Source: a virus. From it: a DNA stretch of 64,000 bases. The position numbers and the translations under genes were made by a program. How positions within the stretch are numbered: the first letter of the stretch is position 1; every line of letters starts with the position of its first letter. Shown piece after piece: positions 1-64,000 of this stretch. Location: the IMG/VR virus record IMGVR_UViG_3300045988_041382, positions 9,104-73,103 of that record, one strand, 5' to 3'. A model generated the notes under the pieces. It saw nothing but the letters and a program-made list of their open reading frames with translations. It made no database searches and was not told where the DNA came from.

Positions 1-163
1 ACAGCCGATTTCCGTTTTTCTGTGTCACGAATTTGCTTCGGCTTTTTCCGCCGTCCTCGCCGATGCCATACGGCGGGTCTACGATGGCAAGGTCAAACGC
101 CTTATCCGGCAGCGTCCGCATATACTCCATGCAGTCCACGTTCAATGCGATCTGCGTGCTCAT
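1..163 (-). CDS. DNA methyltransferase, N-terminal fragment (DPPY motif); gene runs off the window start
   Basis: My reverse-complement translation gives MSTQIALNVDCMEYMRTLPDKAFDLAIVDPPYGIGEDGG... The ATG at 163..161 overlaps the upstream stop (ATGA). Confidence 0.75.
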   Translation of the reverse strand, partial: MSTQIALNVDCMEYMRTLPDKAFDLAIVDPPYGIGEDGGKSRSKFVTQKNGNRL

Positions 164-411
164 TCCATGTACTCCCTCCACTTTTTATCAAGCCCCTTCG
201 CCCGCAGTGTCCTGCCGTTCATGGTGTACTGGCGCATCCGAAGCATAAAACTTTCCTCGTGGCAGCGGTCGCAGTATCCGCGCATTGCTTTATCCCGCAT
301 CGGGTTCCTCTGCTGCTCGTGCGTCAGGTACACGATGTACTCCGCTTCCATCTCCTTGATGCACTTGGGGCACAGCTTGGCGGTGCGGACTGTCCAGATG
401 GCCTTATCCAT
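160..411 (-). CDS. Small Cys-rich (zinc-ribbon-like) phage protein
   Basis: 83-aa ORF with CPKC and CDRC pairs. It sits in a tightly packed co-directional operon. Confidence 0.6.
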   Translation of the reverse strand: MDKAIWTVRTAKLCPKCIKEMEAEYIVYLTHEQQRNPMRDKAMRGYCDRCHEESFMLRMRQYTMNGRTLRAKGLDKKWREYME

Positions 412-415
412 TTAG

Positions 416-766
416 TCAGTCCTCATCCATCATCCAGCGCATCATAACGGCAACGATCTTGATATTATCCTTGTAATTGTCCAGAGAATCGTTGAAGATG
501 ATATTTTTCTTCCCGATGTATTTTGTGTAGTCATACTCCAATTTTGCGCCCTTACTCTCCTGCCATCCGTGCTGAAAAAGCACCACGTCCGCGCTATCCA
601 GCATAGCAAAGCATATACGCATATAGTCCGCTGGCTTCATGCCCTCCGGCAGCTCCGCCGGATTTAGGACGGTGTGACCTTCTTCCTGCAGCATGGCCGC
701 CGTAGCTTTGAACTGTGCTTTATAATGCGGATTGCCTGTGATACGTCCTGCTATATAAATTTTCAT
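416..766 (-). CDS. DUF4406 / nucleoside 2-deoxyribosyltransferase-like protein
   Basis: The internal start MKIYIAGRITG... overlaps the upstream stop (ATGA). The N-terminal IAG(R/P)ITG-type motif and the size are typical of the family. Confidence 0.6.
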   Translation of the reverse strand: MKIYIAGRITGNPHYKAQFKATAAMLQEEGHTVLNPAELPEGMKPADYMRICFAMLDSADVVLFQHGWQESKGAKLEYDYTKYIGKKNIIFNDSLDNYKDNIKIVAVMMRWMMDED

Positions 767-1335
767 TTCTCCGTTTCCTCCTCCAGTTTGTCCAGCGCCT
801 TTCCGATGAGTTTCCAACGGTCAACGCCGATGTCCCGCGCCTCCAGCAGGCCAAGCCGCACCACGTCAGGGGCTACCTTGCCGCCGGTAGCGTCGGACAC
901 TCTCTGCGCCCAGCCCAATTTTGTTTTCTGCTGGTAGGCTTGCAGCCGTATAAAAACCTCCCGCTTGATCTCCGCCATCGCGCCCTTGGGCTTAAACGGC
1001 GTGGTGGGTTCGGTCGGCTGCGGTGCTGGGTCTGGCTGGGCTTCGCTTTCATCGCGCTGTTCGCTTTCCTCCTGTACCTGCACAAACGCGCCAATGGGAA
1101 GTATATCATCCTTGTTGAGTATTTTTATCGACGGTACGCCCTCCGGTACGACCGTATAGATGGTGTCCTCATTCTCCACACCCAGCGCAGGAAACTCCTC
1201 AATGGCGTAGGACGTGACATCCTCCGGCAGCACCAGCACGCCACGCACCAGCCCCTCTATGATATGGTTGGTTACGCCCTGCGCTATCTGCATACCGCCC
1301 TTCACGCGGACGATCAGCACCTTTCGTTCCGTCAT
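763..1335 (-). CDS. Hypothetical phage protein
   Basis: 190-aa ORF whose start and stop overlap its neighbours. Acidic/Pro-rich linker in the middle. Confidence 0.6.
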   Translation of the reverse strand: MTERKVLIVRVKGGMQIAQGVTNHIIEGLVRGVLVLPEDVTSYAIEEFPALGVENEDTIYTVVPEGVPSIKILNKDDILPIGAFVQVQEESEQRDESEAQPDPAPQPTEPTTPFKPKGAMAEIKREVFIRLQAYQQKTKLGWAQRVSDATGGKVAPDVVRLGLLEARDIGVDRWKLIGKALDKLEEETEK

Positions 1336-2003
1336 TTCTGTTTTTCCTTTCGCAGTTCATTTACAGCGTCTACCAGTTCGTTGATCTTATCCTGCATGAC
1401 TTGCGTGTCTGGCGCGTATCTCATAGTCCCGTTTTCGGACTTACGCACGCTCCCGCAGTGAAGAATCTCCTTGGGCTTCTGCACTACTGCTTTCTCATTC
1501 TCCCACCGCCCGATGCGCTTATAGCCCTTGAAGCCGTTTTCCGCCTCGTACTTGGTGATGCAGTCCTCCTCACCGTCCGTAAAATGTACGGTCGGCTCAT
1601 AGAACCCACGCTCCCGGCATTTCTCACACCGGCAGATGCTCTTGATGTACCCCACCCGACCATCCAAAGTCTCCACAAAGTCTCCCTCGTGCAGGCTCCC
1701 CGGCATCATCAACGGTTTCATGGAGCTCATCTTGTCGAGCTCATCCTTTTCCGCATATCCGCAGTTCTTGAGCATCCACCTGATAAGTGCAAAGTCGTAC
1801 TTGCCAATGCGAGTAAAATTCTGCGGCAGATCCTCTATATTGCCACTCCAGCCCGTCTGCGTCCCATCGTCCCACTTGAAAATGAAGCTGTGAAACCGCC
1901 CTGACCTCTCGTAAGAAAACACATATCCGGTAAGCGTTTTGGATAATGTGCCATCGGCGCGTTCCAACCTCGCATAATCTCCTGCATGAAAGGTGTATAT
2001 CAT
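1332..2003 (-). CDS. Hypothetical phage protein
   Basis: 223-aa ORF, translationally coupled on both sides. Confidence 0.6.
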   Translation of the reverse strand: MIYTFHAGDYARLERADGTLSKTLTGYVFSYERSGRFHSFIFKWDDGTQTGWSGNIEDLPQNFTRIGKYDFALIRWMLKNCGYAEKDELDKMSSMKPLMMPGSLHEGDFVETLDGRVGYIKSICRCEKCRERGFYEPTVHFTDGEEDCITKYEAENGFKGYKRIGRWENEKAVVQKPKEILHCGSVRKSENGTMRYAPDTQVMQDKINELVDAVNELRKEKQK

Positions 2004-2545
2004 TTCTGCTCGACCTCCTTCAGCGCTTTCTCCGCCTCCTCGCGGGTGAGGAAAACGGTCTTACCGATTTCTCCGGCGTTTATACCTGCCAGCGATTGCC
2101 AAACAAACCCTTCTACAATGTCCCACTCGATAAACAAGCCGAACAATTCCACGCGGATGGCTTTAACTTTATACACACTGATCGTTTTTCGACCCGTTAC
2201 TTCGTAAAGCCTATCGCCTACCTTGCAAGGCGGCACCACCACGCGCCCGTCCTTGTCGGCCTCTGCCAGCTCTCGCAGTCTGGTATAGCTGCAAAGGCTT
2301 TCTAAATCAGCAAGACGCATCAGTTTCAGCGCGATCTCGTCTGCCTTATCTTTCGGCAGAACCTCCTCCGGCGCACACCCGCTGTCCTCGTAGGCGGCGA
2401 CGCGATCCTTGAGGCGATTGCGGCAGTACAGCGCGGTGCAGTCAACCATCGGCTTACCATGCTTACCCGTCCAATCCGCTTTGCACTTCTTGCAGTCCAT
2501 CATTGCCTGTCCATCGGTGTCGCGCTTCGTCAGTCGTTCATTCAT
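2000..2545 (-). CDS. Hypothetical phage protein
   Basis: The ORF is 2000..2566. I prefer the start MNERLTKR at 2545 because it overlaps the upstream stop (ATGAATGA). Confidence 0.55.
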   Translation of the reverse strand: MNERLTKRDTDGQAMMDCKKCKADWTGKHGKPMVDCTALYCRNRLKDRVAAYEDSGCAPEEVLPKDKADEIALKLMRLADLESLCSYTRLRELAEADKDGRVVVPPCKVGDRLYEVTGRKTISVYKVKAIRVELFGLFIEWDIVEGFVWQSLAGINAGEIGKTVFLTREEAEKALKEVEQK

Positions 2546-3093
2546 TTCTGCTCCTCCACATAGCACCAGCTTTGCGGTGCTTTAGTAATCGCCGCTGGAA
2601 TCATGCAATTTTCATCATAGATACAGGCTGTGCTTTCGTACCCGCTTTTGCTGCATGATTTGCATTTTTTCCAAGTGTGAAATTCTATCAGTTCCTTCGG
2701 CGCGTCGTAGATTTTCAGGTCGGAGATATGCCAACCGTAAATATAGTGTTTTCCCTCTTCGGAATATTTGAAATAGATATCTTCGCGGCGAACACAGGAT
2801 TGCTGTTCGGCAATGTCTGCATTTGCCATCTCACATCGTTGTAGGATGTAGTCGCACACAAACTCGCCGATAACCTTGCCGTTGCATCTGCCGACCGTAT
2901 TGGTCCGGACGGTATCCCTGTCCAGATTTCCACCCTTTACGGAGATATACGGATGACCACTTGTGCAGTAGATATAGCACTTAAACGGTACCTCCAGTTT
3001 CGGCACGGACTTACGCAATTCCATAGTTTTTCTGCCAATGATGATTTTCGCGCACCACTTCGGGCGAATGCTTATCATAACGGCCTTGCTCAT
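2542..3093 (-). CDS. ASCH-domain-like protein
   Basis: The start MSKAVMISIRPKWCAKIIIGRKTMELRK resembles the ASCH N-terminal beta-strand motif. The ATG overlaps the upstream stop. Confidence 0.55.
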   Translation of the reverse strand: MSKAVMISIRPKWCAKIIIGRKTMELRKSVPKLEVPFKCYIYCTSGHPYISVKGGNLDRDTVRTNTVGRCNGKVIGEFVCDYILQRCEMANADIAEQQSCVRREDIYFKYSEEGKHYIYGWHISDLKIYDAPKELIEFHTWKKCKSCSKSGYESTACIYDENCMIPAAITKAPQSWCYVEEQK

Positions 3094-3452
3094 GCCTTTT
3101 CCTCCTTCCACGGCGTATCCACGCACTCCGGTTTCTTGCAGCGCATCTCGATTGCCCACAGAAGGTTCCACGCCGCCGCCAGAAGGTGATCCTCGTCTTC
3201 CTGCCCGTCCAGATACTTTGCCGCGTGTCGCATGGCGCTGTCCATCAGGCTGCTGGTGAGGATCCCTTTATCGACGTTATGCGTCCCATATTTGAGCGCC
3301 CCTGCCTCGCAGTGTTTGCTTACCTCTATAATCGCCGCCCACGGCAGAAGATCCATGCGGCCTTTCCCGCTGTGCATATCCCGCTGCGCCCCGCTGCTGA
3401 AGGTGGTACGCTCTCCGCTGTCCTTGATGCCGGCTTTTTCACATACGATCAT
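3090..3452 (-). CDS. dATP/dGTP pyrophosphohydrolase-like (DUF5664-type) protein
   Basis: HSGKGRMDLLPWAAIIEVSKH...KYG...HLLAAAWNLLWAIE matches my recollection of the family signature (GK.R.DLLP ... H..AA..NL). Confidence 0.75.
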   Translation of the reverse strand: MIVCEKAGIKDSGERTTFSSGAQRDMHSGKGRMDLLPWAAIIEVSKHCEAGALKYGTHNVDKGILTSSLMDSAMRHAAKYLDGQEDEDHLLAAAWNLLWAIEMRCKKPECVDTPWKEEKA

Positions 3453-4042
3453 GTTTCTATCTCTCCTTTCGGTCGTTCCAACGGTCTGTACGCCGTCTGC
3501 GTTCCCTCAATGTGCGGCATGAGCCAAACACACCACATCACATCCATCAATGGGCTGCCGCCGTGGCCGTCCTTGAAAAAGAAGTCCGGCCGCCATGTCA
3601 GGGGCAGAATGTAACTGGGCGGGAACTCATCAAACAAAGATAAGCGGCGTTTCGCGTGCCAGAACTGTGACTTCACCAGAAACGCAAAGGGCTTGCCCAG
3701 AGACGCCGCCTTGCGGATAAATTCCTCTGCCCGCGCAAAGGGCGGGTTTGTGATGATCCAGTCAAAGCCTAAATGTATATCCGGCGTATCAGGTGCTTCC
3801 AGAAAATCAAGCCCATAGAGTATGTCCGTCCCGAACGACTCACCGTACCCGCACGCCCTGATCGTATCCAGCATATCCCCCTCGCCCACCGCCGGTTCCC
3901 AGATCACCGTGTTCTCCGGCAGACGAAGGAAATCCAGCAGTGCCACCGTCACCTCCGGCGGCGTCGGGTAAAAATCCGACTCGCGTCGGCCAATCGCGCT
4001 GTTTCCGCCCGCTATGCGGCTCGCCTGTAAATTATCCATCAC
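3449..4042 (-). CDS. N6-adenine DNA methyltransferase (NPPF motif)
   Basis: Motif I-like VIWEPAVGEGDM and motif IV WIITNPPF are present. Confidence 0.8.
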   Translation of the reverse strand: MMDNLQASRIAGGNSAIGRRESDFYPTPPEVTVALLDFLRLPENTVIWEPAVGEGDMLDTIRACGYGESFGTDILYGLDFLEAPDTPDIHLGFDWIITNPPFARAEEFIRKAASLGKPFAFLVKSQFWHAKRRLSLFDEFPPSYILPLTWRPDFFFKDGHGGSPLMDVMWCVWLMPHIEGTQTAYRPLERPKGEIET

Positions 4043-4400
4043 GGCCTCCTATCATTCTCATCAGCATCAGCCTTTGCATATACGATTCATCAAGCCGGTA
4101 TGTAACCTTCGGCTTGAACTCCATAAATGTCGGCCGGGGTTCTGCCCCGCCTATATCGCGCACATCTGCAAGGCCATCAAGGAACTTGTGTGCGGTCTGC
4201 ATGAAGAACGCCGCCGCGATCTGCTGCTCCTCGGTAAAGCTCCCCGGCTTCGCGCCCAGGACGAACTTGCACCAGTTATAAACCTCGTCAGCACCGTACT
4301 GCTTCGCCCTCAGATTGAGGGCTTTCAGCGCCTTTTGAACTTCATTGAAAAGCGCACTCTTCTCCGCATAGCCAAACTCCGCCTTTTTGATCTCGCTCAT
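4032..4400 (-). CDS. Hypothetical phage protein
   Basis: The start MSEIKKAEFGY at 4400 overlaps the stop of the upstream gene. The longer 203-aa N-terminal extension is Gly/Arg-rich junk that overlaps the DUF5131 gene. Confidence 0.55.
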   Translation of the reverse strand: MSEIKKAEFGYAEKSALFNEVQKALKALNLRAKQYGADEVYNWCKFVLGAKPGSFTEEQQIAAAFFMQTAHKFLDGLADVRDIGGAEPRPTFMEFKPKVTYRLDESYMQRLMLMRMIGGRDG

Positions 4401-5149
4401 TCCTGCACCTTCCACGGAAAGGCAGAGGCGGGCAAATCGGGGTAATAGGTCCGCAGGTTGTCCTTGTAGAAAACTGGGATCTCGTTCTCGGCGCAGAAAT
4501 CGGTGATGTGATCCACCCACGCACGTTCCGGCACCACCTTGTCCGTGCGGTTTCCTGTTTCCGCGCCGACGATCACCCAGCAGGGCAGGCCCTCGGTACA
4601 TTCCCGCATATTGACCGGCCCCAGCAGCGGCTCCATGCTCCAAAAGGCGTTTATGCCGCTCTCCGTCATGGGGTGCATGGCCTTTGCGTCCTCGCTTGCC
4701 ACGGTACTGCCATACCAGAAATTTTTCTCATGCGGCAGCAGGGCGATGTGGTCTAATTCAAGATAGCGGGTCGGATTTTTTGTGAGAAACAAATAGCGGT
4801 GCCACGGTGCGCGCTTGCAGGCATCCAGCACCTCGATGATCCATGAGGTCGGCACCCAACGCCCGAACAGGTCAGCCATGGAGCAGACGAAAACCGTCTG
4901 CGGCTCTGCTATGCGCTCCGGCTGGTTCAGCCGGTAGCGGTGCAGGGTAGGCGCGAACCCAAACGGGTACGGCGTCGCCTTAATCTTTGTGTCGAGGACG
5001 TGCAGGCCGTCGGCGCGCGGCGCGCGATCTTCCAACCTCGCGTCGAAACGGTGCGCCGTTCTGCTTGCGTAACAGTAGGCACACCCGTGGCGGCAGCCGG
5101 TCACGGGGTTCCATGACATATCCGCCCAGTCAATTTTCGTCTTGTTCAT
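4397..5149 (-). CDS. Phage Gp37/Gp68 (DUF5131) family protein with a CX3CX2C motif
   Basis: The start MNKTKIDWADMSWNPVTGCRHGCAYCYA follows a GGAG RBS. The three-Cys motif C-RHG-C-AY-C is read directly from the translation. Confidence 0.8.
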   Translation of the reverse strand: MNKTKIDWADMSWNPVTGCRHGCAYCYASRTAHRFDARLEDRAPRADGLHVLDTKIKATPYPFGFAPTLHRYRLNQPERIAEPQTVFVCSMADLFGRWVPTSWIIEVLDACKRAPWHRYLFLTKNPTRYLELDHIALLPHEKNFWYGSTVASEDAKAMHPMTESGINAFWSMEPLLGPVNMRECTEGLPCWVIVGAETGNRTDKVVPERAWVDHITDFCAENEIPVFYKDNLRTYYPDLPASAFPWKVQE

Positions 5150-5169
5150 TGTTTGGTTCTCCTTTCGCT

Positions 5170-6243
5170 CTAATACCTCACTCCGATGTAGTCCAGCACC
5201 CGCGCATAGCCGAGGCCGTCTTTCGTGGGCTTCCACAGCCCGTCCGTGTCGAACGCACCACCGCCGATGCAGAACTGGTAGTGCTTCGGGTGTGTGCGCC
5301 TCATGCGCTCAAATCGGTTTTCGCCCTTTTCGAGATGTGCCCCAAAGCCGCAGAACATACAGCCCGTCCTCTGGCATCCTGTGCAGCGCAGCTTGCAGTC
5401 GATCAGCGTCGCGCCGTAGTCGTTCTCGCCGTCGCTGGCCACGATGTCGCCGTATACGCTGGCGTAAAAGAGATGGTTGTCTATGATGAACCGAAGCACG
5501 TCCTGCTCCGTCCAGAAACTCATGGGCTTAGATAAGGGACGCTTTCCTTCAAAGGCGTTGCAGCCAGTTTCGCGCCATTTTTGCATCCGCAAAAGACTTT
5601 CCTCCGCCATTGTTGCCGTCGTGGGCTTGACATCCGCTCGGTGCTCATAGCTCTTTGATGGGGACTTTTTCATAATTCCACAACACTTGTCTGATATGAG
5701 AAATGGAGCCGAAAGCAAATACCCCCACTTTTCACAGTTGTACATGCTCTTTTCCCCATCGGCGCGTAAGACTTCCCCACGCAATAGCTTCATACTGCGG
5801 CTCTCCGGTGATCGCCGCGCGGTTTCTATCCGGTGCGCCACATCTTTTCCTATGACGCTATACCCGTACTTCGTCACCACCTGTCGAATGTTCATCTTCG
5901 GGCGTAGACGGTGAAGGTTTACGGTCACGCGGGGAAACTCCCTCCGCAGCCAGTCGGCGTACTCATTCACGAACTTCTGAATTTCAGGGTATTCCAGACC
6001 CGTGTTAACAAACACCAGATTCAACTCCCACGGCGGCGTCCTGAAACTTGCCAGATACCGTGCCGCCAGATACGCCAGCACCGTGCTGTCCTTTCCGCCG
6101 CTGAAGCTGACGTAGCACTGTCCGCCCCATGCGGTGTACCACTCGTCCAGCTTTTCGTAGGTCAGTATCTCCTTGTCCTGCACGTCCAGCGCCATCAGTT
6201 TCTTCGCCGCCTCATTTGTCAGCGGCTGGTTCATCCGTCCCAT
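5170..6243 (-). CDS. PAPS-reductase/DndC-like PP-loop ATP pyrophosphatase family protein
   Basis: PP-loop motif VSFSGGKDS is present, plus a C-terminal Cys cluster CKLRCTGCQRTGCMFCGFG. 357 aa. Confidence 0.8.
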   Translation of the reverse strand: MGRMNQPLTNEAAKKLMALDVQDKEILTYEKLDEWYTAWGGQCYVSFSGGKDSTVLAYLAARYLASFRTPPWELNLVFVNTGLEYPEIQKFVNEYADWLRREFPRVTVNLHRLRPKMNIRQVVTKYGYSVIGKDVAHRIETARRSPESRSMKLLRGEVLRADGEKSMYNCEKWGYLLSAPFLISDKCCGIMKKSPSKSYEHRADVKPTTATMAEESLLRMQKWRETGCNAFEGKRPLSKPMSFWTEQDVLRFIIDNHLFYASVYGDIVASDGENDYGATLIDCKLRCTGCQRTGCMFCGFGAHLEKGENRFERMRRTHPKHYQFCIGGGAFDTDGLWKPTKDGLGYARVLDYIGVRY

Positions 6244-6264
6244 GTCTGCTTTCTCCCACTCCCA

Positions 6265-6573
6265 TCACAGGCAGAACTGAAGGTGGTCCTGCAAAGTCTT
6301 TTTCGCACGGTTCACGCTCCGGCTGACCGTGCTCTTATTTACGTCGTGCAGTGCTGCGATCTCCGTCACCGTCATGCCGCCATCGTACATCTCGCTCAGG
6401 TACATCCACTGATCGTCTGTCAATTTCAGCGCCGCTTTTGGGAAGTGCCGACGCAGCCGAAGCAGGGCGCCGAGGTTCGCGTCCCTGTCCAGCAGCATTT
6501 CATCCACCCTGCCGCCCAGCACTTCGTCCAGCAGGACGTCCGTCGCCACATCTCCCATCCTCCGCATAGTCAC
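6265..6573 (-). CDS. Sigma-70 region-4-like HTH protein
   Basis: The C-terminal MTVTEIAALHDVNKSTVSRSVNRAKKTL is a classic region-4-type helix-turn-helix. Confidence 0.6.
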   Translation of the reverse strand: MTMRRMGDVATDVLLDEVLGGRVDEMLLDRDANLGALLRLRRHFPKAALKLTDDQWMYLSEMYDGGMTVTEIAALHDVNKSTVSRSVNRAKKTLQDHLQFCL

Positions 6574-6575
6574 GG

Positions 6576-7001
6576 TTACACATCCTCCCTGCCGTGGTAG
6601 CTCCTAACGAACTCACATTCCGCCTCTGCTGCGTTCACGGGCAGAGTAACGATAAAAGACGCGATGGAGAAGTAGTATCCCCCATTGCCCCCATCAGCGT
6701 TGGACTCGATCATACAAATAGCATTGCGGTTGTGCATAATCGTCACTCGCGCCTTGCATCCATAGGTGTCATAATCTTCCCACGGTTCATATTCTATGTC
6801 CGATACCGCAGTAATCGCGGCGTCCAGTTTTACCTCCGAGAACTTCGATTCGACCCTTGCGCAGCAGTCCCAGTCCGTCATCTCAACCCGCAGTTTCAAC
6901 CCGGTATCCAGTTCGATATGCTCCGCGTCCCACGCCACGATCTTCCGGTACAACAGTAGTTCTTTCAACTCATCAAAGCTAATTTCTTTTCTCATTTTCA
7001 T
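6576..7001 (-). CDS. Hypothetical phage protein
   Basis: 141-aa ORF with normal composition, inside the operon. Confidence 0.55.
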   Translation of the reverse strand: MKMRKEISFDELKELLLYRKIVAWDAEHIELDTGLKLRVEMTDWDCCARVESKFSEVKLDAAITAVSDIEYEPWEDYDTYGCKARVTIMHNRNAICMIESNADGGNGGYYFSIASFIVTLPVNAAEAECEFVRSYHGREDV

Positions 7002-7007
7002 CCCTCC

Positions 7008-7565
7008 TTATACCTCGTCACCCCAGCAGTCCCAGCCGTCCACCTGTTGGCGGGCAAACAGTTCGATGCGGGGTATATCTCCCATCAGTTCCACGATCCG
7101 GTCTCTCACCTCATCCGGCTTTCTGCTGTGCTCCCGCACGTGGCTCAGCACCACACTGTGTACGCCCTTACTCACACGCTTCGGCTTGCCCCTTGTCGCC
7201 AGCAGACACAGCTCCGCGTTGGCCCGGGTCCAGAAACCCAGACCCCAAAACAGCCCATCCGACTTCCTGTTCTGCTTTACCCATGTAAACGCGCAGGTCT
7301 TGTAGGTAAAGCCCCACTTACGGATCAGCTCCAAGCCTTCCTCCAAACACGGCATAGTCACCCACAGAAACAGCACGCAGTCCTCCGCCGCTATGCCCTG
7401 CACCGGCAGCGCCTGTATGTCCTCTTTCCTCATGCAGGCATAGTGGCTTTGCGCTGACTTTTTCTCTGTGCCTTTGGGGCTGTACGTTTTGAACGTCCAC
7501 GGAGGATCCGCGTAGATCACGTCGTACTTCTTATCAGTCTCTAAAATGTCTACTACCATATCCAA
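7008..7565 (-). CDS. MT-A70 family N6-adenine DNA methyltransferase
   Basis: YDVIYADPPWTF (DPPW motif) and a conserved C-terminal ...HSRKPDE... are present. Confidence 0.85.
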   Translation of the reverse strand: MDMVVDILETDKKYDVIYADPPWTFKTYSPKGTEKKSAQSHYACMRKEDIQALPVQGIAAEDCVLFLWVTMPCLEEGLELIRKWGFTYKTCAFTWVKQNRKSDGLFWGLGFWTRANAELCLLATRGKPKRVSKGVHSVVLSHVREHSRKPDEVRDRIVELMGDIPRIELFARQQVDGWDCWGDEV

Positions 7566-7631
7566 AACACTCCCTCAATCTAACTTGACGGCCACTTGCT
7601 CCCGGCCCTTTGGCAACCGGTAGTCTAATCG

Positions 7632-7643
7632 CCGTGTCAAGGG
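7632..7643 (-). promoter_or_regulatory. Recurrent cccTTGACAcgg motif (minus-strand copy) upstream of the MT-A70 operon
   Basis: Plus-strand ccgtgtcaaggg, preceded on the minus strand by an A/T-rich gaaaaagttttc element. Confidence 0.45.
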
Positions 7644-8635
7644 AAGCATGAAAACTTTTTCACCCCCATATAACATCCGTGTCAACACCATGCCGCCGCC
7701 CTCGCACCACCGCCGCACTAAGGACGTACCTTCCCCTCACATATATGGCGCTTGCGCCCGCCGAAATTTTTATTTTTCGACCTCGGCCTTTTGGCCGTTT
7801 TGTTTTTTCGACCCGGTTTCAAAACCACCCCCCCTACCCCTAACTTGCCGGTAACTTGCTTGAGAAACGCGGATTGGTGTGCCGGAGTGGGGAACATGGA
7901 GGCGGGGGGGAGAGTTGCGTAGCAGGGAGAAAAGGCTTTGCCCTTCCGGTTTGTAAACCTCCCCCCCCCTGGTTGCCGTCCTGGAGGTGGTCAGGGGGTG
8001 GCGGTGGCGGTCATTTCCGCCGGATTTTGCAGGAAATACGCCCGCCGCCGGGGTGCTTTCCTTTACATATTGTTCTAATATGTAAACAAATGTTCCGATT
8101 TTTGCAAGTTCTCTTTCATTTCGCCCCCTTTCGGTCTCTGATTTGACGATTTCCGCCGGTTTTGGCTGTTTTGTCGGTGGTAGCTGCCGCCTGCCGGATG
8201 GTCAGCGCATGGAGCCGGGGCACCCGCCGCCGCTGCCGGTCGCCGTCGGTCAGCTGTTCAGCCCGGAACATAGGCCGCCGGGCGACTCTCCTTCCCTCCC
8301 CTCGCCGCCGCTTTTTTCTTCCGGTCAGTGCCTCCCGCTGGTGGTCTCCGTCCTTCTCCGGTATTCTCCTGCTTCGGGCGTCCCGCTGGGGTTTTTGGTG
8401 CTCGTTTCTATTCCGCTGGGGTGGTTATATACGGGGATATATTCTTTCTTTATTCAACCGCGCCCGGAATAAACGCGCGCGCACGCGTAAGGGCTGGCGG
8501 CGGTCTTTCCCGCTTCTTTGCCCTCTGCGGGGCTGCTGGCAGCGTTTTTCTTTGGCGGTCGGTGTCGGGGCATTCCTTCAACGCCCGGAAAGCGTGGCGG
8601 GGCGTTTCTGTCCGTTTTCTATATTTCCGGGGGCA

Positions 8636-8663
8636 TTGTCAAAAATCCGCACGGGCATAAAAT
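8636..8663 (+). promoter_or_regulatory. Sigma-70-like promoter inside the non-coding block
   Basis: TTGTCA (8636-8641), a 16-nt spacer, then TAAAAT (8658-8663). Confidence 0.4.
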
Positions 8664-8780
8664 TAGCACCGCTGGGGCGGTTTTTGTTCCGTCCTGGCGG
8701 TGCTGGTTTAGGCTTCTTTTGTTGTCTGTTCTGGGTCAGGTGGTGACGATCTCGGCGGGGCGTTAAAATGCGATTGTGAC

Positions 8781-8832
8781 AGTAAAAAGACAGCTCCAGC
8801 GGCACGAATACCGCCGAAGCTGCTTTTTTGTT
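8781..8832. terminator. Bidirectional rho-independent terminator
   Basis: A 12-bp stem CAGCTCCAGCGG/CCGCCGAAGCTG (two G-U pairs) is flanked by a T-run on the plus strand (cttttttg) and on the minus strand (tcttttta). Confidence 0.75.
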
Positions 8833-8845
8833 GCCGGATGGGAGG

Positions 8846-9046
8846 TCAGGACTCCCCGGCGGCGTTGTCTCGCCGCATCTGCTCTCGGATGGCACGGCCT
8901 ATAAAGGCATTGACAGACTCGCCGCGCTGGGCTGCATGGGCCTTGATCGCGTCCCTGCTCCCTGCCGGAAGCGCCAGTGACAGCCGGTCAAGGTTCGCGG
9001 CGTCCCATTTGGCATTGTTGCGCTTTTTTGCCTCGCTGATGGGCAT
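8846..9046 (-). CDS. Ribbon-helix-helix (Arc/CopG-like) DNA-binding protein, first gene of the minus-strand early operon
   Basis: MPISEAKKRNNAKWDAANLDRLSLALPAGSRDAIKAHAAQRGESVNAFIGRAIRE shows the RHH pattern. It lies directly downstream of the TTGATA-17-TATAAT promoter. Confidence 0.75.
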   Translation of the reverse strand: MPISEAKKRNNAKWDAANLDRLSLALPAGSRDAIKAHAAQRGESVNAFIGRAIREQMRRDNAAGES

Positions 9047-9072
9047 TTCTCGCCCCCTTTCCACCGTCTCCC

Positions 9073-9101
9073 ATTATAGCATGGGCGCGGGCACTTATCA
9101 A
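9073..9101 (-). promoter_or_regulatory. Early promoter (minus strand)
   Basis: On the minus strand: TTGATA, a 17-nt spacer, then TATAAT. The -35 box lies inside operator 1. Confidence 0.65.
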
Positions 9102-9172
9102 GTGTAAAATCTGTACAAGAAAAGCACTTAATAATTGTCTATTCTGCCGATTGCAAAAACACTTGTTAAGTG
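9092..9172. promoter_or_regulatory. Three operator-like sites (CACTT-N3-AAGTG type)
   Basis: cacttatcaagtg at 9092-9104, cacttaataattg (half-degenerate) at 9125-9137, and cacttgttaagtg at 9160-9172. Confidence 0.6.
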
Positions 9173-9179
9173 CTACAAT
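9151..9179 (+). promoter_or_regulatory. Early promoter (plus strand)
   Basis: TTGCAA, a 17-nt spacer, then TACAAT. The spacer contains operator 3. Confidence 0.65.
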
Positions 9180-9235
9180 AGACCATAGTAGGGCACAGGA
9201 CAACAGGACAGGCCGCGAGGCCGGGAGGATCAAAA

Positions 9236-9424
9236 ATGACTAAAAAATTTGCAGAAAGAGTGCTTAGCGAGGGCGTTGTTGACACCGCAAAATATAGGTA
9301 CAAATATCGCGCCTACTATGGCAGCGACTGCCGGGATCATGTCAAGATCCTACGGCTGCCGCTTGCTGATCTGGACACCACAGAGGCGATTAACGGATGG
9401 AAGACGGTTATGGTGGTGTACTAA
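9236..9424 (+). CDS. Hypothetical small protein
   Basis: 62-aa ORF with RBS gggaggatcaaaaATG. Confidence 0.6.
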   Translation: MTKKFAERVLSEGVVDTAKYRYKYRAYYGSDCRDHVKILRLPLADLDTTEAINGWKTVMVVY

Positions 9425-9436
9425 AGATGGCGTGAC

Positions 9437-9523
9437 ATGGGACTTATAACAACGGTCATCGGCGCGGCGTGGCTGGCCTCCGCCGTGGTTCGGCTGGTGG
9501 AGTGGCTGGGCGGCGACAGGTAA
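9437..9523 (+). CDS. Possible 28-aa hydrophobic peptide
   Basis: My translation gives MGLITTVIGAAWLASAVVRLVEWLGGDR. No clear RBS. Confidence 0.25.
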   Translation: MGLITTVIGAAWLASAVVRLVEWLGGDR

Positions 9524-9589
9524 AACGCTTCTAGTGAGTTGGGCGCATCAGCCCCACCCCATAAAAATTTTAACAGGAGGAACAGAAAA

Positions 9590-9994
9590 ATGAATGGAAC
9601 TTTTGAGAAAATGGCGGAGATCATCAACGGACGCGAACAGCGGAGCGCATGGCGGCGCGGCGTGACGGCCTACGCCCTGGAGCTGCTGGAGGAGCTGAAG
9701 GAAGGCGTGGACGGCGGTTATATTTCCGCCGATGACCTGAACACCCCGGCGGACTTTTCCCGCGCCCTGCTGAGCGGCGCGAGTGACTGGAGCGCTTACA
9801 GTTATGACGGCTGCTCCCTGATCTATAACGGCGACATTGCCGTCCGCCTCTGCTGCCCGTCGGAGCTGAAGAAAACGCGGGAGGGCGAACGCCGCCCGAA
9901 CAGCCGGGAAGAGTGGTTAGACGTTCAGGCGCGGGCACTGGCACAGGCCGCCCGCGTGGTGCGCATGGCATACCAAAAAGCAATTAAAAAATAA
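9590..9994 (+). CDS. Hypothetical protein
   Basis: The start MNGTFEKMAEII follows RBS acaggaggaacagaaaa. 134 aa. Confidence 0.65.
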   Translation: MNGTFEKMAEIINGREQRSAWRRGVTAYALELLEELKEGVDGGYISADDLNTPADFSRALLSGASDWSAYSYDGCSLIYNGDIAVRLCCPSELKKTREGERRPNSREEWLDVQARALAQAARVVRMAYQKAIKK

Positions 9995-10008
9995 GAAAGC
10001 GCGGTTCT

Positions 10009-10052
10009 AATGGAGCACCCGCCTAAAAGCTCCATTTCCATAAATATTTTTT
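10009..10052 (+). terminator. Rho-independent terminator
   Basis: Stem AATGGAGC/GCTCCATT followed by a T-rich tail. Confidence 0.5.
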
Positions 10053-10065
10053 AGGAGGTTTTTCT

Positions 10066-10206
10066 ATGAAATGGCGCGTTGATTATGTTGTCGGCAATAC
10101 CTATAAAGTGAAATATGTTATTGCTGATAGTGCTTCACAAGCTATCAAAAAAGCACGGGTTAAAAATATTGTTGACTTGAACAGCGCAGAAAAGCGTAAA
10201 ACATGA
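10066..10206 (+). CDS. Hypothetical 46-aa protein, markedly AT-rich
   Basis: RBS ttaggaggtttttctATG. Translation is MKWRVDYVVGNTYKVKYVIADSASQAIKKARVKNIVDLNSAEKRKT. GC is visibly lower than the flanks. Confidence 0.5.
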   Translation: MKWRVDYVVGNTYKVKYVIADSASQAIKKARVKNIVDLNSAEKRKT

Positions 10207-10230
10207 AAAACCGAGAAAGGTAAACGCGAT

Positions 10231-10242
10231 CCCTTGACACGG
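10231..10242 (+). promoter_or_regulatory. cccTTGACAcgg motif copy
   Basis: The exact motif lies 36 nt upstream of the ATG at 10275. Confidence 0.45.
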
Positions 10243-10274
10243 AGAACAGACTACACAACAGGAGGAACGCAAAA

Positions 10275-10451
10275 ATGAACACCTACCAGCGCCGCAAAGA
10301 CGCCGCCCGCGCCCAGGCCATCAAATGGCAAGCCGACTTTTCCGACCGTTCCATACCGTGGGCGGCCATCGCTGCCGAACAGCGGCATTTTGAACAGTTG
10401 GCCCGCCGCTATGGACTTTTGCGGGAATTTCGCGAAAACGCCATCATTTGA
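10275..10451 (+). CDS. Hypothetical 58-aa protein
   Basis: RBS acaggaggaacgcaaaaATG. Translation starts MNTYQRRKDAARAQAIKWQADF... Confidence 0.55.
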   Translation: MNTYQRRKDAARAQAIKWQADFSDRSIPWAAIAAEQRHFEQLARRYGLLREFRENAII

Positions 10452-10471
10452 ACAGCAAGGAGGAAAACAAA

Positions 10472-10696
10472 ATGAACGACCGCACCACCGCCACCGACGC
10501 CCGCTTCGGCATCTCTGAACAGTGCGCCGCCCTGGAGCGCGACCTGCTGACCCTCCCCGGCGTCGTCAAGGTGGAATTTGATCTCGATGGATTTTATGAC
10601 AATCTGCGGCAGGTGATTTTTCTTGTAAAATTCGACATCCCCGCCGCGAACAAGAACGGCGCCGCCTACCGCACTGCGCCCCAGCGGCGCACCTGA
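10472..10696 (+). CDS. Hypothetical protein
   Basis: The start MNDRTTATDARF follows RBS caaggaggaaaacaaa. Confidence 0.6.
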   Translation: MNDRTTATDARFGISEQCAALERDLLTLPGVVKVEFDLDGFYDNLRQVIFLVKFDIPAANKNGAAYRTAPQRRT

Positions 10697-10715
10697 CGAA
10701 GAAAGGAGCGCCAAA

Positions 10716-10904
10716 ATGAAAAATAAATTTTGCCCCTACAAAAAGGTATGCCGCGATATGTGCTACGGCGAAAATCCTTGCTCGTTTGCAAAGGCGTTTG
10801 ACGGCCTTGCTCGAAAAATCGACCTGAAGACATCCCAAATAGAATCCCTGCGTGCAGAAAATGCAGAGCTGAAGGCGAAGTTGAAACAATCCGGCGTTAT
10901 CTGA
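10716..10904 (+). CDS. Hypothetical Cys-rich / coiled-coil small protein
   Basis: 62-aa ORF. RBS aaaggagcgccaaaATG. Confidence 0.6.
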   Translation: MKNKFCPYKKVCRDMCYGENPCSFAKAFDGLARKIDLKTSQIESLRAENAELKAKLKQSGVI

Positions 10905-10986
10905 CACCCCGCAAAACTCCCCGTTGCACCCCCGGAAAAACCGTGATAAAATTAAGCAAAAGTAAATTTACGAGGAGGAACATACC

Positions 10987-11268
10987 ATGAGCAGCATCAA
11001 GGAGATCACCCCCGTCGCCCACTGGTGGAACGCACAGCCGTCCAACGATATGCCCATCTACGACATCGGCGGCGCTCTGTATTGCGCCGACGGCTGGAAC
11101 GGCGAGGCATATCTGCACTCGTTCCGCGTCCTGAACGCCAACGACCTGGACAGTGAACACCCGCAGGAGGTGGAGCTGTGGCCGGTCTACCGTTTCCAAA
11201 TGGAAAATCGAGAATTTGACGAGGGCGACGACACCGCCGCCGAGATCGTAGGCTTTGAAGTCCGCTGA
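10987..11268 (+). CDS. Hypothetical protein
   Basis: 93-aa ORF. RBS cgaggaggaacataccATG. Confidence 0.6.
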   Translation: MSSIKEITPVAHWWNAQPSNDMPIYDIGGALYCADGWNGEAYLHSFRVLNANDLDSEHPQEVELWPVYRFQMENREFDEGDDTAAEIVGFEVR

Positions 11269-11305
11269 ACAGCGCCCATCAAAATTCACAAAGGAGGAAC
11301 AGAAC

Positions 11306-11620
11306 ATGGACATCAACACCCACGGCAGAAAAATCAACTTGGAAACATTGGCCAACGCCTCCGACTCCACCAAGGGCCTTGGCTCTCGAACGGGGGAATA
11401 TGTGGAAATCTTTTATGACAAGTCAACCGGCGATGCCTGGTGCAAGTACCACTGGGATCGTGAGGAGTGGACGGTCTACCACGACAGTGATGTAGTCAAG
11501 GTCGGCATCGCCACCCGCTACAAGACCCCGCAGCAGATCGCGGACATGATCGCCAGCACCCTGACGGAGGACGAACAGACCGAGCGCGAGAACGCCGCAT
11601 ATTTGAAGGGAGGATCTTGA
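11306..11620 (+). CDS. Hypothetical protein
   Basis: The start MDINTHGRK follows RBS aaaggaggaacagaac. Confidence 0.6.
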   Translation: MDINTHGRKINLETLANASDSTKGLGSRTGEYVEIFYDKSTGDAWCKYHWDREEWTVYHDSDVVKVGIATRYKTPQQIADMIASTLTEDEQTERENAAYLKGGS

Positions 11621-12159
11621 ACATGAACACGCAGGAGCTGATCCAGCGATACAAAATCGCCCTGAAAATTGACGAACACGGCCAGCCCACCGGGGATCTG
11701 ATCGTATACCGCGCCGACAAAGCGGCTCTTGCCGCCATCAAAGCCGCAAAGCAGGAGATCGTGGACACCCTGCTGGCGCAGCGCGAAGCCGGACTCCGCG
11801 CCGAACAGGAACGGCAGGCAAAAATCGACGCCATTCCCGGACTGCGGGAGATCGAAGCCGCCCGCACCGATCTGGTAAATTGGAAATTGGAATTTGATGC
11901 CAGTTTTGACAGCGAGAACGGCGGCGGCGTAGGCGTCCGCCCCAAGCCGAAGTATGACATGGATGCCCTGTACGCAAAATATCCCCGCGCCAAGGCATAT
12001 TTGGAAGCCCAAGACTTTGCCGCATCTGACAACGACGCAAAAGCTGCCGCCGGGAGAAAAGCGCTGGAAGCGATCATCAACGGCGAAAACCACGAACAGG
12101 CCATCCACACTATGAACAGCGAGTGGGCGGCTTACTGCGAATCCCACCTCTGGGATTGA
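11617..12159 (+). CDS. Hypothetical protein
   Basis: 180-aa ORF. Its start overlaps the upstream stop. Confidence 0.6.
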   Translation: MNMNTQELIQRYKIALKIDEHGQPTGDLIVYRADKAALAAIKAAKQEIVDTLLAQREAGLRAEQERQAKIDAIPGLREIEAARTDLVNWKLEFDASFDSENGGGVGVRPKPKYDMDALYAKYPRAKAYLEAQDFAASDNDAKAAAGRKALEAIINGENHEQAIHTMNSEWAAYCESHLWD

Positions 12160-12195
12160 CACGAACAGCCGCCCACCTATCGGCACTCGCACCCC

Positions 12196-12254
12196 GCGCC
12201 CACGCTCGACAAATAAGACCACCTGCCGGACGTGGGCGCGTTTCCCCTTTTTTG
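12196..12254 (+). terminator. Rho-independent terminator
   Basis: Stem GCGCCCACG/CGTGGGCGC followed by tttcccctttttt. Confidence 0.6.
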
Positions 12255-12306
12255 TGCGAACAGCGCACATCGAAAATCCCGCAAAAAATGGAAAGGAGAA
12301 CAAAAA

Positions 12307-13200
12307 ATGGCCCTCATCACCTGCCCGGAATGTAACGGCCAAGTCAGCGACAAGGCTGCCGTCTGTACCCGCTGCGGTTATCCGATCGCCGCCAACACTC
12401 CGCAAGAAAAATATGCTTTCTGCGTCAAATCACAGCTCATCCCGACATCCGCAGTCCAGGCATGGGAGCGCTTTACGGCTCTACGCCTAACAATGGAGAT
12501 CGCTGGAGTTTCCACCGGCGACGCAGAAAAAATGCTCAGCACTCCTGGTTCTATTCTCAAAGACAAGCTCACAGAACAGGAGGCAGCCGCCGTCGTTCTG
12601 AATTATCAGAAGCTCCACATTCCCACCGCCGTCGAACAGTCAAAATATACGCTTCGTGAGGTGGAACAGGAGAAAATGGACATCCAGAACGCCTTTCTCA
12701 AGAAGCGCGCCGCCGAAGACCCGAACGAGTTTTTTGTTTTCAAAAAGGTCTGGCCCGGCATGGTGGATCTCGCCTGTACAATGTGCGGGCAAAATTTCTC
12801 CACAGACATCAAAAACGTTTCCGTTGCAAACGATCTCGTTATCACCGCAAAACGTCCGATCACCTGCACAAAATGTCAGCGAACGGCATCCCCCGGAACA
12901 AAAATAGCCAAAAACGCCGGGAGCATCACACCAAAAGACCCGGAAAGTGCCGCTATTGACCCATCGGCAAAACAAAAGCGACTTTTCGACCCGGACATTG
13001 TGGAAAAAACGGAGGCGGCACGTCTCCGCTGCCCCAAGTGCGGCGGTACAAACATCCAGTTTGTCAAAAAAGGCTTCAGCCTCGGCGGTGCAGTCCTTGG
13101 CGGACTTCTTGCTGGTGGCGCCGGTCTGGTGGCTGGAGGTCTCGGCTCTAATGACGTTATGTGTGTCTGCTCCAACTGCGGACACAGGTGGGCAAAGTGA
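12307..13200 (+). CDS. Zinc-ribbon protein with a C-terminal Gly-zipper membrane segment
   Basis: N-terminal MALITCPECNGQVSDKAAVCTRCGYPI; C-terminal CPKCGG...GGAVLGGLLAGGAGLVAGGLG...CSNCGHRW. Confidence 0.7.
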   Translation: MALITCPECNGQVSDKAAVCTRCGYPIAANTPQEKYAFCVKSQLIPTSAVQAWERFTALRLTMEIAGVSTGDAEKMLSTPGSILKDKLTEQEAAAVVLNYQKLHIPTAVEQSKYTLREVEQEKMDIQNAFLKKRAAEDPNEFFVFKKVWPGMVDLACTMCGQNFSTDIKNVSVANDLVITAKRPITCTKCQRTASPGTKIAKNAGSITPKDPESAAIDPSAKQKRLFDPDIVEKTEAARLRCPKCGGTNIQFVKKGFSLGGAVLGGLLAGGAGLVAGGLGSNDVMCVCSNCGHRWAK

Positions 13201-13321
13201 ACCACCGCAAAACTCCAAAAAAATAAGTACCTCGCCCCTTCCGACCAAAGACTGAGCGAAGCACTTATTCTGTCAACGCCGCAAGGACGCCGCTGTTTGA
13301 ACAAATCTTTTCAAAAAACTC

Positions 13322-13361
13322 TTGACATTATTGTACGGATAGTATATATTATATGTACGGA
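13322..13361 (+). promoter_or_regulatory. Promoter with a direct-repeat operator
   Basis: TTGACA at 13322-13327, a 17-nt spacer, then TATATT. TGTACGGA occurs twice (13332-13339 and 13354-13361), 22 bp apart. Confidence 0.6.
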
Positions 13362-13381
13362 CGCAAAAGGGAGGTGCAACA

Positions 13382-13561
13382 ATGTCTCCGGCCAGAGGCC
13401 GCCCACCCATCGACAACCCTAAAAATGTACGTTTTGAGGTCCGGCTCACGCAAGAACAGGCTGAACAGCTTGCATATTGCGCGGAAAGGCTGGAAGTTTC
13501 CAAAACGGACGTAATTACAAAGGGTGTTGAACTGGTGCGGGCGCAAATCGACAAAAAATAG
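13382..13561 (+). CDS. Ribbon-helix-helix protein (59 aa)
   Basis: My translation is MSPARGRPPIDNPKNVRFEVRLTQEQAEQLAYCAERLEVSKTDVITKGVELVRAQIDKK. RBS aaagggaggtgcaaca. Confidence 0.65.
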   Translation: MSPARGRPPIDNPKNVRFEVRLTQEQAEQLAYCAERLEVSKTDVITKGVELVRAQIDKK

Positions 13562-13653
13562 AAAACTCCCGCCGCGCTGTCTTATCTTGGCGGACGAGCA
13601 GCACAACGGGAGCCACCAGCCCCTTTCGGGGAGGTCGTAAATATTCTACTACG

Positions 13654-13692
13654 ATCCCCCGGAAAGGTCAAGAGCCGTTCGGGGGATTTTTG
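13654..13692 (+). terminator. Rho-independent terminator
   Basis: Stem ATCCCCCG/CGGGGGAT followed by ttttt. Confidence 0.65.
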
Positions 13693-13722
13693 CACACTTT
13701 TTTGAAAATCCACCTTCGGAAT

Positions 13723-13734
13723 CCCTTGACACGG
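13723..13734 (+). promoter_or_regulatory. cccTTGACAcgg motif copy
   Basis: Preceded by ttttttgaaaat. The downstream gactaccaaagac element recurs at 14549. Confidence 0.45.
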
Positions 13735-13783
13735 CTGGTACTATACCGACTACCAAAGACCAAAGAAAGGTGGAAACAAGACC

Positions 13784-14518
13784 ATGACAAAGTTTGAACA
13801 GCTTATCCCCGTAAATGTGGACAGCCCTGACCGTATCACGGTATCGGCCCGCGACCTGCACGCCGCCCTTGAGGTGGAAACACCCTTCAACAAGTGGTTT
13901 CCCCGTATGTGTGAGTACGGTTTCGAGGACGAAAAAGACTATCGGACATTTTTGTCCAATAGGTCTGACGGTCTCCCCGGCAAGCCCCGGCAGGATGCAG
14001 AAATCACCATCGAAATGGCGAAAGAGATTTGCATGCTTCAGCGCAGCGAAAAGGGCAAGCAGGCGCGGCAATACTTCATCCAGCTCGAAAAGGCGTGGAA
14101 TAGCCCCGAAAAGGTCATGGCGCGGGCGTTGCAGATTGCCAGCGACAAAATCAAGGGGCTGCAAGCGAAAATCGAGGAGGACGCTCCTGCCGTCCGCTTC
14201 GCCAACGCCATTACGGGATGCGACACGAACATCCTCGTCCGCGACATGGCGAAGCTGCTCAAGCAAAACGGCGTGGACACTGGAGAAAAGCGTTTCTACT
14301 GGACGCTCCGCAACGACGGCTTTCTTATCAAGGGCGGCAGCGATTACAATATGCCCACGCAAAGAGCCATGGAAATGGGGCTGTTCTTCGTCAAGGAAAC
14401 GCCCCGCTTCACCAAGGAAAGCGGCATCATCGACCGCGTTACCACTGTGACGCCCGCCGGACAGCGGTACTTCCTGAACCGATACGCAGCACACGCGCCT
14501 AATTCGCTGAAAGCGTAG
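13784..14518 (+). CDS. Phage antirepressor (AntA-like N-terminus, KilAC-like C-terminus)
   Basis: N-terminal SARDLHAALEVETPFNKWFPRMCEYGFEDEKDY; C-terminal VRDMAKLLKQNGVDTGEKRFYWTLRNDGFLIK...PTQRAMEMGLF. Confidence 0.8.
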   Translation: MTKFEQLIPVNVDSPDRITVSARDLHAALEVETPFNKWFPRMCEYGFEDEKDYRTFLSNRSDGLPGKPRQDAEITIEMAKEICMLQRSEKGKQARQYFIQLEKAWNSPEKVMARALQIASDKIKGLQAKIEEDAPAVRFANAITGCDTNILVRDMAKLLKQNGVDTGEKRFYWTLRNDGFLIKGGSDYNMPTQRAMEMGLFFVKETPRFTKESGIIDRVTTVTPAGQRYFLNRYAAHAPNSLKA

Positions 14519-14583
14519 CGGCGAGATTGGCGACGGCGTGTAGTATGCTGACTACCAAAGACTACGTTGAAAGGAAAATTACA

Positions 14584-15054
14584 ATGAATATCGACGTCAG
14601 TACCCCCGAAAAACTCCATGAATACCTTATGTCCCTCGTGGAGAGGGAGAAAAGGACGGGAGTTCCGTCATCCGCAGAGGAACTTGCGCCCGCCATCGAG
14701 GAAATGTTCCGACAGCAGGCAGAATTTCAGCGGAGGCTTGACAAACTTTCCGAAAGGAAAAAAATTCCCTTTAACAACAATGTGCCCCTTCTGCTGTCTG
14801 ACAAGTACAAAACGTTGGCAACGGAGGATCAGGTAGCTATATTCGGAGCTCTGTGCCTGCACCTCGTCATGGCTGTTGACAGCGCTCGAAACGGCGATTT
14901 CAAGGAGGCCAATTTGCACATGATTACTGGCGGCATGGAGCAGGAAGATGTGAACTGCCCTTCCTATATGGAACTATGGATCGCCATCAGCAGGTTCATT
15001 GACGCCCTCCAGGATGGGATCGTCAGTTTTGATGCCCCCGAAGAAACCGAGTGA
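14584..15054 (+). CDS. Hypothetical protein
   Basis: The start MNIDVSTPEKL follows RBS gaaaggaaaattaca. Confidence 0.55.
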   Translation: MNIDVSTPEKLHEYLMSLVEREKRTGVPSSAEELAPAIEEMFRQQAEFQRRLDKLSERKKIPFNNNVPLLLSDKYKTLATEDQVAIFGALCLHLVMAVDSARNGDFKEANLHMITGGMEQEDVNCPSYMELWIAISRFIDALQDGIVSFDAPEETE

Positions 15055-15114
15055 TTACACCCTGTATACCTACATTCACATCATACACCATTTATACAAC
15101 AGGAGGAAAATCAA

Positions 15115-15333
15115 ATGACAGTCCGCGAAATCTGTTCTGTGCTGGCAATCGGTGACGGCGTTAAGCCTAATATCGAGTTGACCTTCGGCGCTAACGGCGT
15201 ACCCTTTACCCCTGCCAACGACCTTGAAATGATGGCCTACGGCGACTTCCTCATCGACTCCTGCCACGTTTGGGAGGGCGGCGTGGAGCTTGTCCTCATG
15301 CAGCAGTTCTGCAAAAAGAACTGGAACGCATAA
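15115..15333 (+). CDS. Conserved 72-aa protein, paralog A
   Basis: Translation starts MTVREICSVLAIGDGVKPNIELTFG... A close paralog lies at 20815..21033. Confidence 0.65.
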   Translation: MTVREICSVLAIGDGVKPNIELTFGANGVPFTPANDLEMMAYGDFLIDSCHVWEGGVELVLMQQFCKKNWNA

Positions 15334-15345
15334 GGGCGGTGCAGC

Positions 15346-15510
15346 ATGATCCCCTCCAACATTCAACTGGAAGATACCGTCACCCGCTGTATCGCCGACA
15401 CCGAGAAAAAGGCCACCGGCAAAGTGATCTACATTCACCCTCTGCGCCGCTATTATGTGGTGGAGTTCCGCATGAAATACGGCAGCTTCCGCGAGTGTTA
15501 CAACACCTGA
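15346..15510 (+). CDS. Hypothetical 54-aa protein
   Basis: My translation is MIPSNIQLEDTVTRCIADTEKKATGKVIYIHPLRRYYVVEFRMKYGSFRECYNT. Confidence 0.45.
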   Translation: MIPSNIQLEDTVTRCIADTEKKATGKVIYIHPLRRYYVVEFRMKYGSFRECYNT

Positions 15511-15550
15511 AAAATTTTTTCAAAAACTTTCAGAAATTCCCTTGACACGG
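15510..15550 (+). promoter_or_regulatory. UP-like A/T tract plus cccTTGACAcgg motif heading the RNA island
   Basis: The sequence is aaaaattttttcaaaaactttcagaaattcccttgacacgg. Confidence 0.5.
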
Positions 15551-15707
15551 GGCGCATACTTAAAATTGCCGAAGGGGACACCCCCTCCCCAACGGCGCAG
15601 AAGCCCCTTCAAGTTTTTATAAGCTCCACCCCGTAAGCAGGAGCTGTGCCGGTCAATTCGCTGCAACGAACCCGGTATCTCGCGGGCAGTTCGCGCAGGG
15701 GAACTAC

Positions 15708-15780
15708 GCAGACGTAGCTCAGTCGGTAGAGCACCGCGCCAGGAGGTATGTCGTTGGTTCGAGTCCAACCGTCTGCACCA
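15708..15780 (+). ncRNA. tRNA-like element 1 (no canonical anticodon arm)
   Basis: Acceptor GCAGACG/CGTCTGC plus ACCA, D arm GCTC-AGTCGGTA-GAGC, and T arm GTTGG-TTCGAGT-CCAAC are all present. Only 19 nt (CCGCGCCAGGAGGTATGTC) lie between the D and T arms, and I cannot fold them into a 5-bp stem with a 7-nt loop. Confidence 0.55.
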
Positions 15781-15954
15781 ATTCAGCGTGGACACCGCGA
15801 GTGTTGTGTGTTTTAGCGGGATAGCCGTTTGGGTGATGCGAAGTCCTGAAGTAAGCCCCTCAAGCCTCGATGTTGTAATTGCGCCTGTGATCTGCTGGCA
15901 AAAGCGAGGCACGGAAAAGATCTGGCGGCTCGGAAAGACGAGCACTCCCCTCAT

Positions 15955-16068
15955 GGAGATGTGGCAGAGTGGTAATTGCGTTCTGCAACTCCCGGCAGGA
16001 ACAGCCATGTGTGAGTGACACGGGAGCACACACGGCGCACGGAGGTTCGAATCCTCCCATCTCCACCA
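15955..16068 (+). ncRNA. tRNA-like element 2 (type-II-like, 8-nt anticodon loop, oversized variable arm)
   Basis: Acceptor GGAGATG/CATCTCC plus ACCA, D arm GCAG-AGTGGTAA-TTGC, anticodon-arm stem TCTGC/GCAGG enclosing AACTCCCG, a roughly 39-nt extra arm (CCATGTGTG...CACACACGG) and T arm GGAGG-TTCGAAT-CCTCC. 114 nt in total. Confidence 0.5.
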
Positions 16069-16393
16069 TAGGCGTGACCTCTTGCCTCGCAGCCGCACGG
16101 AGCGTAAGCCTGCGGAAGTGGTCTTTCCTGTGCGCTGTACGAAAGCGGCAGGACGAAGTAATTTATTTATTGGCTGGCACCGGCTTTGTAAAGATGAACG
16201 GATGCGACCGACGTACCGGCGCAGGGCTGAAAAGTTCCGTGGTTGGTTCGGGTGCCGGCGTGTGCGGCGAAAATCCGAGGCGAAACCTGTAGATGTGGAA
16301 GCGGCGTGGTGGCGGCTGTCTTTGGACAAGGCCGCCGTGTAGGTCAGTAGCCATCCGCACCGGCATCCTGCCAACTGTGTCCCCGCAAAATTT

Positions 16394-22416: not shown

Positions 22417-23319
22417 TCATTTCACCAGCTCCCACGTGCCGCACGTTCCTGTGCTGTTCATGATCTTCACCAGCAGCTCACCGGGTGTGGGGTTCGCCGA
22501 CTCTGCGGGCTTGTCCGCGCCGGAAGTATCCTCCATCCAGTTCAGCGTTCCTTTGTACTCGTACTGGATGCCGCTGGTATTGCCGCTGACAGTGACATTT
22601 GTGACCTCGTACACATAGCCAAGGGACGGGTTGACCAGAAAATCTCCGGCCCTGTATGCAGCGTAATAAGTGGACATCGAGGATGCCGCGCCGTTTTGCG
22701 GCGTATTGGCGAAGGTTTCCCACCAGCACGTGCCGCGCTCGTCCTCCTCCACATACGGAATACCGAACCACTCACACAGCCCCTTGGCCGCGCTCTCGGC
22801 GATCTCCTTCATGTGGCTATGGAACCATGTGGCATCCTCCATGTTGTCGTGAAACACGTGCTCTTCGTAGTAGCTCACCGCCTTTGGCTTGTAAAGCTCG
22901 TACCACTTGGAGCTGGCCACCAGCTTCACCGTGCCCGGGTAAATCTGCTTCCGGTACTTCACCATGATCTGACCGAGTTTCTTACCCTTGCTGGAGTAGG
23001 TGTAGTACATGGGGTGACAGCCCTGCGCCTTGCCGTTAGCACTGGCGTTGGTGTGGCTGACGTAATGCACGTCCGCGTCCCACGCATCGCTCTCCCGCAC
23101 GTTCTGCTTCATGATGTCGTTGCCGTTGTCGCCGTTCATGGGTGTACGCCGATAGCCGCGCTTCGTCTCGATGCCGCAGCGGTTCAGGATCGGCTCCAGG
23201 ATGTCGATGTACTCGTTGTTCTCCAGTGCCTCATAGCACTGGTTCCCGTCCGGGCGGGGATATACACAGGGGTTTGCCCTGTGCATAGCCGGGGACAGGT
23301 AGACCTTCGGGGCGGCCAT
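22417..23319 (-). CDS. N-acetylmuramoyl-L-alanine amidase endolysin
   Basis: 300 aa, last gene of the late operon, directly after the holin. The N-terminal amidase-like region reads VYLSPAMH...VSHTNA...HVFHDN, followed by a C-terminal binding domain. Confidence 0.75.
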   Translation of the reverse strand: MAAPKVYLSPAMHRANPCVYPRPDGNQCYEALENNEYIDILEPILNRCGIETKRGYRRTPMNGDNGNDIMKQNVRESDAWDADVHYVSHTNASANGKAQGCHPMYYTYSSKGKKLGQIMVKYRKQIYPGTVKLVASSKWYELYKPKAVSYYEEHVFHDNMEDATWFHSHMKEIAESAAKGLCEWFGIPYVEEDERGTCWWETFANTPQNGAASSMSTYYAAYRAGDFLVNPSLGYVYEVTNVTVSGNTSGIQYEYKGTLNWMEDTSGADKPAESANPTPGELLVKIMNSTGTCGTWELVK

Positions 23320-23610
23320 TTACATGGCCTCCTCGTCGTTGGTAGACTTCATCTGCTTAAACACCTGATTAACGCCCGTTGCGGTCAGGCCGGACATAAT
23401 GCCAACGGCGACCGCCGTAAAGTAGTCCTCGGCGGGAAAATCCGGCATGTGGAATGCCAGCGCCAGCGCACCGATGATGCCGCCGCATACGCCGCAAATG
23501 ATGGGGATCCACTTGCTGTCCAGCGCCGTGGCCTTCACGACCATACCGATCAGATAGCAGATGACGATGATAGCGGCAACAGTGGCCACTCCGATAGTGT
23601 TGATGTCCAT
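23320..23610 (-). CDS. Holin
   Basis: MDINTIGVATVAAIIVICYLIGMVVKA... has 2-3 TM segments and a charged C-terminus. It abuts the endolysin. Confidence 0.75.
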   Translation of the reverse strand: MDINTIGVATVAAIIVICYLIGMVVKATALDSKWIPIICGVCGGIIGALALAFHMPDFPAEDYFTAVAVGIMSGLTATGVNQVFKQMKSTNDEEAM

Positions 23611-23663
23611 AGTTTTATCCTTTCCTTTCCGCGGCTCACGGCCGCACACAAAATGGTTGTTTC

Positions 23664-23885
23664 CTACTTCGCCTCCAGGTCGGCGATGCGATGATTGATG
23701 ACCTTGATCTGCTCCTCCACCACCGGCATTCGGCGGGCGTAGTTGTTGTGCTCCCGCACCTCCCGCGCCAGCTCCTCCAGCTTCGTCTCCATGACGGCCT
23801 GCTGTTTGCTGTTGGCGATCAGTACGCCCATCAGCGTCAGACCCCCGGTGATGATGGCCACGATAATCGTCTCTGTCATAGGCAA
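23664..23885 (-). CDS. XhlA-like lysis-associated membrane protein
   Basis: N-terminal TM segment (IIVAIITGGLTLMGVLIA) plus a coiled coil, as in XhlA family proteins. Confidence 0.6.
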   Translation of the reverse strand: MPMTETIIVAIITGGLTLMGVLIANSKQQAVMETKLEELAREVREHNNYARRMPVVEEQIKVINHRIADLEAK

Positions 23886-23995
23886 ATTTTCCTTTCCGGG
23901 CCTGCGCCCTGTCCGTTTATCTTCCGCTTTTGATCAGCGCCGCCGCCAGAAACCCCACCGACGCGCCGATCAGTAGGCACAAGACGTTCATAGAA

Positions 23996-24130
23996 CTACG
24001 CCTCCCCGTACTCCTCACCGGTGATCTCCTGATACTCCGCCGCCGTCAGCGCCGTCTTAACCACGGCGTTGCGGACCATCTCCTTCGTCCACAGGCCGAA
24101 TTTGTACCACGCTTTGATCTTCTCTTTCAT
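23996..24130 (-). CDS. XkdX family phage protein (44 aa)
   Basis: My translation is MKEKIKAWYKFGLWTKEMVRNAVVKTALTAAEYQEITGEEYGEA. Confidence 0.7.
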   Translation of the reverse strand: MKEKIKAWYKFGLWTKEMVRNAVVKTALTAAEYQEITGEEYGEA

Positions 24131-24133
24131 GGC

Positions 24134-24472
24134 TTATCCCTCCATCATTGTATCGGTCATCATCGCTGTATATGTGACCTGTGCTTCGATGCGGTCCAGC
24201 TGGGTCGGAGACGCCACCGTCTCCACTTTGATCTCTTCGCCGTTCTCCGCCGACACAACCTCCAGCCGGGTAAACGCCGGGATCAGTACCTTCTCCCCGT
24301 TCATGACGGCTTCGTGGGAGACCTCTGCTGTCTCAATTTCCACCCAGGGGAACTTTTCAGGCAGCGGCACTTGCTCCACATTCCAATATGCCTGTCCGTC
24401 CTGCATATCTCCGCCGAACTGTAAGGCACGGCTACCGTCAGGGTTTTTTTCGAGCTGAATAAATAATTCCAT
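24134..24472 (-). CDS. Hypothetical tail-fibre-associated protein
   Basis: 112-aa ORF between the fibre gene and XkdX. Confidence 0.55.
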   Translation of the reverse strand: MELFIQLEKNPDGSRALQFGGDMQDGQAYWNVEQVPLPEKFPWVEIETAEVSHEAVMNGEKVLIPAFTRLEVVSAENGEEIKVETVASPTQLDRIEAQVTYTAMMTDTMMEG

Positions 24473-24484
24473 AGCTGTACCTCC

Positions 24485-25348
24485 TCAAAAACTGATAATC
24501 AAGATATTGACATTTGCGCTGAATGTTGCCCCATTCTTTGCAACAATAGTCAATATCCCATCGTTTCGGCTATCAACGGCCAGTGCGGTATCTAAGAAAT
24601 CGCTGGACACCGCACTGGCGCGAAACTGCACAAAGCATGGGTGATTAGCTTTGATGCTCGCATTCTGATACTCAGCTTTTCCATTTGTAAATGATAGGTT
24701 ATGATTGTAAATGGCGACAATATGCGCAGAGGACAAAAGGCCGTACCCGTTGTACCTCACCACACCCTTGGGGATTTCGATCAGTCTGCTTGTATAGTCG
24801 GCAGAGTCGTCGTTGTAATGGAAGTCGATATATCCGCCGTTGCCGGCGGCCGCACCGGGAAACAGTTCAATGGTCGCGGGCGAAATATTTTTCCCACGAA
24901 TTATATCGTCATTAACTTCACTTGCCGTTCGCTTGTAAATCCAACCATCACTATCAATGGTAGCAAAATCCCCAGCTTTATCAGAAACTTCAGTAGTTCG
25001 CAGCCAAGTACCAGTAATATACTTACCCGTAAGACTACCTGTTAATGTACCACCAGAAGTTGGGAGGGCACCAACATCATTAGCAGACAGAGTAATATTA
25101 GAACTAAGCGCCTTCCCATTCACAGTACGAGCGGTTGGTACGGCTCCTACATCTGACGCTCCCAGCTCCACCGCTCCGGTTTTCTCGTTTACGCTCGTCA
25201 CCGGCGGCACATACGTCCCCGTGATCTGCTCCCCCGCCGCATTATGGGCCGTTGTCCCCGGCACCATCGCCTCCGGCGTCACATTATCGTTTCGCAGATC
25301 CACTATCGTTTCTCCATTTACCACCACGTGATTAACTTTTTTTGCCAT
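24485..25348 (-). CDS. Tail fibre protein
   Basis: 287 aa. Its position fits, and its N-terminal module is shared with 39922..40509. Confidence 0.6.
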   Translation of the reverse strand: MAKKVNHVVVNGETIVDLRNDNVTPEAMVPGTTAHNAAGEQITGTYVPPVTSVNEKTGAVELGASDVGAVPTARTVNGKALSSNITLSANDVGALPTSGGTLTGSLTGKYITGTWLRTTEVSDKAGDFATIDSDGWIYKRTASEVNDDIIRGKNISPATIELFPGAAAGNGGYIDFHYNDDSADYTSRLIEIPKGVVRYNGYGLLSSAHIVAIYNHNLSFTNGKAEYQNASIKANHPCFVQFRASAVSSDFLDTALAVDSRNDGILTIVAKNGATFSANVNILIISF

Positions 25349-27544
25349 TTACTGCGCTGCCTCCTTCCCGATATACACCGAAATACCGCCTTTACTGTTT
25401 TCAATCTCTGTATATGCCATGCCGTTGATACGCACCTGCCGCATCCCAATAAACCCGCTATCTGGGAATACGTTTTGTGTATTAAAAGATGAGTCCGCCG
25501 TTTTCAGTATCTGCAATGTACCGTTCTGTATCATGCCGCCGTTTGCCGGCTCACTGTAAAAATCGTCATCCTCCGTGATAACGATTCTCTTCCCTTCCGT
25601 CGATCCGATCTCCACCCATGGTATTGAAGCCGTCTGCGCTTGTTGCTGCGATGCGTCTAACGTGCTGATAGACACCTCTCCGGCGATCCTGATTTGTATC
25701 AGGTCGCCCTTTCTGTTCTTCAAAAACAGTGTGTTCCCCGTGGTGGAAAGGGCGTAGAGCTCCATCCGCAGGTCGTCCTTTTCCATGTACGCCGCGCCGC
25801 CGCCCACATACCCTATGTAGCCTGACAGCGTTCCGCTGCGGTAATTCACCGTGCTCAGCTGCACCGTGGGGTATGACGTAAAATTATCCAAAATGCCAGG
25901 ACTGTTGTTGTTCGGTATCGCCCCGCTGTTCACATTCAGGGAAAACCGGTACAACTTCTCCACGTGATACGTCCCATCTGATGTTTCTGTGCAGGATAAT
26001 ATGGACCAGTCCCATAGGCACACCATGATCTGGTTGGTGGTCATAGGTGTAAGGGCAAACGTCCCATTACCCACGCCAAATATGTAATATGTATACGTGC
26101 CCTGCGACACAGCGCTGCAATCCCAGATGCTCAGCTGGTCCGCCGCCGCCCGACCTATCTTCCTAAACTCTCCCGTGTCCGTGGTCTCCCGGTATATCTC
26201 CCACCCTGTAATACCTGCCGCCAACTGGACGCTGCCGCCGCTCAGCCCATTGATAAAATCCGCCAGCATATATGTGCTGCTGTCGAAATTCGGGGTCTCC
26301 CCCTCCTGGATAGCGCCTTTCTTGATCCACAGTGCGCTGCACGTCTGTGCGCCCGTCAGCTGCACCGTCTCCACCACTTCCACATTCTTGTACTGTGCCG
26401 GGTTCGGCTGTCCAGTTCTCCAACTCGTTCCGGCTGCCTGATCCTTCCCTTGGTCATCCTTGTAGTACACGGTGATGATCGTACTCTCCACGTCGTGACC
26501 GATCATATTGGCGGTATATACCACCGTCGCGCCCTCTCTGCGTGCGTACTGTTTGAGATTTTCCGGGAACGCCAAACTGTAGGAGGTGCTGGCTCCCAAC
26601 CCATTCTCACCGCTGACGATAAACGGGGTCCAGTTGTTTCCTACGATGCTGCCGCGCCACTGTATGCCCCAGTCACCCTTGAATCCCAGTCCGTTAGAGG
26701 CTCCTCCTATGCCGTCCCATATTACCTTGGAATCCCGGGGCAGGGTGAGAACGCCGTTTTCTATGGTATACGTTCCCTCCGCTTTCCCCTGTATCTCCAC
26801 CGCCGCCGGCCACTGAATGAAAACGCCGCTCTTCTCCTTCCCCACCACCGCCGTGGCTGTACCGCTGTACTTCTGCGTCTCATACGACACAGAGAAGGAC
26901 TTCCACCCCGTGTCGGCAATCTTCCCGTCAGTGCTCTCCACCTGGCAGCGAATGTCATATTCCACGCCGTTGAAAAGCTCATCGTAAGTCAGCTTCATCT
27001 GCGCTGTAAACAGCGCTCCCGTGTCCAGCAGCATCTCATCCGCTCCGGCGCGCCGCAGCATCCAGCGCACCCACACGGGAGATGCGTATTGATAGGTAGC
27101 CGTCCATGTGGCGCTCTTGCTTGTCACCGGATCGGCAAATGCGTCTATGGTCAACTCCGCCGTCTCTCTGCACCGGAACACCGACGCGCTTTGCTGCGTC
27201 ACGCTCTCCGTGTCGGACCACCATTGTGTGATGACCAGCTTGTAGTCCTTTCCGTTGTGCATTCCTGCGCTTTGCAGCGCCGCAGCACCGATGCTGTACG
27301 CAAACCGCACCACGTTTCCGTTGGCATTCCTCCCGTAAAATGGGCAGTTGTCTGTTCTCTTACCCGTGTCGTAGACCTTGGTGCTCAGTGAGTCGTTCTC
27401 GTATATCCGTATCTGAAACGCCTGCATGGCGCTGTTGCCGTTCACCTGCCACGAGATGTTCAGCCCGTTATTCAGATCCACCGTCCCGTCGCCCCACGCC
27501 CCCATTGTAGAAGGACTTACGTTCGTCGGCATATAAAGCGCCAT
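25349..27544 (-). CDS. Tail-tip / receptor-binding structural protein
   Basis: About 731 aa. The start MALYMPTNV follows RBS aaaaggagagaaaact. It sits downstream of the distal tail protein. Confidence 0.65.
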   Translation of the reverse strand: MALYMPTNVSPSTMGAWGDGTVDLNNGLNISWQVNGNSAMQAFQIRIYENDSLSTKVYDTGKRTDNCPFYGRNANGNVVRFAYSIGAAALQSAGMHNGKDYKLVITQWWSDTESVTQQSASVFRCRETAELTIDAFADPVTSKSATWTATYQYASPVWVRWMLRRAGADEMLLDTGALFTAQMKLTYDELFNGVEYDIRCQVESTDGKIADTGWKSFSVSYETQKYSGTATAVVGKEKSGVFIQWPAAVEIQGKAEGTYTIENGVLTLPRDSKVIWDGIGGASNGLGFKGDWGIQWRGSIVGNNWTPFIVSGENGLGASTSYSLAFPENLKQYARREGATVVYTANMIGHDVESTIITVYYKDDQGKDQAAGTSWRTGQPNPAQYKNVEVVETVQLTGAQTCSALWIKKGAIQEGETPNFDSSTYMLADFINGLSGGSVQLAAGITGWEIYRETTDTGEFRKIGRAAADQLSIWDCSAVSQGTYTYYIFGVGNGTFALTPMTTNQIMVCLWDWSILSCTETSDGTYHVEKLYRFSLNVNSGAIPNNNSPGILDNFTSYPTVQLSTVNYRSGTLSGYIGYVGGGAAYMEKDDLRMELYALSTTGNTLFLKNRKGDLIQIRIAGEVSISTLDASQQQAQTASIPWVEIGSTEGKRIVITEDDDFYSEPANGGMIQNGTLQILKTADSSFNTQNVFPDSGFIGMRQVRINGMAYTEIENSKGGISVYIGKEAAQ

Positions 27545-27560
27545 AGTTTTCTCTCCTTTT

Positions 27561-29000
27561 TTACACAAACGAGTGCGTATAGTGTGCGCATCTGCTTATC
27601 ATCATTACGGATGACCCGGCTACACCGGCGTTGGTGTCATACCCCACCGTTGTATTTCCCAGCGGCGTGAGGAATGTATGCTCTGTCGCGCCAGACGCCA
27701 GCTGGTACTCCTGCGTGCCGCAGCTCAATCGGCTGCCCGCCGGCGCGATCAGCGTCACCGCCGCCGTATACCCGGCGCTGTTGGGCAGGTCGTTCACCGA
27801 CACCGCCGAAATGGTCATCGCGCCGTTGGATGCCAGCGGTCTGGAGAAGCCCATGACCAAATGCCGTTCTATGGGTTTTCCCGGCTTGTCCGTCCGCACA
27901 ATCGTCACCAGTTCGTTCTCCTGTATGTGAAATATCTGGCTGCACGTCACCGCCACGTTTTTCTTCAGCGCCGCGCTCCGCTTCACATTCCACACCGCCA
28001 GATCGCCGCACTGTGTAACTGTGGCAAACCCCGACTTCAACTCGAACTTTGTCTTGATGCCGATCAGGTTCACATTCACATCGCTCACCGGGTCTATCAC
28101 GCTGCTGCGTCCCACCGGCTGCGTTCCGTTCTCCAGCGTGTCACCCACCACGATGTAGTCGTTGTAAACCTCCGCCGGCTTGTCCGTATACGACAGGCTG
28201 CACAGCTCCGCCTGCCCCATGGAGAACTCATAGCACACCGGCTTGCTTTCGTCTGAAATGTCATCCTGGCTGGCATCTATCCGCAGCCGTCCCGCCGCGT
28301 CGTAGCCTACCCAAGCGTTCAACATCTCCGTGAAGCCCAATATCACGGCGGCATACGTGCCGCTTTCCGGGTTCACTGTCAGCGTGTACGGCGCGTCCAC
28401 CAGGTTGGCCATCGTTCCGTCCGCCAGTTCCTGGGTTTTTCCGTTGTAATACTCTGTGTATACCGGCGCTACCGGATCAACCAGCCGCCCGTTGCCCTTC
28501 TCCGTCCGTAGCAGCGCATTGATCTGCTGGAAGATGTTTGCGCCCAACAATCCCTGGTATGTACCGTCCAGATAGCCCCACAGCGTCCCGTCCAGATTGG
28601 CCCATTTGTCCACCAGCTTATAGGTGATGGTCCGCTTGGCCGGTTCTACGCTCTCCGTAGGCTCCTGCAGCAGGAAAACGCCCTGCTGCAGGTAATACGG
28701 TTCTCCGCTCGGCAGCACCAGTCCCTCGTCCAGCGCGATCTCCTGCCCAAACCACAAGCTGTTGACCTGATAGGCAAACACCTGGTCCACGCCGTCCAGC
28801 GTCACGGAGACCGTCCGCCGCACCCCGTTTTGGAGGTTCACAGACAAACTGCCCTCCGCGATAAAGGCTTTGCTGTGCGGATTTTTGGAATCATTATCCA
28901 CCGAAAAGGCCGTGCTGCCGTCCCAGTTCAGAAACCGCAGCCGGCACACCTTCTGAAACGGGCGCTTCAGCGCCTCCAGATATGCACTGAACTCCGCCAT
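27561..29000 (-). CDS. Distal tail protein-like structural protein
   Basis: 479 aa. It lies between the tape-measure region and the tail-tip gene. Confidence 0.55.
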   Translation of the reverse strand: MAEFSAYLEALKRPFQKVCRLRFLNWDGSTAFSVDNDSKNPHSKAFIAEGSLSVNLQNGVRRTVSVTLDGVDQVFAYQVNSLWFGQEIALDEGLVLPSGEPYYLQQGVFLLQEPTESVEPAKRTITYKLVDKWANLDGTLWGYLDGTYQGLLGANIFQQINALLRTEKGNGRLVDPVAPVYTEYYNGKTQELADGTMANLVDAPYTLTVNPESGTYAAVILGFTEMLNAWVGYDAAGRLRIDASQDDISDESKPVCYEFSMGQAELCSLSYTDKPAEVYNDYIVVGDTLENGTQPVGRSSVIDPVSDVNVNLIGIKTKFELKSGFATVTQCGDLAVWNVKRSAALKKNVAVTCSQIFHIQENELVTIVRTDKPGKPIERHLVMGFSRPLASNGAMTISAVSVNDLPNSAGYTAAVTLIAPAGSRLSCGTQEYQLASGATEHTFLTPLGNTTVGYDTNAGVAGSSVMMISRCAHYTHSFV

Positions 29001-29019
29001 GCGCCGTCCCTCCGTTTCG

Positions 29020-29211
29020 TCACCGCTTTCTCTTCTCCTGCGCCGCGATCAGTTTCTCGCAGTCCTCCTCCGAAACACTCCGCAGCTCCCGGATCTCCGG
29101 GTTGTTCTTCCGATACTGAGCCTCCCGCGTAACATAGTACCGTCCCGTCATCCCCGTCACCGGGATCTGCTTTCCGCTTTTCATCACCAGCACATATCGC
29201 TTCTTTGCCAT
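29020..29211 (-). CDS. Hypothetical 63-aa basic protein with its own early-type promoter
   Basis: Translation starts MAKKRYVLVMKSGKQIPVTG... A cccTTGACAcgg motif lies 36 nt upstream of the ATG on the minus strand. Confidence 0.55.
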   Translation of the reverse strand: MAKKRYVLVMKSGKQIPVTGMTGRYYVTREAQYRKNNPEIRELRSVSEEDCEKLIAAQEKRKR

Positions 29212-29243
29212 AGTCTTTTTCCTCCATCACATCATGATGCACC

Positions 29244-29280
29244 CCGTGTCAAGGGAATTTCTCTAAAAAATTTTACAGGT
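29244..29280 (-). promoter_or_regulatory. cccTTGACAcgg motif copy (minus strand) inside the tail module
   Basis: The minus strand reads cctgtaaaattttttagagaaattcccttgacacgg. Confidence 0.45.
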
Positions 29281-29572
29281 TGCTCCCGTCCGGGAACATA
29301 AATACTTTGTGGTTGTTCAGGTTCACCCCGTCGCCAAACACCAGCACCACCACGCTGTCGCCCACCTTCGCGTTGGCCATGGACGCCACGTAGCCCACCT
29401 GCGACGCCGCCGCGTCAAAGGGCCGTTTCACAGCCAGTTTTCCGCCGCTGGCTGCCGCCGTCACCGTCGCCGTGTAATACCGCAGCATGGGCCGCTGGCT
29501 TTCCTGTACCCTCTTAGCAAAAAATCTGCTCCACAGCGTGGCGGCAAATTCCGCCAGTGTTTTGTTCACCAT
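29273..29572 (-). CDS. Hypothetical tail protein
   Basis: 99-aa ORF directly downstream of the tape measure gene. Confidence 0.55.
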   Translation of the reverse strand: MVNKTLAEFAATLWSRFFAKRVQESQRPMLRYYTATVTAAASGGKLAVKRPFDAAASQVGYVASMANAKVGDSVVVLVFGDGVNLNNHKVFMFPDGSNL

Positions 29573-29587
29573 GCGCCAAAGCCTCCT

Positions 29588-32500
29588 TTACCATCCGTTG
29601 AATACCTGCCCCTGAAACGCCGCCATGTTCAGCTGCCGCACGATCTGCTCCATAGGCAGTTTTGCCATGTCCGTGCTGATAGGCACGCCGTTTACACAGT
29701 ACGAAATGTCGTGGCTGTCCGTGGAGTTGTTGGTCACGCCCGCCAGGCTCTTTCCGTAGGGCGTCCTGTCGTTCAGTGCCAGCCGCATCGCGGCGATGAC
29801 CTCCGTCGCCCTGCTGTCAGAAGATGGCATAAGCAGCTTTCGGGTCACATCCGGCGGCAGCACCATTTCGTCATCCACCGTGGCCTTGATGCCGCCCAGT
29901 CCATGCAGCACACCGCCGCTGTCGTATCTGGAGACCTTGTTTGTGTTCTTTCCGCCGCCCAGCGTGCCCCTGCCGCCAGACGGTTTCTTTGTGCCGGAGC
30001 CGGACGTACTCCCACCGCTGCCTGTGTCCTTTTTTGTCACGCCGTCCAGTTTCCCTACGGTGGTTTTGTTGTAGTCTTTCGAAGGCTCCGCCGTTTTGTT
30101 GAAATTGTCTTTGACCGTTTCGGACGAGCTCTTCGCGGCTTTTTTCGCTTGCCGCATGGCCTCGTATGAGCCCACACCGCGGCTCATCCACATATCGTAT
30201 ACGGCTCTCTGTTCCGGTGTCAGTAGTGCAAGGTCTCTGTCGAGGTTCGCCAAGGCATCGTTTTCCTTTTTGCGGTTGGCCTCGATGATCTTATTAACGT
30301 CATCCGCATTTCCGCCATTGTCTACGTTGCCGCTGCCGCTACCTGTGTTACTTCCTCCAGTATTGCCGCTGTTCTGGATCTCCTGTTTCTTGTCCTCGTA
30401 GTCCTGGGCCGCGTCCAGCAGCTTCTGGTACACCTTCAGCATCTCCTGATAATAGGTCTCCCAGTCGCCCCTGCTGGCCGCCAGCAGCGCCTTCTCCGTC
30501 TCCACGTCGCCGTTCAGCTCGTCTATCAGTTTCTGCCACGTGTCTATCTTGAGCTGATACGCAGCCTCAATGGCCTTTTTACGGGCTTCCAGCTCCTCAA
30601 TAGCCAGTTCCCGCTCCGTGTCGCGCTCATAGTCCCGCAGGTCCTTCTTGGCGTCCTCCAGTGCCTCCTCGGCGTCCTTGACCTTCTGTGCGTCCGCCAC
30701 CCATTCCCATTGTCCCGTGGCGGCGTTATACTGCCGCACCGTCCGTTCGTTCCGGGCGTTCAAAAGCTCATCCTGCTTTTTCAGGATGTTCAGCTTCAGC
30801 TCTTCCAGCTTTTCGCTTCGCTCCGTCTCCTCGTTCTGCTTCTTCAGAGCGTCTATCTGCTCATCAATGGCATCCGTCTCCGCGTCCCGCTGCCTCTTGA
30901 TGGCGTCGATGGTGGCCTGTGCCGCCTTTTTCTTGGCGTTATCCAGTTCGTTCTGCTTAGACTTCGCCGCGCTGCCGGAGCTTCCGCCGCCGGACGGCAC
31001 GTAAGAGCTTCCTCCGGAGGGGGTATACGATGTGCCGCCCCAACCGCCCGACGGTGCGGTGGAGGTCATGTTGCCAAACTGGTACAGCATCGACGACTGT
31101 GTCCTGCGAAGCGCTTCCGCGTAGGCCGCCTCATAGCTGCTGTATTTGCCGCTCTGCATCAACCCCGCCGCCGTCCTTTTCAGGTTGGTTTCGTTGATAC
31201 CTGCCAGCGCGAAGGTGTTCGCCAGCGCGTTCCCGGCGTAGCCGGCCTGCGTTGCCAGCTGTTGCAAAGCCATGATCTGCTGGCTGAAATTGAGCTTCGT
31301 GTTGCTGGCGGTGATCTGCGCCGCCACCAGATCATAAAGCTCCTTCTCCGTCTTTCCGCTCTGCTGCGCCTCCTCGACGAGCCCGCTAACATATTTCGCT
31401 GTTGCATCGCTGGCAACGCCCAATATCTGCTGCACCCGGTCGTAGGCAGCCACCAGCTCCCGCTGCTCATCGGTAACTTCATAACCCGCCAGTATCGCCG
31501 CGCGGATGGTTTCTACGCTTTCTTCGCGGGCCGCGTTCAGCTGCTCCAGCGCGTCATAATACGCACCTGCGGACATTTCGCCGATCTGATACTGCGCCGC
31601 GATTTCCGCCAATTCTTCCCGGTAGTCCCGCAGCGCCACGATGTCCATGCGCTCCGTTTTTACCGCACCAACGCCCAGACCACCGCCAACGCCCTCGGCA
31701 CCGCCGACTACCGCGCTTGCGCCGCTGCCGTGAGCAGCGTTCCACGCCTCCCACGCCGTTTTTTTCGCCGCATCCAACTGCTTTTCCTGCTCTTGGCGCA
31801 GCTCCTTCAGGACTTCCAGCCGCTTCTTTTCCTCGGCGGTCAGTTCTCCGGTCTTGTTGATCAGCTCGTCATATTCACTTTTCGTCTCATCCAGCGCACC
31901 TTGCGCCGTCTCCACATCCTCCAGCGCCTTTTCATAAGCCCGCGCCTTTTCCGTACTCAGGCTGATTGCCGCCGCCAGCGCTGCAAAAATCGCCGTTCCG
32001 ATGCCGATTTGCGGCAGAATAGCCACCAGCGATTTCAGTTGTCCGATGAGTTGGGTGGTGGCCATCGCGTTTCCTTCGATGGCGGAGGACAGCGTGCCAA
32101 AGAACGTCCCCACAGCCGTTTTGGTCATAAGGGAGGTAAAGCCCTTGTTCAAAAGCGACAGTGTGCCCACCAGCAAGCCCATCTGCACAACGAGCCGCCC
32201 GGTATCGCTGTCCAAAAACTCCACCAGCCCGATCACGCCGTCCAGCGCACCCTTGATAGTATCCGTCTCCACCAGATTGCTGACGAACTGCGTCCACTTG
32301 TTGTGCAGTATCTCTGTCTTGCGGGTCCAGCTATCCAGCGCGTTTTCTACTTCCTTGTCCGCGCTGCCCGCCGCGTCAGCAAAATCTCCCAGCATAGACT
32401 GGTACATATCCCAGTTCTGGATCAGTGCCAGCAGCTGGGAGGTACGCAGCTTGCCGCCGATGTCGCTGACCATCTCCATAAGCTGCTGCTCCGTCAGCAG

Positions 32501-33487
32501 TCCGTCCTTCATGCTCTTGGACAGTCCGGCAATGGCCTTCATGGGGTTTATTACGCTGCCTGTGGCCTGCGCCGCATCATAGGCGTCCTTGGCATAGACC
32601 TTGATGACATCCCGCAGTCCGGCGATCTCCCCGGTGGTCCACGTCACGCCCTCATCGATCTCCGTCTTGGTATCGCCGATGATATTCAGGAAAAGCGCCC
32701 GCAGCGCGGTGGCGGCCTCTGTGCCGCTTCTCTGCGTCACGGCGGTGATGGTGCCGATAGCCGCCGTCAGCTCATCCACGCCCACATGGGCCTGCGCCGC
32801 AATGGGCGCCACCTTGCCCAAGCCCTCGGCGACCTTCTGGATGGAAGTCGCGTATTTGTTGTCGATCTCGTTGGCTCCGTCCAGCACCTTCGTCAGCTGC
32901 TCGATGTTGCCCTGATACTTGTACGCCGCGTCCACAGACAGCAGGAACTGTTGCGCCGTTTCGGCGTTGGTGTCACCCACGATCTGCGTCTTGGCGGCCA
33001 GCTCCGCCAGCGCGGACGCCTGCTCGCCGTATCCTGCGCGGCTGAAGCCCGACACGAATTGCAGGTATTCGTCCGCCGCCACGCCATAGGCGCTGGCGGT
33101 GTCGTATGCCTGTTTCTCGATCTTATTCAGCTCCGCCGTGGTCGCCCCGGTAACTTTGCGGATCGTCACCATCTCGTCGTCCACGGATTTCATGGTGTCC
33201 AGCGCCTCGACAAAACTACGCTTTACACCGGCGATGGCGTTGCCCAGCATTTGCCATGTCGCCATTTGCAGGACTATCCGACTGAAACTCTTGCCCATCA
33301 AATCGGCAAATCCGGAGGTTTCCTTCGCGGCTTTCCCTGCATTTTTTATCTCTTTTGTGGTCTCCTTGATGTTTACATTGGCCTGCTGCGTATCAACGCC
33401 CAAAGTCACCGGGCTGCTTTGCAGCTTCGCTATCTCTCCCTTGAGCTGCGAAAAATCAGGTACAGCCGTTACTTTGAAAATCGCCAT
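29588..33487 (-). CDS. Tail tape measure protein
   Basis: 1299 aa. The N-terminal region looks like a TP901-type TMP core (…TIRKVTGATTAELNKIEKQAYDTASAYGV…), with long coiled-coil repeats and Gly/Ser-rich stretches. Confidence 0.9.
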   Translation of the reverse strand: MAIFKVTAVPDFSQLKGEIAKLQSSPVTLGVDTQQANVNIKETTKEIKNAGKAAKETSGFADLMGKSFSRIVLQMATWQMLGNAIAGVKRSFVEALDTMKSVDDEMVTIRKVTGATTAELNKIEKQAYDTASAYGVAADEYLQFVSGFSRAGYGEQASALAELAAKTQIVGDTNAETAQQFLLSVDAAYKYQGNIEQLTKVLDGANEIDNKYATSIQKVAEGLGKVAPIAAQAHVGVDELTAAIGTITAVTQRSGTEAATALRALFLNIIGDTKTEIDEGVTWTTGEIAGLRDVIKVYAKDAYDAAQATGSVINPMKAIAGLSKSMKDGLLTEQQLMEMVSDIGGKLRTSQLLALIQNWDMYQSMLGDFADAAGSADKEVENALDSWTRKTEILHNKWTQFVSNLVETDTIKGALDGVIGLVEFLDSDTGRLVVQMGLLVGTLSLLNKGFTSLMTKTAVGTFFGTLSSAIEGNAMATTQLIGQLKSLVAILPQIGIGTAIFAALAAAISLSTEKARAYEKALEDVETAQGALDETKSEYDELINKTGELTAEEKKRLEVLKELRQEQEKQLDAAKKTAWEAWNAAHGSGASAVVGGAEGVGGGLGVGAVKTERMDIVALRDYREELAEIAAQYQIGEMSAGAYYDALEQLNAAREESVETIRAAILAGYEVTDEQRELVAAYDRVQQILGVASDATAKYVSGLVEEAQQSGKTEKELYDLVAAQITASNTKLNFSQQIMALQQLATQAGYAGNALANTFALAGINETNLKRTAAGLMQSGKYSSYEAAYAEALRRTQSSMLYQFGNMTSTAPSGGWGGTSYTPSGGSSYVPSGGGSSGSAAKSKQNELDNAKKKAAQATIDAIKRQRDAETDAIDEQIDALKKQNEETERSEKLEELKLNILKKQDELLNARNERTVRQYNAATGQWEWVADAQKVKDAEEALEDAKKDLRDYERDTERELAIEELEARKKAIEAAYQLKIDTWQKLIDELNGDVETEKALLAASRGDWETYYQEMLKVYQKLLDAAQDYEDKKQEIQNSGNTGGSNTGSGSGNVDNGGNADDVNKIIEANRKKENDALANLDRDLALLTPEQRAVYDMWMSRGVGSYEAMRQAKKAAKSSSETVKDNFNKTAEPSKDYNKTTVGKLDGVTKKDTGSGGSTSGSGTKKPSGGRGTLGGGKNTNKVSRYDSGGVLHGLGGIKATVDDEMVLPPDVTRKLLMPSSDSRATEVIAAMRLALNDRTPYGKSLAGVTNNSTDSHDISYCVNGVPISTDMAKLPMEQIVRQLNMAAFQGQVFNGW

Positions 33488-33490
33488 ACG

Positions 33491-34033
33491 CTACCTCCAA
33501 TCGTCCTCTTCCCGTATCACGCCCATGTCCGCCGCCATCCCCAGCGTGGAGTCCGCGCCGTTCATGGCCCGCACCAGTGTTTCTTCCGCCCTGCCGTCCA
33601 GCATCTCCTCCACGAAGTTGCGGAAAAATGGTCTGTTCTTTGGCCGTCTGTCCCAGTTGTACGCGGGGTCGTTTTTCTCGATCCGGTTCACCAGGTCGTC
33701 CCCGTCCACATGGGGGTCTATGGGTTCTCCGTTGCCGTCCGTTGCACCGCTGGGCTGGTATAAAAGCGTCAGATTCATGCCGCCGTCCCGTTCGTCCGAA
33801 TACACCGTGGCGCTGGCGTTCATGTCCGCCAATCCCTTCGTTCCGCGCCGGCGCACATACTCCTCCGGCACCAGCTTGTCGTATACGTCCTCTACCACGT
33901 GCTCCCGCAAGCACTGCCGCATTTCCTCCGCCAGTGCGGGGCGGGACGCGCGAAAAGCATCCTTCACCTGCTTTTCCAGCGCGGCCATGTCCTGCTCAAA
34001 CCCGCTGAACTGTCCCACCAGCCTTGACGCCAT
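33491..34033 (-). CDS. Hypothetical tail assembly-region protein
   Basis: 180-aa ORF between the major tail gene and the tape measure gene. Confidence 0.5.
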   Translation of the reverse strand: MASRLVGQFSGFEQDMAALEKQVKDAFRASRPALAEEMRQCLREHVVEDVYDKLVPEEYVRRRGTKGLADMNASATVYSDERDGGMNLTLLYQPSGATDGNGEPIDPHVDGDDLVNRIEKNDPAYNWDRRPKNRPFFRNFVEEMLDGRAEETLVRAMNGADSTLGMAADMGVIREEDDWR

Positions 34034-34141
34034 GCTCCCTCCGCCTCCTTCACATTCTCACACGCCAAAGCGCCGCATTTCCGCCGCACTCTCGCGTCTG
34101 TCCCCCTCCCCCGCCGCCGGGACGGAGGAGGGGGTAATTTG

Positions 34142-35263
34142 TCAGGACTCGGTCACGCTTACCGCACACTGGCCAGTGTAGTTCTCGCCATTGTAAACGA
34201 AGGTTACGGTCAGGTCTGCGTCTCCGGTGGCCGTCCCAGCCGTGATCACACCCGTGTTCTGCCCCACGGTCGTGCCGCTGGGTGCGCCGGTCATGACATA
34301 CGTGCACTTGCTGGGGTCCAGGGCCGCCAACTGTCCGTTGGCCAGCACCGCCTGGGGACGCACCTGTGCCGTGCCGCTCTTGGGCACGGAGATCACGCCG
34401 CCGATAGCCGCCACCAGCCCCGTGACCACATCCGCGTCACCGTCGGGCACCAGCACGTACCAGCCCAGCGTCCCGCCGTTTCCGCAGTCCTGGCACTGGC
34501 CGCTGACCACCTGCTCGTCCATACTGATAGCGCGGCCAACGATGCTGGTGGTGTCGTAGTTGCTTTGGCTGCCGGTCACGGTAGCGGTGCCCGCCTGCAG
34601 CTTCAGCGGCACGTTAATATACAGCCAACCCCAGCGCGTTCCCTCGTTGGTCTTGGCGTTCACGTTGCTATACACCGCCATCTGCGACGTAAACAGACCC
34701 ACCTTGCCGTTCATGCTGGTGGTCAGCCGTCCCACGGCGGCGCTGAGCTTGTTCACGAAGTACCACACCTTGTACTGCTTTCCGCTTACCGCAGTAAAAC
34801 CGGTGATCGTACCGTCCGCCGCAATGTCATAGGCCACGCCGCCCTGGGCGATCATAGAGGCCGCGTTTACCTCCTGCACGTAGCACACTACCTTGTTCAT
34901 GCCGTACTGAGCCGTCGGCGCGCCGTCGCTCACGTCCACCTTCAGCGCAGCAGAGGCCGCCGTCACCACCTGGCATACCGGTGCAACTGCGTTGTACGTC
35001 ACGCCAGCACCCACACCGGCCATCTTGGTCTTGAGGTCGAAGTTGGCCTGGGTAAAGTCCACCTGTATGTCCGGGTCGCTCTCGATGATAGTGGCGATGC
35101 CGTTGTTCAGGCCCGCCCGCAGGGGATCACTGTTCACACTGGCGGTGATGTTGCCCTCCTGGAACTTGTTGCTGGAGAAATAGATGTCTCCGCTTTCCAT
35201 GTCGGCGAGCTGCGCCGCGCAAATGCCCCTGGTATACAGCTTCGCGTCATTAAACTGGATCAC
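34142..35263 (-). CDS. Major tail protein with a C-terminal Ig-like domain
   Basis: 373 aa. Its position fits. The C-terminal segment ...GQNTGVITAGTATGDADLTVTF... is Big_2-like. Confidence 0.65.
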   Translation of the reverse strand: MIQFNDAKLYTRGICAAQLADMESGDIYFSSNKFQEGNITASVNSDPLRAGLNNGIATIIESDPDIQVDFTQANFDLKTKMAGVGAGVTYNAVAPVCQVVTAASAALKVDVSDGAPTAQYGMNKVVCYVQEVNAASMIAQGGVAYDIAADGTITGFTAVSGKQYKVWYFVNKLSAAVGRLTTSMNGKVGLFTSQMAVYSNVNAKTNEGTRWGWLYINVPLKLQAGTATVTGSQSNYDTTSIVGRAISMDEQVVSGQCQDCGNGGTLGWYVLVPDGDADVVTGLVAAIGGVISVPKSGTAQVRPQAVLANGQLAALDPSKCTYVMTGAPSGTTVGQNTGVITAGTATGDADLTVTFVYNGENYTGQCAVSVTES

Positions 35264-35279
35264 TTGCTTTCACTCCTTT

Positions 35280-36083
35280 TTACATTTGTCCGAGGTGCTG
35301 GGTCGCCATTTCGGCGGGCCGCAGCGCCGTATTTCCTATATCCTCTTTCTCATAAAACAGGCTGGGGTGCGGGTTTCCGTTTTTCCACTTCGTCCCCTGC
35401 GCCTCCGCCACGGCGCACACCATGTACCCTATGATCCGCTGCCATGTTTTCGTTTTCTCCTGCAGCTTCAATATAGGCCACTGGTCTATCTCCGCCTCGT
35501 CCACGTGCTCCAGCGCCGCGATGGCCGCGATACGCTCCCACACGCAGCCGGACAGTGGTGCGCCGTTCATCTGCGCCAGGTCTCTCTGTGCTTCCAGCAG
35601 CTCCGGGTTTGCCTCCGGTGCGGCCAGCTCAATACCGTTCTGTGCCGCCGCGATCTCCCGCAGCCGCTGGAACTGCACCGGCGTCACCCGCCACAGCTCC
35701 TCCCCGTCCACGGTGAACTCAACCGCTTTCAGGCAGCCCCTGTCCTGCGGGTCTACCTTGCATCGGAACATCCCCACCCGTTTTCCCAATGGCAGCCCTC
35801 TCCCCAGCCGCAGGGAAAGCGCCAGCATCAGAAGCGCCCGTGAGAAAAGTCCAATCCCCTCCTCATTCTTCTCCAACGCCTCATATTCCATCCGGTAGAG
35901 CGCCGCCAACAGGGGCATGGCCGCATAGCGCACAGGGAGCGCCTGCTGCACGATGTCGATGCCGGGCCGCGCCATTTCAAATGCCTCCAGCTCTTCCACC
36001 AGAATGGGATACAGGGTCAGCCCCTCCGCCTCCACTTCTTCATACCGGCGGCAGGCTCTTTTTATGCTCTGTGAGATCGCCAT
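35280..36083 (-). CDS. Hypothetical head-tail region protein
   Basis: 267-aa ORF. Confidence 0.5.
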   Translation of the reverse strand: MAISQSIKRACRRYEEVEAEGLTLYPILVEELEAFEMARPGIDIVQQALPVRYAAMPLLAALYRMEYEALEKNEEGIGLFSRALLMLALSLRLGRGLPLGKRVGMFRCKVDPQDRGCLKAVEFTVDGEELWRVTPVQFQRLREIAAAQNGIELAAPEANPELLEAQRDLAQMNGAPLSGCVWERIAAIAALEHVDEAEIDQWPILKLQEKTKTWQRIIGYMVCAVAEAQGTKWKNGNPHPSLFYEKEDIGNTALRPAEMATQHLGQM

Positions 36084-36156
36084 AAAACCCTTTTTCCTCC
36101 CTCACGAAACACCTAATTAGTTAAACAGGAGTACCAGCATCGCCGTCCTCCGTTTC

Positions 36157-36852
36157 TCAAAATGTAGTCACGACGCCATTCTCGTCGCTGTCTGCCCACG
36201 CAAGGCTCATGTGAAGCCGCCGCCCCACGTTCATCCCCTGGTCGTAAATAGCCCTCGATCCGTTGTCCGGGTGTGCGCCCCTGTCGAAGCTCACCACCCC
36301 CGCGCCGCCGATGTTCACGCCATTCAGCGCCTCAATAATGCACTGCTCCATGTCAAAGCTACGTGCATAATCGTCTGTTCTCGTGGTGGTCTCATGCCCG
36401 TAGTTGCATAAAATGTCGAAATATATCCCCACGGCGGCGGTAAACGCGCTCTGCGGTATTACCCTGCCTATGTAGACCTTTACCACCGTCTGGGCCATCG
36501 TCTGAGCCTGTCCCCAGTATTCCAGCGGGTACAGCCTGTACCCCTTCGGGTGTTTGGCCTTCTGCTCCTCCGTGTCCAATATCGGCGCTTCGCCGTCAAA
36601 CACGATCCCCAGCTTTTCCGCCGCTGTAGGCAGCTTCTCCGCCAGCGGATTTGCCCCGTCATAGCACAGGTACTTCATCAGCCGTACCCTGGGCCGCCGG
36701 TCGTCGTCCACCGGCGTATATCCGTTCCGGTCCGGCAGGTCCAGCAGGTAATTCACAATCTTCTTCGGTATCTTTTCCGCGCCCTTGAACGTGCCATATC
36801 CTGTCTCGACCTTGGCAAACGGATAAAACGGGCTGTCGAAGTTCGTGTTCAC
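36157..36852 (-). CDS. Hypothetical head-tail region protein
   Basis: 231-aa ORF with a GTG start. Confidence 0.5.
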   Translation of the reverse strand: MNTNFDSPFYPFAKVETGYGTFKGAEKIPKKIVNYLLDLPDRNGYTPVDDDRRPRVRLMKYLCYDGANPLAEKLPTAAEKLGIVFDGEAPILDTEEQKAKHPKGYRLYPLEYWGQAQTMAQTVVKVYIGRVIPQSAFTAAVGIYFDILCNYGHETTTRTDDYARSFDMEQCIIEALNGVNIGGAGVVSFDRGAHPDNGSRAIYDQGMNVGRRLHMSLAWADSDENGVVTTF

Positions 36853-36958
36853 GCTCTCACCACGCTTCCACTTTTCAGAATTGTTTCACATGAAACAGAG
36901 TCATTTCCGTTGCGCTTTTGATATTTTTGCAACTATTTGTTCCGTTTCAATTTGAATA

Positions 36959-37516
36959 TCACGCCTGATCTTTCTGCACTCTTTCCGCCAGCTCCACCAG
37001 CTCCTGCACGCTTTCCGGCGTCATAGCGCTGGCCGCGCTCATGGACATCCGAGCCACCACGTCGTTCATGATGCTCAGGTTGGCGTTTATCTCCGTGTTC
37101 ATCATCTTTTCCAGATCGCGGTAGTCCGCCAGCAGGTCATACGCCTTGTCCCGCAGTGCGTCACTCTGCTTCTTCATCCGGTCGATCTGGTTGATCAGCT
37201 GCACGCCGCCCACCCAGTCGTAGTCGTCGGCGCTCATCAACCACCGGTCGCCGCCGCAGCCTTCGAAGTCCAGCCGCAAATAGGCTCGCGCCAAAATACC
37301 CAGCAGATACCGCCGCTTCCGCTGCCCGTTCTCCCGGTACATGGGGGGCGTGTCGCCCCGGAACTTCTCCCCGGTGTTCACCACCACCCGGTCGATGCAC
37401 CGCTCCGCGCAATAGCTTACGATCTCCTCCTTCTGCATCAGGGGGACGTAGCTCTTGGCGTTGATAAACACCTCTTTCATGGTAATGGGCCTGCGCTGTG
37501 CAATGTTCGTCTCCAT
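36959..37516 (-). CDS. Hypothetical structural-region protein
   Basis: The start METNIAQRRP follows RBS ctgaaaggagcggaaacg. Confidence 0.55.
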   Translation of the reverse strand: METNIAQRRPITMKEVFINAKSYVPLMQKEEIVSYCAERCIDRVVVNTGEKFRGDTPPMYRENGQRKRRYLLGILARAYLRLDFEGCGGDRWLMSADDYDWVGGVQLINQIDRMKKQSDALRDKAYDLLADYRDLEKMMNTEINANLSIMNDVVARMSMSAASAMTPESVQELVELAERVQKDQA

Positions 37517-37557
37517 CGTTTCCGCTCCTTTCAGATTCTCAATGGATATATTCTCTT

Positions 37558-37746
37558 TTATCGGTTTGTGTCCGCCTGTTCCTGCCGCATTCGGCAGCGC
37601 TTCCACTCTGCCGCGTTTTCGTACCGGCAGCTGTCCGGGCAGTAATATTGAAAGCCGCAGAAATCTGTATTTCCGCTCTGCTTTCTGCACCGCAGCGTGA
37701 TCTCCCCCCGCTTCCGGTAGCTGTGCTCACAAGTCTGCTTTGCCAT
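37558..37746 (-). CDS. Small Cys-rich protein
   Basis: 62 aa, MAKQTCEHSYRKRGEITLRCRK...CGFQYYCPDSC. The ORF begins at 37746, 7 nt after the upstream ORF ends at 37753. Confidence 0.45.
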   Translation of the reverse strand: MAKQTCEHSYRKRGEITLRCRKQSGNTDFCGFQYYCPDSCRYENAAEWKRCRMRQEQADTNR

Positions 37747-37752
37747 TTCGCT

Positions 37753-39072
37753 TTACCACCCTTCCAGCGCGATCTCCGCGCTCACGCTCTGTCCCTTGCA
37801 GGAGGCCGTTACCGTCAGGGGCTTGACGCTGCCGCCCCAGCAGTACACGGTGGCGGTGCTGCCCTCCACCTCGGCGGTGTAGCTGCCCTCCGCCGCCCCG
37901 GCGAAGATCCATTCCACCGCATCTCCGGTCTCCGCGCCGTTCTCGGTGTATATGGCCGTCAGCATGGTCTTGCCGTAGGCTCCCAGCTTCTCCACCGGGT
38001 CCGTCTGCCAGTGTACGCCGCTTACGCTCTCTGCCACCGTCACCGCATAGGTGCCGTAGTGCTCCTCATTCTGCACCAGCACCACCGTTATGGTACATTC
38101 TCCCTCGCCCACCGCCGCCACGTTGCCGACGGGGTCCACCCGGCATACGCTCTCGTCGCTGCTGAACCACAGGTAGCGGGTGGGGTGTTCTGCGTCTCCG
38201 TCCGCCTTTTCACCGTTTCGCAGGGAGGCGGCGGTAAACTGTGCCTTCTCGCCTTTGCTCATCACCGCTTTTCCCCCCACGTTTATCTCCCAGGCAAAGG
38301 GGTAGGCGTTGGCCACCCGGTTTATCAGATCGTCCTTTTCCTTATCCGGTTCGGTCATCCGCGCTGTGAACCGCAGCAGGCGGACACTCTCCTCGTCCCC
38401 GGTGAACTCCTGCGCCACGTCCGCGTAGCCGGTGATCTGATACGCCATCCGCCCCAGGATCATCCGGCTGTTCACGTCCAAGTCCGCGGTCTCTTCGTTT
38501 CGCTGTATGATGATGTTGAAATACCCCTGCATCATCAGCACCGTCTCCTGGAAATCGTTGGCATTGGCGTTTAGCTTCACGCTTTCCAGCACCATCGGCT
38601 CTTTCAGTACGTTGCCGTACCAGTCCAGGTGATTCCATGTGGTGTTGCACCGCCTAATGATGCCACCGCCCACGGCAGAGGAGATGTTGGCCGGGTTCGT
38701 CACCAGCCATGTGGAGCCCATTGTCTCCATTTTTGCGCCCTCCGGCACATATTCGATGCGCCGGTCTACCATCAAAAACTCCTTGTAGTTGTCGATGGGT
38801 CTATCTATGGCGTTGCCTTTTTTTCGTGCGTCTGCCAGCCGGATCAACTGGTCGCTCCACTCGTAGAAGTTGTTGGGGTCGCTGTCCAGTCCCTGCACCC
38901 GGCAAGCGGTGTAGTCGCTGGCGTACTTTCCGTATGCTTGCACGAACCGCGCCGTAGGATCTCCAAAATAAGGATTGCGCCGGTCGTTATACTGCGCGGG
39001 TCGGTTGGTGGTGGCATGAACCCGCTCCGCCATCGCGGCGATGTTGCCCAAATTGTTCTTTATGTCCGCCAT
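37753..39072 (-). CDS. Structural protein with C-terminal Ig-like (Big_2-type) repeats
   Basis: 439 aa. The C-terminal half has two ...CTITVV.../...LTVTASC... beta-rich repeats. Confidence 0.55.
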   Translation of the reverse strand: MADIKNNLGNIAAMAERVHATTNRPAQYNDRRNPYFGDPTARFVQAYGKYASDYTACRVQGLDSDPNNFYEWSDQLIRLADARKKGNAIDRPIDNYKEFLMVDRRIEYVPEGAKMETMGSTWLVTNPANISSAVGGGIIRRCNTTWNHLDWYGNVLKEPMVLESVKLNANANDFQETVLMMQGYFNIIIQRNEETADLDVNSRMILGRMAYQITGYADVAQEFTGDEESVRLLRFTARMTEPDKEKDDLINRVANAYPFAWEINVGGKAVMSKGEKAQFTAASLRNGEKADGDAEHPTRYLWFSSDESVCRVDPVGNVAAVGEGECTITVVLVQNEEHYGTYAVTVAESVSGVHWQTDPVEKLGAYGKTMLTAIYTENGAETGDAVEWIFAGAAEGSYTAEVEGSTATVYCWGGSVKPLTVTASCKGQSVSAEIALEGW

Positions 39073-39100
39073 CGCCGTTCACCTCCACGCTCCGCCTCCG

Positions 39101-39823
39101 TCACAGGAACTGGTATCGTCCGTACCCGCCACGGCCTCGCTGCACCGTGTTCAAAAACGCACAATCCTGCTCGTATTTGTGCATCTCGTCCATCAGCCTT
39201 GCCCGGTTCTTCTCCTGCTTTGCGGCGCCCTCCTTCATATAGGTGCCCTCGTTCACCGTGTCAAAGCTGGCATCCTTTATCTTCATCTGGTCGTTCAGCC
39301 AGTTGCGGAAGAACCGCTCGTCCCACACGCTTGCCACGCACAGCCCAAGTATCCGCTTCTGCTCCATTGTCAACTCGTGACCAAATTCACCGTCTGTGTA
39401 AAAGTCCAGCGTGTAGTTCATTCCCGCCATATCCTGCATAGGGAACGTCACCACGCCTGTTTCGGCGTTGTAGCTCGCCTCGGTGTACGGCACCGCCGTC
39501 ATGCCGCCCGTCACATCCTGCTCCACAATGGCGCAGGAAAATAGCTCGTAGCCCACCATTCCGGTGTCCACTTCCGTTTCTCCCACCAAACTGTCCTCGT
39601 CGCTGGTCCAGTAGAAATCGCCGTAGCTGGGTTGCACCAGCCCGTCCGACAGATACGCCCGCATTTGCACCGGCAGGGAGAATAGAGGGATAGCGTTCAC
39701 CATATACAGGCTCATCCGCCGCAGAAACGCCGCCGGGTCGTTGGCCGCTTCCTCCTGCAGGCGCACATCGTCTATCTCCAGCATGGCGTGATTCGATATG
39801 ATCTCGCTCCACTTTGTGCCCAT
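39101..39823 (-). CDS. Hypothetical structural-region protein
   Basis: The start MGTKWSEII follows RBS aagggaggaagca. A longer alternative start lies at 39889. Confidence 0.55.
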   Translation of the reverse strand: MGTKWSEIISNHAMLEIDDVRLQEEAANDPAAFLRRMSLYMVNAIPLFSLPVQMRAYLSDGLVQPSYGDFYWTSDEDSLVGETEVDTGMVGYELFSCAIVEQDVTGGMTAVPYTEASYNAETGVVTFPMQDMAGMNYTLDFYTDGEFGHELTMEQKRILGLCVASVWDERFFRNWLNDQMKIKDASFDTVNEGTYMKEGAAKQEKNRARLMDEMHKYEQDCAFLNTVQRGRGGYGRYQFL

Positions 39824-39921
39824 TGCTTCCTCCCTTTCCGGTTTGTCCTCTTTTTTGCCTTTCAGTGTGCCGGAGAGCGGCGGCGTCACCGCCGTCCTCC
39901 GGCACGTTTTCTCCGGTTTTC

Positions 39922-40509
39922 TCAGGCGCCGATGGTCAGCGTCACGCCGCCGGCCTCGTTGTCCGTCTCGCTGACGGGGATAGCGTTCACCGTCACGCTG
40001 GACAGGCAGTTGAACCCCTCGTCGGGCAGGATCTCCTGGCTGGCAAAGGTGGGGGTCACAGTCTTGGCCTGTGCCTTCATGTCCTCGCTGCCGGACATGG
40101 TGCCCTCCACGCCCAGGATAGTCACACCCTCGCGGATGTTGGTGGCGATGAGCTTGGCCTGTTCCGCCTCGGCGATCTGCACGGTACCGCTTCCGTCGTG
40201 GAAGCCCAGGGGCACGGTATACACCTGCGCCTTGGTGGTGATGTTGCCCGCCACAGCGCCGTTGTTGGGCATCGTACCGGTGACTTCCGCTCCCTTCACA
40301 AATGCGGTCTTGCCCAGCAGGATCTCCGCAGCGGACGCGGTAGCGCCGGAGGTATCCGCATCAAAGGTACATGTACCCGTGATGGTCGCACCCGTCTTGT
40401 CGTGGGCAGTAATGCCCTTGAGCAGTTTGGCAGGCACCACGCTGTCGGCGGTCAGATCGATTTTTACCTGTCCGCCTATAATTACTTTGTTGATGTACTG
40501 ATTAGCCAT
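39922..40509 (-). CDS. Fibre-like protein sharing an N-terminal module with the tail fibre
   Basis: INKVIIGGQVKIDLTADSVVPAKLLKGITAHDKTGATITGT aligns with VNHVVVNGETIVDLRNDNVTPEAMVPGTTAHNAAGEQITGT of 24485..25348. Confidence 0.55.
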   Translation of the reverse strand: MANQYINKVIIGGQVKIDLTADSVVPAKLLKGITAHDKTGATITGTCTFDADTSGATASAAEILLGKTAFVKGAEVTGTMPNNGAVAGNITTKAQVYTVPLGFHDGSGTVQIAEAEQAKLIATNIREGVTILGVEGTMSGSEDMKAQAKTVTPTFASQEILPDEGFNCLSSVTVNAIPVSETDNEAGGVTLTIGA

Positions 40510-40801
40510 ACTCCACATCTCCTATCGTTAAAGTTTTTCCGCCGGCGGCATTGCTGACTTCGTACTGGGGTATTTTCTTCACCGTCACGTCGTCGTTCAT
40601 GCGTTTGGCTTTTGTATGCAGCACAACAGGCTCGTCCACCTGTGGTGTTACCTCATATTCGCCCTCGTAGGTGGGGATAATTTCTCCCCCGGTCTGTATC
40701 ACTACATCCCGTATTTCTATCTCCACCACGGGCTGTCCCACCGGGGCGGTGCTGGCGTTGGCGTTCTTCTTCTGTTCCGCCGCGAACTGCTGCAGCGCCA
40801 T
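40502..40801 (-). CDS. Hypothetical protein
   Basis: 99-aa ORF. Its stop overlaps the next start. Confidence 0.5.
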   Translation of the reverse strand: MALQQFAAEQKKNANASTAPVGQPVVEIEIRDVVIQTGGEIIPTYEGEYEVTPQVDEPVVLHTKAKRMNDDVTVKKIPQYEVSNAAGGKTLTIGDVEYG

Positions 40802-41110
40802 TTACATCACCCCTTTGGACCGGCTTGCGGAGACATATATGGTCTTGCCCTTTGCCCCCACCACGCTCTCGTCGTTGAATTTTATCCGCGCCTGTACCGG
40901 TGGTGTCCTCCCGGCCTTAAAGGCGAAGGTCTGCTCCTGCGTCAGCGGGAATAGCCACTGTCCGTTCTCCTCGTCGTAGCGCACCACGCCGGGGTACGTC
41001 CTCGTCAGGTTACCTATGGTGATCTCCAGCCGCAGCACCATCTCCGGCGTTATCAGCAGCTCCCCCTGCCGCAGCACGATGGGCAGCGAATAGGCGTCGC
41101 CCTGCATCAT
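40802..41110 (-). CDS. Hypothetical protein
   Basis: 102-aa ORF. Confidence 0.5.
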   Translation of the reverse strand: MMQGDAYSLPIVLRQGELLITPEMVLRLEITIGNLTRTYPGVVRYDEENGQWLFPLTQEQTFAFKAGRTPPVQARIKFNDESVVGAKGKTIYVSASRSKGVM

Positions 41111-41153
41111 GGCCGTTCCCTCCTTCCGCTTATATGGTCAAGGGCTTTCCTTC

Positions 41154-41960
41154 TTACTTGGCGTCCTTCTCGTTCATGTCCTCGATAATGGTGATGAAGT
41201 CGCCCTTCTCGTGGCCCTTGCGCTTGCTCAGCGCGTTCAGCTTCACTGTGCGCTCACGCGTCACATACCGGCTGCCCTGGCGGTAGGCGTCGGCGTACAT
41301 CTGCGCCGCCATCACCTTGTGTCCCTCGCACAGCGCCGGGTAGATGTTCAGCAGCTCGTCCCCCAGCTCCACCAGCTTGGCAAAGGCTCTCTTGTCCAGC
41401 ACCTCACCCGGCTTGTAGTCCACACCCAGCGCCTCGCGCTCCTCGTCCGTCAGACCGCTTACCACCAGCAGCCACCGCTGCGCCATGAACCGGCGGTTCA
41501 TCTCCGTCAGTATGCGGCTCAGGTCCGGCTTCGGCACGTAAAAGCTGCCCGTCTTGCCCACGATGTTTCCATACATTCCGCCATCGCCGAACTGCACCAC
41601 GTTGTCGTCCGCCACCGGCGCCATCCACAGGAAATGCACCTGCTCCGCGCTGGTGCTCACCTGTACGATCTGCGGCGCGGCCTGCTGGGGGATGTTCTTC
41701 AGCGCCTCCGCCACCGCCTTGGCCGCCGCCTCCTGCATCATCTGCTGCACCTGCTCGGCGGTGTACATCACAGGCGCGGCGGGCATTTCCGTGGCATCAG
41801 CCGCGTCCTGCACATTCTCCTGCGCCGCCGCTTTCGCGGTGCTGCTTTCGTCCGGCGTTTCCGCGCTCTGCTGGGCCGCCAGCATCACCTGGTCGTCCTC
41901 GCTCTCCTCCGCCGCGATCTGCGCGGCCAGTCTGTTTCCGCTTTTCTTCTGCTTACCCAT
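41154..41960 (-). CDS. Hypothetical head-region protein
   Basis: The start MGKQKKSGNRL follows RBS ctgaaaggagcagaaagc. The longer upstream extension would cover non-coding sequence next to the tRNA. Confidence 0.55.
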   Translation of the reverse strand: MGKQKKSGNRLAAQIAAEESEDDQVMLAAQQSAETPDESSTAKAAAQENVQDAADATEMPAAPVMYTAEQVQQMMQEAAAKAVAEALKNIPQQAAPQIVQVSTSAEQVHFLWMAPVADDNVVQFGDGGMYGNIVGKTGSFYVPKPDLSRILTEMNRRFMAQRWLLVVSGLTDEEREALGVDYKPGEVLDKRAFAKLVELGDELLNIYPALCEGHKVMAAQMYADAYRQGSRYVTRERTVKLNALSKRKGHEKGDFITIIEDMNEKDAK

Positions 41961-42147
41961 GCTTTCTGCTCCTTTCAGATTCATTTCATGGTCTGTTTCT
42001 ATCTGCCGCAATGCGTCAAGGCTCCCGCCGCTGCCCCGTTTACACGTCGGCGCATTGCATACCCTCCGGTTTCCCGGCACTGCCTTTTTTTGCTTTGACA
42101 ACGTCTCCTCTGGGACACACTTTTCAGGAGGTGCGAGGAGTCCTATA

Positions 42148-42222
42148 TGGCGCGGACGCGAGGGCTCGAACCCCGAACTGCGGTTTTGGAGACCGCCGTT
42201 TTCCCGGTTAAACTAAATCCGC
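42148..42222 (-). tRNA. tRNA-Trp(CCA): tRNA-Trp (anticodon CCA) embedded in the head module
   Basis: Manual cloverleaf on the minus strand: GCGGATT-TA-GTTT-AACCGGG-AAAC-G-GCGGT-CTCCAAA-ACCGC-AGTT-CGGGG-TTCGAGC-CCTCG-CGTCCGC-G-CCA. One 7-66 mismatch. Confidence 0.8.
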
Positions 42223-42226
42223 ATAT

Positions 42227-42255
42227 CCGGGGAGGGGCTTTCGCCCCTTCCCCGG
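42227..42255 (-). terminator. Stable GC hairpin (GAAA loop on the minus strand) between the capsid gene and tRNA-Trp
   Basis: The minus strand reads CCGGGGAAGGGGC-gaaa-GCCCCTCCCCGG and ends 4 nt before the tRNA 5-prime end. No U-tract follows. Confidence 0.5.
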
Positions 42256-42266
42256 TGTGGTTTTCC

Positions 42267-43484
42267 TTACACAGTGAAGTGCGCGATCTTGGACGCGAAC
42301 GTGGCCACAGAGTCCAGGGCGATGGTCAGGTTCAGGCCGATCTCGAAATCCCCGGTGCGGGTGGGATCCATCTCAATAGAGATGGGCGTGCCGCTGGTGT
42401 AGCCGATTGTCAGCGGCTTTCTGCCGTTGCCAGCCAGCATCCAGATGTCGTTCTCGCTGAGCATGGTCTCCACGGTGGTGTTCTGGGTGCCGGGGATGAT
42501 AACGTCCCGCATGGGCATCAGGCGCACCGCCATGAACTGGCCCAGGTAGCCGGCCTTGGTGTAGTCGGCGCCCAGCAGCGTGGCGATAGCGGCGTCCATA
42601 TTCACGTTGGTGGAGCCGGTCACGGTGTTGGGCAGCACCTTGCTCAGGGCCACGGTGCCGCCGGTGGCAAACACGTCGGAGATGGTGGTGTTGTTCAGCG
42701 CGGCGATCTTGTTGGCGCCCTTCACCCAGTTCTGGTTGTTGAAGGTGAAGTTCAGGTTGGTGGGGATCAGGCTGGTGTCCTCCGTGGCGGTGGTCATGGC
42801 CTCGTTCCACATACCCATGGTCTTGGCGTACATACCCGCCACCATGTTTGCGAAGAAAACGCCGAAGTCCATGTTCGTGCCAACCAGCTGCATCCACTTG
42901 GAAGTGATCCAGCAGCTCTTGGGGGTGGGGTTCAGCGTGTAATCGCGGGAATAGAAGCGGTTACGCGGCACGCTGCGGCTTGCGCCCCAGCTGGAGTCCT
43001 GGAAAACGGGGATGTCGTTGCTGCCGATGCTCACGGCGTAGGTCTGGCCCAGCTCGATCTCCACGGTCTCGGCGAAATCGCTCAGCGCCTCGGAGTACAC
43101 GGCAGGCAGAATGGGGATGATGACCTCCTGCCAGATGCCCTGCAGCACGGCGTAGAAGCGGGCGTTGCCGTAATACTCGCCGCCGTTGCGCTTGAACTCC
43201 TCCCAGCTCTCGGGGGCCTTCTTGCCGGTGCTGGCGCAGGCCAGTTTGGCGGCGTACAGAAGGCTCTCCCGCTGGAACTGCTCGTTCAGCTGCTTGTAGC
43301 CCCGGTCGTTCATGGTGCGCTGCACGGGGGTGTTCTGCCCCTTGGCGCTCAGAACGGCCATCTTGCCCTTCAGGGCGTGTTCATAAAACAGCACGCGGCC
43401 CTTGGCCACGATGTCCTCGCGCTGGTCGTTTCCGTTGATGGCGAAAACCTCATTGGAAACGCTGTTCAGGTTCAGCTTTGCCAT
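42267..43484 (-). CDS. Major capsid protein
   Basis: 405 aa. It sits after the scaffold-like gene, and a strong hairpin follows it. The call rests on position and size. Confidence 0.65.
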   Translation of the reverse strand: MAKLNLNSVSNEVFAINGNDQREDIVAKGRVLFYEHALKGKMAVLSAKGQNTPVQRTMNDRGYKQLNEQFQRESLLYAAKLACASTGKKAPESWEEFKRNGGEYYGNARFYAVLQGIWQEVIIPILPAVYSEALSDFAETVEIELGQTYAVSIGSNDIPVFQDSSWGASRSVPRNRFYSRDYTLNPTPKSCWITSKWMQLVGTNMDFGVFFANMVAGMYAKTMGMWNEAMTTATEDTSLIPTNLNFTFNNQNWVKGANKIAALNNTTISDVFATGGTVALSKVLPNTVTGSTNVNMDAAIATLLGADYTKAGYLGQFMAVRLMPMRDVIIPGTQNTTVETMLSENDIWMLAGNGRKPLTIGYTSGTPISIEMDPTRTGDFEIGLNLTIALDSVATFASKIAHFTV

Positions 43485-43507
43485 TTCTTACTCACTCTCC
43501 TCTCTTG

Positions 43508-44101
43508 TCACGCGGTCACGGTGCTGACCTTGCAGGCCCACACGTCGTAGTACACAAAGCTCTGCCCTGCGCCCTCGGTGAAGTTGCCGGTGCCCTTCAG
43601 CTTGAAGTAGATGGCGCCGGTGTCGGTGGGGGCGGCAGCGGCGGGCACCAGCAGGCCGTTGGCGATGGTGAAGATGGTGTTCGCGCCGATGGCGGCGCTC
43701 AGGTTGCCCTCGCCAAAGCGGTAGGCGTGCTTGCCGTCAAACACGATCTCGGTGAAGGTGCCGTCCCGGCCCGCAGGAACGCCCAGCCCCAGCGTGGCGG
43801 TGCCCACGGCGTAGTTGTTGCCGTTGCGTCCGCCCAGCATGGGCCAATCGTAGGTGTTGCAGGCGTACACGCCGGTGTCGGCGTTGGCGGCAGCGCCCGC
43901 AGCGTTCATGTAAAAGGCGTTCTCGTTCTTGATGCCCTTGAAGCCCGCACAGGGCAGCTGCTCGCCGCGCACCACCAGCAGGCCCGCGGAGCAGTCCGCA
44001 TCCGCATCGGACACCTGATAGCGTCCCGTGATGTTGCACAGTTCGTTGAACTCGTTGTTGGTGATCCGCGGCTCAAACGCGGTTTTCTCGATGTATGCCA
44101 T
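43508..44101 (-). CDS. Head-region protein (decoration or accessory)
   Basis: 197-aa ORF directly upstream of the capsid gene. Confidence 0.45.
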   Translation of the reverse strand: MAYIEKTAFEPRITNNEFNELCNITGRYQVSDADADCSAGLLVVRGEQLPCAGFKGIKNENAFYMNAAGAAANADTGVYACNTYDWPMLGGRNGNNYAVGTATLGLGVPAGRDGTFTEIVFDGKHAYRFGEGNLSAAIGANTIFTIANGLLVPAAAAPTDTGAIYFKLKGTGNFTEGAGQSFVYYDVWACKVSTVTA

Positions 44102-44124
44102 GTTTGTTCACTCTCCTTTTCGTT

Positions 44125-45519
44125 TTACTTGCCGGTGTCGATGCCCCACTTGTTCAGCAGAGCGTCCACACCCTCGCTTCCCTCGCCGCTGTTGCCGGCG
44201 ATGTGCTCCCAGGCATAGGTGGTCTTGCGCTTCTGTGCGCTGCGCTTGTCGCTCTCCATTACGGCCTCGCCGCACACGGCCAGCACCGCCTCGCGCACCA
44301 GCTTCTCGCCCAGCCACGCACCGTCCTTGTCGCAGCTGTTGGCGTACAGTCCGGCCTCGATGTTCTCATTCACCGCCTTGATGGCGTCCTCCGCCACCTT
44401 TTCCTCTCGGTTGGCGTTGAAAGCCTCCAGCGTAGCCTTGGCGGAAGCCTTGCAGGCACTCAGCCGGCGCTTGCTCTCGGCCTCCTGCATGGCGCTGATC
44501 TGCTTATTGGCGGCTTCCAGCTTGGCGTTCAGGCTCTTCACATCGCCGTCGGTCTCCTTCACGGAGGCCACGGTGTAGTCCACCACGTCCGCCACATCGG
44601 CGTTCAGCTCCACCTCGCCCACGCTCAGCACGATGTGCGCCGCGCAGGGCATGATCTTGCTGGCGATCACCTCTCCGTTGTCGTCAGCGTTAAAGGTGTA
44701 GCCGAAAAGATTGCCGGAAGCGTCCAGCAGTGCCACGTTCAGCCCGTCCTCGCTCATGGAGAGCACCTTGTGGTTGGGGAACTTGGTCTGCATCTTCTCC
44801 ATTGCTCTCTTGTTCATGTTGCTTTTCACTCCTTTTTTTGTGTTTTTGTCGGGTTCCTTGCCGTCGCTGCCCTCTGCGGCTGTGTGCAGCGACGCGGCCC
44901 GCAGTTTCAATTCCTTAAATTCCTCCTGCATGGCCGCCAGCTTTGCGATGCTCGCACCCGGTATCGCCGGGTTTACCCTGTCGCCCAGAATGGTCACGCC
45001 TATGCCCGACCATTTGGTAAACACGTCCACATCGTCCTCTTTGTGGCTCTCCGACACCATTGTCTCGGCGGAAACATCCATCGTGCCCTGTTCAGCGATG
45101 CGTTTCACCAGCTCCGGGGCGTAAAAAGCAAATAGCCGTCCCTTCGCTCTGAGCCATGTATGACCGCCCCTCTCCACAAGGGTAAAGTCCTTTTCGTCGT
45201 CGGACAGCGTTCCCACGATGCGCTCCGCCGTCCCCTCCATGAAGGATTGGTACTCCTCCCCGGTCTTGGGATCCCGGCGCTTGCTCATGTTGTGTCCGTC
45301 CCCCACCTGCTGCCCCACATAAGCGATCAGGATGGGCTGCCCGATGAAGGTCTTGTAGTAGTCCCGCAGGTTCTGATACGACCAGCGGTTGTTGTTCTCA
45401 CCCTCTCTTATCACCCACAGATCCACGCCGAACTCGTACTCGTTGAGCCGCTGCATCACCTTTAGGGTGCCGCTGGCGCACATTTTCTTGGGCATGGCCT
45501 TGGTTTTCAGCGTGCTCAT
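44125..45519 (-). CDS. Scaffold / head-maturation-like protein
   Basis: 464 aa, with a coiled-coil Ala/Lys/Glu-rich C-terminal half. It lies between the portal region and the capsid gene. Confidence 0.5.
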   Translation of the reverse strand: MSTLKTKAMPKKMCASGTLKVMQRLNEYEFGVDLWVIREGENNNRWSYQNLRDYYKTFIGQPILIAYVGQQVGDGHNMSKRRDPKTGEEYQSFMEGTAERIVGTLSDDEKDFTLVERGGHTWLRAKGRLFAFYAPELVKRIAEQGTMDVSAETMVSESHKEDDVDVFTKWSGIGVTILGDRVNPAIPGASIAKLAAMQEEFKELKLRAASLHTAAEGSDGKEPDKNTKKGVKSNMNKRAMEKMQTKFPNHKVLSMSEDGLNVALLDASGNLFGYTFNADDNGEVIASKIMPCAAHIVLSVGEVELNADVADVVDYTVASVKETDGDVKSLNAKLEAANKQISAMQEAESKRRLSACKASAKATLEAFNANREEKVAEDAIKAVNENIEAGLYANSCDKDGAWLGEKLVREAVLAVCGEAVMESDKRSAQKRKTTYAWEHIAGNSGEGSEGVDALLNKWGIDTGK

Positions 45520-46052
45520 TCGTCCTCACCGCCTTCAAACAGTTTTCTGCACCAGCTGTCAAAGGTGGCGCGGCTCATACCGCCCTGGTCCCACATGGTC
45601 CAGGCATCCAGCAGCTTGCGCCTGTCGTCGGTGTTGGCGATCTGCAGCTCCTCCGCCTTCAGGGAAAGCGCGTTGAACTCCCCGTCCGCCGCGGCGCGGA
45701 TAAATCCGCCCAGTGCTTCGTTGACACCGTCCACAATGGCCACGCACACCTCGAATACCCGGTCCAGGTCGTTGTCAAAGTCCTCGTCCAGCTCCGGCGT
45801 ACCGGGGTACATCAGCCGCAGGTGGTAGTCGTGGGGTATCTCCGCGAACTCGTCTATCCGCTCAGGCTGCTTATGCTCCAGTTTGTGAATCGCATCCGAC
45901 AGAAACGGCATACCCATGTCGCACAGCACCCGGTCCTTGATGTCCGCAAACCACTTTTCCGCATTGCCGTATGCCTCCATCACCCGGCGCATCGGCTCCC
46001 GCATAGGTGCGAACCGCGGGTTATCCCAGCTGGCGTATTCCTGTGCTCTCAT
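45516..46052 (-). CDS. Hypothetical protein
   Basis: The start MRAQEYASWDN follows RBS gggagtgaggac. Confidence 0.5.
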   Translation of the reverse strand: MRAQEYASWDNPRFAPMREPMRRVMEAYGNAEKWFADIKDRVLCDMGMPFLSDAIHKLEHKQPERIDEFAEIPHDYHLRLMYPGTPELDEDFDNDLDRVFEVCVAIVDGVNEALGGFIRAAADGEFNALSLKAEELQIANTDDRRKLLDAWTMWDQGGMSRATFDSWCRKLFEGGEDE

Positions 46053-46272
46053 GTCCTCACTCCCTCTCTCCGCAAAATAAAAATGGGGCCGCAGCCGGTG
46101 TTCTCCACCGGCGCAGCCCCATTTGGCTTTCCCCGCAGCCCCTTTGCCGCGGTTATCCACTTTTCACGGCCATTGCGCCTACCTCAATACCCCGCGCATC
46201 CGCGCAAGCCTTCGGTCACAGCAGCCGCATTCTCTGTTTTCGTTCCCCACTGTCGCAGGGGCTCTCGCCGCC

Positions 46273-46449
46273 CTATCGGTCTGTCGGCATCGGCAGTGCC
46301 GTGCCTTTCTTTTTCTTCACCGTGTGTACGGTGTGTGCCTTTATGGCCAGTCCCTCAGCCGTCCGGCGTATCTCCACGTCGTTCCCCCGGGCCAGCTCCC
46401 GGTTGATCTCGTGCAGGTCGTCCGCCGTCAGTATTGCCGTCATGCCCAT
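46273..46449 (-). CDS. Possible 58-aa protein
   Basis: My translation starts MGMTAILTADDLHEINRELARGNDVEIRRTAEGLAIKAHTVHTVKKKKG... Confidence 0.35.
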   Translation of the reverse strand: MGMTAILTADDLHEINRELARGNDVEIRRTAEGLAIKAHTVHTVKKKKGTALPMPTDR

Positions 46450-46455
46450 TTCTTC

Positions 46456-48246
46456 TCAGCCTCCCGCGTCCTCTGACGCTTCCTGTCCCTCGGTCCCCGG
46501 CGCCCCTTCCGATGCCGGTCTCCCTCCGGGGTTCATGTCGTGGGCCGCCTGCGGCGGCAGTCCGCTTTCGCTCTGCTTGGCGTTGTAGCTGGTCACAAGG
46601 GGCAGCCGCAGGTCCATAATGCCGCTTTCTTTCACCGCACGGCTGATGGCCATGTCGTCCATCACGCTCATGTCCAGCATCGCCATGTAAAGCATGGTCT
46701 GGGGCAGTATGCCCAGCGTCATGCCCTGTCTGGCGTTTTCAAAGGTCTTTTCGTCCTCCGCGATGTTGCCAAACATGGCGAATCTCCATGAATACTTCAG
46801 GTTCAGCCCGTCCATGATGCCCTGCATCATGCGCTCATAGCACCGGTATATCTGCTCGGCAAACTTGCTCTCTATCTGCAAACTGATATTCGCCACGCCC
46901 GCCCGCGGCTCGTCGCTGGTGGGTATCAGTGCGCTCAGTCCCGCCTTCGCCATGGTGTATCCGTACCCGGCAGAGCTTATCTTCGTGGCGCTGGGAGCCT
47001 CGGCCAGCTGGTGAAGTTCCATGTTCTTCAGCGGCGCGGCGTACCAGCCTATGCCACTGGTGTTGTTCTCCGCCAGTTCGTCGTAAAACCGCGTGCGGAA
47101 AAGCTCCCACCCTGCGTTGCTCAGCTTGTAGCTATCCGACTGCTGTCTCGTGCTGTTGTCGTCGTATTCGATCTCGCCCGTCAGCAGAGAGATCAGCGGG
47201 TTCTGTACCAGTTCCAGCTGTATCTGCTCATACTGCGCGATCTGGATAAACGACAGGAAAAGTCCCGTCAGAGGCGATACAACCGCCGTCTGCGCGTCGT
47301 CTATCTCAAAGGGATATACGGCATCCACCGGCAGCGTCACCCAGTAGCACCATTTTCCGTTCTGGTAGTATACGTCCGGGTCTCCCGGCAGCACGCCGCC
47401 TCCCTGCTCCGCTGCTGTTTTCAGCTCGGTAAAGCGGTTCATATTGATGGTGTTTTTCGCCGCGTATACATACCGGGTGCCCGTGCCCTTGGGCGGTCTC
47501 GCCGCCACCTGGGTGAATATGCCCCAGTAGGGCTTAAACAGGTCTCCGAACTGCGCCGGCTCACATCCAGGCTTCAGAAAGTACATCATGTTAAAGGCCA
47601 CGGTGTACTTCGACACGCTGTTAAATCCCACGATCTTTATCCAGTCGCTGGGCAACTGCTGCATAAAAGCGTAGTTCACCTTGTTGTGTGGCTTGTCCAC
47701 GCTCACGCGGGGGTAGTAGAATACTTTGCCCTCCTGCACCGCCTGCCCCGCCAGCTTGTGGGCCGTGGTCTTTACGTCCAGCTTGCGCCGCAGTTTCTCC
47801 AGCAGCTTCCACTCCCGCCAGAACTCGTCGTTCTTCGCCGTGTCTTTATCGGTGAACTCCGGTGCGATGTAGCTGTGATACGTCAGCAGATCCTGGTACA
47901 TCTTCCGGGTGTGGAAAAGCGGATAGGCCGTAAATTCCAGCCCGTGCTCCACCTGCCGCAGCCCCTGCTCGTTGCCAAGCGGGGCGGTCAGCATCTCTGC
48001 CACCGTATTCTTGGTATAGTCCTCCGGCAGCGAGGAAATGGCCTGCACCCTTCGGTTCTGAATGTAGGGGTTCACCCGTGCCGACTGGCTCATGCTCACC
48101 CGGCTGAAGGCGCTGGCCAGCGCCCCTGCCGGCATATTGCCGTACTGCTCCGCCAGCGCGTTGAACCGCTGAAATATCTCCGGGTAGGTGCCGCAGGCTA
48201 CGCTCTGCAATTCACTTGTCAGATTCCTCCGCTTCTCCTGCTCCAT
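46456..48246 (-). CDS. Portal protein
   Basis: 596 aa, downstream of the large terminase with an acidic C-terminus. The call rests on position and size. Confidence 0.7.
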   Translation of the reverse strand: MEQEKRRNLTSELQSVACGTYPEIFQRFNALAEQYGNMPAGALASAFSRVSMSQSARVNPYIQNRRVQAISSLPEDYTKNTVAEMLTAPLGNEQGLRQVEHGLEFTAYPLFHTRKMYQDLLTYHSYIAPEFTDKDTAKNDEFWREWKLLEKLRRKLDVKTTAHKLAGQAVQEGKVFYYPRVSVDKPHNKVNYAFMQQLPSDWIKIVGFNSVSKYTVAFNMMYFLKPGCEPAQFGDLFKPYWGIFTQVAARPPKGTGTRYVYAAKNTINMNRFTELKTAAEQGGGVLPGDPDVYYQNGKWCYWVTLPVDAVYPFEIDDAQTAVVSPLTGLFLSFIQIAQYEQIQLELVQNPLISLLTGEIEYDDNSTRQQSDSYKLSNAGWELFRTRFYDELAENNTSGIGWYAAPLKNMELHQLAEAPSATKISSAGYGYTMAKAGLSALIPTSDEPRAGVANISLQIESKFAEQIYRCYERMMQGIMDGLNLKYSWRFAMFGNIAEDEKTFENARQGMTLGILPQTMLYMAMLDMSVMDDMAISRAVKESGIMDLRLPLVTSYNAKQSESGLPPQAAHDMNPGGRPASEGAPGTEGQEASEDAGG

Positions 48247-48583
48247 GCGCCGCCTCCTCGTCTATGCGGGAGCGCTCTTTTTCCAGCTCCCTCTCCCACG
48301 CATCCAGCAGCTCGTTCAGCCGCTTCTGCGTGTCAGCCCTGTTCTTTTTCACCCCGTCCGCCAGCGCCGCTGCGATGCAGTCCGCCAGCCACAGCCGGTC
48401 TCGCTCCGTCAGGCGCTTCAGGTCTGCGCCTTTGATCTCCACCGTCTGCATTTTTTTCGGCGCCGTAGTGCGGTACAGCAGCATATACCCCGCCGTTATC
48501 CGCACAAAGCGCTCCTTTTCCGCCAGCGCCACCGTTTCGCCTGTCACCCGCGCCGCGTACAGTCTGTACTTCCTTGCCGCCAT
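48212..48583 (-). CDS. Hypothetical protein
   Basis: 123-aa ORF between the terminase and portal genes. Confidence 0.5.
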   Translation of the reverse strand: MAARKYRLYAARVTGETVALAEKERFVRITAGYMLLYRTTAPKKMQTVEIKGADLKRLTERDRLWLADCIAAALADGVKKNRADTQKRLNELLDAWERELEKERSRIDEEAAHGAGEAEESDK

Positions 48584-48584
48584 T

Positions 48585-50441
48585 TCAGCATATCCTCCCG
48601 CCGCGCCGCGCCGTCACCGTGCGGCCTCCCGCGCCGGCTGCCGCCGCTCTGTGCGGTGCTGCGGCGCGGTTTTTGTATTTTGCCAGTTCCGCGTCCCAGT
48701 CGCTCTTATGCCGCACCGCCTGCGCCAGTTCCTCGCGCTCCAGTATCTGCGCCACCCGCAGCGCATATTTCAGTGCTGACCATATATCGCGCTGTATGTG
48801 CTTGCTTATCCGTTCTTCCTTTTGGGTCGTGCCGCTGGCCACCTTTTTCAGGTTCTGTATCTGCCCCACCAGTTCCCGGGTCTTTATGTAGGGGTCGGCC
48901 AGCATGGCATCCATGCTGTCGTCCTTGATCCGGTGGTACTTCTTGTAGTTCTCCACGCCCTCGTTCACATTAGAGCACAGCAGTTCCACATTCCGGTTCT
49001 CGAATTGCAGCTCCGCGTACCGCACCATCTCCGCGTCCGGGTCCGTCACGCCCGCGCCGCCCGCCTTGATGGGGTACAGGCACGGCACGGCGTTTTCCTG
49101 CTCCAGCTCCGTAAAGCTGGCGTGGTTCCGCACGCACAGCGGCGCAAGGCCGTCACCAAGGTCCATCATCAGGTTTTCTACCACGCTGGTGCCGTACTGC
49201 CATGCGTCTATTGCCAGGTATGTCGCGGCCCCTCCGTCGCAGCAGAAGCGGCTCCACACGTCCTTGATCCGCTGCGCCTGCATCATGCTCTTTACCGGTG
49301 GGTTCCAAACGTCCACATACACCACCTGCTTCAGGTAGCGGTCCCGCTTCAGCCAGTCCGTTTGACGTGTGCATTTCAGCACCACGCAGGCGCATTTTGC
49401 GTTCTTCTTGTCGTCGGCGTAGGATACGTCGTACCCCACGATGTAAATCACGTCCTCCGGCTTCAGTTTGTTGCCTATGTCGTAGGCGCAGTGCCGGTTC
49501 TCCGCGATCATCAGTTTGCGGCACTCTGTCAGCACCTCGTCCCGCACGATAGGATTGCTGTCCGCCCCGGTATAGCGGCCCTCGAACTCGCGCATCCACT
49601 TTTCCGCCGTGCATGTTCGTTTTCGCTTCATTGCCCAATCGAATGGCCGCATCTGCTGCAGTATCACGCACTCCCACGATATGTCATAGGCAAAAGCGCT
49701 CTCAGCCGCCAGCATGGCCTTCATGTTCTCGCATCGCGTTTCGTAAGCATGGTTCTGCTTCCGCCCCGCACTGGTAATGGCGTGGTCTTTGTAGGGGATA
49801 TAGTTGGGGTCTGGCTTTCCGTTCACATTATGTGTCAGGCGCACCGCAGGCAGCACCACCGTTGTATATTCATTGAAATCGAATGCCGGATTCTCCTCCT
49901 GGGCGTACTCCTCCGCCGTCACGTCATGCAGGTTGTCTCCTCGCATAGCGGATATGTAAAAAGCACTCCCGCAGTCGGTCTCTATCTTGAAGTCATCCTT
50001 ACTCTCCGCCGTCACCCGCCACTGCTTCGCCAGTGCCGGGTAATCGTGCTCAATCTGCTTGAACGTCTTGCTTCCTATAGTGGCCAGTTGCTTGTAGCTT
50101 GGCCCATAGTATGCACTTTGCGTCCCCGGCCATACCAGCCCGTTTACCAGTGCATATTTGAATTTTGTGTTAGTCTTTGTCATGCCGCGGGTTCCCGTAA
50201 ACGATGCTGAGGCTTTCCGGGCGTATACCCGCATCATCACCCGCTGCAGCAGTTCTTCATTTCCAAAGTCCGCCTCTGTGCTCCTGAATATATCGCACGC
50301 CTTATCCGGGTACCATCTGAATACCCACATAATAAAGGCCCAGAAAGCATCCTCATAGTTTTTGTAGCTGCGCTCCTGTGTGGGCTTTTTTGTCACCCAG
50401 CCAAGACCAGCCACATACGCTTTACCCGTTCGCCTCGCCAT
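48585..50441 (-). CDS. Terminase large subunit
   Basis: 618 aa. Walker-A-like FTGTRGMTKT is present, with nuclease-domain acidic motifs IVGYDVSYADD and LAIDAWQYG. Confidence 0.8.
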   Translation of the reverse strand: MARRTGKAYVAGLGWVTKKPTQERSYKNYEDAFWAFIMWVFRWYPDKACDIFRSTEADFGNEELLQRVMMRVYARKASASFTGTRGMTKTNTKFKYALVNGLVWPGTQSAYYGPSYKQLATIGSKTFKQIEHDYPALAKQWRVTAESKDDFKIETDCGSAFYISAMRGDNLHDVTAEEYAQEENPAFDFNEYTTVVLPAVRLTHNVNGKPDPNYIPYKDHAITSAGRKQNHAYETRCENMKAMLAAESAFAYDISWECVILQQMRPFDWAMKRKRTCTAEKWMREFEGRYTGADSNPIVRDEVLTECRKLMIAENRHCAYDIGNKLKPEDVIYIVGYDVSYADDKKNAKCACVVLKCTRQTDWLKRDRYLKQVVYVDVWNPPVKSMMQAQRIKDVWSRFCCDGGAATYLAIDAWQYGTSVVENLMMDLGDGLAPLCVRNHASFTELEQENAVPCLYPIKAGGAGVTDPDAEMVRYAELQFENRNVELLCSNVNEGVENYKKYHRIKDDSMDAMLADPYIKTRELVGQIQNLKKVASGTTQKEERISKHIQRDIWSALKYALRVAQILEREELAQAVRHKSDWDAELAKYKNRAAAPHRAAAAGAGGRTVTARRGGRIC

Positions 50442-51441
50442 CGGTGTTCACATCCTCTGCGTCCGCTTTCGGCTTACCCGGCTTTTTCTTCTTTTTCACC
50501 GGGCGCATCCGCACCAGCCCCAGCTTTTCGTAGGCTTCCTTCTCCGCCTCGTTGGGTTTCTCTGCAAACTCACCCAAATTGTCCTCCAGCCGCATCTCGT
50601 CCGGCAGCTCTGTCAGCTCCGGCAGTCCGTCGTTCTGCCGCATCCGGTTTTCGTTTATCAGTATCATCTGGTCGGCAGCATCCCGCGTGTAGGGGTATTT
50701 GCACGGCCTGCCGAAAAATATACGGAACGCCTCGTCCGGTTCGCAGGGCTTCCCGTTTTTCAGCAGTCCTGCCCGCTCCAGCGCCACCACCATGTTGTCC
50801 AGCCGCAGGTCCTCCACCGGTTTTGTGTCCTTCTTCCGCAGGTTTTCCGACGCCAGGTTCTCCTGTATCATGCTGGATAGCTTCTTGGCCTTGTCTATGG
50901 CGCCCATCTCCGCAGCGTCATTCATCTGCTTCGTCCACTTTGCAACGTTGCGGAGTATCAGCTGCTGCTTGGCGCTCACCGCCTGCTCTCCGCCGAAGTC
51001 AGCGCACAGCGCGTTGTAGATCCGGTCAAACTCGTTGTAGTCCTCGCTGGTGTATGGCACTTTCCCCGTGCCCTCGCCCCAGTCTGCGGCCTGTCGCTTG
51101 GTGCCCTGCCTGCCATCCCGTGCGCTTTTCTCCGCGCTCACCGCCTTGGTGAAGTTGCCGTTCTCCAGCCCCTCTCCGAATATCTTGGTGATGTCCGTCA
51201 GCCCATCGAGAAAGCCCAGCTCTCCGCCTCCCGGCGTCCGGTCCAGCTTTTTCTTTGCCAGCTTATCGCAGTAGGTCGTCCACTTGTTTTTGCTCCCGCT
51301 TGCCGGCAGCGCGTTCATGTCAAAGGGTTTGTTGAAGCGTATGCAGGCATAAAAATAAGCCAAACTTTCCCCCACCGCATCATTAAGCTGGTCGTAATAC
51401 GCCTGCTGCTTTTCCGCGTCCATAGGTAAAAGTTCGGCCAT
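50422..51441 (-). CDS. Terminase small subunit (by position)
   Basis: 339 aa, immediately upstream of and overlapping the large subunit gene. Lys-rich C-terminus. Confidence 0.5.
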   Translation of the reverse strand: MAELLPMDAEKQQAYYDQLNDAVGESLAYFYACIRFNKPFDMNALPASGSKNKWTTYCDKLAKKKLDRTPGGGELGFLDGLTDITKIFGEGLENGNFTKAVSAEKSARDGRQGTKRQAADWGEGTGKVPYTSEDYNEFDRIYNALCADFGGEQAVSAKQQLILRNVAKWTKQMNDAAEMGAIDKAKKLSSMIQENLASENLRKKDTKPVEDLRLDNMVVALERAGLLKNGKPCEPDEAFRIFFGRPCKYPYTRDAADQMILINENRMRQNDGLPELTELPDEMRLEDNLGEFAEKPNEAEKEAYEKLGLVRMRPVKKKKKPGKPKADAEDVNTDGEANG

Positions 51442-51463
51442 CCTGCGCTCCTTTCGGATAGTA

Positions 51464-51508
51464 AAAATGGTACAAAAGAGAATTATCCACTTTCTCGTGT
51501 ACCATTTT
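51464..51508 (-). terminator. 11-bp-stem hairpin upstream of the packaging genes
   Basis: AAAATGGTACA ... TGTACCATTTT. It lies between the XRE gene and the small terminase gene. Confidence 0.45.
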
Positions 51509-51578
51509 CGCAGATATTCACTTGTGTAATTCCCTTTTACGCAACTTTTGAAATTTTTCTTTTATCCGGTAATAAATC

Positions 51579-51800
51579 TCATGTTTCCTCGTCCCTCCCC
51601 AGCAGATAGTCAATGGTCACGCCGAAGAAGTCCGCCAGCGCCGCCAGCGCCGTGGCCTTCGGCTCCATCTCGCCGCGCTCGTAGCGGCTTATCATGCTCT
51701 TGTTCATGCCGCACAGCTCCGCCAGCACGCAGCGCTTCATGTGCTTTCGCTCCCGCAGCTGCCGCAGCCGCTTGGCAAATATCTCATTTCCCGCCATCAC
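51579..51800 (-). CDS. XRE-family HTH regulator
   Basis: FAKRLRQLRERKHMKRCVLAELCGMNKSMISRYERGEMEP is a classic Cro/CI-type HTH. Confidence 0.8.
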   Translation of the reverse strand: MMAGNEIFAKRLRQLRERKHMKRCVLAELCGMNKSMISRYERGEMEPKATALAALADFFGVTIDYLLGRDEET

Positions 51801-52075
51801 TTGCCTCCCAGCTCCGGCTTCTTTTTCGTCGCCTGCAACAGCATCCGCGCCTCCGTGTCGCTGATGTAAAGACCTCTATCACGCCACGCCACAATGCTGG
51901 CAAGGCGATCCTCCCGTGCCTTTTTTCTGCTCTTGTAAAACGCGCACTTTCCGCACTCCGCGCACACCAGCGTGTTCAGTCCCGCGCACTCGTTTTTCTC
52001 CGGCACATACAGGTCGCACGATACCTTGGGCTTGTACGGCGTTAAGCCGACCGTAATTCTTCCGCTCATGCTCAT
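51797..52075 (-). CDS. Hypothetical Cys-rich protein
   Basis: The start MSMSGRITVG overlaps the upstream stop. Confidence 0.5.
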   Translation of the reverse strand: MSMSGRITVGLTPYKPKVSCDLYVPEKNECAGLNTLVCAECGKCAFYKSRKKAREDRLASIVAWRDRGLYISDTEARMLLQATKKKPELGGK

Positions 52076-52281
52076 CGTTTCTCCTCTCTCCGCAGGTACA
52101 CGCTGCCCGCAACCAAAAACACCGTATCCGCTGCTACCACCACCATGCACAATACGCCCACAAGCGTTTTATATACGCCCGCCACCATCAACAGCACCAG
52201 CACTGCCGCCAGCAGCAGCGCCAACAGTATGTATACGACTGCCCAGTGCCGGTACTTCTTTTTATCCTCCATGCCGCTCAC
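52072..52281 (-). CDS. Small membrane protein
   Basis: 69 aa with two hydrophobic segments. Confidence 0.55.
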   Translation of the reverse strand: MSGMEDKKKYRHWAVVYILLALLLAAVLVLLMVAGVYKTLVGVLCMVVVAADTVFLVAGSVYLRREEKR

Positions 52282-52631
52282 CCTCTTTCTTTGCGCAGTA
52301 CCCGCAGTGTTCCGCGCATCAGCGTCGCATCCTCCGCGCCCGGTATACCCTCCATCGCTTTATACAGCGTCGGTTCCTCCTCTCGTGACACTTCTTTCCA
52401 CTCTATCAACCCCGCCTTATCCGCCGCACAGCCCACAAGCGTAAGGTTGTCCATTTTGATGCGCTCATTCTCTTGCCCACCGGCGAACTTCCAATAGCGG
52501 CACGTCAGTTCCTCTGTGGTGTAGCTTTTCGCCGCAGCCACAGGGCGGGGCTGCACCTCGTCCATGAGCACACCGCCCAGTTTATGTATCAGATTCCGCC
52601 GCAGTCTTTCAGTCCAGTTCAATTCAGCCAT
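52278..52631 (-). CDS. Hypothetical protein
   Basis: Start MAELNWTERL. Confidence 0.5.
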   Translation of the reverse strand: MAELNWTERLRRNLIHKLGGVLMDEVQPRPVAAAKSYTTEELTCRYWKFAGGQENERIKMDNLTLVGCAADKAGLIEWKEVSREEEPTLYKAMEGIPGAEDATLMRGTLRVLRKERG

Positions 52632-52776
52632 TCCTCTCCCCTCCGTCCTTTCTCTCGCCGTAGGAGCAGAAGTCGTCGTCCTTCGGCACCGCAAAAAAAC
52701 TGTCAGGGTTCAAACACTTTTTGCTCCCTCTGTTATACTTGCAGTCCTTGCAGCGCACCACCTCTACCGCATCCAC
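52624..52776 (-). CDS. Possible small Cys-rich protein with unclear start
   Basis: An open frame reads ...DAVEVVRCKDCKYNRGSKKCLNPDSFFAVPKDDDFCSYGERKDGGERNG, and its stop overlaps the next ATG. There is no in-frame ATG. The frame is open back to 52826 and only a GTG candidate start is available. Confidence 0.3.
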   Translation of the reverse strand: MDAVEVVRCKDCKYNRGSKKCLNPDSFFAVPKDDDFCSYGERKDGGERNG

Positions 52777-52864
52777 CGTCGGCGCATTGTCTATGTCCTC
52801 TGCATCTACATAGTCAAAACACCGTTCATTCCCCCAATATTCTTACCTCTCCAATTTGTCACCA

Positions 52865-53197
52865 TCAATCAGTCGCATCGTTGTCACCTCCGTCCATCTT
52901 CGCCCCGCAGTTGGGGCAGTATTTATAAATGCCGTCAATGGACTGGTCAAGAGACCACCACGCACAAAACGGACACCTAATCTGACCGAGTGTGTTAAAC
53001 GTTTGCGGGGTGTATTCCCACCTTCCATGCACCACCTGGGCAACATCAGCGGCAGGGATGGCATTTATGAGTTCCTTGATGTTCTTCATGCCAAACCCAT
53101 AATCAACTCCGCCGAAGTCATCTGTTTCGCACACATCCGCATCGGCATTGTCGAACTGTTCAAACACTGCCGTTCTTTCAACATACTCCGCCATCAC
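52865..53197 (-). CDS. Hypothetical protein with a C-terminal zinc ribbon
   Basis: 110 aa. CPFC...CPNCG. Confidence 0.55.
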   Translation of the reverse strand: MMAEYVERTAVFEQFDNADADVCETDDFGGVDYGFGMKNIKELINAIPAADVAQVVHGRWEYTPQTFNTLGQIRCPFCAWWSLDQSIDGIYKYCPNCGAKMDGGDNDATD

Positions 53198-53360
53198 AGT
53201 TCCTCCTTATCTCACGTTCCATGATGCCCAGCGGCGTGTGTTCTCGTATCCATGTGTACACCCACGCCCTACTCTCCGCCGTGCCCATCGGCTTCTTTTT
53301 CGGCGGCAGTTCGCCGTTCTTCGCAGCGGTGGCCGTGGGGTTATACTTATGCTCTCCCAT
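53178..53360 (-). CDS. Hypothetical 60-aa protein
   Basis: The start MGEHKYNP overlaps the upstream stop. Confidence 0.4.
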   Translation of the reverse strand: MGEHKYNPTATAAKNGELPPKKKPMGTAESRAWVYTWIREHTPLGIMEREIRRNCDGGVC

Positions 53361-53680
53361 CACTTCACCTCCTGCGTCCAGAACTCGCGGCGGCAGACGG
53401 CGCATTCCTTGGAAATGTCTGAGCATCTGCCCTTGTCTCCTCTGTGTGCCGTAGACACTATTGCAGGGCACACACGCAACACGCCGATGTCATCTACCCG
53501 AGCCTCCGGCCACTGCTTCAAAAAAACGCTCTGTCGTGTCTTGCGCGGGTGTGCAGCAACCCACGCTTTTACTTCTGCAACGACATCTTCTGCTTTCGTG
53601 TTATAATCGTTAATTCCTTTCTTGATACATCCAAGTGTATACATTCTTCTGCGTTCCTTTACAAACGTTACAGCGTCCAT
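53360..53680 (-). CDS. Hypothetical protein
   Basis: The start MDAVTFVKERRR overlaps the upstream stop. Confidence 0.5.
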   Translation of the reverse strand: MDAVTFVKERRRMYTLGCIKKGINDYNTKAEDVVAEVKAWVAAHPRKTRQSVFLKQWPEARVDDIGVLRVCPAIVSTAHRGDKGRCSDISKECAVCRREFWTQEVK

Positions 53681-54075
53681 CACATTTCCCTCCATTTGCA
53701 CCCGTCACAGGCACCCTCGTGTGCGTGTTTGTACTTCCCGCAGTATTGGCATAGCTCGTTGATAAGTGCCTTGCGGTCTGCCGCCAGTTTCTCGTTTGCG
53801 GCCATCAAGCTACTATTGGCACCATCCAACTGCGAAATGCTGTCGTAATGCTCCTTGAGTTCTTCCCGTGTTTTCAGCAGCTCGGAATTGCTCATTATCA
53901 GGCCGCCTTGCAGCTTTGCGATCTCCTCCGGTGTATATCCGGTGTCCTCGTACTGTTTCAGACGCTCCCACGCCTTCCGCTGGGAGCAATACCCATCTTC
54001 GCAGAAGCTGCCGCCCGGTGTCTCTGTACACTGTGCAATGTCACAAAATTTCCCCTCAAATGTCAGCCTGTCCAT
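53680..54075 (-). CDS. Hypothetical coiled-coil / Cys-rich protein
   Basis: 131-aa ORF. Confidence 0.5.
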   Translation of the reverse strand: MDRLTFEGKFCDIAQCTETPGGSFCEDGYCSQRKAWERLKQYEDTGYTPEEIAKLQGGLIMSNSELLKTREELKEHYDSISQLDGANSSLMAANEKLAADRKALINELCQYCGKYKHAHEGACDGCKWREM

Positions 54076-54349
54076 CGTTCTCCTCCTTCACCGCCACAGC
54101 CTTTGCCAGCTGTGCCATGCCCTGATTCATGTCCTCTATCTGCTTATCCCGCCGCGCAATAGCGTCCTTCAGGCTGTCGTTGGCTTTCATCAGTGCCTCG
54201 ATGTGCCGCTGCTGGTTCTGGATCAGGTCAGCGGCGTATCCCATCGCTTTTTCGATACATCTAAACTCGTGGATCAGCGGACACGCTCCTTCGCATTTCT
54301 TATGCTGCTCGCAGCACCGCAGCGCGGTCACGATCTCATCTCTTGTCAT
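54056..54349 (-). CDS. Hypothetical coiled-coil protein
   Basis: The start MTRDEIVTALRCC overlaps the HNH stop. Confidence 0.5.
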   Translation of the reverse strand: MTRDEIVTALRCCEQHKKCEGACPLIHEFRCIEKAMGYAADLIQNQQRHIEALMKANDSLKDAIARRDKQIEDMNQGMAQLAKAVAVKEENDGQADI

Positions 54350-54864
54350 GTTATTCCTCCCACATACTTCCAGTGATACCCGCCTGCCGTGCCATGTTTT
54401 GGTCTCCCTAAGCACGCAGAACCAATATTGGCTCTGTTTATGCCTGTTCGTCTTGCCGCTTCGTGCGTAGAGGCAAACACCTCGCCGGTTTCAACACACA
54501 AGACTTTTTTGCTAAACGCAGGGTGGTTAATTTGGCTTTCTCCAATTCTCCGCCCTCGTGTTCCGTACCTGTTGTTGTAGGCAACATCGCACCACTCCAG
54601 GTTTTCTGCTGCGTTGTTCAGTTTGTCCTCGTCTTTATGATTGACTGACGGCAAATTGTTCTCGTTCGGCAAGAACGCCGTTGCCACAAGCCTATGCGTC
54701 TTGATCGTTTTTCGTTTTCCATTTACGCAAAGAACGTAATATCCATACCCGTCTTTGTCTGTGTTGGGTCGCAGCACTTTGCGCGACCTTTCGCTCCAAA
54801 GCGTTCCGCAACTGCCTATCTTGTATTGTCCTTCGTACCCAACTACATCCCTGAAAACTTCCAC
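54346..54864 (-). CDS. HNH homing endonuclease (NUMOD4 - HNH - C-terminal HTH/NUMOD1-like)
   Basis: N-terminal EVFRDVVGYEGQYKIGSCGTLWS is NUMOD4-like. HRLVATAFLPN...VNHKDEDKLNNAAENLEW is the HNH_3 type. C-terminal FASTHEAARRTGINRANI. Confidence 0.8.
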   Translation of the reverse strand: MEVFRDVVGYEGQYKIGSCGTLWSERSRKVLRPNTDKDGYGYYVLCVNGKRKTIKTHRLVATAFLPNENNLPSVNHKDEDKLNNAAENLEWCDVAYNNRYGTRGRRIGESQINHPAFSKKVLCVETGEVFASTHEAARRTGINRANIGSACLGRPKHGTAGGYHWKYVGGIT

Positions 54865-56796
54865 CAATCTCCCTCCTTCCCCGCTTCTTCATCGCCGAAA
54901 TGCTTTTTGGTCACGGCAATAGGGAATTGCTCAATTTCAGAACTCCACCGGCAGTGCTCTGCTCCGTGTATTCTCGCCCAGCAGACATTAAACCCCGAAA
55001 TGCCATCAAATAAGCTCCCCAGCGTCGCCCCCTCCGGCAGATACCGCGCCATGCGCCGCAGCATCCAGTCCCAGAAGGGCAGGGCGATGGAGTTGCCCAT
55101 CGCCTTGTACCGTGGGCTGTCCGCGTCCTTGTGCTTCTTTCCCTTTTCGTCTATCCACTCTCCGATGTCGGTCCAGTGGTCCGGGAAACCTTGCAGCCGT
55201 TCGCATTCCATCGGCGTCAACCGGCGCACCACCATGTTCTGCACCGGGTATGTCTCCGCGTCCTCCCGATAAGCGCAGTTCGCCTTTGCCCGCAGCGCGT
55301 GTGCCACATCCGGTGTTGCCCCGCACACCAGCATATCGTTGTATGCGTCCTGCCCGTTGTAGCTCCCGGCATGAGCGCCTGGGGAAAGCGTACCCGTCAC
55401 ATCTTGGTATGTAAGCGGCACTTGATTGCCGCCTGTCCCCATTCGAGCCTGCAACGCCGGGACCTGCTCTCCGTACTCGCGGATGACATCACAGGCGTGT
55501 GTCATGTCCAGCGCCACCGCCGGGGCAACTATTGCAATACCGCCTTGGTTTTTACTGGGCGTTGGGTCTGTGGTATCCAGTGTCTTAGCCACATCCACCT
55601 CCCTGCATCCACTGTGTGGGTTTTTGCTTTTCATGCTGTTGCTGGACAAACTGTCAAAGCTATATGCCACCGCTGGTGTCACCACTGCTGGGGTTCTGTT
55701 CGTCCCGCTGGGCGCCGCCGCCAGCGTGGGCGACACTTCCTCACTGTACCCGATGCCGCCCGCCTGTGCGCCCTGTCCGGCCTTAAACCCGGCACATAGC
55801 ACGGCTTCGCGGTTCAGACCACTGTTTTCACGGGAACTGAGCGTAGGTGAAACGCCGTTACCATCGTATACTCGCTGGCTCTGTGCGTCCCAAGGTGTCA
55901 TGCACACAACCTCCGCGCACACCGCAGGACGATCTATGGTATTCAACGTATAGCACGCATCTTCCCGCCAGCCCTTCCCGTTGCATCCGGCGGTATCGGC
56001 GCGGTCAATGCCGTTGCCTTGCAGACAGAAAATCGTCTGGTCGTTGCCGGTTCCAAGCGTTCCGCTTTTCTCCGTCTGCACTAACGCGCCTTTTCCTCCT
56101 CCGTCACAGCCCCCCTGATGCGGACTGCATACGATGTTGGGGTCTCTGTCGGCGCAGGGGCTTCCGTCCGCTCTTGCGGTGAGACTCCTTGCGACTGCCG
56201 GATTAAAACCGCTTTCAGCAGCTTCGGCAAGTCCTTCCCCCGCCGCTCCGCTCTCCGCAATATCCCCTGACACGCTTTTGCGGTCAAATTGTATTTCGGA
56301 TGCGGTGTCTCCTCCAAAATCTGCGACAACCGAGATGCGACGACGGCGTTGGGGCACTCCCCAGTGTTGCGCGTCGTGAGTTCGCCACACCACGCTCCAT
56401 CGTCCTCCCACCTCATCGTGGTACCCCCCCCAGGTAGGCCAGCCCTTTTCAGGCACTTCAATACTGGGGGCTTCCGGCTCGACGATTTTGATGATCTCTT
56501 CGAGCACGGCTGCGAAGTCTTTTCCTTTGTTGCTGCTAAAGGCTCCGACCACGTTTTCCCACACGAGATACCGAGGTCTGACCATGTCACCTGTCCGTCC
56601 ATTCCTTTTGTCCGTCTCCCTCATTTCTTTTACGATACGTACCTGCTCCATAAACAGGCCGCTTCGCGCTCCCGCCAAACCGGCGCGTTTCCCGGCGATG
56701 GATAGATCCTGTCTAACAAGGTGAACCACCTGTAATACACCAAACGGGTTCAATCTCTGCCCCATTTATTTTCGTAATATCGCCTAAATGTTTCAC
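54843..56796 (-). CDS. Multi-TRD DNA (cytosine-5) methyltransferase, circularly permuted. The first 27 codons (including the catalytic Pro-Cys) are in a different frame from the 640-aa body.
   Basis: A GTG at 56796 follows RBS AGGAGGTGA and gives VKHLGDITKINGAEIEPVWCITGGSPC, ending at TAG (56715-56713). The body is in the +1 frame: QDLSIAGKRAGL (rest of motif IV), ENV, QRRRR, a long TRD with several T-L motifs, RLQGFPD, GNSI. Motif I (LFDGISGF) and motif II (SEIE) then come at the C-terminus. Confidence 0.75.
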
Positions 56797-56808
56797 CTAA
56801 ATCACCTC

Positions 56809-57084
56809 CTAATCTCCAAACACAACGCCGCACTCGTCCTTCAGCACGTCCTTGATGTGCTTCCGCTTGATGCGGCCCTCGTTTATTTCCTCCGCCAGCT
56901 TCTCCAGGCACTCGTACAGATACGCGATGCTGTGGGTGTCCCGGCTGTCCGATGTCTCCTCTTGGACGTGCCAGCCGCACTTGTCCATCAGCACCATTGC
57001 CACCATGTCCATGTTCTCCCGTGTGCCTTGCAGCTTGCCCCGCATAAAGATGCGGTCGTCCCTGCTCAAATGCTGTTTACCCAT
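56809..57084 (-). CDS. Hypothetical protein
   Basis: The start MGKQHLSRDD follows GGAGG and overlaps the upstream stop. Confidence 0.5.
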   Translation of the reverse strand: MGKQHLSRDDRIFMRGKLQGTRENMDMVAMVLMDKCGWHVQEETSDSRDTHSIAYLYECLEKLAEEINEGRIKRKHIKDVLKDECGVVFGD

Positions 57085-57277
57085 TCCCGTCATCCTCCGA
57101 AATGTGCACCACCTCATAGCACCCGAACCGTCCGCCGTTTCGATACGCCTTGCATATCGCGCTTCGTGTGCTGGCGTAGGACCGCCCGGAACGCCGCGCC
57201 AGCTCCGCTGTACTCGTGCCCCACCAGCGGGGCAGGCGATATTTGTCCCGCGACACGATCATATACACCGTCGTCAT
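57077..57277 (-). CDS. Hypothetical 66-aa protein
   Basis: ORF within the operon. Confidence 0.5.
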   Translation of the reverse strand: MTTVYMIVSRDKYRLPRWWGTSTAELARRSGRSYASTRSAICKAYRNGGRFGCYEVVHISEDDGNG

Positions 57278-57283
57278 AGAGCC

Positions 57284-57601
57284 TTACACCTCCCCGCACC
57301 GGCGCAGGCGCAGGCTGTCTGCCAGCTCCCGAGCTGACTGCTTCCGCTTGCGCTTCCGGTCCCGCGCCTGCTCCCAGCAGTTGCGGCACTCCGGGTACGG
57401 GCAGTTCATGCACTGATCTATGCGCTCCTGCGGCTCATGCTGGCTGTCCTCCACCGCGCCGCTCAAAAATCGTCCTGTCTCTCCGCAATGTTCCTGCCGC
57501 CGGCTCTCCGCCGCGGCATCCACCGTCAGCCACGGGGCCTTGGCGCTGCCCAGGCTCCGCATGAATGCGCCGACGCTCATCGTTCCCTGCATTGCGTACA
57601 T
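57284..57601 (-). CDS. Hypothetical Cys-rich protein
   Basis: 105 aa. CMNCPYPECRNC. Confidence 0.5.
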   Translation of the reverse strand: MYAMQGTMSVGAFMRSLGSAKAPWLTVDAAAESRRQEHCGETGRFLSGAVEDSQHEPQERIDQCMNCPYPECRNCWEQARDRKRKRKQSARELADSLRLRRCGEV

Positions 57602-57607
57602 GATGTT

Positions 57608-58099
57608 CTAAACCTCCCTCACCGTGATGCCGTGGAAATACAGCATCATCTTCCTTTTCATCACAAATAGTCTGTATGTGGCGCTGCTGGTGTCGCGGAA
57701 GCCCTTGCTGTCCTCCACCACCGTCTCGCCGCCCTGCTCGTATACGAAGTCGGCCACGTACTCTATGCCTTTCTCCTTCGTGCCGTCCTTGTGTACCTGC
57801 CTCGGTATCAATTCGTACTTTACCTGCGTCCGCAGACCGGATATTTCACCGGCTCTCTGCATCAGCCAAAGATCCATGTATCGCCGCGCCTCCCGCTTGC
57901 TGACGAAGTGCATCAGCGTCCCGTCCGGCATGGTCAAGTCCACTTTCTCGGCGTGGAGTTTGTTGCCCTTTTTCGGCTTTGCGGCCTTTTCCGTCTCCTG
58001 TGCTGCTTTCTGTGCCGCCTGCTGCGCCTGTACTTTTTGCAATATCTGCGCCTGAGCCTTCTGGCTGAAGCGGCCTATGTCCTCCATTGTCAATCCCAT
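57608..58099 (-). CDS. DUF1064-like (endonuclease-fold) phage protein
   Basis: The C-terminal ...GIEYVADFVYEQGGETVVEDSKGFRDTSSATYRLFVMKRKMM is typical of the family. Confidence 0.6.
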   Translation of the reverse strand: MGLTMEDIGRFSQKAQAQILQKVQAQQAAQKAAQETEKAAKPKKGNKLHAEKVDLTMPDGTLMHFVSKREARRYMDLWLMQRAGEISGLRTQVKYELIPRQVHKDGTKEKGIEYVADFVYEQGGETVVEDSKGFRDTSSATYRLFVMKRKMMLYFHGITVREV

Positions 58100-58103
58100 C
58101 GGT

Positions 58104-59486
58104 TCAGTCCCCCTCCACCGTGCCCATTTCCAGGCGCCGCCTCCGTGGCCGCCGGTGGAACTTGTCCCTCGGTTCTTCGTTTTCTGTACGGCTACTCAGC
58201 TCCGTGAAAGTCATCTTCGACCCGTCGAAGTAGAAGTTCACGTCCCCGGTGCGTCCTCTCCGGTTCTTTGCCACCGTGCAGCCCACCTGCGTGTCGTCCG
58301 CCGGGTCGGTTTTCCATAGGAAGATCACCTTCACCGCGTTCTGCTCCAGCTCGCCGCTGTCGCGCAGGGAGCTCAGCTTCGGCTTGTCCGTTTCGTTCAC
58401 CGTGCGGCTCAGCTGCGCCGCCGCCACAATGGGTATCTCCAGCTCCGATGCCAGCAGCTTCAGCTCACGGCTTATGCCGCCCAGCTCCAGGTTACGGTTC
58501 TCGGCTTTCTTGTCTTTTTCGCCGATCATCAACCCCAGATAGTCCACCACGATCATTTTCAGGTCATCTATGCCCAGCGCCAGCTCTCGTATGCGGCTCA
58601 CCGTCACGTCCGGTCCGTCGTAGAAGTACACCGGCAGTTTTGCCTCCATGCTGGCGGTGTAGGCGATATTCATCCACAGATCCTCGTCCGTCTCCGGAAC
58701 GCCATCTATAAGCTGGTCCATCGTCACGCCCTCGGTCCGCTTGGCCAGTAGACGTTCGCCCACTTCCCCGGCCAGCATCTCCGCCGTGATGTGCAGCACC
58801 GTCTTGCCGCCCCGCGCCGCATATTCTGTCATCTCCATGCATAAGGCGCTTTTGCCGCATCCGGGCCGCGCACCAACCAGAATGAGTTGCCCCGGCCACA
58901 GGCCCTTCAGCGTGGCATCCAGCAGAGGGAAGCCAGTGTCTATGCGTCCCTCCTTTTTGCCTGCCACGCTGTTCATGGCCTCGCTCATGGCATCCGCCAT
59001 CGTTTTCAGCCGTCCGCCTCGCCGTGAGCGCATCTTCTGGTGGCATATCGCCGCCACCGCCGCTTGTGGGTCGTCCTCGCCGGTCAGTGCGTCCATCACC
59101 GCCTGGGTAAACCGCCGCTTCTCCGCCTTCTTCCGCACGATCTGCGCGTACTCCATAGCGTTGGCGCTGGTGGGGGTGATCTCCATGCACTGCAGCAGGT
59201 AGTTGCGCGTTTCGCTGCTGTACAGTCCCTCCCGCTCCAATTCGCTGGCCACGGTCAATCCATCTATGGGCTTCGCCGCCACATACATCCGCCGCACGGT
59301 CTCGAAGATGTCCTGGTTGGTCTGTATAAAGAAATCCTCGCCCTCCAGGCATTTCATCAGGTCTTTCACGCAGGAGGCGTCTATCAGCATCGAACCGATC
59401 ACCGCCCGCTCCGCATCTGCGGAGTAGTCCTGCTGCCACAGCGCCGGTTCCGGGGCAGCGTCCTTACTGATCACGCCTATTTCCAT
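58104..59486 (-). CDS. dnaB: Replicative DNA helicase (DnaB family)
   Basis: N-terminal ...ERAVIGSMLID...; Walker A GARPGCGKSALCMEM; 460 aa. Confidence 0.95.
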   Translation of the reverse strand: MEIGVISKDAAPEPALWQQDYSADAERAVIGSMLIDASCVKDLMKCLEGEDFFIQTNQDIFETVRRMYVAAKPIDGLTVASELEREGLYSSETRNYLLQCMEITPTSANAMEYAQIVRKKAEKRRFTQAVMDALTGEDDPQAAVAAICHQKMRSRRGGRLKTMADAMSEAMNSVAGKKEGRIDTGFPLLDATLKGLWPGQLILVGARPGCGKSALCMEMTEYAARGGKTVLHITAEMLAGEVGERLLAKRTEGVTMDQLIDGVPETDEDLWMNIAYTASMEAKLPVYFYDGPDVTVSRIRELALGIDDLKMIVVDYLGLMIGEKDKKAENRNLELGGISRELKLLASELEIPIVAAAQLSRTVNETDKPKLSSLRDSGELEQNAVKVIFLWKTDPADDTQVGCTVAKNRRGRTGDVNFYFDGSKMTFTELSSRTENEEPRDKFHRRPRRRRLEMGTVEGD

Positions 59487-59493
59487 GTGTTCT

Positions 59494-60594
59494 TCACTCC
59501 TTCACCGCGCCCTGCTCCTTCACCATGTCGGCAAATATCTCGTTGAAATACCGCTTCAGGTCGTAGGTGCTCTGCACTTTCTTTCCCCACCACTGGCTGT
59601 TCAGTGCAAAGTACAGCACGTTGTCTATCGTGTCCCACGCCACACCGTTTTGCTCGTGCAGCTCGTTCAGCGCCACGGCCTGCTTCTGCATTTCCGCCTC
59701 CGTGGGCTGCGCCCTGCCTGGATTGTCCCGGGCCTTCTCCTGCGCCAGGTACTGCGCGATCTGATAGGCTTCGCTGGCGTGGTCAACGGCGGGACTATCG
59801 TTTTCAGGGACGAACTCCTGCGTATAGTTGCCCTCCAAAGTTTTCTGGAAGTTGTCAGGGCTCGTGATGAGCCAGTCGAAGCTGGCCACGAAGCCGCGCT
59901 TATTCTTCCCCTTCAGGAATGGGCTGTTCTTCACGTTCTCAATGGCTTTCAGCACACCGTCCACGCCGTTTTCCCGGATGCGGGCTTTCAGCGCCCGTCC
60001 CCGCTTGGTTTCCGCCGTTACCTTCATCACCTGTGTCAATCCGGTGTCGTTCCACGCTGCCACGATGCGTCGGACATCACTTGTCCGACACACAGGCTCT
60101 TTAGAGCCTGTAGATATATCTTCTTCTAACCTATCCTCACCTACACTATCCTTACCTAACCTATCCTGTGGCAGACAGTCGGCAACCACATGGCAACCAT
60201 CCGGCAACCACTTGGGTACCACGTTGTACCCGCTTTTCTCCGCCACGTTGTCATCCACCGTATACGCGCCGTTCGCTTCAAGCGTAAGCAGCGATAATTC
60301 CTCCTTGAAACGGGTCTGCGTGTACCTGTCTTTTCGCAGTGCGTTCGCCATACGCCAGTGTTTGATGACGATCACGCCATTCTCGAACTGGTAGATATAA
60401 CGGCATTTCAGCAGGGTTTCGAGATCCGATACGCTGGCGTGCGCCTTAAACATGGAGGCGGAGACTTGGTTGCAAAAACCGTCATCGTCTGCGGCCATCG
60501 AGAGGTGAAGGTAAAGAGCTTGCGCGGAGGATGACATTTCCATGAAATGGTCATCATCCGTGACGCTCTTGGTAAACATCCTCCGTGTCGCCAT
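59494..60594 (-). CDS. Phage replisome organiser / DnaD-like replication protein
   Basis: MATRRMFTKSVTDDDHFMEMSSSAQALYLHLSMAADDDGF is the typical N-terminal signature of phage replisome organisers. It sits upstream of dnaB. Confidence 0.75.
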   Translation of the reverse strand: MATRRMFTKSVTDDDHFMEMSSSAQALYLHLSMAADDDGFCNQVSASMFKAHASVSDLETLLKCRYIYQFENGVIVIKHWRMANALRKDRYTQTRFKEELSLLTLEANGAYTVDDNVAEKSGYNVVPKWLPDGCHVVADCLPQDRLGKDSVGEDRLEEDISTGSKEPVCRTSDVRRIVAAWNDTGLTQVMKVTAETKRGRALKARIRENGVDGVLKAIENVKNSPFLKGKNKRGFVASFDWLITSPDNFQKTLEGNYTQEFVPENDSPAVDHASEAYQIAQYLAQEKARDNPGRAQPTEAEMQKQAVALNELHEQNGVAWDTIDNVLYFALNSQWWGKKVQSTYDLKRYFNEIFADMVKEQGAVKE

Positions 60595-60971
60595 CAGTCC
60601 CTCTCCCCCCAGACTTTCAAAAATTCTGTGATGTCCGCAGACTTTCCACCATTGTCCTCGTCCTTGCCGCAACCGCAAAGTCCACGCAGAACGCAGCATT
60701 TACAGTTGTCCTCATATTGGTCGCTGATGCACTGGCGAATCAGCATTTCCTTTACCTCATGGTCACAACACACAATATCAAAAATGCTGGGCTGTTCGGC
60801 GCGTTGCTGCTGCGAGCAGTCCGCTTCCCCAATCTCGCAGAGTTTAACGATGCCTTTGTTGCCCCCGAACGCGCTGTACAGGGGGCACACTTTACAGGTA
60901 TCGCCCTTTATGCGATCACCGCAAACCTCCAGCATCGCGGCAAATTCTTCCTTCGTGCAGATAATTTTCAT
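60594..60971 (-). CDS. Cys-rich hypothetical protein
   Basis: 125 aa with many Cys residues (…CKVCP…CCDHE…CKCCVLRGLCGCG). Confidence 0.5.
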   Translation of the reverse strand: MKIICTKEEFAAMLEVCGDRIKGDTCKVCPLYSAFGGNKGIVKLCEIGEADCSQQQRAEQPSIFDIVCCDHEVKEMLIRQCISDQYEDNCKCCVLRGLCGCGKDEDNGGKSADITEFLKVWGERD

Positions 60972-60986
60972 GTCCTCTTACCTCCC

Positions 60987-64000: not shown

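Follow-up and report, generated by a model that had tools for sequence, protein, structure and literature searches.

How is a phage DNA methyltransferase made from a gene whose catalytic Pro-Cys-Gln motif is cut by four nucleotides that include a stop codon, or is such a gene simply dead? The question is raised by a locus on the minus strand of the 64,000-nt window (the whole stretch of viral DNA analysed here), the features of which are collected in Table 1. A contiguous Pro-Cys-Gln in one frame is absent from the window allele, whereas PCQ is uninterrupted in intact relatives. The original prediction had taken the GTG behind AGGAGG as the start, in preference to the ATG at 56765 that opens the listed 640-aa ORF (the +1 frame), and had described the TAG of the 102-aa ORF, a second TAG in the same frame, and a PC|Q split by exactly 4 nt including a stop codon. 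The sequence agrees with all of this: no purine-rich RBS precedes the ATG, and the start codon is GTG in 85/85 unique insert contexts, compared to ATG in 73% of intact alleles. Read from the sequence, ribosomes starting at the GTG would translate 27 codons up to …GGSPC and then meet UAG.

Table 1. Sequence features of the methyltransferase locus in the window.
Feature	Position	Strand	Remark
Extended Shine-Dalgarno AGGAGGTGAT of the methyltransferase gene	56801..56810	-	Overlaps the TAG stop (56809-56811) of the upstream 102-aa ORF
AGGAGG	56810-56805	-	8 nt upstream of GTG 56796
GTG start codon	56794..56796	-	In-frame TAG (56797-56799) directly before
Upstream frame, 27 codons VKHLGDITKINGAEIEPVWCITGGSPC (KHLGDITKI…GGSPC)	56716..56796	-	Motif III GDITKI and motif IV to the catalytic Pro-Cys
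15-nt frozen block GGTGGTTCACCTTGT, codons GGSPC	56716..56730	-	With the preceding A, complementary to the 16S rRNA 3' tail; candidate 5' stimulator
TGT, final codon of the upstream frame	56718-56716	-	Read from the sequence
4-nt insert TAGA	56712..56715	-	In-frame TAG (56713-56715) plus A 56712; proposed shift site
Downstream +1 frame (QDLSIAGKR…)	54843..56711	-	CAG 56711-56709 to stop 54843-54845; full length, intact in the window
Motif IV remainder QDLSIAG	56691-56711	-	Downstream frame
Motif VI ENV	56544-56561	-	Downstream frame
G8 tract (C8 on the + strand), codons W-G-G-Y	56424..56431	-	Length varies in relatives; G9 is out of frame
Motif VIII QRRRR	56337-56354	-	Downstream frame
G6 tract, codons H-Q-G-G-C	56110..56115	-	G7 to G9 in relatives, frame shifted
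Variable region, six T-L units	about 55377-56066	-	Repaired residues 239-462
Motif IX RLQGFPD	55179-55199	-	Downstream frame
Motif X GNSIALP	55077-55097	-	Downstream frame
Motif I LFDGISGF	54990-55013	-	Downstream frame
Motif II SEIE	54930-54941	-	Downstream frame
Free-standing HNH/NUMOD4 endonuclease gene	54346..54867	-	Overlaps the methyltransferase 3' end

A circularly permuted cytosine-5 methyltransferase

The product has the complete set of C5-MTase motifs (LFDGISGF, GGSPC|QDLS, WENV, PQRRRR, RLQGFPD and GNSIALP), all of which align to M.HhaI. Profile searches matched PF00145 (DNA cytosine-5 methyltransferase) in two stretches with 82.1 bits (cut-off 22), TIGR00675 with 79.7 bits, which is under the 100.65 cut-off of that methyltransferase profile, and PHROG 116, annotated as DNA methyltransferase. 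Residues 58-112, 153-171, 268-289 and 16-57 of M.HhaI align to residues 4-58, 140-159, 519-540 and 593-636 of the repaired protein, respectively, with the permutation break point between HhaI residues 57 and 58 and the order III-VIII, TRDs, IX, X, I, II. The permuted order III–X, I, II that had been proposed for this gene is thus borne out by the M.HhaI alignment, and it is found family-wide, in thousands of homologs. The several T-L units expected in the target-recognition region are present as well, six of them by our count, and units or modules of this region are present or absent depending on the homolog. On the other hand, the KH(L/F)GD pair, taken at first as the scar of a duplication, loses this meaning in a canonical relative (L173), where both strings are adjacent segments (…VTKHHFPN|VKHLGD…), and the unpermuted copy nearby that might have explained the fragments as debris was looked for without success, no second C5-MTase being found within the window. 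The gene product is predicted to be a phage multi-TRD DNA cytosine-5 methyltransferase that is naturally circularly permuted.

With its N-terminus between motifs II and III and motif X joined to motif I, the enzyme has the "Type B" topology and not the order of "Type H" (M.BssHII type), in which IX-X come before I-VIII. A 2018 survey of REBASE described the Type B permutation as absent among natural C5-MTases (Slaska-Kiss et al. 2018, PMC5944983), and nothing relevant on natural Type B permutants was found in the literature beyond that paper.

The insert recurs across phage genomes

A scan with fully degenerate codons detected TGT-TAG-N-CAR in at least 119 IMG/VR contigs, spread over roughly 27 IMG dataset ids (a count by eye). 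The insert was also found in the GenBank phage contigs MT835520 (as TAGC) and MT836871, and in 8 genome contigs (Oscillospiraceae), with the isolate Oscillibacter sp. 1-3 and a Dysosmobacter MAG among them, and 6 of 25 inspected database homologs begin with MGQRLNPFGVLQVVHLV[R/S]QDLS, that is, they are insert alleles called from an internal ATG. Recurrence across independent datasets rules out an assembly error or a private mutation. The check for conservation of TAGA in homologs, suggested with the original prediction, was thus positive in the form TAG-N, and of the two explanations offered there the comparative data strongly favor a conserved recoding-type site; a recently inactivated gene and an indel introduced in assembly fit them far less well. 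The mean nucleotide distance is 0.30 within the insert set vs 0.34 within the intact set, and both states are interspersed on trees; the insert state accordingly appears to be old or repeatedly transferred. The family is mosaic, and recombination could make the insert state look older than it is.

The gene also harbors poly-G tracts whose length varies among relatives (Table 1), and therefore phase variation operates in this methyltransferase family. These genuinely variable tracts would lend themselves to a DNA-level on/off switch, in which the 4 nt themselves are reversibly inserted and excised in the style of phase variation. However, TAGA belongs to no repeat; no IMG/VR allele with the frozen block but lacking the insert was found, as the 3 matches to the junction sequence are unrelated genes; and the intact alleles use other codons throughout GGSPC. 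We regard such a switch as very improbable.

Both frames are under selection and the block before the stop is frozen

In 85/85 unique contexts the GTG lies exactly 27 codons before the TAG, with 0 stops and 0 indels in between. Codons 1-21 of the insert alleles gave pS 0.70 and pN 0.23 (ratio 0.33, compared to 0.35 in intact alleles), the downstream codons gave a pN/pS of 0.18 in insert and intact sets alike, and full-length downstream ORFs were present in 49/93 insert loci vs 23/41 intact loci. By these measures both ORFs are under purifying selection, and the downstream ORFs of insert alleles decay no faster than intact ones. The initiation region GG[AG]GGTG[AG]TTT[AT]G-GTG is conserved only in insert-bearing alleles and, together with the GTG, at 66-95 nt from the insert, is always co-inherited with it despite the divergence of the codons between.

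The strongest constraint was found immediately before the TAG. The codons GGT GGT TCA CCT TGT showed a pS of 0.11 in insert alleles vs 0.71 in intact ones, with per-codon synonymous heterozygosities of 0.09/0.17/0.05/0.15/0.00 vs 0.41-0.75. The catalytic Cys codon is TGT in 84/84 insert alleles, compared to 32 TGC and 32 TGT among intact alleles, and synonymous diversity is back to normal right after the insert, so that the boundary of the constraint is sharp. As the +1 frame is open for just 5-7 codons before the site in 33/123 contexts, any frame change must fall inside this conserved block. An internal ATG as the true start was discarded, the +1 frame having no ATG in 45/123 contexts. Conservation of the TAG-N insert and of the fixed 15-base element in so many contigs makes the site look like a programmed recoding signal.

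These data bear directly on whether the insert is a null allele, i.e. a pseudogenising lesion of single origin that spread through mosaic phages by recombination, and that might persist either because loss of m5C is advantageous under methylation-dependent restriction or by hitch-hiking with a selfish element, the HNH endonuclease. The methyltransferase family is indeed strongly mosaic, insert and intact states are interspersed on the trees, codons 1-27 of the window allele contain more A/T-ending codons than the remaining gene, as if a 5' module had been imported, about 30% of the alleles, insert and intact alike, have further homopolymer frameshifts, and a mobile HNH gene adjoins (its cassette, about 54361-54897, is missing from the close relative MT835520). 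A null allele does not account, however, for 27 upstream codons that contain neither stops nor indels at near-saturated synonymous divergence, for an upstream pN/pS equal to that of intact genes, for a TAG and a 15-nt block that are invariant while nearby synonymous sites vary freely, for downstream ORFs preserved as well as in intact alleles, or for the constant co-inheritance of the distant initiation region across diverged codons; the HNH gene, in turn, is found beside both allele types and is absent from one insert allele. This explanation is, in our opinion, quite unlikely.

Stop identity, downstream context and a possible bypass

The stop is TAG in 85/85 unique contexts, a conserved in-frame stop as in prfB. 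In these contexts the next base is A 57 times, C 24 times and T 4 times but never G, a preference roughly inverse to the strength with which UAG-N is reported to terminate translation in E. coli. One base after the UAG a Gln codon is present in all of them (CAG 66, CAA 19). Neither TAA nor TGA was found in place of TAG, nor any T followed by a base other than A at the insert; searches for TAA, TAC or TAT at the insert across 241 M metagenome records gave two matches, both unrelated sequences, and the two matches with a first insert base other than T were also unrelated.

The fixed position of the Gln codon invites a short bypass, in which the peptidyl-tRNA would skip UAGN and restore an exact PCQ; for example, a near-cognate tRNA-Gln could read UAG (first-position G·U) and re-pair on CAG/CAA 4 nt downstream, giving the unaltered …GGSPCQDLS… enzyme (…GGSPCQDLSIAGK). 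A cognate Gln codon always lies exactly one base past the UAG, and the sole stop found is UAG, which is the one misread by tRNA-Gln; in-frame PC[R/S]Q alleles are lacking in IMG/VR, and the fourth base alternates between options for Arg and for Ser, as expected if it were never translated. The layout with a stop after the take-off codon recalls T4 gene 60 and short hops over stops in E. coli. Such a bypass would nevertheless require two rare events, readthrough and then a +4 slide, and a classical hop from UGU would have no Cys (UGY) codon to land on, in contrast to the matched codons of T4 gene 60; the one conceivable re-pairing is that of Gln from UAG to CAG. CAG and CAA follow the site in the proportions seen in intact alleles, so that a landing codon is under no added constraint, and a conserved 4-nt bypass has no known precedent. 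We consider this route unlikely.

Complementarity to the 16S rRNA 3' tail

No other sequence in the region is as complementary to the anti-SD as the block (mean -12.3 in insert alleles vs -9.7 in intact ones); its duplex with GGAUCACCUCCUUUCU reaches -13.1 kcal/mol in the window. Between the core GGUGG and the P-site UGU there are 7 nt, and the extended pairing leaves 4 nt. RNA structure was examined as another possible stimulator. Local hairpins or pseudoknots folded no better than shuffled sequences (z from -1.4 to +1.3), and this lack of significant local structure speaks against a +1 shift. The MFE structure includes a long-range pairing of AGGUGAA at the start to UUCACCU within the block, but with z = -0.99, and its covariation is uninformative because both partners are invariant. 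A self-complementary GGUG/CACC hairpin was rejected, as it is broken in the GGA variants; these same variants create GGAGG, and therefore anti-SD complementarity fits the variants better.

The tRNA genes of the window are limited to tRNA-Gly(TCC), tRNA-Met(CAT) and tRNA-Trp(CCA), all with normal anticodons, and hence neither a suppressor nor the quadruplet reading by a phage tRNA contemplated in the original prediction finds support. Reassignment of TAG to Gln was also discarded, since sense reading would stay in the wrong frame and yield junk.

The SD-like sequence could alternatively serve initiation. If no recoding took place and the frames were expressed separately, the result would be a Cys-less, non-catalytic DNA-binding protein or a split enzyme, composed of the 27-aa peptide (motif III plus PC) and a large subunit re-initiated at a +1-frame GTG inside GGTGGT; the conservation of the block would then reflect overlapping coding or a re-initiation signal. 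Split C5-MTases exist, M.AquI being an example. In nearly all alleles a +1-frame GTG does lie five codons before the insert, an SD-like sequence is present within the block, both ORFs are under selection, and naturally bisected C5-MTases have been cited along with engineered fragments that complement each other (PMC5944983). This GTG, however, sits inside the SD-like sequence and has no upstream SD of its own, 2/123 contexts lack any +1-frame start codon, and 4/84 block variants (GGC or GGA as first Gly codon) lack the internal GTG. The need for a start codon would leave the freezing of TCA, CCT and TGT unexplained, as well as the exclusive use of TAG and the absence of G as fourth base, and a break right after the catalytic Cys, with a 27-residue piece supplying two core strands, would be unprecedented. 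Separate expression seems to us improbable.

A stop-dependent +1 frameshift as the preferred reading

Taken together, the comparisons show that a conserved cis signal exists at the insert; that ribosomes shift frame there, in which direction, with what product and to what end, we infer from it. The reading that we favor, to which we assign a probability of about 60%, is that a programmed +1 frameshift takes place at TAG-N, dependent on the stop and stimulated by an SD-like element upstream. The full-length enzyme would need a programmed change of frame within its catalytic PCQ motif. Ribosomes stalled at the UAG would hold tRNA-Cys on a wobble-read UGU in the P site and CCU in the E site, while the upstream AGGUGGUUC pairs with the 16S 3' tail. 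Slow termination by RF1 at UAG-A would allow a fraction of the ribosomes to move +1, skip the U, and read AGA and then CAG GAU…, rendering a …GGSPC-R-QDLSIAG… product, whereas termination on the unshifted ribosomes would free a 27-aa peptide. Combined with the GTG start, the shift may keep a promiscuous and potentially harmful methyltransferase at a very low amount, and it could couple its expression to the termination capacity of the cell. The activity of an enzyme with an extra Arg or Ser between Cys and Gln is doubtful, because no in-frame PC[R/S]QDL allele was found in IMG/VR.

The mechanics of such a frameshift are atypical. A +1 move takes UGU to GUU, on which, according to standard pairing rules, the P-site tRNA-Cys (anticodon GCA) has no acceptable re-pairing; this counts against a +1 shift, in contrast to prfB (CUU_U) or CCC_U sites. 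The spacing of the SD-like element may also argue against it, as 4-7 nt exceeds the 3 nt of prfB and resembles reported -1 stimulators. No relevant report of a frameshift in a C5-MTase gene was found in the literature. Somewhat speculatively, UAG-N could be a recoding signal of a new kind, producing an exact PCQ by a 4-nt bypass or shifting without re-pairing, and acting as an RF1-sensitive gate so that the methyltransferase is made only when UAG termination in the host is slow; we hold this to be rather unlikely.

Implications and comparison with known systems

The known bacterial +1 sites form a short list, made up of prfB and a small number of structural genes of phages. Should a programmed frameshift occur here, a conserved and abundant UAG-dependent signal from phages of gut Firmicutes would join these few, its P-site codon, unable to re-pair, would challenge the standard slippage model, and a phage would be using translation to throttle or gate a multispecific anti-restriction methyltransferase. 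Were the gate at UAG-N to operate, it would constitute a translational sensor inside the active site of an enzyme, in a topology not previously found among natural enzymes. Gene callers mis-annotate the insert alleles, the database entries starting at the internal ATG and lacking the catalytic Cys, and therefore the methylation potential of gut-virome phages may be misjudged. Whether or not the frame is shifted, this family shows that the Type B permutation occurs in nature. As this topology was the most active among engineered C5-MTase permutants and was reported absent in nature, the family offers a natural test of the explanation based on SAM affinity (Slaska-Kiss et al. 2018, PMC5944983).

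[quoted passage not shown] Enzymes of the M.BssHII / M.Alw26I / M.Esp3I type and plant DRM2 also have the same ten motifs in circularly permuted order. In DRM2, motifs VI-X precede I-V. The M.BssHII type is permuted within the variable region, which places IX-X before I-VIII (PMC5944983). Unlike both, the enzyme described here has only I-II moved to the C-terminus. The multispecific C5-MTases of Bacillus phages (M.SPRI, M.phi3TI, M.rho11sI and M.H2I) are likewise phage-encoded, and here the units vary among relatives, but in the Bacillus phage enzymes the motifs follow the canonical order and PCQ is unbroken. The likeness to phasevarion methyltransferases is limited to the G8 and G6 tracts, which vary among relatives with the frame shifted in about 30% of alleles, whereas the TAGA site is non-repetitive and invariant.

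The closest parallels are the +1 shifts of prfB (RF2) and antizyme. An in-frame stop in the A site would act as the pause, the codons of the E and P sites are fixed, termination in this context appears to be weak, and the full-length protein would depend on the frameshift; as in prfB, an upstream sequence complementary to the 16S 3' tail shows conservation at the level of nucleotides. In contrast to prfB, no autoregulatory logic is evident here, and the SD-like element lies farther from the P-site codon. The CUU_U of prfB re-pairs in the +1 frame and UGU cannot, which brings the site nearer to the antizyme UCC_UGA_U or to Ty3-type shifts without slippage. Finally, the stop is UAG, recognized by RF1, instead of the UGA of prfB, and the proposed shift would take place inside the catalytic motif of a phage DNA methyltransferase.

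A natural Type B permuted methyltransferase

Re-reading the window sequence on the minus strand between 56811 and 54843 reproduced the coordinates and sequence underlying the original prediction. The repaired protein, a conceptual translation with the TAGA removed, has 649 aa and matches PF00145 in a profile search, and its alignment with M.HhaI (see table) recovers the circular permutation that had been predicted, as do its homologs family-wide. At least 8000 homologs were retrieved, most at ~100% coverage, and the permuted order is a family trait; no second C5-methyltransferase was found within the 64-kb window. Uninterrupted homologs among database proteins begin M[KVI]HLGDI[CT]KING…GGSPCQDLSIAG and end …LFDGI[SGA]GF…SEIE.FPIAVTKK.FG[DE]E….

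The KH(L/F)GD strings at both ends had been read as the scar of a duplication, an interpretation that the relatives contradict. In L173 (IMGVR_UViG_3300009770_000040), a relative in canonical order (I-II-III…), the junction …SEIEPFPIKVTKHHFPN-VKHLGDITKING… is contiguous, and in the locus L170 (IMGVR_UViG_2061766007_000057) a TRD-IX-X-I-II segment passes in frame into MKHYGDITKI…III-VIII, so the two strings represent adjacent ancestral segments. L170 itself is either two fused tandem permuted genes or a duplication intermediate of the sort through which the permutation would be expected to have arisen. The permutation breaks the canonical order precisely at the II/III boundary, the Type B topology that was engineered by Slaska-Kiss et al. 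and was their most active permutant (PMC5944983); a literature search turned up no subsequent description of a Type B enzyme from nature. The encoded enzyme is a multi-unit phage C5-methyltransferase with a naturally occurring Type B permutation. Its variable region holds six T-L units, and units of ~40-60 aa are present or absent from homolog to homolog among database proteins, a sequence organization that resembles the multispecific Bacillus-phage enzymes.

Larger insertions were seen in some relatives: the 808-aa protein P0076 carries ~300 extra residues past QRRRR, within the catalytic domain, and the loci L053 and L282 (Oscillibacter sp. 1-3) carry insertions past DAQ and ENVP, respectively, that of L053 being AT-rich. 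These may be mobile elements or introns, or plain gene disruption.

Features of the methyltransferase gene, its neighbor and the tRNA genes of the window, with segments aligned to M.HhaI
Feature	Position	Strand	Basis or remark
Stop of upstream 102-aa ORF	TAG 56811-56809	minus	window sequence
AGGAGG(TGAT), then second in-frame TAG, then GTG start	TAG 56799-56797; GTG 56796	minus	window sequence
Upstream frame, 27 codons, VKHLGDITKINGAEIEPVWCITGGSPC	GTG 56796 to TAG 56715-56713	minus	translation
Downstream +1 frame, QDLSIAGKRAGLAGARSGLF…	from CAG GAT CTA after A 56712 to stop 54845-54843	minus	translation
HNH/NUMOD4 homing-type endonuclease gene and cassette	54346-54897	minus	overlaps last 25 nt of methyltransferase gene
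tRNA-Gly (TCC)	16394-16470	plus	not suppressor
tRNA-Met (CAT)	16963-17038	plus	not suppressor
tRNA-Trp (CCA)	42148-42222	minus	not suppressor
HhaI 58-112 (motifs III-V)	repaired residues 4-58		alignment
HhaI 153-171 (motif VIII)	repaired residues 140-159		alignment
HhaI 268-289 (motif IX)	repaired residues 519-540		alignment
HhaI 16-57 (motifs I-II)	repaired residues 593-636		alignment

Gene layout and flanking elements

Both the window sequence and the alignment confirm that TAGA interrupts the catalytic PCQ. The +1 frame after the insert runs uninterrupted for 622 codons; the listed 640-aa ORF (ATG 56765) is the same frame prolonged upstream and lacks an RBS. The TAG of the upstream ORF, GAG GTG ATT, the second TAG and the GTG start all lie in one frame (56794-56811, minus strand), and GGTGATTTAG-GTG, kept in most insert-bearing alleles, holds a possible GTG-ATT-TAG mini-ORF and is similar to an internal block (AGGTG[A/G]TT…TAG). 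The gene sits in a replication module with a DnaB-like helicase (58104-59486), so called from its 460-aa translation and from its placement when set against DnaB in L097, and a DUF1064 gene (57608-58099), both on the minus strand. L097, a relative with an uninterrupted allele, has an extra MT-A70 adenine methyltransferase downstream.

The phage MT835520, at 92% identity, lacks the ~537-bp HNH cassette and has window position 54360 joined to 54898; the cassette adjoins insert and intact alleles alike. Its leader appears to supply the last ~14 codons of the methyltransferase (…EEAGKEGDWWKFSGM); many homologs stop at …FGEE. The coding sequence also contains two poly-G tracts, G8 at 56424-56431 (W-G-G-Y) and G6 at 56110-56115 (H-Q-G-G-C), which are C runs on the plus strand. 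Tract lengths in relatives (G9 for the first, G7 to G9 for the second) shift the frame, and ~30% of alleles, insert and intact alike, are truncated beside them; either phase variation or faulty assembly of homopolymers may account for this.

Distribution of the insert

TAGA was found in the GenBank faecal-virome contig MT836871 and TAGC in MT835520, while a third GenBank contig, MT835513, reads TGTCAG without insert. An exact 24-mer matched 90 IMG/VR contigs, and the pattern GGNGGNWSNCCNTGYTAGNCARGAYYT, in which all GGSPC and QDL codons are fully degenerate, at least 119; ~27 dataset ids occur among the matches listed from both searches (contig names counted by eye). The insert was also present in eight genome contigs, from the isolate Oscillibacter sp. 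1-3 and from Dysosmobacter, Oscillospiraceae and Clostridia MAGs, which indicates Oscillospiraceae hosts. Six of the 25 database proteins examined begin MGQRLNPFGVLQVVHLV[R/S]QDLS and are insert alleles mis-called from an internal ATG. Between the two options originally proposed, a recoding site or a fresh pseudogene, the conservation of the insert as TAG-N in at least 119 IMG/VR contigs favors the former: judged from these homologs, TAGA belongs to a conserved TAG-N signal and not to a fresh lesion.

Constraint on insert alleles

The comparison set 84-85 unique contexts with the insert against 64 unique uninterrupted ones of the permuted type. Every insert allele has a GTG exactly 27 codons ahead of the TAG, with no stop or indel between them, and 83 of 84 have CAT as second codon after the start; 73% of intact alleles start with ATG. 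Over codons 1-21 of the insert alleles pS was 0.70 (near saturation) and pN 0.23, a ratio of 0.33 (0.35 in intact alleles), and the upstream peptides vary from VKHLGDITKINGAEIEPVWCIT to VEHLGDITKLNGYELPAVDVVI with the motif III/IV pattern kept in all. In contrast, the five codons before the TAG (GGT GGT TCA CCT TGT; block GGTGGTTCA) are almost invariant in insert alleles, with pS of 0.11 versus 0.71 in intact alleles, and synonymous heterozygosity per codon of 0.09, 0.17, 0.05, 0.15 and 0.00 versus 0.41-0.75. The catalytic Cys codon is TGT in 84/84 insert alleles, whereas intact alleles split evenly (32 TGC, 32 TGT). Beginning with the codon next to the insert on its 3' side, diversity is normal in both sets, and the frozen block was never found without the insert in the permuted family.

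The stop is TAG in all insert contexts. Searches for TAA or TGA in its place, and for T followed by a non-A base, gave no matches; those for a non-T first base and, across 241 M metagenome records, for TAA, TAC or TAT gave two matches each, all to unrelated sequences. The downstream ORF is full-length in 49/93 insert and 23/41 intact loci, with truncations mostly at homopolymer tracts in both sets (27% versus 32%). Insert alleles share the initiation region GG[AG]GGTG[AG]TTT[AT]G-GTG, with diverged intervening codons, and mean nucleotide distance is 0.30 within the insert set versus 0.34 within the intact set. A decaying pseudogene, or a lesion recently spread by short-patch conversion, predicts neither the 27-codon rule, the conservation of codons 1-21, the frozen block and its sharp boundary, the TAG-only stop, ORF retention nor the shared initiation region. 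A spreading null allele is improbable. On NJ trees the insert and intact states are intermixed and change no fewer than 13 times, which is indicative only, the sequences being short and the family recombining. A DNA-level switch is very improbable.

The 27 upstream codons of the window allele (56716-56796) are mostly A/T-ending, those of L097 (3001-3081), with a near-identical gene body, G/C-ending instead. It looks as if the 5' module differs in origin from the rest of this 57%-GC phage.

A candidate +1 frameshift site

In 33/123 contexts a stop shuts the +1 frame only 5-7 codons ahead of the insert, and in 45/123 that frame has no ATG; any transition would therefore have to take place inside the frozen block. 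Separate expression of the two frames is unlikely. We favor a stop-dependent +1 frameshift at TAG-N, with a probability of about 0.6 on the sequence comparisons; translational recoding of some kind, taking frameshift and bypass together, is somewhat more probable. When UGU fills the P site and UAG the A site, CCU lies in the E site. The shift would put Arg between Cys and Gln, giving the tryptic peptide INGAEIEPVWCITGGSPCR. At -13 to -5, AGGUGGUUC can pair by complementarity with 16S GGAUCACCU; the duplex predicted for the window (-13.1 kcal/mol) is the strongest in the region, and its energy averages -12.3 kcal/mol in insert alleles versus -9.7, with more scatter, in intact ones. A few uncommon versions of the block, GGA GGC among them, make a canonical GGAGG and disrupt an alternative GGUG/CACC hairpin. 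In E. coli, A or C after UAG is a weak termination context, and the fourth insert base (A 57, C 24, T 4, G 0 unique contexts) shows an apparent preference for such contexts. Folding found no significant RNA structure at the site, and no unusual tRNA is encoded within the window.

Against a frameshift, tRNA-Cys is unable to re-pair on GUU, and a plain +1 shift would yield PC-R-Q (PC-S-Q from TAGC/TAGT alleles), of which no in-frame version was found in IMG/VR. A 4-nt bypass, with a Gln tRNA landing on the invariant CAR codon one base past UAG, would restore native PCQ (tryptic peptide INGAEIEPVWCITGGSPCQDLSIAGK) but is speculative and unlikely. As to biological sense, we infer that a promiscuous methyltransferase is likely kept very scarce or made only conditionally; initiation at GTG, an inefficient frameshift and perhaps sequestration of the SD would each contribute.

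The searchable literature gave no match for a frameshift site in a C5-methyltransferase gene. The SD-like element is spaced more widely than in prfB (3 nt), a further point against the favored frameshift. The invariant, wobble-read UGU, the apparent preference for weak termination contexts and the upstream element complementary to the anti-SD recall the stop-dependent +1 frameshifting of prfB and antizyme.
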